64,000 nucleotides of DNA from the NCBI RefSeq assembly GCF_963921235.1, contig NC_086108.1, positions 57,848,001 to 57,912,000 on the forward strand, given 5' to 3'. The notes under the pieces were generated by a model. The model was not told the DNA's origin. It was given only the letters and a program-made list of their open reading frames with translations, and did no database searches. The position numbers and the translations under genes were made by a program. Below, piece after piece: positions 1 to 64,000 of this stretch (positions are counted from its first letter, which is position 1; the number at the start of each line of letters is the position of its first letter). Source of the DNA: Mobula hypostoma. Lineage: Eukaryota.

Positions 1-1418
1 CATTTTGGCCCAAATAAACAGCTGCCCCAACTATTCAAAGTTTCATAGGTATAAATGTATAAAAAGAGAAACTATCGTTTAACTAACAAATTATGTATTT
101 AAATTAAAAACAGAACAAATCAAACACTTTCAATATTACTAGAATTCTATAAAACTGTATTATTCCTAATTAATCCACTGTATACAGCCATGTTCTTTTG
201 ATTGACTGTAAATGAACAAAATCAACCAAATAACTACCATAGACAATGGACTGCCTGCATGCAATCCTTCTGATGATTGCATCCTCCAGATCTTCATTTT
301 CATTGTAACATTTAAGATGGTTGTCAATACCTTCTGTTTCTTCGTAGTTCCTAACTTACTGAAGTAGTGAAATGGTTTGATTTTCAATCCCAGCCATTTC
401 TAGCATCTCCTAGCCTGAATGTTTTTCTCACCAACAAAAATCACTGCTTTTTGAACACAAACGCATACAACTGACATCATTTATGAACTGTTCGTTCTAA
501 GCACTGTAGTGTCCAACGGCCATGAAAATGAGAAGGTGTACAAGAGCAAGATAGATCAGCTGGTCGCAGCAACAACCTTGCACTTAACGTCAGTTTAAGA
601 CTAAAGTGTTGATTGTGGACTTCGGCAAGTGTAAGATGAGGGAACACACACCAGTCCTCATCAAGGGATCAGAAGTGGAAAGGGAGATCAATGTCAAATT
701 CCTGGGTGTCAGCATCTCTGACAATGTATCCTGGGCCCAATATATCAATGTAGTTACAAAGAAAGCATGACAGCAACTACATTACCATCTGGCATGGGGT
801 TGGGGGTGGGGGTGGCACTGCACAGGATTGAAGTAAGTTGCAGGAAGTTGAAAACTCAGTCAACTCCATCATTCAGCATCCAGGACATCTTCAGGGAGAG
901 ATGTCTCAAAAAGTTGGCATCCATCATTAAGGACCCCCATCACCTAGAGCTTGCCCTCTTCTCATTGCTAACATCAGGAAGGAGGTACAGGAACCTAAAG
1001 GCACATACACAATGATTCAGGAACAGCTTCTTCCCCTCTGCCATCAGATTTCTGAATGGACATTGAACCCATGAGCACTACCTCACTACTTTTATATTTG
1101 CTCTACTTATTTAATTTAACTTTTTTAATATATACATACTTACTGTAATTTACATTTTTATTATGTATTGCTGCCGCATAACAATGCATTTCATGGCATA
1201 TGCCAGTGAGAGTAAACCCGATTCTGAGTTTGAAGTTCATGGGACTGACACTAGTTAGAAACTGTTCAGCAACCATCTCCTGTCCCAATAAGTGGCATAG
1301 TGTTCCAAATAAATGAAAGGAATCCCAGCTATTTTCTCGATTAATTTTTGTCCTTTAAGAGTTGTCCCATATAAGTAGCTGCCCCAATTAACCGATGACC
1401 TAATTAACTGGAATGCAC
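1..1418. mobile_element. Tigger/pogo-like DNA transposon relic (left end runs off the window), interrupted by a Rex-Babar LINE at ~525-1227
   Basis: Right end reads gctgccccaattaaccgatgacctaattaactggaatgcactc|ta, resembling a Tigger-type TIR with TA target; related cccaaataa/agctgccccaa motifs at 9-30 and 1305-1388. Confidence 0.5.
525..1227 (+). mobile_element. Rex-Babar clade LINE, 5'-truncated and decayed
   Basis: RT C-terminal motifs (NNLALNV, VDF, KFLGV; SIIKDPHH..ALFSLL.SGRRYR in ORF 767-1015); 3' tail taaacccgattctga. Confidence 0.8.
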
Positions 1419-3149
1419 TCTATATTGATAGAGAGGTGATGAAACTTTTGGATGGTACAAGAAATCTGCATGAATATTTTTTTTATTATTTCAAAATTGG
1501 ATTTATAAGGAAGAATATTCTGAAAAACAAACAGAACAAATACTAGGGGAACAAGTGGATGAATTAGCACATAAAAGTAAAGTGTGGTCCAGGTGAGAGG
1601 TACATCTGTGCTTCAGCAGCAGAAAATGGATGATGTAGGAGAATGCAAAGAAAATATAAGACTGAAATCATTAGGAGAATGTAAAAGGATTATAAAATCA
1701 GTTTCTCCAGGTACACAAAAACATTCCTAGGTAAATTAATAATAAAGAGATGATCTGGAAAGGAATTGGGACAGTACGGATTTATAGGATATTACCACGT
1801 GCAATATAGCAAAGTGGAGGAATAGTACATAATTACCATGTTTCAGCATTTACTCAGTTAGGTGCATATGTAACCTGAAGATGAGGTCAGAATTTATATA
1901 ACTGTGTTTTTTAAAATACAATAATGAAACTCAAAATTAATGCAATTCCAAAAGGCATTCAATAGACCAAAGGTTTAAATCCATGCTGTTTTGTTTCCAT
2001 GATGTCTGGTGGCTGAAATTCAGTCGCTCTTTATGTTTAAAAATGTAGTTGACTGTTATTGTCAGTTTCAACATTCTTCCTTTTCCTGAATCTGACTGTA
2101 CATTACTAAATTGAGTTGAACTGTCCTGGAATTATACCCCTAATCCAGACAGATTACATCCACTCATTTTTGGAAATCAAGGGTAATTTAACAGAAATGT
2201 AATTAAACATATCAATTGACTCTGTTTCTCTCTCCATTCTCTCTGCTTGACCAACTGAGTATCTCCAACACTTGTCTCCAGTTACTGACAAATTTTTGTT
2301 CTAAGCAGAATGAATAGTTTCCTGGCTTTAGGACAGAAAGCAGAGAGACAAAGGCTTGTTATTTAATGTACAGAAGCATGGGATGTGGTGCTCCCTAAGG
2401 ATCAATGCTGGAACTGTTGAGTATAATTCATATTAACAATTTGGAATTAGGAAATGTACTTTTTATTTCAAAAAATTCCAGTAATCTTCACAGTGTACGT
2501 GATGAAAATTCCATCACCAAAGAGACTGAAGAGACATTCATAAATCTGTAGAACAAATTTCAAATAGAAACCACACTGAAGGTAGTATGTGTTTATAAAA
2601 TGAGCCTTTATAATTCCAAAATAAGTGAGTTTGCACTGTATTTTTGGATTTGAGACATGACCATGGGGTTTCACACAGTCCTGCCATCTTGTCAGCTGCC
2701 ACAAAATGTAAAGAGAAATCATGTACATGATTTTCCTAAAAGTAACATTTCAAGTTTTTAAGAAAGCTTTGTTTTAGTAACCATTATAACTCAATTAGGA
2801 CCATATTTGTTTCATAATGTATGTTAATGAACATTAGCTTTTCCAGGCAGTATACTTACTAGTCTGCTCCAACCTACAAACAAGAAGTACTCTGAAATTT
2901 GTTGCTGCAAGACAGGTGACTTCACAAAGTTTGTTCTCCTGGTGCTTCAGATCTTGGCTGTATTCAGTCTCCCAAAGAGATACATGTTAAACTATGTGTT
3001 TATTAACAGCTCAGGAATTATAAAAGCACATTTATTCTCAAGATGTAGGCATGATTGACAAATTTAACGTTTGTTATACATTGTTAGCTAAACTGAGAAG
3101 GTTATGATGGACTATCTGCTTTTCCTGCTGCTAGTATATTGATGCAATT

Positions 3150-4572
3150 CATAGAAAATAGGTGCAGGAGTAGGCCATTCAGCCCTTTGAGCCTGCACCG
3201 CCATCAGTATGATCATCGCTGATCATCCAACTCAGAACCCTGTACCAGCCTTCCCTCCATACCCCCGATCCCTCTAGCCACAAGGGCCATATCTAACTCC
3301 CTCTTAAATATAACCAATGAACTGGCCTCAACTGTTTCCTGTGGCAGAGAATTCCACAGATTCACCACTCTCTGTGTGAAGAAGTTTTTCCTAATCTCAG
3401 TCCTAAAAGGCTTCCCCCTTATCCTCAAACTGTGACCCCTCGTTCTGGACTTCCCCAACATCGGGAACAATCTTCCTGCATCTAGCCTGTCCAATACCTT
3501 TAGGATTTTATACGTTTCAATAAGATCCCCCCTCAATCTTCTAAATTCCAGAGAGTATAAGCCTAGTTGATCCAGTCTTTCATCATATGAAAGTCCTGCC
3601 ATCCCAGGAATCAATCTGGTGAACCTTCTTTGTACTCCCTCTATGGCAAGGATGTCTTTCCTCAGATTAGGGGACCAAAACTGCACACAGTACTCCAGGT
3701 GTGGTCTCACCAAGGCCTTGTGCAACTGCAGTAGTACCTCCCTGCTCCTGTACGCGAATCCTCTCGCTATAAATGCCAGCATACCATTCGCCTTTTTCAC
3801 CGCCTGCTGTACCTGCATGCCCACTTTCAATGACTGGTGTATAATGACACCCAGGTCTCATTGCACCTCCCCTTTTCCTAATCGGCCACCATTCAGATAA
3901 TAATCTGTTTTCCTGTTTTTGCCACCAAAGTGGATAACCTCACATTTATCCACATTAAATTGCATCTGCCATGAATTTGCCTACTCACCTAACCTATCCA
4001 AGTCACCCTGCATCCTCTGAGCATCCCCCTCACAGCTAACACTGCCGCCCAGCTTCGTGTCATCTGCAAACTTGGAGATGCTGCATTTAATTCCCTCATC
4101 TAAGTCATTAATATATATTGTAAACAACTGGGATCCCAGCGCTGAGCCTTGCGGTACCCCACTAGTCACTGCCTGCCATTCCGAAAAGGTCCCGTTTATT
4201 CCCACTCTTTGCTTCCTGTCTGCCAACCAATTCTCTATCCACATCAATACTATACCCCCAATACTGTGTGCTTTAAGTTTGCACACTAATCTCCTGTGTG
4301 GGACCTTGTCAAAAGCCTTTTGAAAATCCAAATATACCACATCCACTAGTTCTCCCCTATCCACTCTACTAGTTACATTCTCAAAAAATTATATGAGATT
4401 CGTCAGACATGATTTTCCTTTCACAAATCCATGCTGACTTTGTCTGATGATTTCACCACTTTCCAAATGTGCTGTTATCACATCTTTGATAACTGACTCT
4501 AGCATTTTCCCCACCACCGATGTTAGGCTAACCGGTCTATAATTCCCCGGTTTCTCTCTCCCTCCTTTTTTA
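3150..4572 (-). mobile_element. CR1 LINE, 5'-truncated, relatively young
   Basis: ORFs 3981-4364 and 3213-3830: [57 protein letters not shown]1 3' UTR at ~3150-3230. Confidence 0.95.
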
Positions 4573-5070
4573 ATTCATAGACCTTTTTAGGAGATATGGG
4601 CGTGACATTGGAGCTCCATGTACAGTAACTAACTAGGTAAGGACAGGTTCTTGTGAGGTTCATGAGAATGATCCGGGGAATGGAAGTATTAATACATGTG
4701 GAGCATTTGGTAGCCCTGGGCCTATACTCTCTGGAGGTTTAGTAGAATGAGGGGGTTCTTATTGAAACCTATGGAATATTTACAGGCCTGCACAGAGTGA
4801 ACATGTTTCCAAGAGTGGGGGTGTCTAGGATCATGAATCCTAGTCTAGACTCTAGGATTCAGAATACAAGGACATCCCTTTGGAACAGAGATGAGTAATT
4901 TCTTTAACCAGATGATGGTGAATCCATGAAATTCATTACCACAGATAGATATGGCGACCAAGTCATTGGGTGTATTTAAAGTGGAAGGTGATAGGTTCTT
5001 GATTAATCAAGGTGTCAGCAGTTATGGGGAAAAGGCAGGACAATGGAGTTGAGAAGGAAGGCAAGTCAGC

Positions 5071-5964
5071 TCCCAGTGTGTCCGGTGCTCCCGATGTGGC
5101 CTTCTATATATTGGCGAGACCCGATGCAGACTGGGAGAACATTTTGCGACACGTGCCCTTATGCTTCCCACCTCACCACCATTCAGGGCCCCAGACAGTC
5201 CTTCCAGGTGAGACGACACTTCACCTGTGAGTCGGTTGGGGTGATATACTGCACCCAGTGCTCCCGATGCAGCCTTCTATACATTGGCCACATCAGATGC
5301 AGACTGGGAGATTGTTTTGCTGAACACCTACGCTCTGTCCGCCAGAGAAAGCAGGATCTCCCAGTGGCCACACATTTTAGTTCCACGTCCCATTCCCATT
5401 CTGATATGTCTATCCACGGCCTCCTCTATTGTAAAGGTGAAGCCACACTCAGGTTGGAGGAACAACACTTTATATTCCGTCTGGGTAACCTCCAACCTGA
5501 TGGCATGAACATTGACTTCTCAAACTTCCGCTAATGCCCCACCTCCCCCATGTGCCCCATCCGTTATTTATTTATATACACACATTCTTTTTCTGTCTCT
5601 CCTTTTTCTCCCTCTGTCCCTCTCACTATACCCCTTACCCATTCTCTGGGCTTCCTCCCTCCCCCTTTCTTTCTCCCTGGACCTCCTGACCCATGATCCT
5701 CTCATATCCCTTTTGCCAATCAACTGGCCAGCTCTTGGCTCCATCCCTCCCCCTCCTGTCTTCTCCTATCACTTTGGATCTCCCCCTACCCCTCCCACTT
5801 TCAAATCTCTTACTAGCTCTTTCTTCAGTTAGTCCTGACAAAGGGTCTCGGCCTGAAACGTTGACTGTACCTCTTCCTAGAGATGCTGCCTGGCCTGCTG
5901 TGTTCACCAGCAACTTTGATGTGTTTTGCTTGAAACTCCAGCATCTGCAGAATTCCTTGTGTTT
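5071..5964 (+). mobile_element. Penelope-like element 3' part (GIY-YIG endonuclease end plus pseudo-LTR) with 10-bp TSD gcaagtcagc
   Basis: ORF 5043-5534: FTCES.GVIYC..CSRC.LLYIG...RLGD.FAEHLRSV..PVATHF..EEQH.IFRLG.LQPDGMN; TSD at 5061-5070 and 5965-5974. Confidence 0.92.
5831..5866 (+). ncRNA. Degenerate Penelope minimal hammerhead ribozyme (core mutated: CTGACAA, GTT)
   Basis: agtc-ctgacaa-agggtctcggcct-gaaac-gtt-gact; differs from the intact copy at 20244 at two core positions. Confidence 0.7.
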
Positions 5965-6455
5965 GCAAGTCAGCCATGGTTGAATTGTGGAGAAGACTCA
6001 ATGTGCCATGTGGTCTAATTGTATGGTCTATATTTATTTTCATGATAGGTTTCTTTCCTTTAAGATCATTTGCAGTTTAGTTAAGTTTTATAGACAATCT
6101 AATGGTGTCAAAGGCCTGGAATTTCAATTGCATTATTTCTCAGTATTAAAACATTATATACCTCCTTAATACTGCTTTTTGGAAAGCAGCATTGTCAAGC
6201 TCTCTTATATCACGAAATGGGCATTGCTCAAAAAGCTCAAATTGAACTTCTTTCCAGTGCTTGCTTGTAGCCACACATCTGCAATCTTCTCTTTTGCTCT
6301 CTCTCACGCACTCTCACACTCAGCAAGCATTCTTTCTGTGGAGTTTAATTAACCAACTATTTCACTATATTAATCTGCTCAATAAAAACTTGTTTCCCTG
6401 ACAGAATCCCAGATTAAAGAGAGTGTGTTGTTATTCCTAGAATCTTTACTGCAGA

Positions 6456-7392
6456 TTCTTCTTCTTCTCCGTCTTGTTTTACGGGGGTTGGCACCCAGAT
6501 TAATGGTGTATTGCCGCCACCTTCTGCTCCGGAGTGTGCAATAGACTTGCATTCTAAATCCCTTCACCCAGTCACACGCACACATATACCCTAACCTACA
6601 CTTTATCCTCCCATCTTTGGAAATCCTAGTACCCTATTCCTGGTTATCCATCATATTCTATATAAAAAAAAACCCTTGTACCCCTCAAGAAAGCTAAAAA
6701 TACCCTGACCTGTGCTCTCTCACCCATGCCCAGCAACCATTTTAATGTGAATTCCTCCACCCCCAATTCCCTTAGATTGATTCTCATCATCTCTCTCTGT
6801 ATCCCATACCTCCTGCAACTCAGAACTACATGTTCTACTGACTCCTCTTCCTGACATTCCTCACACAATCCTGTCTGGTGTTTCCCTATCATTTTCAATG
6901 TTTTGTTTAATGCACAATGCCCCAGCCTTAACCGAGTCCACACAATTTCCTCTCTTCTGTTTCCATTACCTACCCTAGTACGTGCAACACTCTTTTGTAT
7001 TTGATATAAATGCCTCCCTTTCCCAGCTTTCTTGCCACATTTGATTGATTTTTTTCCCAGATTACACACTTAACCTATGCTTTACTGATAATAATGTGCA
7101 TTTCTATATTTTCTTTTTTTAACGCCCTCTTTGCCAACTCATCTACCCTCTCATTCCCCTTCACTTCTACATGTGCTGGAACCCATAGAAATTTTACCTG
7201 ACCTCCCAGATTTGCAATTCTTGTGACTGACTGAAGGACTTCATAAAGTACATCTTGCTGACTGTTTGAGTGAATAGACCTTAAACTTGGCAGAACTGAG
7301 AATGAATCTGTGCATATCAACACTTTGACTTGTCTAGCTTTCTCCACCCATTGCAACGCAACCAACACTGCCAGCATTTCCACTGTCTCCAC
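6456..7392 (-). mobile_element. I-group (Nimb-like) LINE 3' fragment with RNase H and CCHC finger, (AAG)n tail
   Basis: ORF 7075-7392 ICTDS...WVPAHV.V.GNERVDELAK (RNase H); ORF 6644-7069 RLRLGH...CEEC...ESVEHVVLSC; minus-strand end ggtggcggcaatacacc...ccgtaaaac...agaagaagaagaa. Confidence 0.85.
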
Positions 7393-7629
7393 TTTGCTGC
7401 AGATGATAGGAGACGTGATACTAAAATTGTTGTAATGAAATTGATACCAGTATTAATTTCAGAATTCCAAGAATGGTCAAGAAGCCATGTGTGAAAGATT
7501 AAAACTGAACATTATTGTACCTGTATGTATCAATTGGCATTAATTGTATTCAGGAGGTGTTTAGCAGCTGGGAAAATATCTTCATCATTTGTGTTGGAGA
7601 GGGATTGCAGGATCTTGCTGAGGAGGAGT

Positions 7630-8120
7630 ATTCAGTTTTCAGATTAATTTATTTATCACATACAGTATACTTTGAAATATTCAGTGAAATGCATCATTTA
7701 TGTCAGCACCCAACTCAACCTCAGGATGTGCTGGGGAAGCCCACACGTGTTGCCACACAGTCCGTCCCAACGTAGCATGTCCACAATGTTTGGCAGAACA
7801 ACAAAAACAACAGAAGAACAGCAACAAAACAACAATAGCAAAACAAGCCTCTTTCTCCACCCCCCCCCCCGCCACATCCACTCACCCGCTCACACACATC
7901 GACAGTCCTCCACCCCCAGGACAGAACACCTCTGGGTTTCCAGCCTCCAGTCGACTCCCAGACTCTCAGACGTACAGGGACCCGTGATCCCGCAGTGCGC
8001 TGACCTGGGGGACTCGCCAGTCTGGGAGGGTTACCAGCCCAGGTCCTCACTAGTCTTTGCCCACAGCACTTGCCAGCCTGATGTCAGTCCACCAGGATCA
8101 CTGGCCTTCAACCTATAGAC
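7630..8120 (-). mobile_element. Non-autonomous SINE-like repeat with (TCTGAA)-type LINE-like tail
   Basis: Minus-strand 3' end ataaataaattaatctgaaaactgaa; no coding homology. Confidence 0.5.
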
Positions 8121-10320
8121 CACTCCTTATGAGTTCAGTCCTGAGGAGTTATTTTGCATTGCTTGGTATTAACTGCATCTGCACCCTTTCCTGGGACTCA
8201 TTCCCATATTTAATTACCTAAACTGCTTTGAATCGCCTCAACCTCTACTCTACCTATCATGTACTTTTGCAGAGATGTTTTAAAAGTAACTATATTGTTT
8301 GTGTTTAAAGTGCTTCAGAATAATTCTAGTGATCCTTTAATAGGCTATATTGATATGTCATTTTATTGAAGCAGCTACGTACAGTCACTGCAGACTTTTG
8401 CTGATTGATTTTTCCAATCGTTACTGAATACAGCAGTAACCATAGGAAATACAATAACAGCACTAAAAAGAAAAATATTGGGATTAGTAAGGGAATTGAA
8501 GATTGCTGAGTAGAGAAGGGAATATATACTGGTTAATGCATTATCCTCGTCAGCTGGTTGTGGTACTGCCACATTGCATGTTACAGAATTCTTTTGCAGC
8601 TAATTTCACTTAATTGGAAGCTACATATTGAAGCAAAGAAGGGAAATAATACTCTGATAACCATATACAATGTTGATCTTAATTACACTGTTAGTCTTAA
8701 TCAAAGATTCTAGCTATGGTTACAAACTATCAACCACATGAAATCCATTTCTTCAATCAAATCTCTGAAGTATTAAGTAAAGTGCATCGTGCTATTCTCA
8801 TACCCAGTGCTCCAGTTTGACAGCCTGCTAATCATTATCCAGTGACCTCTGCTGAAACGGCAATTTAGAAAGATCAAACAAGCAAAGAATTCTACCCAGG
8901 TGTGAATCCACTATTCCCACAATTCTTAAGGAATTATTTGGACAAAATCTTATGCTATCCCAATAGATTAAACCTGCTATTAAGAATACAGATTTGTAAC
9001 ATTTATCTTCTACTTTTAAAGTTCTAAAATTCTAGCGCACCCAAAACAGTGTTGTTGAGGGGTTTAACAACCACATGAAGTAACACAGATATCCCATGCA
9101 TTAGTAAGGTTGTGGGATGGGGGATGTTCAGATGGCTCGTGGCTTCAAGATTGTGTTGTGGTCACTAGGAAGAGGGACTGAGGGATATGAATCCTTCTCT
9201 ACGGGATTGGAGCCTTATTCAATGGGTCAGGCTTGGGGTGAAGAGAAGTGGAACTAAGTCCTTGATTGTGTTGAAGATTAGCAGTGGTAATGGGGAAACT
9301 GGCATGGAAACAAGAGGTTGGTGATTGTGGCCTTCATCAAATCTCAGAATATTAATTGAGTACTTGTGGAACTAGAATGTCTAACAGTAAGTATGGGACT
9401 TGTCTCATATGAATCAGAATAGAGTGTAATGTTGGGGGAAAATGGGCTTTCTTTGGCGTCTTCATTGATAGTTGCAGTTTGGATGACATATTTCGAGCTC
9501 CTCCACAATGTACAGGAATGAATCACCAGAGCAGTGTTTCACCATTTAAGCAAAAGATCAGGACCTCAGATCCAACCTTAATGCTCATAACTTACTGGGC
9601 AGCAATGATACCCATTCTCCTGTTAGCTTCAAAGACAAAGACCACCTGCAACAGGCACCTCAGGGAAATGGAGAGGCACTTTCAACAGTCTGTAAAATGT
9701 TCCAAATGAAGCGCATCCGAACCCATGTTAGTGTTGTCTCCCAGACCAACGTTATAGCTTTGGGATTCCTAATGACTTTACCCAACTACCTTGTTTACAT
9801 TTTAGATACCCGACTCCTGAAATAATCACTCCATACAGGGCTCTGTTATGGTGAGGGATTACTAGGAAGACAGAGAAAATTGTTGAAGTTTATTCTTAGT
9901 CTCTCTTTTTTTAAAAAAGTAATATGTTCATTGAGTCATGAGAATCAACAACTCAAAATAATTCCAGGTGCACTGAGGTTCTTTAATATCTTCCTTGGGA
10001 GCACAGAGGAACCCTGAAGAAATAGTGAGAAGACCACAGCAGCGGTCATGCTACTTTACCAATGTGGCCCATCAGGCACCTATCTCACCGGAGGCGCAGT
10101 CTGCAAATCCAACATTCACACTGAACTAGCAGCAAGTCATCCTCAATCGGAGGGCCTGCCAAAGGGGTCGATAATAGAATGATACAGTACTTCTGACGTA
10201 GAAATTATGTCAGAAACACAAGGGTTGTTCATGTCAGGGAGAGAGAGCAGAGTTGCATTTCATTCTGCGAGTGTGGAGGTAGGATATATAAATTCAAATA
10301 TAAAAAGAAACCAGCATTAT

Positions 10321-10527
10321 GTGGTTGAATTTCTAAGCACAAGGGTTTTTGGGCAAGGCATAAATTCTGAATCTGCTTTTGTAGTGCCTGCTTATATGTG
10401 TATTTGAATCAATTACTATGTTTTATTACAACCCACATGGGTAGTAAAATATTGAAAGTAAAGGTAAATCGATATGTTAGTCTATTTCTCATTTTACTCA
10501 AAATACTTCACACAAAATCTTGCACTA
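10321..10527. repeat. Copy A of a diverged ~207-bp local duplication (partner 12121-12326)
   Basis: Near-colinear by-eye alignment: gtggttgaattt, cataaattctga.tctgctttt, ttgaatcaatta, tttattacaacccac, tattgaaagt, acaaaatcttgca. Confidence 0.85.
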
Positions 10528-10751
10528 TAATTTATATAGTAATGTTGTTTACAGCAAATGCTTTAGGGTTGCTTCACATTTACAATATCTCTAAGTTTTA
10601 TTAGCAGTCTGGCAGTGATAGAGTTGAACTTATTGTAAAATGTTTATAACTTGCTGAGAGAAATGAGGTATAGGTGGCTTTTGTCTAGTGTAACTCTATG
10701 AGATTAAACTCTTGCCACCAATTGTCTGTGATAAAGTACTTGATTAGCTAG

Positions 10752-11450
10752 GTTAGTAAATTAGTTTATTATTGTCACATGTACTAAGGTACAATGTAAT
10801 TGTGTTGCATACCATTCATACAGATCAATTCATTATAACAGTACGTTGAGGTAGTACAGTGTAAAACAACAACAGAATCCAAGTATGTTTGTAAGTGTAA
10901 TGGTTTCACAAAAAGTACAGTACAAATAGGCAGGAATGTGCAAGGTCATACTGAGGTAGAATGTGAAATCAATAGTTCATCTTATACCAGGGAAACATTC
11001 AATATTATTATATCAGCAAGGTAAGAGGTGTCTTTGAGCCTCATGTTACATTTTCAGGCTTTTGTTTCCTTTGCCCGATGGGGGGGGGGCGGGCGTGGTG
11101 GGTGAGAAGAGGGAATCTCTGGGTGGGTAGGATATTTGATTGTGCTGGCTGCTTTACTGAGGCATGAAGAAGTGCAGATGGAGTCCACGGAGGGACAGGC
11201 TGGTTTCCATTTGTGCTGAGTTACGTCCACAACTCTGCAGTGTCTTGGAGTTGCCATACCAAGCTGTAATGTATGCAGATAAGATCTGTAAAAGTTGGTG
11301 AGAGTTGATGAGGGCACGTCAGATTTCTTTAACTTCCTGAGGAAGTACGGACATTGGTGGGCTTTCTTGGCCATAGTGGCAATGTGGTTGGACCAGGACT
11401 GGCGATTGGTGATGTTTACTCCGAGGAGCATGAAACTCTTAATCCTCTCA
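10752..11450 (-). mobile_element. Rex-Babar LINE 3' fragment
   Basis: ORF 11054-11431 LLGVNIT...SWSNHI...AKKAHQ..YFLRKLKK...TLTNFYR; tail aataaactaatttactaa. Confidence 0.8.
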
Positions 11451-12120
11451 ATGTAAGCACTGGGAAAGAGTGGAGAATGGCAAAGCAGTGGATTGTGACA
11501 ATCTGATGTGATGGTGGATTTTGACTTGATTTTCCTACTTCCAGACTAAAGAAAAGATGTTAACTGAGTACAAAGTGTGTAAATAGCCTTTTCACTATTG
11601 TTGGAATCATAGTTCTCGGCTAGCCTAGAATTATGAGATGGAATTTTTAGCTATAGGTCTCTTGAAATTACATGTACCCTTTTCAGATTCTCAGCTTATT
11701 GCGAGCTTACTTATGTGGGCAGACTCCCAAGGGTATTGCTACACTCACGATCATATTAACTGGGGAGGAAAAGAATACTACATTGTAAAGTGGAAAGAAT
11801 GGTTATTTTAGTTAATTTCCAAATCTTCTATTTTTCCGGCATGGTCTCTTTTGTGATCCGCTGCCACACTTTTATTTTTGAAACCTCCCTACTGCCTTTG
11901 AATCTCAGCAGAGCTAGAATATGATACATTGCAGTAAAAAATATAACAGACAATTTTTTTGACATTCCCATCATCTGCTTCAGTAATCTCATATTTAGAT
12001 AGGTGTGTTCAGTATCCTTTACCAGTTCTGGCAGAAAAACGTAAAACTGACTGTGAAATGGCTACCTCTCACATTTCCATTCCACCTAGCTTGTAATTCC
12101 AGCACCTATGAAAGTACTTT

Positions 12121-12326
12121 GTGGTTGAATTTCCATACACATAGATTTTGGACCGCTCATAAATTCTGATTCTGCTTTTTTATTGTCGGCTTATATACAC
12201 AGTTGAATCAATTATTGCACTTTATTACAACCCACGCGGGTAGTACAGTATTGAAAGTTACAGTAAATGGATAAGTCAGTCTTTTTCTCAGGTTACTTGA
12301 TGTACTTTAGACAAAATCTTGCATTA
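12121..12326. repeat. Copy B of the ~207-bp local duplication
   Basis: Aligns to 10321-10527 at an offset of ~1800 bp. Confidence 0.85.
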
Positions 12327-12917
12327 TCAATTTTTGTAACTAATAAGACCAGGAAGCACAATCTTATTTCTTTCTGGGAGTGAGGAGAAGCGAAGTACCT
12401 TGTATACAAATATTAGGCTATTGCATTTTTATTTAAAGGTAAGCATTCTATTGTGAAGTCAGTGTTTTATTTATGAATGTTTGACTATTCAATAGCCACA
12501 TACCCAAAATTGTGGGATTCTGAACCTTATTTTTAAAACTAAAGTGCATATTTTTAAATTGAAATGCACAGTCATGTGTGTTTGGTACACAAGATGGAAA
12601 ATTACAGAGTAGGCAGCTGGTGATTATAATCCTCATGCAAAGCTGATTTGATGTTAGGCCTGCCAAATTAGACCTCAACACACCAGCTAACACGATTGCA
12701 CAAGATATGTAGCCTAACTAGCAGGAAAAACTCCACCCCCATTCCCCTCCACTGTGCCCCAATCCCCAAATTCCATTATGTAAAAAAAGATCCATAATGA
12801 CTTGCAGATTAGCAACAATGAGTGAACTGTTTGAAAGGGAAGAAGCAAAAGCATGTAAAATAGAAGCATGAATAGCCTGTATTGTCCTTCAAGCTTGCTC
12901 CACTATTCAATATGATC

Positions 12918-15900
12918 ATAAGAACATAAGAAATAGGAGCAGGAGTAGGCTATCTGGCCTGTCGAGCCTGCTCTGCCCATTCAATAAGGTCATGGCTGAT
13001 CTGACCATGGACTCATCTCCACCAACCTGCCTTTTCCCCATAACCCTTAATTCCCCTACTATACAAAAACCTATCCATCCTTGTCTTAAATATATTTACT
13101 GAGGTAGCCTCCACTGCTTCATTGGTTAGAGAAATCCACCGATTCACCACCCTCTGGGAAAAGCAGTTCCTCCTCATCTCTGTCCTAAATCTACTCCCCC
13201 AAACCATGAGGCTATGTTCCCTAGTTCTGATCTCACCTGCCAGTGGAAACAACTTTCCTGTCTCTGTCTCATCTACCCCTTTCATTTTTTTACATGATTC
13301 TATAAGATCTTCTCTCATTCTGAATTCTAGTGAGTACAGTCCCAGGCGACTCAATCTCTCCTCACAGTCTAACTCCCTCGTCTCTGGAATCAACCTGGTG
13401 AACGTCCTCTGCACCGCCTCCAAAGCCAGTATATCCTCAAGTAAGGAGACCAGAACTGCACGCAGTACTCCAGGTCTGGCCTCACCAGTACCCTGTACAG
13501 TTGCAGCACTTCCTCTCTGCTCTTAAATTCAATCCTTCTAGCAATGAAAGCCAACATTTGATTTGCCACCTGATAGCCTGCTACTCCTGCAAACCGACCT
13601 TTTATGATTCATGCACAAACACTCCCAAGTTCCTCCGCACAGCAGCAAGCTGCAATTTTTTTTTACCATTTAAATAATAATCTCCTCTTTCATTTTTCCT
13701 TCCAAAGTGGATGACCCCACATTTACCAACATTGTATTCTATCTGCCAGACCATTGCCCACTCACTTAACCTATCTATATCTTTCTGCAGACTTTCTGTA
13801 TCATCTGCACAATTTGCTTTTTCACTCAATTTAGTGTCATCAGCAAAGTTAGATAGACTGCACTTGATCCCCTCTTCCAGATTGTTAATGTATATATTGT
13901 GAACTGTTGCTGGCCTAGCACCGACCCCTGCGGCACAATGCTCACCACTGATTGCCAACCAGAGTAACACCCATGTGTTTCAACTCTCTGCTTTCTATTT
14001 GCTCTGCTATCTCTCTGCAATCCTCTATCCATGCTAATACATCACCCCCAACTCTATGCATCCTTATCTAATGGATAAGTCTTTTATGTGGCACCCTGTT
14101 GAACGCCTTCTGGAAATCCAAGTAAATAATGTCCATCTGTTCCCCTCTATCCACTTCGCTCATTATATCCTCAAAGAAGTCCAGTAAATTTGTCAAACAG
14201 GACCTGCTTTTGCTGAATCCATGCTGTATCTACCTGATGGATCCATTTCTTTCCAGTTGTCTCGCTATTTTTTCTTTAATGATAGCTTCAAGCATTTTTC
14301 CAACTACAGATGTTGAACTAACTGGCCTATAATTACCTGCCTTTTTCCGGCACACTTTCTTGAACAGTGGCGTGACATTCACCTCTTCCATTCCGCCGGG
14401 ACCTGCCCAGAATCCGGAGAATTTTGGTAAATTATCACCAAATCCTCTATTATAACTTCTGCCATTTCTTGCAGTTTCCTGGGATAAATTCCATCAGGAC
14501 CAAGGGACTTATCTATCTCTAGGCCCACAGGTTTGCTTAGCACTATCTCCTTAGTGATAGCTATCGTATCAAGGTCCTCACCTCCCATTGCATCCATAAC
14601 ATCTCGCTTTGGCATGTCAGATGTGTCCTCCACCTTGAAGACTGACACAAAATAGTCATTCAAAGCCTCTGTCATTTCCTCATTAATCAATATCAATATC
14701 CCCCTTTCATCCTCCAAGGGACCTATGTTCATTTTAGCCACCCTTTTCTGCTTTACATAATTATAAATACTTTTAATATCTGTTTTTATATTTTGTGCTG
14801 GTTTATTTTCATATTCTATCTTCCCTTTCGTTATTGTTTATTGCTCGCTTTGTGGCTCTTTGTTGCTTTTTAAAGTTTTTCCAGTCTTCCAGTTTCCCAC
14901 TACTCTTGGCAAGTTTGTATGCACATGCTTTTAGTTTGATGTCTTCTTTTATTTCCTTAGCTATCCAAGGCTTAGTTATCTCCCCACACTTACTGTCTTT
15001 GCTTGTAACTGAAATATACTTCTGTTGAGCACCGTGAAAAATCTCTTTGAAAGTCTTCCGCTGTTCCTCAACTGTCCCACCATATATCCTGTGTTCCCAC
15101 TCTACACTAGCCAAATCCTCCCTCATCCCATTGTAGTCTCCATTGTTTAGGCATAACACATTCATTTTAGATCAAACTATTGCACCCTCCATTTGTAAGA
15201 GAAACTCAACTATACTGTGATCACTCTTTCCAAGAGGATCTCTAACCACAAGATCATTAATTTTACCTGTCTCATTGCACAGGACCAGATCTAAGATGGC
15301 ACATTCCCTTGTAGGTTCAGTAACATGCTGTTCAAGAAAGCCATCATTGACACATTTTATGAAGTCCTCTTAAAGACTGCCTCTACAAACTTGATTCATC
15401 CAATCTATGTGCAAGTTAAAGTCCCCCATGATAACTGCTGTTCCATTCTTACATGCCTCAGATATTTTTCTGTGTATTGCCTTTGCCACTGTAATGTTAT
15501 TATTTGGTGGCCAATAGGCAACTCCCACCAGTGATATTTTCCCTTTACTATTCCTAATCTCTACACAGATGGATTCAACATTCTGCTCCGTAGATCTTAT
15601 ATCGTCTCTCACTATCACCCTGATCTCATCTTTAATTAAGAGTGCTATCTTACCTTCCTGCCTAGCCTTCTGTATTTTCTGATATCTTGGATATTTAATT
15701 CCCAATCCCTTCTACCCTGCAACCACGTCTCTGTAATGGCCACTAAATCATGGCCCTTTCGTATTGATTTGTGCCACAAGTTCACTGACTTTGTTTTGAA
15801 TACTACAGGCATTCAGATAAAGTGCTCTTGCACTCATTGTGTTTTTAAATTCTTATAATCTTTTATTCTTTTGCACTTGACTCTTCTTCACGCCACTCTT

Positions 15901-16280
15901 ACTCTTCTCTTTTTTATCTTTTGCTTTTACTTTATCTTTATACATACTTTTCTTTTTCACTTTATCCATACTTCTCCAATCTGTTGAACCCACCCCGCTA
16001 CTATTTAGTTTAAAGCCCTATCCACAGCCCTAGTTATGCAATTCACTAGGATCCAGGTCCCTTCACAGTTCAGGTGGAGTCTGTCCCATATGAACAGCTC
16101 CCTCCTACCCCAATACTGGTGCCAATTTCCCATGAATTTAAGCCCATTTCTCCTTCACCAAACCTTGAGCCACACACTTAACTCTCTAATCTTCTTGACC
16201 CTTTGCCAATTTGCACGTGGCTCAGGTAGTAATCCAGAGATCACCACCTCTTTAGTTCTGCTTTTTAACTTAGTCCCTAG
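12918..16280 (-). mobile_element. Long CR1 LINE (end of ORF1 esterase, APE endonuclease, RT, 3' UTR), decayed
   Basis: ORFs 15370-15705 (VIMGDFNLHIDW), 14379-14741, 13602-13970 (FADDTKL), 13013-13423; (TTCTTATG)n-type tail at 12918-12935. Confidence 0.93.
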
Positions 16281-16289
16281 ACTATCACT

Positions 16290-16645
16290 GTTGTGTTATG
16301 GTTGATACCATATTCGCACAACATCCTATACCCCATGATACCTTCTGTGTCTAGAACTCTGTCAGTCTTCTTAAATATTTTCAGAGATTTATCCTTCACC
16401 ATTCCTGGCAGAGAATTTCACAGGTATGAAGAAACCTCTCATCATCTCAGACTTGCTGAGATAATATCTCACTTTACCTTGTATTTTACTGCTGCACTCT
16501 TGACTCCCCAGCCAAGCAAAATATCTCTTCTACATCCATTTAATCTTCATCGGTCAGAATTACATTTTTTTTTCAATTCTTCTGAGCTCTAGTTAATATG
16601 ACCTACGTCAACCCAACCTCTCCTCATATGACAGACTTGCCATTT
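16290..16645 (-). mobile_element. Old CR1 3' remnant
   Basis: MASLSYEERLG and gaatttcacag-type CR1 3' motifs. Confidence 0.6.
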
Positions 16646-17082
16646 CAAGAACAAGACTACTGTAGAAACAATTTAGAGGGTGAAACCACGTCTGACGCTG
16701 AGATGGACTAGAACTCTTCCAGTAGAAGATAATAGCCTTTGATTCCATTTTTCTGTAGGCTTCCAGTTTGAGAGGCTGTATGAGCAAAGGTCTTGAAGAC
16801 CAAGCTACATTTACAGAGATAATGAAGAGAGAGTAAACAACACTAGTCATGAAGAATCTATCCTTTGAGAATCTTCATTAGGTAGAGATTGTAAGTATCC
16901 CTAACTAGAGGTGAAATTTGTCCCGAAGCCAAGATTCTCTATGGAGGTGTTTGATATTGTATTACCTTCTGGGGATAGAACTTCAGCTGCAATGCTATGC
17001 CCAATCTGTGAGAATTAAAGTCGCAATGGATCGCAAAGATTTTTTCATGTCGTTGCATCATTCCAGGCAGCTGTGTCATACA

Positions 17083-18446
17083 TAAACACAAGATGCTGCA
17101 GATGCTGGAAATCTAGAGCAACACACGAAATTTTGGAGGAACTCAGCAGGTCAGGCAGGATCTATGAAAATGAATAAACAGTCAACTGTTTAGGCCAGGC
17201 CTTTTCTTTAGGACTGTAAAGGAAGTGGAAGGTGCCAGAATAAAAAGGTGGAAGGAAAGGGAGGAGGACAAGCTAGAAGATGATAGGTGAAGCCAGGTAG
17301 GTGAGAAAGGCAAAGGGCTGGAGAACAGGAATCTGATAGGAGAGGAGAGTGGACCATGGGAGAAAGGGAAGAAGGAGGGACACTGTGGGAGGGGATAGGC
17401 AGATGAGTAGAAGAGTTATGAGGCCAGAGTGGGGATTGGAAGAGGAGAAGGGGAAAAGGGGAAAAAAAGAAAGAAAAGGGAGATGAGTGGGGAGGGACGA
17501 TTGGACATGGGAATCACGGAGAGAGTGCTGGGGTGGGGGGAAATAATGATGTGCTTTGTGGTAGAGTCCTGTTGAAGATGGCATAAGCTGCAGGGAATGA
17601 CGTGTTGGATGCAGAGCTCATGGGGTGATAGGTAAGGGCAGGAAGAATTCTATCACTGTTGTGGCAGGAAGATGAGGTGAGCGTGGATGTCCAGGAAATG
17701 GAGGAGATGCAGGTAAGGGCAGCATCAATGGTGGAGAAAGGGAAACTCCATTCTTTGAAGGTGGGGGACATCTCTGATGACCTGGAAATGAAAGTCTTTT
17801 TCTGAGAACAGATGCAGCGGAGATGAAGGAAATGAAAAAAGGGAATAGCATTTTTACAAGAGACAGGGTGGGAAGAGGTATACTCAAGACAACCATGAGA
17901 AATTGGTAGGTATTTTAAAGATGTCCATAGCTAGTTTATCTGGCCCTGACCACCTAATTTTCACCGTGAAGGTCCAGTCCCTATACACTTTTATCCCTCA
18001 TAAATAAGGCCTTGAAGCTCAATCCTTCTTTCTTGACTAAAGTCCCAGCCAGTTCCACTCCACCACCACCAACCACCCTCTTCCATCTGGCAGAAGCAGC
18101 CCTCACCCTCAACAATTTCTCCTTCAGCTCCTCCCACTTTCTCTAAACTTAAGAAGTAGCCATGGGTGCCCACATGGACCCCAGCTATGCCTGCATTTTC
18201 ATTGGCAATGTGGAACAGTCAATACTCCAACCTTCGCTGGTTGCTCCCCAACTCGTTCTGCACTGTATCGATGACTGCAGCAGTGCCACTTCACGCACCC
18301 ATGATGAGCTCGTCAATTTCATCAAGTTTGCTTCCAATTTCCACCCTGCCCTTAAATCCATTTCTGATACCTCTCTCCACTTTCACGATCTCTTCGCCTC
18401 TGTCTCCGGAGACAAGCTGCCTACCGACATCTTTTATAAACCTACC
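17083..18446 (-). mobile_element. Penelope-like element: 3' half on minus strand (17083-17940), RT half inverted on plus strand (17941-18446)
   Basis: Plus arm: VQSLYT, LNNFSF, AMG.HMDPSYAC.F.G, CIDDC, DIFYKPT; minus arm: pseudo-LTR (gatgctggaaatc, ggaactcagcaggtcaggcag) and C-terminal RT sequence. Confidence 0.85.
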
Positions 18447-18499
18447 GGTTTCCTGGCTGAACACAGAGGTGCACTAGCTACTAAAAGCTTGGGACACTG

Positions 18500-18950
18500 C
18501 CTTCAAGTCTGGTTGGGCCTTGAGCTAACCATTCTAGAGATATATTAATGTCATCTGCACACTTATTAATACAGCTGGTGACAGATGAAGCATATTCCTC
18601 AAGGTCTGTGTCTTCTTCATTTGTGGCAACCTCCTTCAACATCTTCCAGTTAGACCATTTAAAACTGTCTTAAAGCATATAACTTGCCTCATTAGGCCAT
18701 ATAATGCAAATACTCTGCAATTTTGTATTTAAGATGTCTTCAGATTTTCTGGCAGCTTCTTCAGTTTAGGTCAACAGTCTCTCCTTGGCTAATGAGCTAA
18801 TAGTCATGGTAACAATTGGCATCCCTCTGCTGCAATCTGTGAGTATCGTGATTGTATGCAACCACCTCCTGCAAGAGAGAGTGCATTATTGTCCTGGAAA
18901 ATGCCAGTGCTATGAATCAGCAAAGTTGAATGTCTAAATGTTTGTGTTAC
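18500..18950 (-). mobile_element. Ancient Rex-Babar endonuclease-linker remnant
   Basis: Minus-strand translation NWKMLKEVATNEEDTDLEEYASSVTSCINKCADD. Confidence 0.55.
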
Positions 18951-19330
18951 TCTGCTGTTGATGAGGGAGCAATGAAACTAACATGCTGTTTGGTTAAAAA
19001 TGTGAAAAATTGTTTATGTTCTGATATGTTCAGACTTTAAGTGATTTAGAACAACAACTGAAGGAGCTAAGTACCTTTTCCTTTTAGTTATGCAGGTATG
19101 GATTTAATCAAAAGTATCTATTTTCTGATACTAACCATTCATGAATATGCATCAGTGCAACTGCTGCAATCATGATAAAGAGGAAGACACTAGCAAAGGT
19201 CAAACTGATAAGGGTTAATTGTGCATCACACTTTCAATGCATATTTTAGAGTGCTGTTGAGTTTCACCCACCACACATCAAAGTTGCTGGTGAACGCAGC
19301 AGGCCAGGCAGCATCTCTAGGAAGAGGTAC

Positions 19331-19366
19331 AGTTGACGTTTCAGGCCGAGACCCTTCGTCAGGACT
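19331..19366 (-). ncRNA. Penelope minimal hammerhead ribozyme (core intact, one stem I mismatch)
   Basis: Reverse complement agtc-ctgacga-agggtctcggcct-gaaac-gtc-aact. Confidence 0.75.
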
Positions 19367-20243
19367 AACTGAAGGAAGAGTGAGTAAGGGATTTGAAAGT
19401 TGGAGGGGGAGGGGGAGATCCAAAATGATAGGAGAAGACAGGAGGGGGAGGGATGGAGCCAAGAGCTGGACAGGTGATAGGCAAAAGGGATACGAGAGGA
19501 TCATGGGACAGGAGGTCCGGGAAGAAAGACAGGGCGGGGGGACCCAGAGGATGGGCAAGGGGTGTATTGAGAGGGACAGAGGGAGAAAAAGGAGAGTGAG
19601 AGAAAGAATGTGTGTATAAAAATAAATAACGGATGGGGTACGAGGGGGAGGTGGAGCATTAGCAGAAGTTAGAGAAGTCGATGTTCATGCCATCAGGTTG
19701 GAGGCTACCCAGACAGAATATAAGGTGTTGTTCCTCCAACCTGAGTGTGGCTTCATCTTTACAGTAGAGGAGGTCGTGGATAGACATGTCAGGATGGGAA
19801 TGGGATGTGGAATTAAAATGTGTGGCCACTGGGAGATCCTGCTTTCTCTGGCGGACAGAGCGTAGGTGTTCAGCAAAGCGGTCTCCCAGTCTGCGTCGGG
19901 TCTCGCCAATATATAGAAGGCCACATCGACTTCTCCAACTTCCGCTAATGCCCCACCTCCCCCTCGTACCCCATCCGTTATTTATTTTTATACACATGTT
20001 CTTTCTCTCACTCTCCTTTTTCTCCCTCTGTCCCTCTGAATATACCTCTTGCCCATCCTCTGGGTCCCCCCCCACCTTGTCTTTCTTCCCGGACCTCCTG
20101 TCCCATGATCCTCTCGTATCCCCTTTTGCCTATCACCTGTCCAGCTCTTGGCTCCATCCCTCCCCCTCCTGTCTTTTCCTATCATTTTGTATCTCCCCCT
20201 CCCCCTCCCACTTTCAAATCTCTTACTAACTCTTCCTTCAGTT

Positions 20244-20279
20244 AGTCCTGACGAAGGGTCTCGGCCTGAAACGTCGACT
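20244..20279 (+). ncRNA. Penelope minimal type I hammerhead ribozyme, intact
   Basis: agtc-CTGACGA-agggtctcggcct-GAAAC-GTC-gact; palindromic ACGT stem III as in dimer-acting Penelope hammerheads. Confidence 0.85.
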
Positions 20280-20639
20280 GTATCTCTTCCTGCTTGGCCT
20301 GCTGCGTTCACCAGCAACTTTGATGTGTGTTGCTTGAATTTCCAGCATCTGCAGAATTCCTGTTGTTTGAGTTTCACCCACACTGTGTTTTAGGAATGTA
20401 AGAAGTAAAAATTTATTAGCTGAGACCATCAAGTTTCAAAGAAAGTATTATCTCACTGGGCCACGTAGTTTTGTTTGTTTTCAGATTATATAATTGCTGA
20501 AAATAGTATTTCCTGTATAATGAACTGACTGAAACGTTAATGATATTATTCTTTCAGTAAAGTATTGCCCTGTTGAAATAATGTCCTCCTGTCATTAATG
20601 TTAGAAACAGAGGCACACCAAACTAAATGTATAACAAAA

Positions 20640-20765
20640 TTCTGGATGAAGGGTCTCGGCCCGAAACATCGACTGTTTTATTTTTTCTGCCTGGCCTGCT
20701 GAGTTCCTCCAGCATTTTGTGTGTGTTGCTTTGGATTTCCAGCATCTGCAGGTTTTGTTGTGATT
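20640..20765 (+). mobile_element. Solo Penelope pseudo-LTR fragment with decayed hammerhead
   Basis: gatgaagggtctcggcccgaaacatcgactg...gctgagttcctccagcatttt...ttccagcatctgca. Confidence 0.8.
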
Positions 20766-21146
20766 ATAACAAACTATTGTGGCTGTGAAACAGATTTTTC
20801 CGAAATCTGGTTTGTTTATGTTTGGTATAACCGAAGTGAAATGAAGTGAATTTCTTGTCTTATTTCTACTCTAGAACTTTGTTGTCAAAGTGTTCCTATC
20901 TGTAATTCAAAGTTGTGCAACTAAATTGATTTTTTGATCTATTCTTAATATGGAATACAAGTTCAATAGAATTTGACTTGGCTGTTTGCTTCAATTTTTA
21001 TGGGGAATGGAAAATATTATTTTTACCTGCAAAGTCAATGGGACAAGAGTTTGGAAGTGATGTATATACAGTATGCCCTGAGACTGCAATATAGCTTCTA
21101 TTGAAGATGAATCTCTGGTATTAATATTTTATCCTTCATCCTTTCA

Positions 21147-21915
21147 GACTATTTTCTACATGGGGAAAAGATTCAAAAATCAAAGTGCAAAGTGCAAAGT
21201 GACTCGGGAGTCATTATGCAGGATTCCCTAAGGGTTAACTTGCAGGCTGAATTGATGGTAAGGAAGGCAAATGCAGTGTTAGCATTCCTTTCAAGAGGAC
21301 TCGACTGCAAGAGTAAGGATCTGATGCTGAGGCTTTATAAGGCACTGGTGAAACAACATGTGGATTATTGTGTGCGGTTTCAGGTCCCTTATCTAAGAAA
21401 AGATGTGCTGGCATTAGAGAGGATGTCCAGAGGAGGTTCACGAGAATGAATGGGTTATCAGATGAAGAGAGTTTAATGGCTCTAGGCCTGTGTCTGCTGA
21501 AGTTTAGAAGTATGGGGGGGGGGGGGCGGGAAATCATCGAAACCTATTGAATATTGAAAGGTTTGGATAGAGTGGATGTAGAGAGGATGTTTCCTATAGC
21601 AGGCGAGTCTAGAACCAGAGGGCACAGCCTCAGAATTGAGGGATGTCTATTTAGAACAGAGATGAGAAGGAATTTCTTTTGCCAGAGGGTGGTGAATTTA
21701 TGAAGTTCATTGCCACTGAAGGCTGTTGAGGTCAAGTCGTTGAGTATATTTAAAGTGGAGATTGATAGGTTCTTCGTTAGTCAAGGTACCTAAGGTTACA
21801 GGGAGAAGACAAGAGAATGGGATTGAGACGGGTAATAAATCAGCCATGATGGAATGGTGGAGGAGACTCAGTGGGCTGACTGACCTAATTCTGCTCCTAT
21901 GTTTATCTATATGCT
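21147..21915 (+). mobile_element. CR1 3' fragment
   Basis: VRKANAVLAF.SRG...LRLYKALV; CR1 3' UTR aaatcagccatgatggaatgg. Confidence 0.88.
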
Positions 21916-23199
21916 TCATCCAATTGCTCCTCTAAAGCTGTTTTTGCTAGGGCACAGTTCTGTGCATGTGATATTCATTTTGCAGCTTTGAGCATTTGGT
22001 TATTCTTTGAGCTCTTTCTCCTAATGGGACAGAGTAATTATCAAGTCTAACTGTATTTGATCTGATTTCCAAACATATGCATTCAAATGGTCAACAAGAC
22101 ATAAGAGCTTGTTTATTGCCTGCCCTTCAAAGCTGACTATTTCTGTCCATGTGTATGTAGTCATCTTCTTATGACTGTATATTGACTCCACGGATCAGCA
22201 AGGTTCAATGCAATAAAGACCTTTGTTAACTACAGTGGCTAGCTCTTCTCCAATCACTTTCTCTGACTCAATAGATGTCAAAGCTGAAATGAAAATGTTA
22301 TTAGAGTATGCTGTGAAAGCTCTATAATTTTGTTTTAACTTAAAAGAAGGTTAATATTTCTCTAGTTATCAAGTTCCTAAATCTCAATAATTTGGAAATT
22401 GCTTTTGAAACAAAACAAGACCATGTACTGATTTCCACTCATATTTCTATTCATTCCTGAACATATTGACTCATGGCACTATCAGATCTAAGGACTGTCC
22501 ATTCATACTTAACAATATCTAGTGGAAAATTAAAAGCAATGGCAGCTGTTTCAAGCCTGATGACATCAATGTACTGATTGAAGGAAAATGCTACTCAGGA
22601 AACTAATATTCTTCAAGTATCATCAAGATATCTATGTCTACAGGAGGCCATGTATCAGTTTTCACTCTGAAAATACTGCCAGCTCATTGACTTTTAAATC
22701 GTGCTACTCATTTTTGAATCTTATCTACTTCAGCAAATGCTTTCCATCTAACTCAGGATTTCCTGCTAGTTCCCAGCCCCCATATCTGAATACCTCATTA
22801 ATCCACTGCCAGGCTTTCATTGCACGTGTGATTGTTGCACACGGAACTTTGTGATCTTGCAGCGAGCTCAGAAGTGTAATCTAGTTTTATTGGAATATCA
22901 AACTTTTAACACAGTTATCAGTCTATTGGAAGTGAGTAGTTCAACTCTGTGATCAGTCCTGAGGAAAATCAGCAGAATACTTATTTGTTCAACCTGAACC
23001 TCTTCCCCATAACCGCCATGCAATAATTGAGCTGAGTCAATCCAGCAGATTGATAGAAATGGGGTAAGCAATGAGGAACAGGATCCAGGCCATTTGTTTT
23101 CTTTCAAATCCAAGATGGTGTGACCAAATGTAACACATCCATCATTAATTTAGCTGATAATAGTTGGTGCTATACCAATCAGAGGTCCCTTCTGTTATC

Positions 23200-23350
23200 A
23201 GAGCAACACACTCAAAATTGTGGAGGAACACAGCAGAACAGGCAGCATTTATGGAGAGGAAAAAACAATTGACGTTTCAGGCCAAGCCCTTTCATAAGAA
23301 CTCCTCTAGTGCTCTGAATTTCCAGCATCTGCAGAACCTCTTAGCTCTTC
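23200..23350. mobile_element. Small inverted Penelope pseudo-LTR relic
   Basis: Minus pLTR (ttgacgtttcaggccaagccc) followed by plus pLTR end (atttccagcatctgcagaa). Confidence 0.6.
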
Positions 23351-23571
23351 TATGTTGTTTTCTGTTTTTATTTTGTAACTAAATTCCACACTTACACACT
23401 GCAATAGTTAAAATATGGCACTTGAGTTCAAAACAGTCAGTTAAGCAATTGGATTTTTGATTCTCTGATATGAACCTTAACTCTAAAACTGCAGAAACCA
23501 CACAGGATTATAAAGTGTAAAGTCAAGGAGTGATAACTAAGATTAAAATAGAATACCTGTCTCAATCTAGT

Positions 23572-24940
23572 CATTATAGACCAGTTAGCCTGACATCAGT
23601 GGTGGGGAAGATGCTGGAGTCAATTATAAAAGATGAAATAGCGGCACATCTGGATAGCAGTAACAGGATAGGTCCGAGTCAGCATGGATTTACGAAGGGG
23701 AAATCATGCTTGAATGATCTTCTGGAATTTTTTGAGGATGTAACTAGGAAAATGGACAAGGGAGAGCCAGTGGATGTAGTCTACCTGGACTTTCAGAAGG
23801 CCTTTGATAAGGTCCCACATAGGAGATAAGTGGGCAAAATTAGAGCACATGATATTGGGGGTAGGGTACTGACGTGGATAGAAAATGGTTGACAGATAGG
23901 AAGCAAAGAGATGGGATTAATGGGTTCCTTTCAGAATGGCAGGCAGTAACCAGTGGGGTGCCACAAGGCTCGGTGCTGGGTCCGCAGCTATTTACAATAT
24001 ACATTAATGATTTAGATGAAGGGATTAAAAGTAACATTAGCAAATTTGCAGATGACACAAAGCAGGGTGGAAGTGTGAAATGTGAGGAGGATGTTATGAG
24101 AATGCAGGGTGACTTGGACAGGTTGGGTGCATGGCAGATGCAGTTTAATGTGGATAAGTGTGAGATTATCCACTTTGGTGGCAAGAACAGGAAAGCAGAT
24201 TACTATCTGAATTGTGTCAAGTTAGGAAAAGGGGAAGTACAATGAGATCTAGGTGTCTTTGTTCATCAGACACTGAAAGTAAGCAGGCAGTGAAGAAAGC
24301 TAATGGCATGTTGGCCTTCATAACAAGGGGAGTTGAGTATAGGAGCAAAGTGGTCCTTCTGCAGTTGTACAAGGCCCTGGTGAGACCACACCTGGAGTAT
24401 TGCGTGCAGTTTTGGACTCCAAATTTGAGGAAGGATATTCTTGCTATTGAAGGAGTGCGGCGTAGGTTCACGAGGTTAATTCCCGGGATGGTGAGACTGT
24501 CCTATGGTGAAAGATTGGAACAACTGGGCTTGTATACACTGGAATTTAGGAGGATGAGAGGGGATCTGATTGAAACATATAAGATTATTAAGGGATTGGA
24601 CACGCTAGAGGCAGGAAGCATGTTCCTGATGTTGGGGGAGTCCAGATCCAGAGGCCACAGTTTAAGAATAAGGGGTAGGCTATTTAGAATGGAGTTGAGG
24701 AAAAACTTTTTCACCCAGAGGGTTGTGGATCTGTGGAATGCTCTGCCTCAGAAGGCAGTGGAGGCCAATTCTCTGGATGCTTTCAAGAAAGAGTTAGATA
24801 GAGCTCTTAAAGATAGTGGAGTCAAGGGATGTGGGGAGAAGGCAGGAACAGGGTACTGATTGTGGATGATCAGCCATGATCACAGTAAATAGTGGTGCTG
24901 GCTCGAAGGGTCGAATGGCCTACTGCACCTATTATCTATT
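23572..24940 (+). mobile_element. CR1 LINE, 5'-truncated
   Basis: ORFs 23530-23829, 23874-24245 and 24212-24859 with [36 protein letters not shown]. Confidence 0.95.
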
Positions 24941-26504
24941 TGCAATCTTTTAAACTTACTTAAACCTGGCAAAGCAATGACCCTAGCAGATTTGTTCTGA
25001 TTAAATAAAAAGCATATCCCTGAAGGTGGTGTCTGCATCAATCCAAAGCCTCTGAGATCCAGATCCAGGTCAGGAGAGTTTAGAGGCATAGAATTGGACA
25101 GCACAAAAACAGGCACTTTGGCCCACTGTTTGAGTAGTTTTGTGCACATTCTTGGGTGTTTTGATGTCCATAAGGAAAGTTGTCTTTGGGTCTCACTACT
25201 CCCTCACTCTTCGTTATGGAGCTGTCATCCCTCTCCAGTCTTAGTTCTGATGCAGGGCTTTGAACAGAAACATTGATGGTTCTTTCATCTTCACAGACGA
25301 TGTGTGACCCTCTGAGGTGCTCCAGATTGCAGCATTTACATATTCTTGTGACTCCTGATCTTTTTGGAAAAATATTTCACTATCAACCTTTTTTTCTGGA
25401 GTAAATCTTCCCCCAGTTAATGTCAACCTATGCAATTTAGTTTGTAGTGAGATTTGCAAATTATTTTGACTACAAGCTGGTCATTCTTAGTGACTTATAG
25501 AATAATTAGGTTTTACCAAACTCTGGTGTTGGGAGAGCTAAGATGCGGGGCTCGGGGGTGCATTGTGGATGACACATTTTGTTGAATGTAATGGAACCTC
25601 CCACTTTGTTTGGCTGCACAAGCTGAAAATCTACCAACTTTTGAGCTTGTCACCATTGGGAAATCTCTGGATTACTGTGAGTAGTGCAAACAAACAATGC
25701 TACAGGATACAACTGCTTCCATTTAATTCCGCCCTGAGCCAGGGAGTAATTCAGCACACTGAACAGATGCTCCCAGACCCTGGTTAAGGCTGACATCTCA
25801 GAGCAGGCTCTGCAAATTACCTCCATCATAGCTGGTTGCTGGAATCTGGGGGAGCTGATTTGAATCTGGAACCAATACATGGAATTAATGTAAAATTTGT
25901 GTTTGATGATTGGAGTAAATTCAATAGACTAAAAGGCTGGTTTTCATGCTATATAATCAAGGATGCTATGGCTATGACATTATCACTCCTTTTAGAGGAC
26001 AGATGACACACTGAAATTTTGCAAACTCTTTAAGCTCAGCATATGCAGATTTAGTATGCTGTTGATGAGAGCTAAGAGTATTCAATAAAAGCCGACCACC
26101 TGAAAGAGACTGAAGCCATGAAGTAGAAACTATAATGTGAAAGAAAATGCATATGTGGTTAGTATTGTTTTGATCTCGATTGATATATAGCAATGTTTGG
26201 CATGTTGATTCACATTGTGCTGGCTTTAATGATTTGTGCAAAATAGAATACTGAGATCATTAGTAACAGAGGAAGGACATCTGGGGAAGTGTTACCTGTG
26301 GAATTTGTGTTTCTCTTCCTTTTTTATTGCTCAAGGTTAATGAGAATTACTAAAAGGGTAGTATGTGTTTGGCAACTGAATTTCCTCTTAAGGGTAGCGA
26401 CAACCCTCTCTCTGACTTGGTACCATGCTTATTTTGACGGAATGTGAGTGTCGTTGTTTTGGGGGCAAAATGGGTAAGCATTGAAGAAAAGGAAGATATA
26501 TTTC

Positions 26505-27140
26505 ACAAGATCACAAGACAAAGGAGCAAAAGTAGGCCATTCGGCCTATCGAGTCTGCTCCGCAGCTCCCCCATGAGCTAAACTATTCACCCATCTAATT
26601 CCAATTTTCGGCTTTTCCCCATATCCCTTGCTACCCTGACTAATTAGATACCTGTCAATCTCCTCCTTAAACACCCTCAATGATCGGGCCTCCACAGCTG
26701 TATGTGGCAACGAATTCCACAAATCCACTACCCTCTGGCTAAAAAAATTTCTCCTCATCTCTGTTTTAATTGGGTACCCTCTAATTCTAAGACTATGGCC
26801 TTTTGTCCTGGACTTACCCACCAAGGGAAACAACCTTTCCACATCTACTCTGTCCAACCCTTGCAACATTCAAAATGTTTCTATGAGATCCCCTCTCATT
26901 CTTCTATACTCTAATGAGTACAATCCAAGAGCCGACAAACGCTCCTCATATGTTAGCCCCTGCATTCCAGGAATCATTCTCGTATATCTTCTCTGAACTC
27001 TCTCCAACATCAGTACATCCTTTCTATGATAGGGGGCCCAAAACTGCACACAGTATTTCAAATGAGGTCTCACTAATGCCCCATAGAGCCTCATCAACAC
27101 CTCCTTACTCTTATACACTATTCCTCTTGAAATGAATGCC
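26505..27140 (-). mobile_element. CR1 3' fragment
   Basis: ORFs 26870-27118 and 26546-26869; tail tcttgtgatcttgtga on the minus strand. Confidence 0.9.
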
Positions 27141-29040
27141 TATTTGAGGCAAGACCTTTTGAAGGTGTCCTCTGCTGGGGAGGCTGGTACCCATTAGAAA
27201 GGTGGCTGAATTTGCAACTTTCTGCAGCTTTTTCCAGTCCTGTGCAGTGGCCCCTCCATGTCATATGGTGATGCAACCAGTTAGAATGCTCTCCATGGTG
27301 TTTACATGAAATTTACATGAGTCTTTGTGACATACCATGTCTCGTCAAATGAAATATAGCTGCTGTTGTGCCTTCTTTGTAAGTGCATCAATATGTTGGG
27401 TCCAGGATAGATCTTCAGAGATGATGGCACCCAGGAACTTGAAACTGCTCACCTATTCTACTGCTGATCCCTCCATGAGGGTTGGTATGTGATCCCACAA
27501 CTTTCCCTTCCTGAAGTCCACAATCAATTCTTTAGTCTTACTGATGTTGCGTGCAAGGTTGTTGTGACACCACTCAACCAGCTGATCTATCTTGATCCTA
27601 TACACCCCTTCATCACCATCTGAAATTCTGCAAACAATAGTTGTATCATTGGTATATTTACAGATGGTGTTTGATCTGTGCCTAGTCACACAGTTGTTGG
27701 TGTAAGGAGAGTAGAACAATGGGCTAAGCATGCATCCTTGAAGTGTGCCAATATTGATTGTCAGTGAGGAGAAGATGTTATTTCTGATCTGCACTGACTG
27801 TGGTCTCCAAGTGAAGAAGTCAAGAATCCAGTTGTAGAGGGAGGTACAGAGGCCCAGGTTTTGGAGCTTTTTGTATTGAACTGAGAGTATGATTCTGTTT
27901 GATCACTGAGCTATAATCAATAAGGAGTAGCCTGATGTAGGTATTGCTATTGTCCAGGTAATCCAAGGCTGCATGAAAAGCCAGTGAGATTGCATTGGCA
28001 GGAGTTGGCAGGAGCTGATTCATGCCATGACCAACCTCTGAAGCACTTCTTCACAGTAGATGTGAGGGCAACTGGGTGATCGCCATTGAGGCAGCTGACA
28101 CCATCCTTCTTGGCCATTAGTATGACTGTTGCCTTTTTAATGCAGGTAGTAACATTGAATGCAGCAGGGACAGATTGAAAATATCCTTGTACATTCCCGC
28201 CAGTTGGTTGACACAGGTTTTCAGTGCCCTACCAGATGCACCATCAGGGCCTGATGCTTTGCAAGTGTTCACTCTTTTGAAAGTTGTTCTGATGTTGGCC
28301 TCTGAGACAGAGATCACAAGGCTCCTAGAGGCTACAAGGATTTGCACGGATGTAGTTTTATTCTCCCTTACAAAGTGTTTAAAAAAGGTGTTGAGCTCCT
28401 CTGGGAGTGAAGCATCACAGTCATTCATGATGTTAGGTTTTGCTTTGTAGGAAGTAATGGCCTGCAACTCCTCCCAAAGCTGACACGCATCTGATTCTGT
28501 CTCTAACCCTAATTGGATCTGTTTTTTCATTCTTAAAATACCTTCCGTAGGTTGTACCTAGACTTCTTGCATAGTTCTGGATCACCAGTCTGGAAAGCAA
28601 CCAATCTTGCCCTCAGCAGTCTACAAATCTGCTAGTTCATCCATGGCTTTTATTCGGATATGAATAGTATGTTCTTGAAGGCACACTCATCCACACAGGT
28701 CTTGATGAAGTTGGTGGCAATTGTGGTGTATTCCCTGAATATTGTTCATTTTACTGACTCATAGTGGTCCTGTAAGTGCTCCTCCATCTCTCTTGTCGAA
28801 ACCTTTTTGGGCTTCGCCAATGGTGCTGTGGTCTTTAGTCTCTGCCTGTACGTCGGGAGTAGATGTATAGCCAGGTTATTGGACTTTCCAAAGTATGGGC
28901 ATGGTAAGCATTTTTTATCATGGTAGAACAGTGGTCAAGGGCGTTGACTCCTCTAGCTCTACAGCTGATATGTTCAGAAAATTTTTAAGTAAGCCTGGTT
29001 GAAATCTGCAGTGATAGGGCTGGCATTTGTTTCGTGACTG
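27140..29040 (-). mobile_element. Rex-Babar LINE body (endonuclease linker and RT), decayed
   Basis: KASGPDG..GR.LKTC.NQLAG...DIFNLSL; LLIDYSS; LSPLFYS.YTNNC; VEWCHNNL..NISKTKELIVDFRK. Confidence 0.88.
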
Positions 29041-29049
29041 CTGATCATG

Positions 29050-29315
29050 GTACTTAGTTCCTCCAGCGCAGAACAGAGTTGAGGAGGAATTTCTTTAGCC
29101 AGGTGGTGGTGAATCTGAGGAATTCAGTGGCAATTAAGACTTTGGTTGTATTTAAAATGGAGACTGATAAGTTCTTAATTAGTAAGGGGGTCAAATATAA
29201 TGGGGTAAAAGCAGGAGAATGGGGTTGAAAGGGATAAAAATCAGCCATGTCAGAATGTTGGAGCAGACGTGATGGACTGAATGGCTTAATTTGGCTCCTG
29301 TGTCATAGTCATATG
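29050..29315 (+). mobile_element. CR1 3' end
   Basis: aggaatttctttagccaggtggtggtgaatctg; aaatcagccatg; ttggctcctgtgtcatagtc. Confidence 0.8.
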
Positions 29316-32035
29316 GAAACTTATTGACATAGTCTTGATTACTTGATTTGTACCATCATTAGTTCTCATTGTCTAGTTAGAAAATGGCACACACCGTAGA
29401 CTTCAAAACATTGTTAGACTTTGGGTGAAAAGTGGGTGGAGCTAATGCAGTTAATGGTAAAACAATGCGAATCATTATCTCCAATGAGGTGAATGATTTA
29501 CTCAGAACTAAATGCAGATTATCTTTCAAGCCATAGAGAATTTCTCTTCTAACCCTGCTGTGAATGAATAGTTTTCAAACTAAGGAGTTGAGTCTTCACT
29601 TCAGCATCAGTAATTATTCCTATTCCACAAAGTTTTCTCTTCTGGATGTAAAGCCAGGGTGAAGCTTAATGTTTATGGTCATTGCTTGGTGTTTGTGTCG
29701 CATTGTGGTAATTGGCTATTTGTTATCCCATTTCAAAATGCTGGTGAGGTGTTGCTGTATTGGGTAGAGATTACATCTTTGTTTTTTGAACTGGTCAATT
29801 TGTTCCTCATGTCCACCATGCCTATGTGGTAAATGACATCACGTCTACTTGGTCACCTGCTTGCTCCTTCATTCACTTGCTACTGCATTGTAAGAGATGC
29901 AACTACATTGTTGCCAAAAATGACACCCCCCACCCCCACCGGTAGTTCCTGGCCAGTCCAGACAATAAAATGAAATTCTGAAGACCTGATGGTACACTCT
30001 AGTGGCCTAGTAGGGTGTGGTTACATTTACATTGTCCTGTATAGCCTGGAGCCCAGACTGAAATGAGGAGCCACAGAGTGGTGAGATAAACTTTGGACAC
30101 TGGTACCTTACATCTGTGCACTGAAGAGGGAGAAATAATGCAAATGCAGCAGACTGCTTCAGAATAAAATACATTATCCTTTCTTCCCTGATGTGTGATA
30201 TGAACACATCATGGGATCTTTGCTAATTATCACATTCTGGATATTTAGTTTATGAATGTTTTTAAAGAGTTTTGGAGTCACATACATAGTTTGAAAATCC
30301 ATAATGCAATCATTTACTCACTGAACTATTTGTATATCAGAGTTGGAATAGGTCCACGTGCCTATGATCAAATAGGAAATCATTTTAATTGATCTTGTGA
30401 TAATTCTAATGTAGAAAGAAGGACCTTCAGAATGATATTTTAATAGGACTAATGTTAGGGAGGTGTTCAATTGTAAACAGCTGTCACTCAGAGCCATGTG
30501 TCCAAACACTTTGTTCTTTCTGAGCTTCCTAATGCATACTTTCAAACTTGATCCTCAATGAATTCATTTATGGCAGCCAGTGCATATTGATCTGACCTAA
30601 CCACAAATTAGTTTACTCTAGCGGAAACTGCTGTGAGACCTTTGGTGCTGCATCAAGCATGTACAGCATGCACTCATCTACAGTTCTCTCTATCTCAGCA
30701 CCTGACTGTGAAATCAGCTGGCATAAAATCCATAAAGTACAATTCCAGATCTCCCAACTGTTCATCACAGCATGAATGTTGAGCCTCCAGCTCCTCAAAC
30801 TGTCACTGTTTCACAGAAAACGTGTCTCGTATTTTTAACCTCTGTTTGGAGTTGCAAGGATAAAAGTAATCAACTGCTCGCTGCAAAACCTGTTACTGAT
30901 GTTTAATGTTTACTATGATTATGAATCATATTAGCCAAAAATGTATTATTCAGCCCGCAGTTTGAGCTGAGTTACATAATTGGTCCCTCAAGTTGTCACA
31001 CAACCATGTGGAGCTGCCTTATTTTTCAGTTGACCAGCCAAAATATGGTCCGGCTGCTGTCTTGAACTGTATGGGTGAAATATGTTATCATTCCCTTGAT
31101 AATTCTGTCTACAGTGACATATTCTATTTTTCAGGATTCTAGTCATTTGCTATATTTAGTTGTCCATGATCCAAAATGGAGCTGATTCAACAGCATATTT
31201 CAAACTTCTCTTTGCTTATTTTTAATTTTACATTATAACAGTACTAAATTTCATCCATGGTTAAAACTTTAGCTGTTTTTAATTTTCATAATTTTTCCTT
31301 CCAGTTTATCCTTAAATTTATGAAACCAGCCATGGGATCTAAAATTTCTTCAAACAGTATATCAACGGATGTCAAGAATACAGCTTAGATTTTGATTTTT
31401 GTTTTTATTTACTTCGGTAATTACTGAGTAGCTCCCACTGTCCAGCTACTTTTTTGTCCCGCAACATTCCCCTTCTTGTGTATAATAATTAATAGTAGGT
31501 AACTTTCTATTTCAGTGTCCATCAGAATATGGAACACTTTCTAAATGGCGTAAAAGCTATCCAGAGAGAGAGAGAGAGACAAAAGAAGTTAGTGCCTGGT
31601 TAACTACGTGGGACGGCAATATAGTCATTACAGAAACGTGGTTAAAAAGAGCGGCAGGCAGCTGATTGGCAATTCAGTGCTCTAGGGTACTGGAGTGGAA
31701 TTTGTTGAGTGTGTTGAGGAAAGTTTCCTTGTGCAATATATAAAGGGCCCTATTAGGGAGACCTACTCTTGAGTAATAAAGTGGGATGGGTGACTCGGGG
31801 GACCACTTTGGGACCAGCGATCATTTTTCTGTTAGTTTTAAAATAGTTATGTAAAGGGAGAACTAACCCACAGGTTCATGTTCTGAATTTGGGCAAGGTG
31901 AATTTTGATGATCTGAGACATGAGTCTGCAAAAGTTTATTGGAGCAGGCTGTTTGTGGGTACAGGGACGACAGGCAAATTGGAGGCTTTCAAAGGTGAAA
32001 TTGTGAAAACTCAAAAACTGCATGTTCATTTTAGG

Positions 32036-32740
32036 CAAGGCAAGACAAGTTTATTTGAATAGCACTTTTCAAACACAAGGTAGTTCAAAGTTCTTTACAT
32101 AAAACAAAACGTAAAAACCAAACATCAAATTTTGGAGGATATAAAGAAGATAAAATCACACATAAAAATAAAGGAATAAAAGTTACAGTGCAGGAGATTC
32201 TAATTAAATGCTACAGTGAAAAGAAAAGTTTTAAGCCTCAATTTAAAAGAGCTTAAAGTTGGGGCAGAGTTCAAATCATCTGGAAGGGTATTCCAGATAT
32301 GTGGAGCGTGGTAACTAAGCTGCTTCACCAAGTTTAGTTTTGATCCTGGGGACGGTAAACAGGCCCACCCCAGACGACCTGAGAGCTCAGGAAGGTTCAT
32401 AATACAGCAAAAGATCCGAGATGTATTTTGGCACCAGACCAGTCAGTGTTTTATAAACCAGTAGTAATATTTTAACATCAGTCCTCTGATGATAGGAAGC
32501 CAGTGTAGCAATCTGAGTACTGGAGTGATGCATTCTACTTCCTTGGTCTTAGTGAGGACTCTAGCAATCGTGTTCTGAATGAGCTGCAGCTGTCTAAGGG
32601 ATTTTTTACTGAGATCTGTGAAAACACCATTACAGTAGTCAAGCCTACTAAAAATAAATGCATGGAATAGTTTTTCTAGATCTTGCTGAGACATAGGCCC
32701 TGAAGGGAGTAAGGAACCCTGGATGTTGAGGGATATTGAG
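32036..32740 (-). mobile_element. L2 clade LINE 3' fragment
   Basis: LEKL.HAFIFSRLDYCNGV...LQLIQN..ARVL...ITPVL..LHWLP; APHIWNTLP...FKLRLKTFLF; tail aataaacttgtcttgccttg. Confidence 0.88.
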
Positions 32741-32902
32741 GCTTTGACTAATAAAAAGGAGACATGGGCCAGATACAGGCTTTTGGGATCATGCAAATCT
32801 CAGAAAGGAAATCTGGAGGGCAGAGGGTGGGGGAAGGGGGAGGGTGGAAGCAACAGCTGTGGTAGTTAAGATCAAGGAAAATCCAAAGAGATTTTATGAG
32901 AA

Positions 32903-33420
32903 TACTCAGTGGCAGCTTTATTAGGTACAAGAGTGGAAATGGTATAATCTTCTGCTGTTCTTGCCCAGCTACTGCAATATTTGATGTGTTGTGTGTTCAG
33001 AGATGCTCTTCTGTACACCACTGTTGTAATGCATGGTTATTTGAGTTGACAGCTTGAACCAGTCCAGCCATTCTCCTCTGACCTCCCATTAACAAGGCAG
33101 TTCTGCCCACAGAACTGCTGCTCACTGGATGTTTTTTGTTTTTTGTCCATTCTCTGTAAACTCTAGAGACTGTTGCGCATGAAAATCCCAGAAGATCAGC
33201 AGTTTCTGAGATACTCAAACCACCCCATCTGGCACCAAAAATTAGTCCACAGTCAAAGTTGCTGAGATCACATTTCTTCCCCATTCTGATGTTTGATCTG
33301 AACAACTGAATCTCTTGACCACATTGGCATACATTGAGTTGATGCCACATAATTAGCTGATTAGATATTTGCATTAATGAGCAGATGTAGAGAAGTTCCT
33401 AATAAAGTGGCCATTGAGTG
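32903..33420 (-). mobile_element. Internally deleted Tc1/mariner element
   Basis: TIRs tactcagtggcagctttattagg and cctaataaagtggccattgagtg|ta; transposase N-terminal HTH MGKKCDLSNFD.G.I.GAR..GLSISETADLLGFS..TVSRVYREW. Confidence 0.88.
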
Positions 33421-34654
33421 TATACTAAAGGAAGAAGAGAAACTAGAAAGAGAATAGAACCTCAAAGACCCCAAAAGGAACACTGTTGTGTGTGCCTATG
33501 GGAGATGGGAAAAGACTAAAATGAATATTTCTCATCTATTTTTAACTGTGGATAAAGCATACTTTACCTGTATACTTCAGAACCAGGAAAAGTAAATTGG
33601 GAGTTATTGGGGATCATCCATATTACCCCTGAGGAAATGCCAGATGTCTTAAAAATACCAAGATTGACAAATCTCCTGTGCTTGACCTGGTACAGAATAT
33701 CCAGGAACATTGTGGGAGCCCTGAACATTTGCATCATCATTAGGTGTTGGTAGGATGAACGAAGATGAAAGTCATGCTTTTTTTTTAAGAAAGGCCTGGA
33801 AGTATACACCATAAGTCTAAAATTCAAGGTAGGACTCTGAGGGATAAGATATACACACTGTATGTTCATCTGGAAGGATGGGGTAGTCAGCATGGCTTTA
33901 TGCACTGAAGAATCAGCTATTGTGAACTTGAATGAGTTTTTTGATGATCTTATCAAGAAAGTTAATGAGGCTAGGGTTGTAGATATGGTTAATGTGGATA
34001 TCGGGGGGCCTTGGATAAGTTTCTATGTGATAGCCTGCTATGGAAGGTTGCTCACTAATTGGATACGCAATTGGCTTGATGCTAGAAAGCAGAGAGTGAT
34101 GATAGAATATTGTTTCTTGGACTGGAGGCCGAGACTAGTGGTGTGTCTCAGAGGCTGATGCTGGGCCCATTGTTATTTGTCATCTACATCAATGATTTGA
34201 ATAAGAATGTGCAAGGCATAGTTTTATGTTTACTGATCACATTAAAATAGGTGGTATAGCGAACAATGAAGATGTTTGTAAGAAAATTATAGAGGGAACT
34301 TGATTGTCTGAGTAAGTGGAGCCAGAAATGGCAAATGGAGTTTAATTTGTTGCTTTTTGAAAAGTAATAACCAGGTAGGATGTTCACAGTGAATGGTAGG
34401 GTCCCGGAGTGTTGTAGAACAGTGGGACTATGGAGTACAAGTATATAGTTGATTGAATATGGAGTCACAGGTATACCCAGTGGTGAAGGCTGACCTTCAC
34501 AAGTCAAGGTATTGAGTATAAGAGCTGATCGGTCATGGTACAATTTTACAGGACACTGGTGAGGCCACACTTGAAGTTTTGATCACCCTCTTGTAGGAAA
34601 GATCTTATTAAACTGATAAGAGTGCAGAAAAGATTTACAAGGATATTTCCAGGA

Positions 34655-35800
34655 TTGAGTTGAATTGACTTTATTACTTACATCCTTCATATACATGAGG
34701 AGTAAAAATCTTTACGTTACGTCTCTATCTAAATGTGCTATGTGCAGTTATAGTAATTTATAATAAATATTATGTATAACAGGATAGTCAATATAACATA
34801 GAAATACAGTTGTGTCAGCATGAATTAAGCAGTCTGATGGCCTGGTGGAAGAAGCTGTCCCGGAGCCTGTTGGTCCTGGCTTTTATGCTTCAGTACCGTT
34901 TCCCAGATAGTAGCAGCTTGAACAGTTTGTGGTTGGGGTGACTCGGGTCTCCAATAATTCTGCGGGCCCTTTTTACACACCTGTCTTTGTAAATGTCCTG
35001 AATAATGGGAAGTTCACATCTGCAGATGCGCTGGGCTATCCACACCATTCTCCACAGAGACCTGCGATTGAGGGAAGTACAGTTCCCATACCAGGCAGTG
35101 ATACAGCCAGTCAGGATGCTCTCAATTGTGCCCCTATAGAAAGTTCTTAGAATTTGGGGGCCCTTCCCAAACTTCTCAAATGTCTGAGGTGAAAGAGGCA
35201 CTGTCGTGCTTTTGCACCACACAGCCGGTATGTACAGATCACGTGAGATCTTCAGTGGTGTTTATGCCAAGGAACTTAAAGATGTTCACCCTCTCAACCC
35301 CAGATCCAGGGGTTAGCCTGTCTCCATTCCTCCTGTAGTCCACAACTAGCTCCTTTGTTTTTGCAACACTGAGGGAGAGGTTATTTTCGCGACACCACTG
35401 TGTCAGGGTGATGACTTCTTCTCTGTAGGCAGCCTCATTATTATTTGAGATTAGGCCAATCAGTGTAGTGTTGCCAGCAAATTTAATTAGCAGATTGGAG
35501 CTGTGGGTGGCGACACAGTCATGGATATACAGAGTAAAGGAGGAGGCTTAGTACACACACACCCCTGAGGGGCACCTGTGTTGAGGGTCAGAGGGGCAGA
35601 GGTGAGGGAGCCCACTCTTACCACCTGCTGGTGATCTGACAGGAAGTCCAGGATCCAGCTACATAAGGCAGGGTCAAGGCCGTGGTCTCTGAGCTTCTTG
35701 TCGAGCCTGGAGGGAATTATGGTGTTGAATGCTGAACTGTAGACCAAGATCAGCATTCTCATATAAGCATTCTTCTTCTCCAGATGTGTAAGGATGGTGT
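34655..35800 (-). mobile_element. Rex-Babar LINE, 5'-truncated
   Basis: YSSAFNTIIP, WILDFLS, LNTGAPQGCV, FYRGTIESILTGCITAWYG; tail aataaagtcaattcaactcaa. Confidence 0.9.
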
Positions 35801-36479
35801 CAGGGACAAAGTTATAGAGAGATGTTGAGCAGGTTAGACTACGTTCCTGAGACCATAGGGGACTGAGAAACTACCTTATGGAGGTGTGTGAGGGGTAGAG
35901 ATAGAATGAATGCACTTCATCTTTCTCCAAGGGTTGTGGAATCAGGCACTGAAGGGCATAGGCTTAAGGTGAGAGGGAAAAGGTTTAAGACAAACTTGTG
36001 GGACAATATTTTTCACGAAGGGTAGTATCTCTGTGGAATGAGGTTGCAGAGGTAGTGGCTGAGGCAGGTACAGTGACGGCTTTTGAATGCCATTTGGTGT
36101 GAAGGGCCTGTTTCTGTGCTTTCTAACTCTATGATCTAAGGGTCATGTGTACAGACCGTTAAATATTGTGAGTAGCTAATGTTGCCCTTTAGTATCAAAT
36201 TACAGAGAGTCGAGTTTATGCTACAAATATACAAAACATTGATATTCTGCTAGCTTCCTGTTTTTCAGTAAAGACTGACATAAAATATCACTGTTCCTGT
36301 TGCCATTTCACCGCCTTTGTTTCTTCATGATCTGGCACACTGTTATTGAATCTCACTTGAATTATTTTAGCTCCAGCAGACCACTCCAATAGTAAACAGG
36401 GAGGTGCTGATGCAGAAACTTCCTTTTGTTCAGTTAACTATTGCTACTGAGTTTAACCTCAGTAGTGGGAAAGTTTTTA

Positions 36480-37360
36480 GATATCTTGATCTGGGTCAGA
36501 ATTAATAGTCACCTGGAAGAAAATTAAGGCAAATCAGCATGGACTAGCGAAGAGCAACTGAGTTCAATCAGGGTGGTAGAGTTTTATTATGTAATATGTA
36601 AAATTGAGCAGAGTAATATGATAATGGACAATGTTTCCAGACAGCTTTTGATAAGGTGCCACATATCAAGACTATTAGCAAAGTTGAAGTACAAAGTGTT
36701 AAAGCCGTGGATAGAATAGATATGAAATCAGCTAAGTAAGATGGCTGTGAGAATGAATGGACGCTACACAGAGTAGACCAATGCAGTCGGACAGATGAAA
36801 AAGTTGGGCTTTAGGCAAGAAGCTATATTTACTGAGTAGGGAGCAAGAATTTTATCTCCACGTCAGTAACTATTGTGCTTGAGATATCACTTCATTGAAG
36901 AGATCATGACTGAAGTATATTGTCACAACTGAGAAACTCGATATTCAGTCCTTTTCATTTTGTTATATACAATACGTTAATGTTTTAGACTTAAATGTAA
37001 GGGATCTGGTGAGCTGGGCAGTCCTGTTAAAGGAGTATGCCAATAAATTGAAAGTTGCCACTGTGGCTGATAGTGAAACTGAAAAGTTTAGAGTGCCTGA
37101 GTTGAGCAGTTAAGTGGCAATTACAACTCAATCTGGAGAAATGTGAGGTAGTGCATTGTGGAGGTGCAATAAGTCAAGGGACCATAAAGAAGGTAAGTGG
37201 TGTGTCAGAACAAGCAGTCTTTAATAAATATCTCCAAAACTTAAAAGGTATCTCGACAGATCAGGATTGTTTAAGAAGGCACTATGCTAATTAACCAATG
37301 AGTAGAATATCAGAGCAAGGAGGTCATGTTAGAACTGTACACCACACAACAATAGTCTGA
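36480..37360 (+). mobile_element. Ancient CR1 RT remnant
   Basis: cagcatgga (QHG), gcttttgataaggtgccaca (AFDKVP), aaatgtgaggtagtgcat (KCEVVH). Confidence 0.6.
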
Positions 37361-37993
37361 TCGCATCATGAGTGGTGCATTTAGTTCAGATTAATGTGTT
37401 GCAGTAAAACTCTGATAATCCACTGTCCTAATGTTCAGAAATTCTACTAGTTCAGCATCTGGGTCATCAGGGCCCCACTCTCTTGAAAATCAATGGGGTC
37501 CCATTTTCATTCTCACTTTAAAAGCACTGGAGCCATGTTCCTGTGCTCCACACAAACACATAAAGTCCTTAATTCCACCCCCTCTTTAAATGTGCTGCTG
37601 CAGCTGTTAAACACAATGGACATTGTTTCTGCTATCCTTTTAATCTCACCTCGTTCTCTGGAAAATTTATTATGCTGTTGTGTAACATATAAAAAAAGGT
37701 GAATTGAAAATGTGTTGTGTTAGTAGGAAAACATCCAATAGTCCACAAAAACTGCCAGATGACCAACAGGAAAATCTGTACCATTCGTGTTTCACTCCAT
37801 AAGAATGATGTGATGGTAATACAGAAGGTGCAAATGAGATTCATGAACATCAGAAATAGAAACAAAAATAGTTTATTCAGCCTCAAGATCATGGTTGATA
37901 TTTTACTTGAGTTCCATATTCTGCACTATCCCCATAACCCTCCATTCCCTTAATATCAAGAAAATTATTGATCGATGTTTAGGATCAACAAAG

Positions 37994-38808
37994 TGAAACC
38001 CCTTTTTGCTGGGTATTTCTAGAGATGTGGCTCATTAGCCCCTCATAAACAGCCACTGCACTCAGCGGTGAGAGAGCCACCCTTCTCAAACTCCGTACAT
38101 TTAGGGTTGGTATGAGATGTGTCCCAACAAAACTGAGAAATTGGGATGGCCTGATTGCCGAACCCCGATCTGTGTGAATACTGTGTAAATATTGCCCCCA
38201 TGAAATAACAGACCCTGCATACAATTTTAAAGAAAAATATATTTACAAATGTCAGCTTTATCAATCAGTTAGTAGGAAAAAGAAAAGGAAAAAAAATAAA
38301 AAGGCCCCAATACAGTTAATCCAGTCCAAATGTGCACATAAATTGGAGCTCATCTTGAAGTTGTCTTTAACTCACGCACTGGACCCTCGGTCTGCGTAAA
38401 AGCACACATCACCTTCTGAATGTCACTAGAAATACACCTCAAACACATGGGCTCCCCACGGGAGTATTGGTCCTTCCTCCTTGAACCCATTCATCTGCAC
38501 CAAGCACCCTGTGCAACAGGGATGGCATCCTCAGCCATCTTCCCTCCTGTCTTCTCCCAGCTCCCACCAAAAAGATCTCAACCCTCACCAGTGTCTGTCA
38601 TAAAAACATTTCTGCCCAGCGCTCCCTAGAATCTTCTGCCAATTCCACAATCCTGATTGGCTGACACAACATTCCTAAGAGGAGCAACATAGCTCCTTAT
38701 CTTTAGCTCAAGCCCAAACATACTAAAAGCAGAATAGACTGCTCTTACGGAACTGCTAAAATGAAATACCTACAGCATAGCAGTAAAAATCTTAACCAGA
38801 GCGTTACA
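37994..38808 (-). mobile_element. Probable solo LTR (~815 bp) inserted in an old CR1 3' end
   Basis: Minus strand starts TGTAACG and ends GGGGTTTCA; flanks aaag/taag (3 of 4 match, possible TSD); CCAAT box; CR1 3' sequence resumes on both sides. Confidence 0.6.
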
Positions 38809-39094
38809 TAAGAAAATGAGTCTTCACCAACAAATCAGGGCAGAGATTTCCAAAACTTCACTATCCCTGTCTGAAATAATTTCTCCACATCTCCATCCAA
38901 AGTGCCCAAGATCATTCTTCTAAACTGAAGTGAACATGAACCTCATCCACACAATCTCTCTGTATATGACAAACCCACCATCCCTGGAACTAGTCTAATT
39001 GTTCTGTGCTTCACTTCTTCCATGACAAGTATATCCTTTCTTAGTTAAAGAGAACAAAATTGTACACAATAATCCAATTGTAGCCTCACTAAAG

Positions 39095-40297
39095 TTAGAA
39101 ACAGAGAAAACCTACAGCACAATACAGGCACTTTGGCCCACAATGCTGTGCTGAACATGTACTTACTTTAGAAATTACCTAGGGTTACCCATAGCCCTCT
39201 ACTTTTCTAAGCTCCATGTACCCATCCAGGAGTCTCTTAAAAGACCTTATCATATTTGCTTCCACCACCATCGCCGGCAGCCCATTCCACGCACTCAGCA
39301 CTCTGTGCAAAAAAAACTTACCCCTGACATCTCCTCTGTACCTACTTCCACACACCTTAAAACTGTGCCCTCTTATGTTAGCCAATTCAGCCCTAGGAAA
39401 AAGTCTCTGACTATTCACACGATCAATGCCTCTCATCATCTTATACCCCTCTATCAGGTCTCCCCTCATCTTCCGCCGCTCCAAAAAGAAAAGGCCGAGT
39501 TCACAACCTATTCTCATAAGGCATGCTCACCAAATCCAGGCAACATCCTTACAAATCTCCTCTGCACCCTTTCTATGGTTTCCACATCCTTCCTATAGTG
39601 AGGCAACCAGAACTGAGCAGAGTACTCCAAGTGGGGGCTGACCAGGATCCTATATAGCTGCAACATTACCTCTCGGCTCTTAAATTCAATTCCACGATTA
39701 ATGAAGGCCAATGTACCATAATGCTTTCTTAACCACAGAGTCAACCTGCACAGCAGCTTTGAGTGTCCTATGGACTCAAACCCCAAGATCCCTCTGATCC
39801 TCCACACTGCCAAGAGTCTTACCATTCTATACTATAATACTATATTCTGTCATCATATTTGACCTACCAAAATGAACCACTTCACACTTATCCGGGTTGA
39901 ACTCCATCTGCCACTTCTCAGCCCAGTTTTGCATCCTATCGATGACCTGCTGTAACCTCTGGCAGCCCTCCACACTGTCCACAACAACCCCAACCTTGTG
40001 TCATCAACAGATTTACTAACCCATCCCTCCACTTCCTCATCCAGGTCAGTTATAAAAATCTGAATAGCAGGGAGTCCCAGAACAGATCCTTGAGGCACCC
40101 CACTGGTCACCAGCCTCCATGCAGAATATGACCCATCTACAACCACTCTTTGCCTTCTGTGGGCAAAGTCCCCTTGGATCCCATGCCTCCTTACTTTCTC
40201 AGTAAACCTTGCATGGGGTACCTTATCAAATGCCTTTCTGAAATCCATATACACTACAACTACTACTCTAATCCATATACACTACATCTGCTGCTCT
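39095..40297 (-). mobile_element. CR1, 5'-truncated, nested in an older CR1 spanning ~37900-40760
   Basis: ORFs 39853-40254 ([22 protein letters not shown]), 39514-39825, 39185-39517. Confidence 0.9.
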
Positions 40298-40774
40298 AAT
40301 ACAATGTAATAACAGAAGGAACCTTCAGCTATACCAAAGCATCTAAGCATATAGTGCTTAATAAAACATTGTGCATAATAAAACTAATAAAACATCAGTG
40401 AGTTTCAAGTCCTTTCAGTGATGTGTGTACAAGAACACTGAGGTCCTTTAAAATGTGTTATCTAATCTCTCACCATTTAAAAAGAAGTGTTTTTCGGTTT
40501 TATGCACCAAACAAAATGACCTCACATTTTTATGTTTTATTCATGAATAACTTGAGTTCAAACATTTCAATGTGTTATTCCATTAGTCAGAGCCTGAGTG
40601 AAAATAAATCATTTATTTCCATTATTTAATTTATTCCCTTCTACCATTTCTCAGTCCATTTTAGTGTATTCTGCCCAATTCCATGTGCTTTAACTTCTTG
40701 ACCAATCTAGTATGTGGGACCTTATTGAATGCCTTCCAAAATTCTAAATACATGACATCCTACTGTACTACTGT

Positions 40775-42320
40775 CCATTCTGCTTACACATGACTACATG
40801 GCCAAACACCCAAGTAATCATGGTGTCAAGTTCGCCAATGACTTAGCAATGGTGGGGCTCGTCAACAATGATGAGACAGCCTGCAGAGAGGAGGTGGAAG
40901 AGCTCGAGACCTGGTGCCAGGCAAATAACCTCTTCCTTAATGTCAACAAGGCAAAGTGCTTATCAAGTGCGCAGCCCTCCAGTGAAAAATGATATCGTAT
41001 CCGTTAAATAGGGGCCGTGGACAATTCTGATTTGATGGAGACAGACGTGAAAGCACAGAGGAACATCTGGAGAAATTTCTGAAATGCCAGTTCGCTGCTA
41101 TTGTTACTGCGCGATCGGGAATCTTTTGGAGGGAAGGCCTCAAAATCCTCAGCTTTGCCTGCAGTTGGCGACCGAGATTGAGGTCGAATCGTTCGGATAG
41201 AGATGGTGCTCGGTACTCGGTTTCAGAGAGCTGATCAGAGGCTCGAAGTTTTCGGACGACTCAGAGTCGGACTGTGGTCGGGCATGGCAGGGAGAGTTTT
41301 TCTTCCTTCTCCCGTATGCATGAGATGTGGGACATTTGAGAGACTTTGAACTTTTTACTGTGCTCATGGACTTCTTCATCAAGTTATGGTATTGTTGCAT
41401 TGTTGTAACTATATGTTATAATTATGTGGTTTTGTTAGTTTTTTCAGTCTTGGTCTGTCCTGTGTTTTGTGATATCACACCGGAGGAAATATTACATCAT
41501 TTCTTAATACATGCATTACTAAATGACATTAAAAGAGGACTGCGTGTCTTCATAATCTAATCTAAAAAAAAGTTCAAGAGAATCTGCACAGATCACACCC
41601 CTCTGTACATCAGCGTCACAGCTGTAGAAACTGAGAGAAGTTTCAAACTCCTGGGAGTGCACAAATTACACAAACTTTCATGGTCCCAGAACACATGCTA
41701 CACAATCAGGAGAGCTCACCAATGCCTCTACTTTCTGAGGAGGTTGAAGAGAGCTGGACTATGCACATCAATACTCATGGTCTACAGATGTGCAGTACAG
41801 AGCAGTCCAACATGCTGCATCAATGAATGGTATAGAAACTGCAGTTCAGCGGCCAGGAAGGCTCTGCAGTGGGTAGTCAATACTGCCTAATGCATCTGCA
41901 GCACCAGCCTGCCCACCATCAAGGACATATATACAGGAAGGCCTTGAAAAGGGGCCAATATCATCATGGACTGTTTGCCCACACCCTTCAGGGCGAAGAC
42001 GATGTAGCATCCAAGCCAGGACCACCTTTCTCAAAAACAGGTATCGTCCGCAAGCAGTAAGGCTGATCAGCATGTCAGCCCACTAACCCACTCCACCCCA
42101 CCCCACTATACCCCCTCACCACTACTATATCATTTCTTGTCAGAGTCAACTTATGTACAGACACTCCTGTTTCTAGCATCAATCTATGTATGTAAGTTAT
42201 ATTATATATCTATATTCATTGTGTTATTTTTTATTATTGTATTCTTTATCTTATTGTGTTTTGTTTCTGCTGCATCGGATCAGAAGTAAGAATTATTTTG
42301 TTCTCCTTTATGCTTGTTGT
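40775..42320 (+). mobile_element. Rex-Babar LINE 3' part, interrupted at 40954-41563
   Basis: VKFAND..MVGLV.NDETA.REEV..L..WCQ.NNL.LNV.K; HQ.LYFLRRLKRAGL. Confidence 0.85.
40954..41563 (+). mobile_element. CpG-rich non-coding SINE-like insertion ending in (AATCT)n
   Basis: Interrupts the Rex-Babar RT frame; no ORF homology; ends ataatctaatcta, like the Rex-Babar tail at 47638-47655. Confidence 0.6.
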
Positions 42321-42439
42321 TATGGTAAAAAGTCTACTGAAGGCAGTAAGACACAAATTCCCCTTATCCATTTCAAAGCTTCATTTATTGGGCCAGTTGA
42401 ATCCAGGTTGCTTGTACTGTAAAGCGTTGTGCTAACCAC

Positions 42440-43330
42440 TATGCTACCGTACTGTGTCATCTGGATAGTATGTGAGTACAGGAATGGCTTATTGCTCACC
42501 GCGTTGTTGCCTGCTGCAGCCACCCAGGAGAGACGCCGATGGAAGCAGTGCGCAAGAAAACAGAAGCACAGGAAGCGCACTGGTATTTGTGCAAGACTGA
42601 GGGCGAAACCCTGCAGGTCAGCTTTCCTGTCCATTGGGCTTTCAAACGTTCAGCTGATAGAAAATAAACTGGATTACCTGCAACTCAGACTGAATCAGTG
42701 TGAGATGAAGCACCACAGTAGCATGGCAGTTAGCATGACACTGTTACAGCTCAGGGCATCAGAGTTCAGAGTTCACAGTTCAATCCCAGTGTCCTCTGTG
42801 AGGCATTTGTACGCCCCCTATGGAATGCGTCAATTTCCTCTAGATGCTCTGATTTCTTCCCAAAGTCCAAAAATATACAGGTTAGATTATTTGTAAATTG
42901 TAAATTGTCCCATGGTTAGGCTAGGGTTAAATTGGGGGTTGCTGGTGGCACAGCTCAAAGGGCCGGAAGGGCCTATTCTGCGCTGTATCTCTAAATAAAT
43001 AAAATATAAAAAATTAAAGACAGCTGTGCACTCATCCTGATGGAAATGTGGCTCCAGGATATCACCTCTGAAGCAGCTAGAGGGCTTCATCCCTTTTTGG
43101 GCTGATAGAATTCCCTCAATCTCTGACAAGACACATGGTGGAGGTGTATGCGTCTATATTAATAAGAAGTAATTGTATGAACATTTTGGTAATGATGATC
43201 CACTGTTCACCTCTGGTAGAATTCTTAACAGTGAAGTGCAGGCCCTTCTACTCATTGAGGGCGTTCACTGCTATTGTGATTGCGGCTGAATACATCCCCC
43301 CCCCCACCCCCATGTACCACTGATGTTATA
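42440..43330 (+). mobile_element. Rex-Babar 5' region and endonuclease start, decayed
   Basis: ARLRAKPCRSAFLSI.LSNVQ..ENKLDYLQL; CSPLVEFLTVKCRPFY..R.FTA......YIPP. Confidence 0.7.
42712..43005 (+). mobile_element. tRNA-derived SINE with CR1-type 3' tail
   Basis: A-box-like tagcatggcagttagc, B-box-like agttcaatcc, V-SINE-like core, tail gggccggaagggcctattctgcgctgtatctctaaataaataa. Confidence 0.7.
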
Positions 43331-43739
43331 GTTTACTTTTTAATTTGTAGTCCAAATGCACCTTATTATTTGCTAATTTATTTGTAGTAATAATACTTTG
43401 TGTTATGTATGTGAGTTATATGTACTGTGTTGTGCACCTTGGTCCACAGGACTGTTGTTACTTTTGGTGGTATACGTGTGTATGATTGAATGACAGTAAA
43501 CTGAACTTGAACTTTAAGAACACTGTAGGTCTTCGGATCCTTGGAGTTTGTCACTTTTCAAACTTGCCAGCTTCACTTGTACTGCTTTTCACTAATATCA
43601 CTGAATTCTGACTTTTTATTCACAATGCATCCTTGGTCATTCATGTCTCTGGGAAATTTTTTTGGGTCTTCCCTGAAAATAGAGACAAAATAGTCATTTA
43701 ATTCCTCCTCCATTTCCTCTGCAAGTAAATTTATTGTTA

Positions 43740-44700
43740 CATAAAACATGGAACATTATGGCACAGTATAGGCCCTAAGGCCCACAATGTTGTGCTGACT
43801 CTTTAATCTATTCCAATATCAGTCTAACCCTTTCCTCCCACATAGCTGTCCATTTTTCTATTATCCGTGTGTCTGTCTAGTGTCCCTTAAATGTCTCTAG
43901 TATGTCTGCCTCTACCACCACCCCTGGCAATGCATTATATGCACCCAACATTCTCTGTGTAAATATATATATCTCTAACATCCCTCCTATACCTTCCTCC
44001 AATCACCTTAAAATTATGCCCTCTCAACTTAGCCATTTCTGCCCTTGGAAACATTCTCTGGCTGTCCACTCATTCTATGCCTTTATCACCTTGTATGCCT
44101 CTACCAAGTATTCTTTCATCCTCTATCACTTCAAAGAGGAAAGTCCTTGCTCGCTCATCATATCCTCAGAAAGCATGCTCTGTATTCCAGACAATATGCT
44201 AGTAAATCCTCCTCTGCACCCTCTCTAAAGCTTCTATAAATCCTTCCTATAATGAGCTGACCAGAACTGAACACAATATTCCTAGTGTGGTCAAACCAGG
44301 GTTTTATAGAGCTGCAATATTACCTCATGGCTCTTGAACTCAATCACCCGACAAATGAAGGTCATATGGCTCCTTAACAACCTATTAACTTGCACGACAA
44401 CTTTGAGGGATCTGTAGACATGGTCCCCCAAGATCTCCCTGTTCCTCCACGCTACCCAGAATTCTGCCTTCAAATTGAACCTTCCAAAGTGAATCACTTT
44501 GCAATTTTCTGGGTTGAACTCCATCTGCCACTTCTCGGCCCAGCCTTCCATCCCGTCAGTGCCCTTTTGTGACCTGTGACAACCTTCGATGCTATGCACA
44601 ACTTCACCAACCGTTGTGTCATCTGCAAACCTACTAACCCACCCTTCTATTTCCTCATCCAAGTCGTTTGTAAAAATCATAAAGAGCAGAGGGCAAAGAG
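43740..44700 (-). mobile_element. CR1 3' fragment
   Basis: ORF 44291-44710 [28 protein letters not shown]. Confidence 0.88.
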
Positions 44701-44872
44701 TTTGCTCCAAAGTCCCTGGAGACTTGGTGAATATTTGTAAATTGTCAGAGAATTCTATTTGATTCTCAGGGCAATAGAATGAATTAACAGGTTTTTGGAA
44801 GCGAATATATCAGAGCAACCTTTTGGATAGCTTTTATTGTGATGGTTCATATAATCCCATTTTGTTTTTCAG

Positions 44873-44907
44873 GCCAACAACGCTGCCTTGAAATGAGCAG
44901 TTAAAAA
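44873..44907 (+). other. Candidate 35-nt non-coding or poison exon
   Basis: Acceptor ttttgtttttcAG and donor GTAAGC; stops in all three frames. Confidence 0.3.
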
Positions 44908-45028
44908 GTAAGCATTGTCCAGCCCTCGGTACCTTCGTTTTAGTGATAATGGCAGCTTAATTATAATTTGTGCAACTATGTGTTTAAAAATAAACCAATG
45001 TGAACAACAAGCTGTGCATTTTTCTCCA

Positions 45029-45042
45029 GTTCCCATAGCAAC
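45029..45042. promoter_or_regulatory. Candidate RFX X-box GTTCCCATAGCAAC
   Basis: Close match to the palindromic RFX consensus GTTGCCATGGCAAC, in repeat-free DNA. Confidence 0.35.
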
Positions 45043-46754
45043 CTAAATGTGATGATGTGAAACTGAACATATGCTTAACTGTTTGAAATACATATACATG
45101 GATCGGTATTTAAGATTTAGAACTGTGTTGATTTGCAATATAATAATTGAATGAGTAAAATAATGAATTTAATTTGACTTATCTCCAGTAATAGTACAGA
45201 CATTTTTTAAGAAATGCATGGGAATATAATTGTGTGGGTTTTTTCTCCATCTCTACACAACTGAGTATGTTTGATGCATAAATCATGACAATTCATTCAA
45301 AATGCACACATTGCAAAGTTCAAAGTTGAACCAGCATTGCTTTCTATACTGTTAGCTAGTGGTCATCAGTTATTTAGCAAATAGGACATGCACAGAACAA
45401 AATTATTACTCTGCAAGGCTCATTTGGAGCTTTAGCAGCTGAAACTGGATCACATTTTTCTGGTTTAGTAATGTTTTTGGCCGTCCAGTGAACCATGTTT
45501 TCATAATGTACCATTCACTGCAGACGTGCTATTAAAGAACTTCTCAGCCATTTGAAACTTCTGTGTTCTGCTGTAGTAATCATTGAAGTTAGTCTGGTCT
45601 CTCAGGAAGTTCCTTCATACTGTCAGACTGAATTTGGTTGAGGTCTGCTGCCATTTCTTCATATGTATCGACTTTGTATCATATGTAATTATGTGATGGT
45701 TCCATTAGCAGTACTGGAACTGGAAGGGAAGGTGTAAGAGGCCCAAGCGGGTGGGGGAGAAAGGCCATAGACTGTATCAAACAAGAACGTTCACCGAGTC
45801 ACCAGAGTCTACACAAATATTATCAGATACTTCTGGTATTTTTACAGAGCTGCTGCTGGGCACAAAGGCTCAGACTGCCCTGCTGTAAAAGTCACAGTCA
45901 TCCTCATGCTGAATTCAAAAGCCTTTGGACTGTGCCAGATCATGGTGATTGATCTATGCTACATAATCCCCTTTTACTGCATGCCATTATGTGTTTTTGA
46001 TGGTGTTTTCTTGGGGATCTCTTCCTTGAGCACAATCCATTTCGAATGTGTGGATGCTCTCGTATTCTTAGGGCACAAGTCTGTCAACTCTGAGGCCAGG
46101 CAGGAAGCTGATGAAGGGATTCCTGAGCCATGTCTTTTCAGAGAATCCAGCTGGCCACAAATCTTAATCTTCACAAGTGCAAGGAATGGAAATAATAAAG
46201 ATTGCAGTCACTGGATGGTTTCAGTGACATCTCAAATCCACATCCTAAGTTCAGAACGGTGTCTGTAATTTGCTTCTGTCATATTATGATTTAGACAATA
46301 AGACCATTAGACATAGGAGCAGAATTAGGCCATCTGGCCCATCGAGTTTGATCCGCCATTCAATCATGGCTGATCCTTTTTTTAATCTCCTCTCCAACCC
46401 CAATTCTCAGCCTTCTCCCTGTTACCTATGATGCCATGTCCAATCAAGAATCTATCAATCTCTGCTTTAAATACACTCAATTACCTGCCCTCCACAGCTG
46501 CATGTGGCAACAAATTCCACAAATTCACCACCCTTTGGCTAAAGAAATTTCTCTGAATCTCTGTTTTGAAAGGGTACCCTTCTCTCCTGAGGCTGTGCTC
46601 TCTTGTCCTAGACTCTACCACCATGGAAAACATCCTTTTCACAATTACTCTGTCTAGGCCCTTCAACTTTCGAAAGGTTTCAATGACATCTCCCTGAGTC
46701 CTTCTGAATTCCAGTGAGTACAGACCCAGAACCATCATATGTTCCTCATATGAT

Positions 46755-47653
46755 CAAGTTCATAATCAAGTTGGCAGACGACACCATGGTGGTTGGCCTG
46801 ATCAGAGGGGATGACAAGACTGCCTACAGGGACGAGATCCAGCACCTGGCCGTGTGGTGTGCCGATAACAACCTGACCCTTAACACCCAGAAGACCGAGG
46901 AGGTTATTGTGGACTTCAGGCATGCTAGGAGGCACACTCATGTCCCCATCTACATCAATAGAGCTGTAGTGGAGCGTGTATCAAACTTCAAATTCCTTGG
47001 TGTCCACATTTCCGATGATCTCACCTGGTCTCTGAACTCCTCCATACTGATCAAAAAGGCACAATAGCGCCTTTATTTCCTGCAGAGCATCAAGAAAGAT
47101 CACCTCTGTCCCAGGATACTGACAGACTTTTACTGCTGTACTATTGAGAGCATACTCACCAACTACATCTCAGTCTGGTATGGCAATTGTCCCGTATCAG
47201 ACTGCAAAGCACTCCAGCGGGAGGTGAAAATTGCCCTGCGGATTATCGGCACCCAATTGCCCACCATTGAGAACATCTACCATAAACGCTGCCTGGGTAG
47301 GGTGAAAAGCATTATCAAGGATGTGTCTCGCCCTAACCATGGATTTTTTATTCTTCTCCCATCCGGTAGGCGCTACAGGAGCCTCCGCTCCCGCACCAGC
47401 AGGCTCAGGAAGAGCTGTTTCCTTGAGACTGTGACTCTGCTGAACCTCACATCCCAGCGCTAAGCAGTATTGCATCTGTATTGTACTGTCTCAGTACTTT
47501 TATATTTGTGTGCTGTAGCACTTACATTTTATTCGCAGTTATTTTGTGAATAATACTATTCTTTTGCACTTCTGGTTAGATACTAATTGCATTTCATTGG
47601 CTTCGTATCTGTACTCAGCACAATGACAATAAAGTTGAATCTAATCTAATCTA
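46755..47653 (+). mobile_element. Rex-Babar LINE, 5'-truncated, TSD atatgat
   Basis: IIKLADDTMVVGLI..DD..AYRDE...WC..NNL.LN..KT.E..VDFR; tail (AATCT)n; TSD at 46748-46754 and 47654-47660. Confidence 0.92.
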
Positions 47654-50600
47654 ATATGATAATCCTTTCATTCCTGGAAACATCCTTGTGAACCTCCTCT
47701 GGACCCTCTCCAATGCCAGCACATCTTTTCTAAGATGAGGGGCCCAAAACTGTTCACAATACTCAAGGTGAGACTTCACCAGTGCCTTATAAAGCCTCAG
47801 CATCTCAGCTTGCTCTTCTATTCTAGACCTCTTGAAATGAATGCTAATATAGCATTTGCCTTCCTCACCACCGACTCAACCTGCAAGTTAACCTTTAGGG
47901 TGTTCTGCACAAGGACTCCCAAGTCCCTTTGCATCTCAGATTTTTGGATTTTTCTCCCCATTTAGAAAATAGTCTACACATTTATTTCTACCACAAAAGT
48001 GCATGAACATGCATTTTCCAGCATTGTATTTCATTTGCCACTTTCTTGCCCATTCTCCTAATCTGTATAAGTCCTTCTGCAGCCCACCTGTTTCCCCAAC
48101 ACTACCTGCCCCTCCAGCAATCTTTGTATCATCTGCTAATTTGACAATAAAGCCATCTATTCCATCATCTAAATCATTTATATACAGTATAAAAAGAAGT
48201 GGTCCCAACATTGACCCCTGCAGAACACCACTTATCACTGGCTACCAACCAGAAAAGGATCCTTTTATCCCCACTTGCTTCCTCCTACTAATCAGCCAAT
48301 GCTCTAACCATGTTAGTAACTTTACGGTAATAGCACAGGGTCTTAACTTGGTAAGCAGCCTCATCTGTGGTACCTTGTCAAAGGCCTTCTGAAAGTCCAA
48401 CTGTACAACATCCACTGCATCCCCTATATCTATCCTACTTCTAATCCCCTCAAAGAATTCCAGCAGGTTCATCAGGTGGGATTTCCCCTGAAGGAAGCCA
48501 TGCTGACTTTGTACTATCATGTCCTGTGTCACCAAGTACTCCATCACCTCATCCTTAACAATTGACTCTAACATCTTCCCAACCACTAAGGTCAGACTAA
48601 CTCATCTATAATTTCCTTTCTGCTGCCTTCCTCCTTTCTTAAAGAGTGGAGTGACATTCGCAATTTTCCAGTCCTCTGGCATCATGTCAGAGTCCAATGA
48701 TTTTTGAAAGATCATTTCTAATGCCACCTCTTTCAGAACCCTAGGGTGCAGTTCATCTGGTCCTGTTGACTTATGCACCTTTAGGTCTTTCAGCTTTTTG
48801 AGCATCTTCTCTCTAGTAATAGTAACTGCACCCACTTCTCTTCCTTCGCACACGACAACATCAGACATACAGCTAATGTCTTCCACAGTGAAATACTCAT
48901 TTAGTTCATCAGCAATCTCCTTGTCCCCAGTTATTATTTCTTCTGCCTCATTTTCTAGCAGTCTTATATCTACTCTCATTTCTCTTTTATTTTTAACATA
49001 CTTGAAAAAACTTTTACTATCCACTTGGATATTATTTGCTAGCTTGCTTTCATATTTCATCTTTTCCCTTCTAATGATTTTTAGTTGCTCTCTCTAGGTT
49101 TTTAAAAACTTCTTTGTCCTCTATCTTCCCACTAATTTTTGCTTTGTTGTCTGCCCTTTCTTTTGCTTTTACAATAGCTTTGACATCCCTTGTCAGCCAC
49201 GGTTGTACTATTTTACCTTTTGAGTATTTCTTCATTTTTGGAATACATATGTCCTGCACCTTCCTCATTTTTCCCTGAAACGCACACCATTGCTGCTCTG
49301 CTGACATCCCTGCCAGCAACTCCTTCCAATTTACTTGGCCAACTCCTCTCTCATACCATGGTAATTCCCCTGACTCCACTGAAATATTGCTACATCAGAT
49401 TTTACTTTCTCCCTATCACATTTCAAGTTGAACTTAGTCATATTGTGATCACTGGTTCCTAAGGTAAGCTCCCTAATCGCCTCTGGTTCATTACATAACA
49501 CCCAATCCAGTGTAGCTGATCCCCCAGTAGGCTCAACGACATACTGCTCAAAAAAGCCAACTCTTAAGCATTCCACAAACTCACTCTCTTGAGATCCATT
49601 ACCAACCTAATTTTCTCAAACGACCTACATGTTAAAATCTCCCATGATTACCATAATATTGCCCTTTTGACATGTCTTTTCTATTTCCTGTTGTCATCTG
49701 TGGTCCACCTCCCAGCCATTGTTGGGAGGCCTGTATATAACTGCCATCAGGGTCCTTTTACCCTTACAGTTTCTTAACTCAACCCACAAGGATTCAACAT
49801 CTTCTGATCCTATGTCACAGCTTTCTACTGATTTGATGCCATTCTTTACCAGTAGAGCCATGCCTCCCCCTCTGCCTACCTTCTTATCCCTCCAATATAA
49901 CATGTAACCTTGGACATTTAGATACAACACCTTGAGTACCATATTTGTTATCCTTTCTGATTCTGCATCCCTGATGATTTGATACTCAGCCTGTTGGCTG
50001 CAACTAAGTCCCATCACCTGCCTGCCCTCCCTGACAGTCTGACTACACACTATCTTTACTTTTTTACCATCCATCCTATCCTGAGTCCCTTCTCTCCTGC
50101 TCCCACCCCCCTGCCAAATTAGTTTAAACCCTCCCCAACAGCTCTAACAAACCTGCCCACAAGAATATTGGTCCTCCTCGGATTCAGGTACATCTCCTCA
50201 CTTTTGAACAGGTCATGCCTCCTCAGAAGCGATCGCAAAATGATCCAAAAACCTGAAGCCCTGCCCCCTGCACCAGCTTCTCAGCCATGCATTTATATAA
50301 CCATATAACAATTACAGCACGGAAACAGGCCATCTCGGCCCTTCTAGTCCGTGCCGAACTCTTACTCTCACCTCGTCCCACTGACCTGCACTCAGTCCAT
50401 AACCCTCCATTCCTTTCCTGTCTGTATATCTATCCAATTTAACTTTAAACGACAACATCAAACCTGCCTCAACCACTTCTGCTGGAAGCTTGTTCCACAC
50501 AGCTACCACTCTCTGAGTAAAAAAGTTCCCTCTCATGTTACCCCTAGATTTTTGTCCTTTAGCTCTCAACTCATGTCTTCTTGTTTGAATTTTCCCCACT

Positions 50601-51242
50601 CTCAATGGAAAAAGCCTATCCGCGTCAACTCTATCTATCCCCCTCATAATTTTAAACACCTCTATCAATTCCCCCCTCAACCTTCTACGCTCCAAAGAAT
50701 AAAGACCTAACTTGTTCAACCTTTCTCTGTAACTTAGGAGATGAAACCCAGGCAACATTTTAGTAAACCTCCTCTGTATTCCTCTGTACATCTTTCCTAT
50801 AATTTGGTAACCAGAACTGTACACAATACTCCAAATTTGGCCTTACCAATGCCTTGTACAATTTCAACATTACATCCTAACTCCTATACTCTATGCTCTG
50901 ATTAATAAAGGCCAGCATGCCAAAAGCTTTCTTCACCACCCTATCCACGTGAGATTCCACCTTCGGGGAACTATGCACCATTATTCCTAGATCCCTCTGT
51001 TCTACAGCATTCTTCAATGCCCTACCATTTACCATGTATGTCCTATTTTGATTAGTCCTACCAAAATGTGGTACCTCACATTTTTCAGCATTAAACTCCA
51101 TCTGCCATCTTTCAGCCCACTCTTCTAACTTTCCTAAATCTCCCTGCAAGCTTTGAAAACCTGCCTCATCTTAACATCTTAGTCCATGTGTATTTTGTAA
51201 CTCTTTTGTTCTGGACACCAGTGACTACCAGGAATAGTCTGG

Positions 51243-54200
51243 TTGGCAACCGGGAATAGTCCGGTGACAGCGTGGAGAGACAGCGGACAGCCAGGAAAGA
51301 CTGGCACCGGGGGTGTCAGGATTGGCAGTCCGGGCACCAGCTCAGAAGAGCACCCACCTCTTGAAGCTTCTAGTTTACATGGAGAAACATACGCTCAGGG
51401 TCTTCCGAGAGGGAGGGAGAATGATGGACCCAATCGGACGGATACAGTTAATTACAGGGAACGACTACGACCAAGAGCTAGGATAATAGGCTGTGAGTGT
51501 CCAGTGTGTTGGTGTGGGAGAGCATTTTTCAGCATTAAAGGTTTACGAGTCCACCAAGCAAAATTGAAGTGCTATTCCATCCCAGTGGATGAAGATGAGA
51601 TTTCTTCACCAAGCACAGATGATGTGGTCTTTTCAACCACTGATTCACAAGCCACAGCGATTCGCTCTGGAGAGTGTCATCATACTCCAGGTCAGACGAG
51701 AGATAACCCAAGTCAGGTTTCAGACCACAGTTCCCAGGTAGATTCCTCGCATGATGGTGGTGGTGAGGAGGTAGAGAAGAAGAGGAAGGTCAAGTGGCCA
51801 GCAATGGCAGATGAGAAGGTCTGGCGTGTAGTTGATGAGGATATCAGTATGATGTTGGAGAACACTCTCAGGGGAACATCAAAGAGAAAGTTGGAAGTGA
51901 TGGGCGATATGATTTACGACGTTGGAAAGTACAGGTTTAGTTTGGTTGTGTTGAAGAAAACAAAGCCTACACAGCAACCAAGCAGGTGCCAGAAGGAGAT
52001 TAGTAGGTTGAGGAGAGAGCTTAGATCGTTGAGACAGAGGTGGAAGGTAGCAAGTGAGGGTGACAAGCCAGGGCTTGCTGATCTCCGAGAGCATTTTCAA
52101 ATAAAGTTAGCATCACTCCGTCATACAGAGTCACAACATAAAAAGAGAAAGAAGAGAGAGAAGGCAAGAAAGTCATTCTTTGAGAACCCTCACGAGTTCA
52201 CAAAGAAACTGTTTGAACGAAGCAAGAGCGGGCAGCTTAACATCTCCCAACAAGAACTTGAGGATCACCTAGCAAGCACTTACTCTAACAAACAGCAGGA
52301 GGCTCCTTTGCTTGACATTTCAGGGCTTGTGAAGCCTACCAAGCCAGGAGTGAAGTTCGATCTGTCAGAACCCAAACTGGCAGAAGTTGAACGGTTCATC
52401 AGAAAGGCAAGGTCAGGCTCAGTGCCAGGACCTAATGGAGTTCTGTATAAGGTGTTCAAGAAGTGTGAGGAGCTGAGGAAATACTTGTGGAGATTGTTAA
52501 AGGTGGTGTGGAGACAAGGTGTTGTTCCTTTGTCATGGAGTGAGGCTGAAGGAGTATACATCCCGAAGGAAGAGAATTCTTCTACATTGAATCAGTTCCG
52601 ACCAATTTTACTCCTGAATGTAGAGGGGAAGATTATGTTTGACATTCTGGCAGAAAGAATATCTTTATTTGTGATTGAGAATGGATTAGTAAATACATCT
52701 GTGCAGAAGGCAGGAATACCAGGCTTCCCAGGATGCTTTAAACATTCTAGTATGAAATGACATACTGCCCAGGAGTCAAAAAGGTTGAGAAGAAATCTGG
52801 CTGTAGTTTGGCTTGATCTGGCAAATGCATATGGCTCTGTTCCCCATGTCCTGATTGAGTTTGCGATGGAATTCCTATGGATTCCTGCTAAGGTGAGGAA
52901 CTTTGCTATGCAGTACTACAACGATTTCCGGATGAGGTTTTCCACTCAGCAGTTTACAACTAGGTGACAGAGCTCGGATGTTGGAATCCCAATGGGATGC
53001 GCAATTTCACGCATCCTTTTTGTGTTAGCCATGGAGGTTATTGTGAGGGCTGCAGAATCAGTGGGACCAGGTGTCGCACTTGATGGCGGAGAGGAGTTAC
53101 CACCAATACGAGCGTTCATGGATGATTTTACCCTTTTGGGTCCCAGCACGGAGGCAGTGGAAATGTACTATTTAGACTCGAGGAGCTAATGGATTGGGGA
53201 AGAATGAAGTTCAAGACCAAGAAGTCAAGGAGCCTTGTTATTAGGAGAGGAAAGCTGGTTGACTTTCATTTCACCCTTTGTGGAAAGGAGATTCCATACA
53301 TTCAGGACCAATCAGTTAAGAGCCTCGGGCGATGGTACACAGAGGAGCTGAGAGACACCAAGAGGGTTCAAGAGACAGGAGAACAGATCAACGGAGGTCT
53401 GATGTCTGTTGACAAGTGTGGCTTGCCTGGCAAGTTGAAGTTGTGGTGCTTGCAGTACGGACTGATGCCACGGATAATGTGGCCACTAACTGTCCATGAA
53501 GTGGCAATATCCCATGTTGAGGCAATGGAACGGAAGATCAACAAGTATGTGAAGAAGTGGCTTGGAGTACCAAGCAGCCTCACCAACGTTGCAATCCACA
53601 GTAGCCAGACAAAGCTTACCATCCCAGTGCAATCCCTTGTTGAAGAGGTCAAGGTAGCCAAGGTAAGATCATTCTTGATGCTTCGAGACTCAAAAGACCC
53701 GGTCATCAAGAACACCCAGCCGGATGTGAGATCAGGCAGGAAGTGGTCAGCCCATGTAGCAGTTGATGAGGCAGAGTCTAGATTGAAGCACAAGGAGACG
53801 GTTGGGGCTATCCAGCTAGGCAGCCAGGGACTTGGATGGACAACCCACAAGTGGTCGATATCTTCTACAGGTAAGGAGCGCCGTGAGCTTGTAACACAAG
53901 AAATACGAGAGGTAGAAGAGGAGAAGAGGTTAACTGAAACAGCTGGTCTGGCCAAACAAGGGACTTGGACCCAGTGGGAAAGTATTGAACAACGACACCT
54001 ATCTTGGAATGTTCTGTGGCAGATGGAACTGCTCCACATTTCTTTTCTATGCAGAGCAGCATACGATCTGCTCCCAACACCTGCCAACCTCAGCACCTGA
54101 TATGAAGATAAGACAGACAGGTGTGCTGCTTGTGGCGAGAAGGGAACACTTCAACATATCTTGAGTGCATGCAGAGTCAATCTTTCCAGCGGCACTTACA

Positions 54201-54781
54201 TTTGGAGACATAACAACGTTCTCAAAGTTGTAACAGAAGCGGTGGAGCAGAGAGTACTGCAGCACAACTTATCTCATGCCCCATGCTGCACAGAACATCG
54301 CATATCATTTGTGAAAGAAGACTCCAAGTCAAGGGTGTACAGTATAGGCTCACAATCAAGCATACTTTCTCCAGCCAATGATTGGTGTGTCAAGGCCGAC
54401 CTGGATGGGAAAGGCAGTTTCCTGGAGCAAATAGCTTTCACAACATTGCGTCCAGATATAATCGTATGGTGTGATACCAGTAGAGAAGCGGTTATTGGTG
54501 AACTCACAGTCCCCTGGGAAGACAACATCGATGAAGCCCATGAGCGCAAGTTAACCAAATATGCAGAGTTGAGATCAGAGTGCAGAGACAGAGGGTGGAA
54601 GGTCTCATGCTATCCATTCGAAGTAGGCTGCTGTGGGTTTATTGCGTTCACTCTCCAGGAGTGGCTGCGTGACCTTGGCTTCACTAGAAGAGAGATCAAG
54701 TCAACCAGCAGGGCTGTAGCTGAGGCAGCAGAGAAAGGGTCAGCGTGGGTGTGGACCAAGTATGTCCAGAGGGGCAGATAG
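51243..54781 (+). pseudogene. Hero-like polyprotein (~1180 codons) with three TGA stops (52758, 52965, 54098) and one frameshift (~53162); true start uncertain
   Basis: CWCGR...GLRVHQAKLKC finger; PGPNG, IPK, FRPI.LLN.EGK, DLANAYGSVPH, GIPMGC..S..LF, AFMDD; C..CGEKGTLQHILSAC, RHNNVL, RPDIIV, ELTVPWE, ERK..KY. Confidence 0.9.
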
Positions 54782-54903
54782 TCAGACAGTGTATACATAT
54801 CTTGCAAACCCTTCAGTAGTTGCACAGACCCCTGAAGAGTAGACTATCTGTTGGATGGAAGTGACCAATAACTCTGATAGAGGCAGATGCCAAATTTTTA
54901 AGC

Positions 54904-55022
54904 TCACCAGTGGGAGGTGGTGCTTTAGCACTGCTGGCCCACCACCTCGAGGGAGTCTTGATCATAAGCGGGCCGAAACTCCTGAAGACAGGTGGCAGAT
55001 CAACTGATGATCCCACTGGTGA
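54904..55022 (+). ncRNA. Structured 3' UTR RNA: hammerhead-core motif with non-canonical pseudoknotted topology, four-way junction and kink-turn
   Basis: GTC 54955-57, GAAA 54975-78, CTGATGA 55004-10; stem I 54958-63/54998-55003; stem III 54951-56/54978-83; helices 54904-15/55011-22, 54916-23/54928-35, 54936-40/54970-74, 54942-47/54990-95. Confidence 0.7.
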
Positions 55023-57984
55023 TAGCACAGGACAGTTAACATCTTAGTCCATGTGTATTTTGTAACTCAAATCAGCCACAACACCAGCTATCTTAATGTC
55101 ATCTGCATACTTACTAATCCAATTTACCACCCCATCATCCAGATCATTAATATATATATATGACAAACAACATTGGACTCAGTACAGATCCCTGAGGCAC
55201 ACCGCTACACACCATCTTCCAATCTGACACACAGATATCCACCTCTACTCTCTGGCGTCTCCCATCTAGCCACTGCTGAATCCATTTTACTACTTCCATA
55301 TTAATGCCTATCGATTGAACCTTCCTAACTAACTTTCCGTGTGGAACCCTGTCAAAGGCCTTACTGAAGTCCATATAGACAACATCCACCGCTTTACCCT
55401 CGTCAACTTTCCTAGTAACCTCATCAAAAAATTCAGTAAGATTTGTCAAACATGACCTTCCACAGACAAATCCATGTTGACTGTTCCTAATCAGACTCTG
55501 TCTATCCAGATAATTATATATACCATCTCTAAGAATACTTTTCATCAATTTACCCACCACTGACATCAAACTCATAGGCCAATAATTGCCAGGTTTACTC
55601 TTAGAACCCTTTTTAAACAATGGAATCGCATGAGCAATACGCCAATCCTCCGGCACCATTCCTGTTTCTAATATTTCTGTCAGAGCCCCTGCTATTTCTA
55701 CACCAACTTCCCACAAGGTCCTAGGGAATATCTTGTCCGGACCTGGAGACTTATCCACTCTTATATTCCTTAAAAGCGCTAGTACTTCCTCTTCTTTAAT
55801 TGTCATACTTTCCATAACTACCCTTCTTGTTTCCTTTACCTTACACAATTCAATATCCTTTTCCTTAGTGAATACCGAAGAAAAGAAATTGTTCAAAATC
55901 TCCCCCATCTCTTTTGGCTCTGCACATAGCCCTCCACTCTGATCCTCCAAGGGACCAATTTTATCCCTCACTATCCTTTTGCCACTGACATAACTGTAGA
56001 AACCCTTTGGATTTATTTTCACCTTACTTGCCAAAGCAGCCTCGTATCTTCTTTTAGCCTTTCTAATTTCTTTCTTAAGATTCTTTTTACATTCTTTATA
56101 TTCCTGGAGTACCTCATTAACTCCAAGCTGCCTATATTTATTGAAGATCCCTCTCTTTTTCCGAACCAAGTTTCCAATATCCCTTGAAAACCATGGCTCT
56201 CTCAAACTTTTAACCTTTCCTTTCAATCTAACAGGAACATAAAGATTCTGAACCCTCAAAATTTCAAAATTATCTGCCAAATCGTCCTGTTTCTACCCTC
56301 ACTAGGGCGTGGCACAGGAAGCAATCCAGAAATTACTACCTGGGAGGTCTTGCTTCTCTGCTTTCTACCTAGCTCTCTAAATTCTCTCTTCAGGACCTCT
56401 TTGCTTTTCCTTCCTATATCATTGGTACCAATATGTACCAAGACATCTGGCTGCTTTCCCTTCCTCTCCAAAATGTTGTGGACGTGATCTGAGACGTCCC
56501 TGACCCTGGCACCTGGGAGGCAACATACCATCCGGGTGTCCCGTTCACATCTACAGAATCTCCTGTCTGTTCCTCTCACTACTGAGTCCCCTATCACTAC
56601 TGCTTCCTTCTTTCTCTTTCTAAACTCTTCAAATGAATTGAAAGAAGAGGTTCCCCATTTCATTGAAAACTTAGATAAAGGATGAGTTGCAGTAATTCCA
56701 TGTCTGAGGTGAGCAGCTGAACGCTCACTGAATCTATAAATGGGTGTTCACTATAATGTCAGCAATTGCACTGCTCTGACATCCATTTGCTTCGATTGAT
56801 GCCCTACGTTACAAGTTTTACTCTGTTCTTATCTATGTATATCTTTGAAAGCTTAACCTAGTAGCATGTACTCCCTCAATTCCAGAAAACTCACTGCAGA
56901 TATTTTCTAGCTCCATCTCCTTTAACAATGAGATTGCCGTGGTCCTTTTGGATTTTGTAGATAGTGAGCAAAACGTTGATCTTTAGTTTTGAAGAGATGC
57001 TGTACATAAAAATTAAAGGTCACAGTCAAAGACTAATACAATACAATACTCATCATTGCACAGCCTCCTCCATCACCTCAGATGAATGCAAATGGTTAAA
57101 AGTAAATCAAACGAAAAATTTTGATTAATAGACAGCTCAGACTGCTAAAGTTAGAGGAAGCATATTGATTAAATAATCGTATTAATGCAACCCTTTTGTT
57201 TCCTCTTAGTGACAACTTCTCAACTTAGTTTGCTGGCCCTACTACTACCACACACTGTCCCATTTCCCCTTCAGCTGTAATCAGGCTAATGAGAGGCTGC
57301 TCTCTTTCAGTGTGGTTGAGTAAAGATGACCATGATGGATAACTACGATCAGCCCTGGATCTATAAGGGCCAGCTGGTGATTATAGCAACACTAGCTAAT
57401 GGGTGGGGAAGATTGTTTGGCAACCTAGGCTCGTGAGCTGAGGGATGTATTTAAGGTCATTCCCTATGAAAGTACAGATGCTGACATTTTTTAGAGGGGA
57501 TAAGAATTTTCTATCTCCACCATGCCACTGGGACTAGTCAAACTCTGGATGTATCCAATGTGACCTAGTTCATATGAATATTGTCTATGTCTCCAGACAT
57601 TACATTACAGACAATAAACATCCGCATGACAGTAATGTTCCCTTTAATGGTAAGTGTGCCTCTGGAATCATCTGTCTGATTAACAGTCTGCACAGTTCCA
57701 TTTGGAGTAACCAGATGCCCAGGGTGGAAATGTTGAATACTAAAGGACACAGCTTAAAATGAGAGGGGGAGTGTTTAAACAGATTTACAAGGCAAGCATT
57801 TTTAACAGAGTGGTAGGTGTCAGGAACACAATACCAGGACAAATGGTTGAGCTGATGCATGGACCAGTTCTTGTGCTGTACTGTTCTATGTGCTATGAGG
57901 CACAAGGATTTTGGTAGTGTCTCATAGAAAGAGAAACTTGCTTTGTTAAGATAGGGGGGTCACTATCATGCTGCTGATTATTCC

Positions 57985-60590
57985 CTGTTGCACGTTCCAG
58001 AGTTTAGATATTTTAAAAGGGAGGGATGTAAAAGAAATGAGGGAGTGGCATTGCTAATCAGGGATAGTATCACAGCTGCAGAAAGGAAGGATATTAAGGA
58101 TTATCTAATGGGCCAGTGTGTCTGGAATTCAGGAATAGGAAGGGAGCAATCGCTCTATCAGGAGAATTCTGTAGACACCCTCTCCCAATAGCAACAGAGA
58201 TACTGAGGAAGAGATAGGGAGGCAGTTTTGGAAATATGCAAAAATCAGGGTTATTGTCATAGGTGATTTCAAATCCCCTAATATTGATTGGCATCTCAAT
58301 GCAAAAGGTTTTTTAGGGCCAGAATTTGTTAGGTGAATCTAGGAAGGATTTCTGACAATATGTAGACCGGGCAACTGGTGGAGAGACAGTACTGCTCCGG
58401 TATGAGGCGATGAACCTGGTCAGATGACAGACTTCTTGGTGGCCGAGCATTTCGCAGGCACTGACCACAAATCCCTGGCCTTCACCATAGCCTTCACAAG
58501 GATAGGAGCAGACAGTATGGGGAAGTATTTAAATGGCAGAGGGCAAATTATGATGCTTTTAGGGAGGAATGCGGGAGGAAATTGGGAAGGATGTACTCAG
58601 GAAAATGCACAGCAGAAATGTAGAGGTTGTTTAGGGAAGGGATTCTGAATAGGTTTGTCCCAATGAGGCAGGGAAAGGATGGCAGGGCAAAGGAACCATG
58701 GTTTGATGAGAGGTGTGGAACATCTTGTCAAGAGGAAGAAAGAAATATACTTAGGGTTTTGGAAGCAGGGATCAGCCAGGGCTATAGAGAGTTACAAGGA
58801 AGTCAGGAAGGAGCTTAATAGAATTAGGAGAGCTAGAAGGTGAAATAAGATGGCCTTGGCATTTAGGATTAAGGAAAACCTCAAGGCATTTTAAATGTGT
58901 GTGAAGAACAGAAGGATGACTAGAGTGAGGGTAGAATTGATCAGGGATGAAAGAGTGGCTAGAGGTAGGAAGCTCCTTAGTGGATATTTTGCTTCACTAG
59001 TTAGTGAGAAGGACCTCGACAAATGTGAGGTTAGCTTAAAAAAGGGTACTGTGCTGGAACTCTTGAAAAATATTAAGATAGATAATTACCAGAACAGTTC
59101 GGGACATCCCCAGGTTACCACGGGAAGTGAGAGAAGATATAGCTGAGCCTATGGCAATGATCCTTGCGTCCTAACTGGCCACAGGTATAGTACCAGAAGA
59201 TTAGAGGGTAGCAAATTTTGTTCCTTTGTTCAAGAAAGGTAATAATCCTGAGAATTATACTGTAGACCTATGAGTTTTACGTCGGTAGTGGGCAATCTAT
59301 TGGAGAGAATTCTTAGAGACAAGATTTATGAACATTTGGATAAGCCTAGTCTGATTAGGGATGGTCAATATGGCTTTGTAAGGGGCAGGCTGTGCATTGC
59401 AATCCTAGTTGAATTCTTTGAGGAAGTGACAAAACAAATTGATGAAGGCAGAATGTTGTGTATATGGGTACTAGTAAGGTATATGACAAGGTTTCCAATC
59501 GTAGTCTCATTCAGACAGTCAGTAGACATGGGAACCAGGGAGAATTGGCTGCATGGATTTAGAAATGGTTTGCTCACAGAAGGCAGAGGCTGGAAGTTGG
59601 TGGAGTGTATTTTGCCTGGAGATCAGTGAGCAGTTGTGTTCCACAGTGATCTGTCCTGGGACCCATGCTCTTTGTGAATTTTATAGAATACTGGATGAAG
59701 AAATGGAAGGACGGGTTAGTAAGTTTGCTGACGACATGAAGGTTGTTAGTTACAATAGGAAATTGATTGGATGCTGACATGGGTTGAGAAGTGGAAGATG
59801 GAGTGCAATCCAGAAAGTTATGAAGTGTTTCACTTTGGAAGATTGAATATGAAAGCAGAAGACATGGTTAATGGCAGGATTTTTAACAGCGTGAAGAAGC
59901 AGATAGATATTTGGGTCCATGTCCATAGATTGACTAAAAGACATAGACTAAAAGTTGCAGTGCAATTTGATAAGGTGGTTAAGAACGTTTGTGGTGTGTG
60001 TTGGTCTTTGTTAGTTGGAGGATTGAGTTCAAGGGTCACAAGGTAATGTTGCAGCTCTATAAAACTGGTTAGAGCTCACTTGAAGTATTGCGTTCAGTTC
60101 TGGTCACCTCATTATAGGAAGGATGTGGAAGCTTTAGAGAGGACGCAGAGGAGATTTACTGGGATGCTCCTTGGATCAGAGAGCATGCCTTTTGAGGATA
60201 GGTTGAGCAAGCTAGGCCTTTCCTCTTTGGGGAAAAGGAGGATGAGAGGTGACTTGATAGAGTGTATAAGATGATAAGAGATAGAGTGGACAGCAGAAGA
60301 CATTTTCCCCAGGTGGAAATGGCTAATACAAGGGGGCATAACTTTAAGGTATTTGGAGGAAATTATAAGGGGTATGTCAGAGGAGGGTTTTTTTACAGAG
60401 CATAGTGGGTGCATGAAATGCACTGTCAAGGGAGGTGGTAGAGGCAAATACATGAAGGACAGTTAAAAGATTCTTAGGTAGGCACATGGATGAAAGAAAA
60501 ATGAAGGGCTATTGATAGAGAAAGAGTGGAAGGTTAAATGGTTTGCACAATATTGTGGGCTGAAGGGCCTGTACTGAGCTTTTTTTTATG
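57985..60590 (+). mobile_element. Decayed CR1 (endonuclease to 3' UTR)
   Basis: [54 protein letters not shown]. Confidence 0.88.
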
Positions 60591-60649
60591 TTTCCAATGT
60601 TTCAAGCAAAAAGATCTGCCCTGTTTGTTCATCTTCTCTTCTGAATTCG

Positions 60650-62590
60650 TAAGACCATAAGATATAGGAGAGATTTAGAACATTTGGCCCATTGAGCCTG
60701 CTCCACCATTTCATCATGGCTGATCAAATTTTAGTCTCAGCCCCAATCCCCATTTCCCTTCATGCCCTGACGAATCAAGAATCTATCAACCTCTGCCTAA
60801 AATATACATAAATATATGAATTCCACAGCTACCTGTGGCAAAGAATTCCACAGATTCACCACTCTCTGGCTAAAGAAATTCCTCCTCATCTCCATTCTAA
60901 AAGTACATCTCTCTATTCTGAGGCTGATCTTAGACTCTCTCACCATAGGAAACATCCTCTCCACATCCATTCTGTCAAGGCCTTTCACCATTCGATAGGT
61001 TTCAATGAGGTCACCCCTCATTCTTCTGAATTTCAGTGAATACGGGCCCAGGGCCATCAAACATTTTTCATATGACAAGCTGTTTAATCCTACAATCATT
61101 TTTGTGAACCACCTTTGAACCCTCTCCAGTTTCAGCACATCCTTTCTAAGATAACAGACCCAAAACTGCTCATAATACTCCAAGTGAGGCCTCACCAGTG
61201 CTTTATAAAGTTTCAACATTACATCCTTGCTTTTATATTCTAGTCCTCTTGAAATGAATGCTAGCATCGCATTTGCCTTCCTCACCACAGACTCAACCTA
61301 CAAATTAACCTTCAGGGAATCCTACACAAGGACTCCCAAGTCCCTTTGCACCTCAGTTTTTTGTATTTTCTCTCCGTTTTGAAAATAGTCAACCTTTTCA
61401 TCTCTTCTACCAAAGTACATGACCGTACACTCCTGACACTGTGTTCCGTCTGTCACTTCTTTACCCATTCTCCTAATTTGTCAAAGTTCTTCTGTAGCCT
61501 CTCTACTTCTTCAAAAATAACTGCCTATCTTCATATCATCTGCAAACTTTGCCACAAAGCTATCAATTCCATCTTCCAAATCACTGATATAAAATGTAAA
61601 AAGAATTGGTCCCAACATAGTGGAAAACCACTAGTCACTGGCAGCAAGCTAGAAAAGGTTCCCTTTATTCTGACTCTTTGCTTCACTGCTTTATCCGTGC
61701 TGGAATCTTTCCTGCAATACTGTGGATTCATAGCTTGTTAAGCAGCCTCATACATGGCACTTTGTCAAAGGCTTTCTCAAAATTCAAGTACACAACATCA
61801 ACTGATTCTCCTTTGTCTATCCTGCTTTTTATTTCTTCAAATAATTCCAATAGATTGTCAGGAAAGATTTTCCCTTGAGGAAACCCTGCGGACTATGGCC
61901 TATTTTATCATGCGCCTCCAAGTATCCTGAGACATTATCCTTAATAATCAACTCTCACATCTTCCCAACCATTGGCCTATAGTTTCCTTTCTTCTGCCTC
62001 TCTTTCTTCTTGAAGAGTGGAGTGATATTTGTAATTTTCCAGTCTTCTGGAACCATTCCAGAATCTAGTGATTCTTGAAAGACCATTACTAATGCCTCCA
62101 CAATCTCTTCAGCCACCCCTTTCAGAGATCTGCTGTGGTGAACCATCTGGTCCAGGTGACTTATCTATCTTCAGACCTTGCAATTTCCCCAAAAACCTTC
62201 TGTCTAGTTATGGTAACTTCACAAACTTCATGTCCCCTGACACCTGGAATTTCCACCATACTGCAAGTGTATCAGTCTTCACTGTGGATGACAAAATACT
62301 TATTCAGTTCATCTGCCATTTCATTGTACCCCATTACTTCCTTTCCAGCATCATTTTCCAGCAGCCTAAGATCCACTCTTGCCTCTCGTTTACACTTTAT
62401 GTATCTGAAGAAACGTTTGGTATCCTCTTTAATATTATTGGCTAGTTTACTTTCGTATTCCATCTTTACCTTCTTGAGGTCTTTTTAGTTGCCTCCTGTT
62501 AGTATTTGAAAACTTCCCAATCTTCTAAGTTCCCATTAATTTTTGCTCCATTGTATGCCCTCTCTTTGGCTTTTATGTTGGCTTTCGTTC
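60650..62590 (-). mobile_element. CR1, 5'-truncated, with internal deletions
   Basis: ORFs 62272-62463, 61955-62146 (VPEDWK..N.TPLFKK) and 60797-61288. Confidence 0.92.
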
Positions 62591-62869
62591 CATTCCATTT
62601 ATTCCATTCACAATGTGTTTTTTTTTTCTAAGCTATCTATTTTCTGAAAGTGACAATCTTATGCTAATTCATGTAGCTTGGAAAGTCTGATATTTTCAAG
62701 ACCTTTCTGAGAAGGTTAATGCATGTTGTGCTTTACGTATTCATGTTTAAGATCAAAAATTTTCACTTTGCAGCAAGACCCAGACATGGAAAATATTGAT
62801 CATTGTTTATTAGTTTCTTTCCTTGCAAGTTGTTGCCTCAGTTGCACATCCAACCTTGGAATGAAACCC

Positions 62870-63140
62870 AGCAGCAAAAGCTGCACTCACCACATTACAG
62901 CACCAGTGATCGAAATTCACTTCCTGCCTTCTCCCCATGACCACTGGGGACTCCCATTTCCGCCCACATTCCAAAGACATACAGGTTAGGGTTAATAAGT
63001 TGTGAGCTTGTTATGTTGGCGGCAGACACATGGTGATCCTTTTGGCTGCTCCGAGTAGACCCTCAAGTTGTTGGTCATTGACACAAATAACACATTTCAT
63101 TGAATGCTTTGTTATTTTGATGTACATGCGATAAGGCTAA
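62870..63140 (+). mobile_element. Decayed SINE
   Basis: SINE core-like cccacattccaaagacatacaggttagggttaa...tgtacatgcgataaggctaa. Confidence 0.5.
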
Positions 63141-63159
63141 TATTTAAAAAAAAATCTTT

Positions 63160-64000
63160 ATTTGCCTCTGCCACCACTCCTGGCAGCACATTTTAGTTAC
63201 CCATAGCTCTCTGTATAAAGAAATTCCTGCCTCACATTGCTCCTTTGAACTTTGCCCCTTCTCTTAGATGCGTGTCCTCTAGTATTAGAAATTTTTACAC
63301 AGGGGAGAAAGTTATCTATTCTTTTCATAATTTTAAAAACTTCTATCAGGTCTGTCCTCAGCCTCCACCACACCAGAAAAAAAGAACACTCATTTCTCCT
63401 TATAGCACATGACCTCTAATCCAGACAGTATCCTGTTAAACCTCTTTGTGACACAAGATTCTGCAGATGTTGGAAATCTTGTGCAATATACACAAAATGC
63501 TCAATAAACTCAGCAAGTTAGCATCAATGGATGGAAATAAACAGTCAATGTCTCATTCACTGATACTGCTTGACTTGCTGAGTTCCTCTAGCATTTTGTG
63601 CATTGCTCAGATCTCTTTTGATCCCTCATCAAAGCCTCCACATCCTTCCTATAATGGAACCAGAATTTTATAAAACAGCAACGCAATTTCCTGTTTCTTG
63701 AACTCAGTGCTTCAACTAGTAAAGACAATCATGTCATATGCCTTCTTTACAAAGCTATCAAGATGTGCACCCATTTTCAGGGAGCTATGGACTTGGACCT
63801 CAAAATCCCTCTGCCCATCAGTGCAGATTAGACAGGGTCTTCACATTAATTGTGTACTTTCCCTTTTCATATGATCTCCCAAAGTCAACACTTCACACTA
63901 GCCCAGATTAGACTTCATCTGTCATTTCTCTGCCCGTATCCACAACTGATCTATATTCCGCTATATCCTTTGGAAATCTTCTACACTATTCACAATGCAT
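63160..64000 (-). mobile_element. Old CR1 fragment running off the window, containing an inverted Penelope pseudo-LTR relic at ~63450-63615
   Basis: CR1 minus motifs (cctccacatccttcctataa, tcatatgccttctt, catctgtcatttctctgccc); pLTR motifs ctgcagatgttggaaatc and ctgagttcctctagcattttgtg in opposite orientations. Confidence 0.75.

Follow-up and report, generated by a model that had tools for sequence, protein, structure and literature searches.

LINEs are considered to reverse-transcribe a linear RNA, beginning at the 3' end, and internal priming by R2-type reverse transcriptases (RTs) is known. A route through ribozyme processing and circular RNA has been proposed for Penelope elements and for retrozymes; we found none in print for elements of the R2 group. 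Members of the HERO clade (HERO-1_BF, HEROTn, HEROFr and HERODr) encode, like the element described here, a single ORF with a zinc finger, an RT, a CCHC knuckle and a restriction-like endonuclease, and insert non-specifically. Among hammerhead ribozymes, the non-circularly permuted type-SGC and type-CSG variants came from searches of RefSeq, metagenomes and metatranscriptomes, those of type SGC cleave in vitro (Eckert et al., 2023, PMC10085705; works cited here and below by PMC or preprint number are drawn on in excerpt), and the excerpted main text of that study links none of them to a retrotransposon.

The window analyzed here, a stretch of 64,000 nucleotides of Mobula hypostoma contig NC_086108.1 whose numbering is used throughout, contains on its minus strand a CR1-type LINE with an RT gene that is interrupted immediately past the YADD motif, at YADDIKIAGVVA|DEAGFQSLQG in translation. 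The decayed portion upstream of the break occupies positions 55074-56292 and the portion downstream of the break positions 50312-51167; the right host flank matches RVT_1 (E 1e-20). The inserted DNA, on the plus strand, begins with a 33-nt leader (51171-51203) that is 100% identical to the last 33 nt of the element (55036-55068), the two starts being 3865 nt apart; 14-mers from this sequence have no other match on either strand of the window. The empty site is covered by contigs from public runs X1, X2 and X11, in which the 33-mer is missing and atc occurs once: three X1 contigs and one X2 contig join 51169 to 55076 with 3 letters in between, and one X11 contig joins 51167 to 55071, its 3 letters fitting both sides. 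These contigs identify atc (51168-51170 on the left, 55071-55073 on the right) as the target site duplication (TSD), and leader and element, bracketed together by atc, are a single insertion; two additional A's (55069-55070) lie between the end of the 33-mer and the right atc. Thus, the claims of the first-pass annotation on the insertion site are borne out: the 33-mer is exact at both ends, excision restores the CR1 RT frame with at most atc duplicated, and the repeat is not a TSD, the search of empty CR1 sites for the 33-mer, which could have overturned this last point, having found sites that lack it. A second insertion upstream of the first was considered and rejected because neither host DNA nor a TSD separates the leader from the sequence that follows. 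The window is rich in CR1, with at least 8 further decayed RT-bearing LINE fragments detected by motif scan on both strands between positions 3900 and 62000.

The element body (51204-55068) is a decayed single-ORF non-LTR retrotransposon, a dead full-length copy. Its head, or 5' UTR (51204-51378, the right boundary being approximate), aligns to positions 247-329 of the metagenome contig L003 and holds two 22-nt tandem repeats (51222-51265), possibly a promoter or a protein-binding array. Short tandem repeats are also present in the 5' UTR of L003 (288-390), and a translation of the repeat starts the Dreissena proteins P0073, P0080 and P0097, which are distant mollusc relatives. The ORF (51379-54781) is 64-67% identical to P0001 and is damaged by three stops (52758, 52965 and 54098) and a frameshift near 53160; its first ATG, at 51379, is out of frame with the remainder. 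It encodes an N-terminal zinc finger (from 51492), the RT motifs (52809-53126), a CCHC knuckle (54122-54172) and a restriction-like endonuclease (54449-54520). When a family profile of 31 sequences was compared to PDB, R2 proteins were the best matches (E 1e-53, against 1e-35 for L1); Pfam gave no family for the three ORF pieces scanned, the fourth piece, with most of the RT core, lying outside the scan.

The single ORF, in which the RT is followed by the CCHC knuckle and a PD-(D/E)xK-type endonuclease and no APE is present, and the mostly non-site-specific insertion that is evident from dissimilar 3' flanks (agreement 0.44) are features of the HERO clade, and by eye the RT motifs agree with those of HERO-1_BF and HEROTn, not with the adjacent R4 entry (alignment in the supplement of PMC7650587). 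The element therefore likely belongs to this clade, and the domain order and the RT motif match support its initial description as HERO-like. Lancelet proteins, with approximately 70% identity, are the nearest of the full-length named sequences among 97 homologues, and this level is compatible with either horizontal transfer or slow evolution; a Mobula gene model contains a fragment 90% identical to the element. Near-identical element sequence also appears under at least 6 organism labels in 11 studies. Longer relatives of 1300-1600 aa and approximately 40% identity (P0085-P0088, P0093 and P0094) carry PF02902, a NeSL-like feature that we take to be a Ulp1-like protease domain.

The 3' end of the family is fixed at the terminal 33 nt (55036-55068), with no poly(A) past the aa at 55069-55070, and 73 contigs of X1 and 7 of X11 depart from the reference at 55061 into dissimilar flanks. 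Summed contig depth, which is not taken as copy number, climbs steeply toward this end in the pattern of a 5'-truncating LINE. The raw-read run X21 contributed 6 reads, all distant, and the genome-contig collection and the viral contigs contributed 1 weak locus each, with 0 motif matches in the viral contigs and no HERO copy in either set. Only L003 tests a head, because the other three of the four metagenome loci are incomplete: L001 stops inside the ORF, L004 is broken on the 3' side and L002 comes without the 5' part. In L002 (931-1800), an internal deletion joins the ORF straight to the start of the predicted ribozyme domain described below, which is whole in this copy and carries GUA and CUGAAGA variants; L002 may be a non-autonomous derivative.

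At 51203|51204 the leader abuts the head with no host DNA or TSD between them, in accord with the original interpretation of the left end as a tail-to-head joint, and the same joint recurs in other copies. It is present in four sequence families, namely the window element, L003, the P0100 cluster and P0125. In L003, which is 70% identical to the element over 2.1 kb, the 3' UTR stands directly ahead of the 5' UTR, positions 93-268 being 83% identical to 54891-55061, with weaker similarity reaching back to approximately position 76. In the P0100 cluster, the tail runs into the head in 3 of the 15 listed members and probably in a fourth. We compared 23 tail ORFs, that is, short ORFs that gene calling happened to place on the tail (7 from one search, 14 of the 15 listed among the 19 in the P0100 cluster, P0123 and P0125; P0104 and P0123 are possibly one locus). 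Four of these (P0100, P0110, P0114 and P0125) continue into the head and one (P0113) probably does so, 15 enter dissimilar sequence, and 3 end too early to tell; these counts are not frequencies because the protein queries spanned the joint. Because the tail or the joint served as seed in the protein searches, heads without a leader fall outside the count.

The leaders differ in length (33 nt in the window, approximately 90 nt in P0125 as estimated from codons, and approximately 200 nt or more in L003), and the position of the joint is constant, with 6-8 nt (partly read from codons) from the tail end to a conserved head motif and an identical joint peptide in three members of the P0100 cluster. 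One X11 contig aligns exactly from 51171 to 51492 with 21 unshown letters ahead, as a longer leader predicts. The joints in short metagenome contigs may be assembly paths through the repeated tail, and these contigs show the joint, not arrays. No tail-to-head joint was seen among the 15 of 47 read-contig joints that were listed; in P0012, the 20 residues that precede the head gave no significant alignment to the tail, and a search for further heads seeded with P0125 returned P0125 itself only. The two other matches among the three in the search that gave P0125 (P0124 and P0126) are unrelated repeats and were dropped. Taken across the four families, the sequence comparisons indicate that the joint is real and family-wide, and it has the form of the partial-tandem pseudo-LTRs of Penelope-like elements. 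In the tail ORFs P0104 and P0123, and also P0105, P0108 and P0109, 1-2 extra residues are common with the head before the sequences diverge; 3' ends may on occasion reach a few bases past the joint into the head, an outcome that would require a circular or tandem template.

The 3' UTR contains a predicted permuted hammerhead domain (54904-55022, plus strand). Helix P0 (54904-54915 with 55011-55022), for which three compensatory pairs were found among three copies, closes the domain and is followed by hairpin P1 (54916-54935) and by the stem II region (54936-54974; stem II itself is 54936-54940 with 54970-54974), which includes the 5' arm of a helix X (54942-54947 with 54990-54995) that would tie stems I and II. 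Block S (54952-54963) consists of the 5' arm of stem III (54952-54956, pairing with 54978-54982), the GUC triplet (54955-54957) and an arm of stem I (54958-54963, pairing with 54998-55003), with the predicted cut after 54957. Block G (54975-54982) comprises GAAA, starting at 54975, and the 3' arm of stem III, and the segment 54998-55010 comprises the other stem I arm and CUGAUGA, starting at 55004. The order of the blocks, cleavage site, GAAA, CUGANGA (S-G-C), is a non-circular permutation and differs from the circularly permuted type I, II and III orders. The first-pass annotation had described the motif as hammerhead-like and placed a predicted 5' end at 54958, both of which are real as sequence; of its analogy with Penelope elements and retrozymes, the hammerhead likeness stands, and membership in their types I, II or III does not, the permutation being non-circular and CUGANGA split.

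The hammerhead core (CUGANGA, GAAA and UH, with G10.1-C11.1 and A15.1-U16.1) is complete in all three DNA copies. Among these copies, 23 of the 119 positions of the domain vary, and variation at the 19 core and adjacent positions is confined to N7 and H17, the two free ones. The three compensatory pairs in P0 were reached in 6 of 500 shuffles; in stems I, II, III and X, 98.5% of the cells are paired with no two-sided change in the three copies, II and X being invariant, and the minimum-energy fold contains P0, P1 and stem II in each copy. An S-G-C descriptor matched the window at one place and 2 of 6 loci, L002 and L003, also at one place each; it had 0 matches in 3.84 Mb of shuffled window, a comparison that is not independent because the descriptor was written after the motif had been seen. 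Rfam reports no hammerhead match in the element, L002 or L003. Two more CUGA-like words, one of them ahead of a small hairpin, occur upstream in the 3' UTR (54829-54885), where the descriptor finds no full hammerhead.

The distinctive trait of the motif is that CUGAUGA runs into P0 and the 5' strand of stem II follows P1, that is, P0 and P1 are inserted between A9 and G10.1. The predicted result of these two additional helices between CUGAUGA and stem II is a four-way junction at the A9/G10.1 step. Natural hammerheads are known to carry single extra nucleotides at this step (PMC4209133); for helices there, we found no precedent in the excerpted parts of PMC10162972 and PMC3088659 or in a literature search. 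Because CUGAUGA without an adjoining stem II breaks the 'block C' rule, as formulated in the excerpted text of PMC10085705, the motif may be inactive or slow. Two other pairing schemes were rejected: P0 as stem II, since no GAAA follows the P0 partner, and a contiguous block C, which pairs worse (-6.1 vs -9.2 kcal/mol) and competes with P0 (-24.7). Two of seven tail ORFs (P0099 and P0101) have their start at the predicted cut or no more than one codon away, which is only a hint of cutting because the P0099 start may be a choice of the gene caller. A lancelet gene model, P0006, includes the motif in its reading frame as far as the cut site. In a run labelled as RNA (the label is a guess, and contigs alone were available), no pile-up of ends was reported. 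At their C-termini, P0014 and P0019, relatives with 50% identity, match the stem II / helix X arm over five residues (E 0.02), which hints that the motif may reach distant HERO families.

The end point of insertions lies 111 nt downstream of the predicted cut, and therefore the longer copies were reverse-transcribed through the cut site, which implies a template that was uncut, re-ligated or bridged by a jump. The L003 leader spans the predicted cut, and a linear RNA with its 5' end at the cut cannot be its template. We propose, with confidence and doubt in about equal measure, that the template of the family is a circular RNA produced by the ribozyme, on which the RT starts at the tail/head joint and runs more than one lap. 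Two ribozymes would be present in a source copy whose tail-derived leader is long; such a leader is seen as DNA in L003, and the second ribozyme is postulated. In a transcript that reads through both, cleavage after each GUC would release a predicted 3865-nt monomer that starts at the position of 54958 and would contain the tail/head joint internally, and this monomer would be closed by ligation or by a jump of the RT across the nick. The RT/endonuclease would then nick a non-specific target and begin reverse transcription at the internal joint; what is observed with regard to this step is the fixed 3' end, the dissimilar flanks, the lack of poly(A) and the short TSD, and the internal priming itself is conjectured. 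Most copies would halt early and a few would lap more than once; stops in the second lap after 33, approximately 90 or 200 or more nt would give the variable leaders that are observed, the window leader being read, by comparison with the longer ones in L003 and P0125, as a 5'-truncated second round. New circles could come only from copies whose leader holds the entire ribozyme, which the window copy could not have provided. More tentatively, and with rather more doubt than confidence, we suggest that a lineage of HERO LINEs, present in animals ranging from lancelets to cartilaginous fish, replicates through a circle that is cut out by an active hammerhead, with the RT priming inside it; the hammerhead topology, a non-circular permutation in which a four-way junction splits the CUGANGA block, would be a previously undescribed one, and these elements would be rolling-circle R2-type LINEs.

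The same joint could arise from a linear template if the element is a partial tandem of the kind seen in Penelope and HeT-A, which, according to the excerpts of PMC2377424, show a full copy preceded by another that is truncated to a variable extent. Under this reading, which we hold to be credible and on the unlikely side, the upstream tail provides a promoter, the ribozyme trims the 5' end and perhaps aids translation, RNA that the 3' ribozyme has left uncut acts as template, and the leaders derive from the 5' tag or are rebuilt by re-priming. The 33-nt and approximately 90-nt leaders are shorter than the 111 nt thus permitted, permuted hammerheads are on the slow side (PMC10085705, excerpt), so uncut RNA could persist, and 5' ribozymes assist translation in other elements (PMC13725137, excerpt). 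However, the L003 leader crosses the cut site, so that a second mechanism would be needed, the same ribozyme present at both ends should cut at both, and the promoter in the upstream tail is only postulated.

Another reading is recurrent end-to-end template jumping, in which the RT, having reached the 5' end of one RNA, often continues at the 3' end of that RNA or of another; the RNA would then be an ordinary linear unit that runs from head to tail, and the motif an RT-binding element or a dead ribozyme. R2 proteins jump to more 3' UTR templates in vitro and can yield head-to-tail tandems in cells without a circle (both PMC11371274, excerpt), R2 3' UTRs are structured, and the spacer at the joint differs by 1-2 nt among families. 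Nevertheless, we consider this reading improbable: it requires precise RNA ends without poly(A), with no known way to make them, it leaves unexplained why the core is retained with only N7 and H17 changing, and it has to account for the same joint peptide in three P0100-cluster members. A one-off event, be it the single jump that the first-pass annotation had admitted, a long TSD or an assembly artefact, fits the single copy within the window but is largely refuted and very improbable, given that the 33-mer is missing from empty sites, atc brackets leader and element, and other families and copies carry the joint and tail-derived leaders.

If the circular-RNA proposal is correct, a ribozyme-circle strategy would exist in a second autonomous RT lineage, and this high-copy system could be used for testing the circle model. 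Likewise, non-circularly permuted hammerheads would be placed in animal genomes and the known hammerhead topologies widened, which would explain why scans of the Rfam type miss them. R2-type proteins serve gene insertion, an application for which a member able to prime within a circular template would be of interest.

The element thus combines features of several known systems. With R2 it shares the protein architecture, as the PDB comparison indicates, and R2 also has ribozyme-processed RNA and template jumping; unlike the window element, R2 inserts specifically into rDNA, carries its HDV-like ribozyme at the 5' end and lacks a terminal repeat. With Penelope-like elements, as described in the excerpts of PMC4209133 and PMC2377424, it has in common a partial tandem, a truncated upstream tail and a hammerhead in the repeat, and the circle model has likewise been proposed for these elements (PMC4209133). 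In contrast, they possess a different, telomerase-like RT class, a GIY-YIG endonuclease and a minimal circularly permuted type I hammerhead, whereas the protein encoded in the window is R2-like and its putative ribozyme is of another topology. Non-LTR retrozymes give rise to hammerhead-processed monomers and circles from tandem DNA (PMC7229834; bioRxiv 10.64898/2026.07.22.740005), but they are non-coding and non-autonomous, 170-400 nt long, with a type I hammerhead (PMC7229834), in contrast to the 3.9-kb coding element. Type-SGC hammerheads, as presented in the excerpts of PMC10085705, resemble the window motif in the S-G-C order, the short linker between stems I and II and the helix tying the far ends of these stems; they differ in that the 5' strand of stem II comes immediately after CUGANGA, whereas P0 and P1 separate it from the CUGAUGA of the window. 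Our literature searches, outside of which lie Repbase Reports and Fell et al. (2025) that may mention terminal repeats, found no HERO element with a hammerhead, terminal repeats or a tail-to-head leader, and no R2-group LINE that has the joint together with a circle and a permuted hammerhead, or a split CUGANGA; nor is this combination mentioned in the excerpted parts of PMC4640811, PMC3636483, PMC7650587, PMC13580325, PMC13725137, PMC3088659 and PMC10162972. The separate parts have precedents, and what appears to be new, judging from these comparisons, is their combination in an R2-group LINE along with the split CUGANGA block.

What the first reader, a model, noticed from the sequence alone, without database searches (positions are those of the whole stretch)
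54904..55022. Hammerhead catalytic core in a non-canonical, pseudoknotted strand order in the 3' UTR of a Hero-like retrotransposon
Seen in the sequence: every conserved hammerhead core nucleotide is present and directly abuts its helix. The cleavage triplet GUC (54955-57) is followed by UUGAUC, which pairs perfectly with the GAUCAA immediately before CUGAUGA (55004-10), forming stem I. GGGAGU before the cleavage C pairs with ACUCCU of GAAACUCCU (54975-83), forming stem III. The three core strands occur in the order [III-GUC-I], [GAAA-III], [I-CUGAUGA]. Established type I/II/III hammerheads are circular permutations of CUGANGA, GAAA, UH; this is the opposite cyclic order, so the fold must be pseudoknotted or assembled between molecules. 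There is no simple stem II. CUGAUGA runs into a perfect 12-bp helix (55011-22 with 54904-15), followed by an 8-bp hairpin with 3 GU pairs (54916-35) and a 5-bp GC helix (54936-40 with 54970-74) leading into GAAA, with no unpaired linker bases: a four-way junction replaces stem II. Inference: a new hammerhead architecture that standard descriptors would miss. R2-group elements are known for 5' HDV-like ribozymes, and I know of no hammerhead described in Hero 3' UTRs. My unverified recollection is that fish Hero 3' ends share this layout. Catalytic activity is not shown, and cleavage ~110 nt inside the 3' end needs a mechanistic explanation (reversible cleavage, circularisation or processing of tandem transcripts).
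Basis: partly seen in the sequence, partly recalled or inferred. Interest (0 to 1): 0.92.

Follow-up and report, generated by a model that had tools for sequence, protein, structure and literature searches.

The report
Permuted hammerhead ribozyme in Hero retrotransposons
The 3' end of this Hero-like jumping gene carries a complete hammerhead ribozyme core threaded in an unusual knotted order, and the same design recurs in distant relatives, so it is almost certainly a working RNA part of the element's life cycle.

Summary
It is not chance. The same motif is found once, on the sense strand just after the ORF, in 54 of 79 distantly related Hero-like loci (33-46% protein identity), and in a second Hero family of this genome. 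It was absent from reverse complements and shuffles. All hammerhead core bases are kept. Position 17 is C, A or U and never G. Stems I, II and III covary strongly.

The 5-bp "GC helix" is stem II (G10.1-C11.1). A fourth covarying helix, P4 (54942-47/54990-95), joins stem III through a kink-turn-like loop.

The "opposite cyclic order" is not new. Eckert et al. 2023 described and validated type-SGC hammerheads. New here are a split C block, where a perfect four-way junction (P1/P2) sits between A9 and G10.1; the kink-turn; and the host, an autonomous RLE-type retrotransposon clade.

Full-length copies are always longer than one unit: 30 of 30 carry an upstream partial 3' end joined exactly at 55068|51204. 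This gives the ribozyme tandem transcripts to process. Catalysis is not shown. Verdict: a real, new variant of a known kind, of high interest.

The parts
51171..51203 (+). Upstream partial copy of the element's own 3' tail (33 nt, identical to 55036-55068). The head-to-tail junction lies at 51203|51204.
   Evidence: Of 30 other copies that carry the 5' region, 30 also carry 13 to 1690 nt of upstream 3'-end sequence joined at the same point.
51204..51420 (+). 5' UTR with hairpins. It is conserved at the nucleotide level in distant Hero-like loci and is often found about 35-70 nt downstream of their hammerhead.
51225..54781 (+). Retrotransposon ORF region in three open pieces in this copy (51225-52760, 53126-54100, 54101-54781). 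The C-terminal part has a CCHC knuckle and a PD..E..K restriction-like endonuclease.
   Evidence: Homologues carry PF00078 and PF13966. Pfam found nothing on these three pieces themselves.
54904..54915 (+). P1 5' strand. It pairs with 55011-55022 (12 bp) and closes the whole ribozyme.
   Evidence: A P1 of 7 bp or more starting right after A9 occurs in 31 of 46 relatives against 11% of shuffles.
54916..54935 (+). P2 hairpin (8 bp, loop UUUA). It is flush with P1 and stem II, giving a perfect four-way junction.
   Evidence: P2 is a flush hairpin in 29 of 32 relatives.
54936..54940 (+). Stem II 5' strand (G10.1 = 54936).
   Evidence: G at 10.1 in 46 of 48 rows
54942..54947 (+). P4 5' strand. It pairs with 54990-54995. 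The helix ties the distal ends of stems I and II to stem III.
   Evidence: 6 of 6 pairs covary, 74% of cells paired on a MAFFT alignment
54948..54950 (+). Kink-turn-like loop, non-bulged strand (C, then G2n A1n).
   Evidence: strict consensus in 29 of 48 rows. The 3D fold is inferred.
54951..54956 (+). Stem III 5' strand, ending in U16.1 (54956).
54957..54957 (+). C17. The predicted cleavage lies between 54957 and 54958.
   Evidence: Position by analogy with the hammerhead. H17 is C19/A15/U14/G0 in 48 relatives. Cleavage is not shown.
54958..54963 (+). Stem I 5' strand.
   Evidence: RNAalifold picks this helix on its own
54964..54969 (+). Linker from stem I to stem II (0-7 nt in relatives).
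54970..54974 (+). Stem II 3' strand (C11.1 = 54974).
54975..54983 (+). G12 A13 A14, then the stem III 3' strand (A15.1 = 54978).
54984..54989 (+). Kink-turn-like loop, bulged strand: GAA bulge, G1b A2b, C.
54990..54995 (+). P4 3' strand.
54998..55003 (+). Stem I 3' strand.
55004..55010 (+). Core C3 U4 G5 A6 U7 G8 A9.
55011..55022 (+). P1 3' strand.
55023..55068 (+). 3' tail up to the element's end (...GTAACTC). Flanks differ between copies beyond 55068.

Best explanation
Window 54904-55022 is a genuine hammerhead ribozyme kept by selection in the sense-strand 3' UTR of Hero-like (RT plus restriction-like endonuclease) retrotransposons.

Its strands run in the non-circularly permuted S-G-C order. 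It has one further twist. The stem II strand that normally follows CUGANGA lies upstream of the cleavage block. The gap between A9 and G10.1 is bridged by a perfect four-way junction (P1 and P2), which also carries the motif's 5' and 3' ends. Stem III continues through a kink-turn-like loop into helix P4. P4 folds back and ties together the far ends of stems I and II.

I infer that the RNA cuts itself after C54957. After cutting, the two halves would stay clamped by P1, II, P4 and III (29 bp), which should favour re-ligation.

Full-length Hero insertions are head-to-tail '1.x-mers', so transcripts carry the ribozyme both upstream of the 5' UTR and in the 3' UTR. The most likely job is to trim such longer-than-unit or read-through transcripts to unit length. 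This would define the 5' end as the R2 5' ribozyme does, and possibly close the unit into a circle. That RNA would then serve as template for target-primed reverse transcription starting at 55068.

Shown: the motif, its conservation, the covariation and the tandem structure. Inferred: cleavage, ligation and the role in the life cycle.
For: - Sequence: present exactly as described.
- Conservation: 54 of 79 Hero-like metagenomic loci (33-46% identity in the endonuclease domain) have the motif on the sense strand after the ORF. None has it on the minus strand. 41 of 55 UTRs with 250 nt or more parse, and controls give 0.
- Near misses: the first CUGANGA-like heptamers listed for five loci that did not parse show single changes in a core motif. 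These are G12 to A in L076 and L083, C3 to U in L036 and L039, and A6 to U in L101.
- Second family: another, far more abundant Hero family in this genome (13,097 candidates) has the same layout.
- Core pattern in 48 distinct rows: H17 is C19/A15/U14/G0; N7 takes all four bases; 10.1 is G in 46; 11.1 is C in 43 and U in 5.
- Covariation on a MAFFT alignment: 84.4% of cells paired against 57.6% shuffled. The score is 0.615 against 0.183 (0 of 500 shuffles reach it), and slid controls give 0.08-0.22. Twenty-one of 23 pairs change on both sides. RNAalifold finds stem I unaided.
- Junction: P1 and P2 are conserved.
- Kink-turn consensus: 29 of 48 rows strict, 8 with variants.
- Precedent: type-SGC hammerheads with the same strand order, a short I-to-II linker and a I/II-bridging helix cleave in vitro at 0.007-0.19 per min (PMC10085705, sections 13, 16, 18).
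- Tandem structure: 30 of 30 copies with the 5' region carry 13-1690 nt of upstream 3' end joined at 55068|51204, and 15 of these include the whole ribozyme. L060 has two ribozymes 3643 nt apart. In 10 of 34 metagenomic ribozyme copies the conserved 5' UTR follows within about 35-70 nt.
Against: - No cleavage data exist for this architecture. Eckert et al. assumed block C cannot be interrupted, and here it is.
- Rfam's hammerhead models do not match. This is expected for a non-nested order, but it gives no independent support.
- There is no genomic footprint of cleavage. Of 30 copies chosen by their last 79 nt, 19 are 5'-truncated within 1.5 kb and only one (L132) starts at 54959. None of 30 upstream partial copies starts at 54958, and 15 read through the ribozyme. 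Templates were therefore mostly intact or re-ligated when copied.
- Public runs gave only assembled contigs of guessed RNA status, with no pile-up of ends.
- Rows for the covariation count were picked by a parser that demanded the core and stems I and III. High pairing in those two helices is therefore partly built in. The parse rate against controls carries that point instead.
- 11 of 48 rows lack the kink-turn consensus and have other bulges.
- A ribozyme in the 3' UTR would also cut off the 111 nt needed to start reverse transcription, unless cleavage is slow, reversible or held in check by protein.
Confidence: 0.7

Rival explanations
1. It is a structural RNA only. The hammerhead-shaped, pseudoknotted fold is the handle by which the element's reverse transcriptase recognises its own 3' UTR (as R2 protein binds the pseudoknotted R2 3' UTR) and positions the template at 55068. 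Cleavage is absent or irrelevant in cells.
For: The motif sits 46 nt from the site where reverse transcription must start. Copies show no truncation hot spot at the cleavage site, and reverse transcriptase reads through the motif. RLE-type elements are known to use structured 3' UTRs (abstract of PMC12222951 in listing; otherwise recalled).
Against: A mere protein handle need not keep every catalytic base, leave N7 free and exclude only G at position 17. That pattern is the signature of catalysis. RNAs of the same topology do cleave. The two roles are not exclusive.
Confidence: 0.17
2. The ribozyme works between molecules or between the two tandem copies of one transcript, as the small hammerheads of Penelope-like elements cleave as dimers. 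It does not work as the single-chain pseudoknot drawn here.
For: P2 loops in relatives are often palindromic: UGAUCA in 12 and UGGCCA in 5 of 32. The change between the two keeps self-complementarity, which suggests loop-loop kissing. Two copies per transcript are common. The dimer precedent is cited in PMC10085705's reference list (paper not read).
Against: The window's own family has a UUUA loop with no palindrome. All helices can form within one chain, with short helices (5-7 bp) and linker lengths like those of validated single-chain type-SGC ribozymes.
Confidence: 0.1
3. It is a chance assembly of short motifs in a GC-rich structured UTR.
For: The loose descriptor gave one false positive in the 128 kb of both window strands. 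A 12-bp inverted repeat alone is not rare in 64 kb (my estimate).
Against: The motif recurs at the same place in 54 of 79 distant relatives with covariation in four helices. It is absent from shuffles, reverse complements and 254 kb of minus strand.
Confidence: 0.01

Closest known systems
Type-SGC (HRIMA-1 and variants) non-circularly permuted hammerhead ribozymes, Eckert et al., Nucleic Acids Res 2023 (PMC10085705)
   Same: The block order is cleavage site, then GAAA, then CUGANGA. The core is pseudoknotted. A short linker joins stem I to stem II. An extra helix joins the other sides of stems I and II (my P4). Stem III connects to that helix. All core bases are kept.
   Different: There, CUGANGA runs straight into stem II. 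Here the stem II strand lies upstream of the cleavage block, and CUGANGA runs into a 12-bp closing helix, making a four-way junction with an extra hairpin. In effect this is a circular permutation of type SGC with its ends in a helix inserted between A9 and 10.1. Here both strands of stem III pass into P4 through a kink-turn-like loop. That offers an answer to the geometric puzzle those authors raise in their discussion. Their RNAs come from metatranscriptomes and were found near hairpin ribozymes. No retrotransposon link appears in their text or supplement.
Hammerheads of Penelope-like elements and retrozymes (Cervera & de la Pena 2014, 2020; abstracts seen in listing)
   Same: A hammerhead lies in the part of a retroelement that is repeated head to tail, so a transcript carries it on both sides of the coding unit. 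The proposed role is processing to unit length, and circles in the case of retrozymes.
   Different: Those are classical type I or minimal hammerheads. PLEs have a telomerase-like RT with a GIY-YIG nuclease. This element has a C-terminal CCHC knuckle plus a PD..E..K nuclease and a permuted ribozyme.
HDV-like ribozyme at the 5' end of R2 and other non-LTR elements (Eickbush; Ruminski et al. 2011; seen as abstracts or references)
   Same: A self-cleaving RNA belongs to an RLE-type non-LTR element and can free the element's RNA from an upstream co-transcript. In tandem Hero copies the hammerhead lies about 35-70 nt upstream of the 5' UTR.
   Different: It is a different ribozyme class. The R2 ribozyme is at the 5' end only. 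The Hero ribozyme is encoded in the 3' UTR and reaches the 5' side only through the head-to-tail arrangement.
Kink-turn (Kt-7 type) RNA motif
   Same: A three-base bulge is followed by tandem G.A/A.G between two helices, with stem III as the C helix and P4 as the NC helix.
   Different: It is identified by sequence pattern only. Eleven of 48 relatives use other bulges, and 3 have AA in place of GA.

Membership tests
Hammerhead ribozyme | Core bases C3 U4 G5 A6 N7 G8 A9, G12 A13 A14, A15.1-U16.1 and H17 (not G) | tested here: met
   Window. In 48 distinct relatives H17 is C19/A15/U14/G0 and N7 takes all four bases. The parser required the fixed bases, so for them the evidence is the hit rate of 50 of 77 against 0 in controls.
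Hammerhead ribozyme | Helices I, II and III abut the core in register and are kept by compensatory change | tested here: met
   stem I 90%, stem II 81% and stem III 90% of cells paired. 15 of the 17 pairs of these three stems change on both sides. One search finds stem I independently.
Hammerhead ribozyme | Usual closing pairs G10.1-C11.1 and C15.2-G16.2 | tested here: met
   10.1 is G in 46 of 48 rows, and 11.1 is C in 43 and U in 5. 15.2-16.2 is C-G in 43 of 48 and U-A in 4 (columns 25/68).
Hammerhead ribozyme | Site-specific self-cleavage 3' of position 17 | not testable with these tools
   No raw RNA reads were available and contigs show no ends. Genomic truncation points show no hot spot.
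Hammerhead ribozyme | Match to Rfam hammerhead covariance models | tested here: not met
   No Rfam 15 family matched at gathering score in the window, nor at E up to 10 in 54600-55300. Nested models cannot describe this strand order.
Type-SGC permuted hammerhead (Eckert et al. 2023) | 5'-to-3' order of block S, block G, block C | tested here: met
   definition.
Type-SGC permuted hammerhead (Eckert et al. 2023) | Short linker from stem I to stem II, and a helix joining the other sides of stems I and II | tested here: met
   The linker is 0-7 nt, mostly 3-5. P4 covaries. Description.
Type-SGC permuted hammerhead (Eckert et al. 2023) | Blocks uninterrupted: CUGANGA directly followed by its stem II strand | tested here: not met
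   CUGAUGA runs into P1 (55011-22). The stem II strand is 54936-40, upstream of block S.
Kink-turn | C helix, 3-nt bulge, tandem G.A/A.G, NC helix | tested here: inconclusive
   The sequence pattern is met in the window and in 29 of 48 relatives, with variants in 8 and none in 11. The 3D kink cannot be tested here.
Hero clade of RLE-type non-LTR retrotransposons | RT followed by a C-terminal CCHC knuckle and PD-(D/E)XK nuclease; clade placement by RT phylogeny | tested here: inconclusive
Invariant C8 C11 H19 C24, R117 P118 D119, E134 and K150. Homologues carry PF00078 and PF13966 and come from lancelets, sea urchin, fishes and bivalves.
Penelope-like elements / retrozymes | GIY-YIG nuclease with telomerase-like RT (PLE), or non-coding unit between hammerheads (retrozyme) | tested here: not met
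   The C-terminal domain is CCHC plus PD..E..K, and the unit encodes a long ORF. It shares the head-to-tail layout only.

The most novel reading that the evidence does not exclude
Hero elements may be autonomous, protein-coding retrotransposons that replicate through a ribozyme-made, unit-length circular RNA. The clamp-like permuted hammerhead would cut longer-than-unit transcripts at two copies. It would then hold the two ends in its own active site by 29 bp and re-ligate them. The reverse transcriptase would start internally at 55068 and run round the circle. This would explain why every full-length insertion is a 1.x-mer with an exact 55068|51204 joint and a random 5' end, and why no truncation hot spot marks the cleavage site. 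It would be the first LINE-like element with a viroid- or retrozyme-style intermediate.
Probability: 0.25. Interest if true: 0.92.

Novelty: new variant of a known kind. Interest (0 to 1): 0.8.

Why it matters
- It carries the recently found non-circular hammerhead permutations from anonymous metatranscriptome RNAs into animal genomes, and into a whole clade of autonomous retrotransposons present in thousands of copies.
- It shows that even a 'block' of the hammerhead can be split by a helical junction. Descriptor searches that assume intact blocks therefore miss natural ribozymes.
- The kink-turn link between stem III and the I/II-bridging helix is a concrete, testable answer to the geometric puzzle left open for type-SGC ribozymes.
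- For mobile-element biology, it pairs a ribozyme with an obligatory head-to-tail insertion structure in an RLE-type element. Penelope-like elements show the same pairing. This makes the question of how such elements form their RNA ends, and whether they use circular templates, directly testable.

Tried and rejected
- Rfam at gathering score and at E up to 10 gave no ribozyme hit. The only hit was a chance lncRNA match on the minus strand.
- Pfam on the three ORF pieces of this copy found nothing. The domain make-up was taken from homologues.
- The earlier-findings look-up by sequence found nothing.
- Sequencing runs: all 23 were assembled contigs, 22 of them of guessed kind. The four that I laid show no start or end pile-ups and cannot show cleavage. 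The single contig joint (skip 54918-54970, depth 4.8, one run) was ignored.
- A truncation hot spot at the cleavage site was not found: 1 of 30 and 0 of 30.
- The search for full tandem dimers failed. The longest upstream copy (L153/L170) starts at window position 53379, so it is a 1.4-mer.
- A covariance model (R1) was built, but this genome cannot be searched with it. The model was not used further.
- The competitor helix 54914-22/54940-48 is 9 bp only in this family and 2-7 bp (mostly 4-5) in 34 other rows, so I rejected it as a conserved feature.
- The minus-strand descriptor hit at about 4406-4477 lies in an RT coding region with a 48-nt spacing, so I rejected it as chance.
- Two look-ups in the 2026 retrozyme preprint failed on term format and were not repeated, so that paper was seen only as an abstract.
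Full report
**1. The observation**

| Feature | Coordinates |
|---|---|
| GTC | 54955-57 |
| Stem I | TTGATC 54958-63 with GATCAA 54998-55003 |
| CTGATGA | 55004-10 |
| GAAA | 54975-78 |
| Stem III | GGGAGT 54951-56 with ACTCCT 54978-83 (one G.U) |
| 12-bp helix | 54904-15 with 55011-22 |
| 8-bp hairpin | 54916-35 (three G.U) |
| 5-bp G/C helix | 54936-40 with 54970-74 |

No unpaired bases separate these three helices and the core. The minimum-energy fold of 54895-55030 contains the 12-bp helix, the hairpin and the 5-bp helix (-53.5 kcal/mol, z = -3.1, 0 of 200 shuffles as stable). Rfam finds no family here.

**2. Context**

The motif lies on the sense strand, after an ORF region that ends at 54781. 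Relatives of the last 226 residues are RT proteins with PF00078 and PF13966 from lancelets, a sea urchin, fishes and bivalves. The alignment keeps a CCHC knuckle and an RPD...E...K nuclease motif. This fits an RLE-type non-LTR element. The name 'Hero' I cannot verify with these tools.

The ORF of this copy is in three pieces, so this copy is not intact. The family is young and abundant in the 3.48-Gb genome. The first look found 1705 candidates, and the best 40 are 97-100% identical. Copies end at 55068 (...GTAACTC) with unrelated flanks. C54957 is therefore 111 nt from the element's end.

**3. Relatives**

One scan of metagenome contigs with the protein alignment returned 79 loci whose endonuclease domain is 33-46% identical to the window's.

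CUGANGA appears within the first 250 nt or so after the stop codon in most loci that have enough sequence.

A descriptor asked only for the following:
- CUGANGA;
- GAAA 15-50 nt upstream;
- a U16.1;
- at least 5 of 6 pairs in stem III;
- at least 4 of 6 pairs in stem I.

It parsed 50 of 77 UTRs (76 loci with a stop codon, plus the window), and 41 of 55 with at least 250 nt. It parsed 0 of 77 reverse complements and 0.0 per set in 20 shuffled sets.

Over whole loci, 53 have the motif once and L060 has it twice. Twenty-five have none, mostly because they are cut short. Nothing hits the minus strands of 254,164 nt.

The first CUGANGA-like heptamers listed for five of the loci that did not parse show single core changes. 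These are AAAA for GAAA in L076 and L083, TTGAAGA in L036 and L039, and CTGTTGA in L101. Such changes are expected of decaying copies.

A second Hero family in the same genome (13,097 candidates, 58-61% identical to a characid fish protein tail) shows the same layout in the one copy I could fetch.

**4. Anatomy from comparison**

The conserved order is:

P1a - P2 hairpin - IIa - P4a - (N)GA - IIIa-U16.1 - H17 - Ia - linker - IIb - GAAA - IIIb - NNN-GA-(N) - P4b - Ib - CUGANGA - P1b.

(a) The 5-bp helix is stem II. Its first pair is G-C in the usual 10.1-11.1 place: G in 46 of 48 rows; C in 43 and U in 5.

(b) A fourth helix, P4, is conserved and covaries. In the window it is CCACCT 54942-47 with AGGTGG 54990-95. 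That competitor is 9 bp only in this family and 2-7 bp (mostly 4-5) in 34 other rows.

(c) Stem III and P4 are joined by an asymmetric loop. In 29 of 48 distinct rows it fits the kink-turn consensus: GA flush with stem III on one strand, and a three-base bulge plus GA on the other. Eight rows have RA variants. Eleven have other bulges.

Other features:
- P1 starts directly after A9 and is at least 7 bp in 31 of 46 rows, against 11% of shuffles.
- P2 is a hairpin flush with both neighbours in 29 of 32 rows, so the perfect four-way junction is conserved.
- H17 is C 19, A 15, U 14 and G 0. N7 is U 27, C 13, A 5 and G 3.

The free positions are therefore exactly those that are free in hammerheads, and the one base excluded at the cleavage site is the one that inactivates hammerheads.

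**5. Covariation by the tools**

I used a MAFFT alignment of the 51 parsed rows that was not fitted to any structure (A2), with the four crossing helices written from the window's row.

| Measure | Observed | Control |
|---|---|---|
| Cells paired | 84.4% | 57.6% shuffled |
| Covariation score | 0.615 | 0.183 shuffled (0 of 500 reach it) |
| Score with partners slid 1-3 columns | - | 0.08-0.22 |
| Pairs changing on both sides | 21 of 23 | - |

Per helix, the share of cells paired is: II 81%, P4 74%, III 90% and I 90%.

One caveat applies. Rows were chosen by a parser that demanded stems I and III. Their pairing percentage is therefore partly built in, and their reality rests on the parse rate against controls. 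P4 played no part in the choice. RNAalifold, which can keep only one of the crossing sets, picks stem I unaided, with all six pairs compensated.

**6. What is known**

A search for hammerhead, kink-turn, retrotransposon and pseudoknot led to Eckert, Friedrich, Weinberg & Weinberg, NAR 2023 (PMC10085705). I read sections 7, 13, 15, 16 and 18 and searched the supplement.

They divide the hammerhead into blocks S, G and C. They report natural non-circular permutations: type SGC, from metatranscriptomes near hairpin ribozymes and with variants from metagenomes, plus CSG and one GCS. They show cleavage at the predicted site, loss on core mutation and rates of 0.007-0.19 per min.

Their type SGC has the window's block order, a linker of about 3 nt from stem I to stem II, and a helix joining the other sides of stems I and II, which is my P4. 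The 'opposite cyclic order' is therefore already known and catalytically competent.

They assume blocks cannot be interrupted. Here block C is interrupted between A9 and 10.1, so their patterns would not find this RNA. Formally the Hero form is a circular permutation of type SGC. Its ends lie in a helix (P1) inserted at A9|10.1, and the P4-to-stem III connection is closed.

They note that a direct link between the bridging helix and stem III is hard to reconcile with the crystal structure. The kink-turn-like loop seen here would fold P4 back along stem III towards stems I and II. This is an inference from geometry.

Neither their text nor their supplement links these RNAs to retrotransposons.

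Literature searches found nothing on Hero:
- hammerhead ribozyme / retrotransposon / non-LTR / Hero;
- Hero / restriction-like endonuclease / ribozyme / tandem;
- hammerhead / Hero / retrotransposon, which returned 4 papers, none relevant;
- type-SGC terms;
- hammerhead / permutation / retrotransposon / pseudoknot since 2023.

Passages read in PMC13580325, PMC13725137 and a 2026 preprint did not mention it either. Subscription-only papers and Repbase notes were not searchable.

**7. Why a ribozyme 111 nt inside the 3' end?**

The element starts with a 33-nt copy of its own last 33 nt (51171-51203 = 55036-55068).

Of 30 genomic copies picked only for having the 5' region 51204-51330, all 30 carry upstream 3'-end sequence joined at the same point. 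The lengths run from 13 to 1690 nt. The 25 that gave a separate match to the 3' end have lengths with no preferred value, and 15 include the whole ribozyme. No copy starts at 51204.

The template RNA therefore always runs across a 55068|51204 joint. Insertions are head-to-tail '1.x-mers', as in Penelope-like elements.

The same holds in other lineages. L060 has two ribozymes 3643 nt apart, with identity ending about 37 nt after A9. In 10 of 34 metagenomic ribozyme copies with at least 250 nt downstream, a 5' UTR homologous to the window's follows within about 35-70 nt.

A transcript of such a copy thus has a ribozyme upstream of the 5' UTR and another in the 3' UTR.

**8. Mechanism**

Most likely (0.7 for a true, selected hammerhead that self-cleaves after C54957; about 0.4 for the role) the ribozyme trims longer-than-unit or read-through transcripts.

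After cleavage every helix except P2 and stem I is intermolecular (12 + 5 + 6 + 6 = 29 bp). The halves should therefore stay together and could re-ligate. For a unit-length RNA cut at two copies, the two ends would reassemble one ribozyme and could close a circle.

Reverse transcription starting at 55068 on a circular or multimeric template would give exactly the observed structure.

Against a simple 'cut and copy' picture:
- Of 30 copies picked by their last 79 nt, 19 are truncated within 1.5 kb, at scattered points. Only L132 starts at 54959.
- None of 30 upstream copies starts at 54958.

Copied templates were therefore intact or re-ligated at the site. No RNA evidence could be had. The runs offered were contigs of guessed kind and showed no pile-up of ends.

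**9. Verdict**

This is a new variant of a known kind. It is a permuted (SGC-order) hammerhead with a split C block, a four-way junction and a kink-turn-like link. It is conserved across a clade of autonomous RLE-type retrotransposons whose full-length copies are head-to-tail. Catalysis and role remain to be shown.

Noticed in passing
window 51204-51420; L060:116-330, L051:100-193, L062:2818-2912 and others: The 5' UTR, a run of hairpins with GAAUAGU- or GAAAGA-type loops, is 72-84% identical at the nucleotide level to 17 or more metagenomic Hero-like loci whose endonuclease domains are only 33-46% identical. It looks like a second conserved RNA module of unknown role (protein binding, translation start?).
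   Followed up: partly
P2 loops of relatives, e.g. L048, L060, L054, L064: P2 hairpin loops are often the palindromes UGAUCA (12 of 32) or UGGCCA (5 of 32). The switch between them keeps self-complementarity, which hints at loop-loop kissing between two RNAs or two tandem copies. The window's family has UUUA instead.
   Followed up: partly
window 54974-55058 in runs X1 and X2: Summed contig depth rises about 20-fold over the last 85 nt or so. Loose ends lie 'before' 54979, and half the depth reads C at 55022 and 55023. This probably reflects another, more abundant repeat (perhaps non-autonomous) that shares the Hero 3' tail but lacks the cleavage block.
   Followed up: no
L146, L158, L159, L165, L113, L121 (own genome): Internally deleted derivatives join the first 700-900 nt of the unit (up to about 51911-52103) directly to the last 130-570 nt (from 54501-54937). 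They keep the 5' UTR and all or most of the ribozyme, so they may be non-autonomous riders.
   Followed up: no
G000 second family, e.g. L171; 13,097 candidates: A second, far more numerous Hero family in the same genome carries the same ribozyme layout, with a CUGAUCA P2 loop. It is nearly identical in motif to metagenomic loci L048 and L066.
   Followed up: partly
window 54914-54922 with 54940-54948: A perfect 9-bp alternative pairing competes with P2 and P4 in this family only. It could be a lineage-specific off-state of the ribozyme, or chance.
   Followed up: partly
copies L011, L012, L018 just after the element end: Some copies repeat the terminal TAACTC-like hexamer once more after 55068. 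This suggests slippage or microhomology at the start of reverse transcription.
   Followed up: no
window 55147-56292 (-) and 48602-51170 (-): The Hero copy is flanked on both sides by minus-strand ORF fragments of other non-LTR reverse-transcriptase elements. The region is a nest of retrotransposons.
   Followed up: no
L031-L035 (closest metagenomic relatives, 44-46%): In this lineage a G follows A9 directly and can pair with C11.1, so the junction seems shifted by one base pair. Stem III passes into P4 with no bases on the 3' strand and a 7-nt bulge on the 5' strand.
   Followed up: partly
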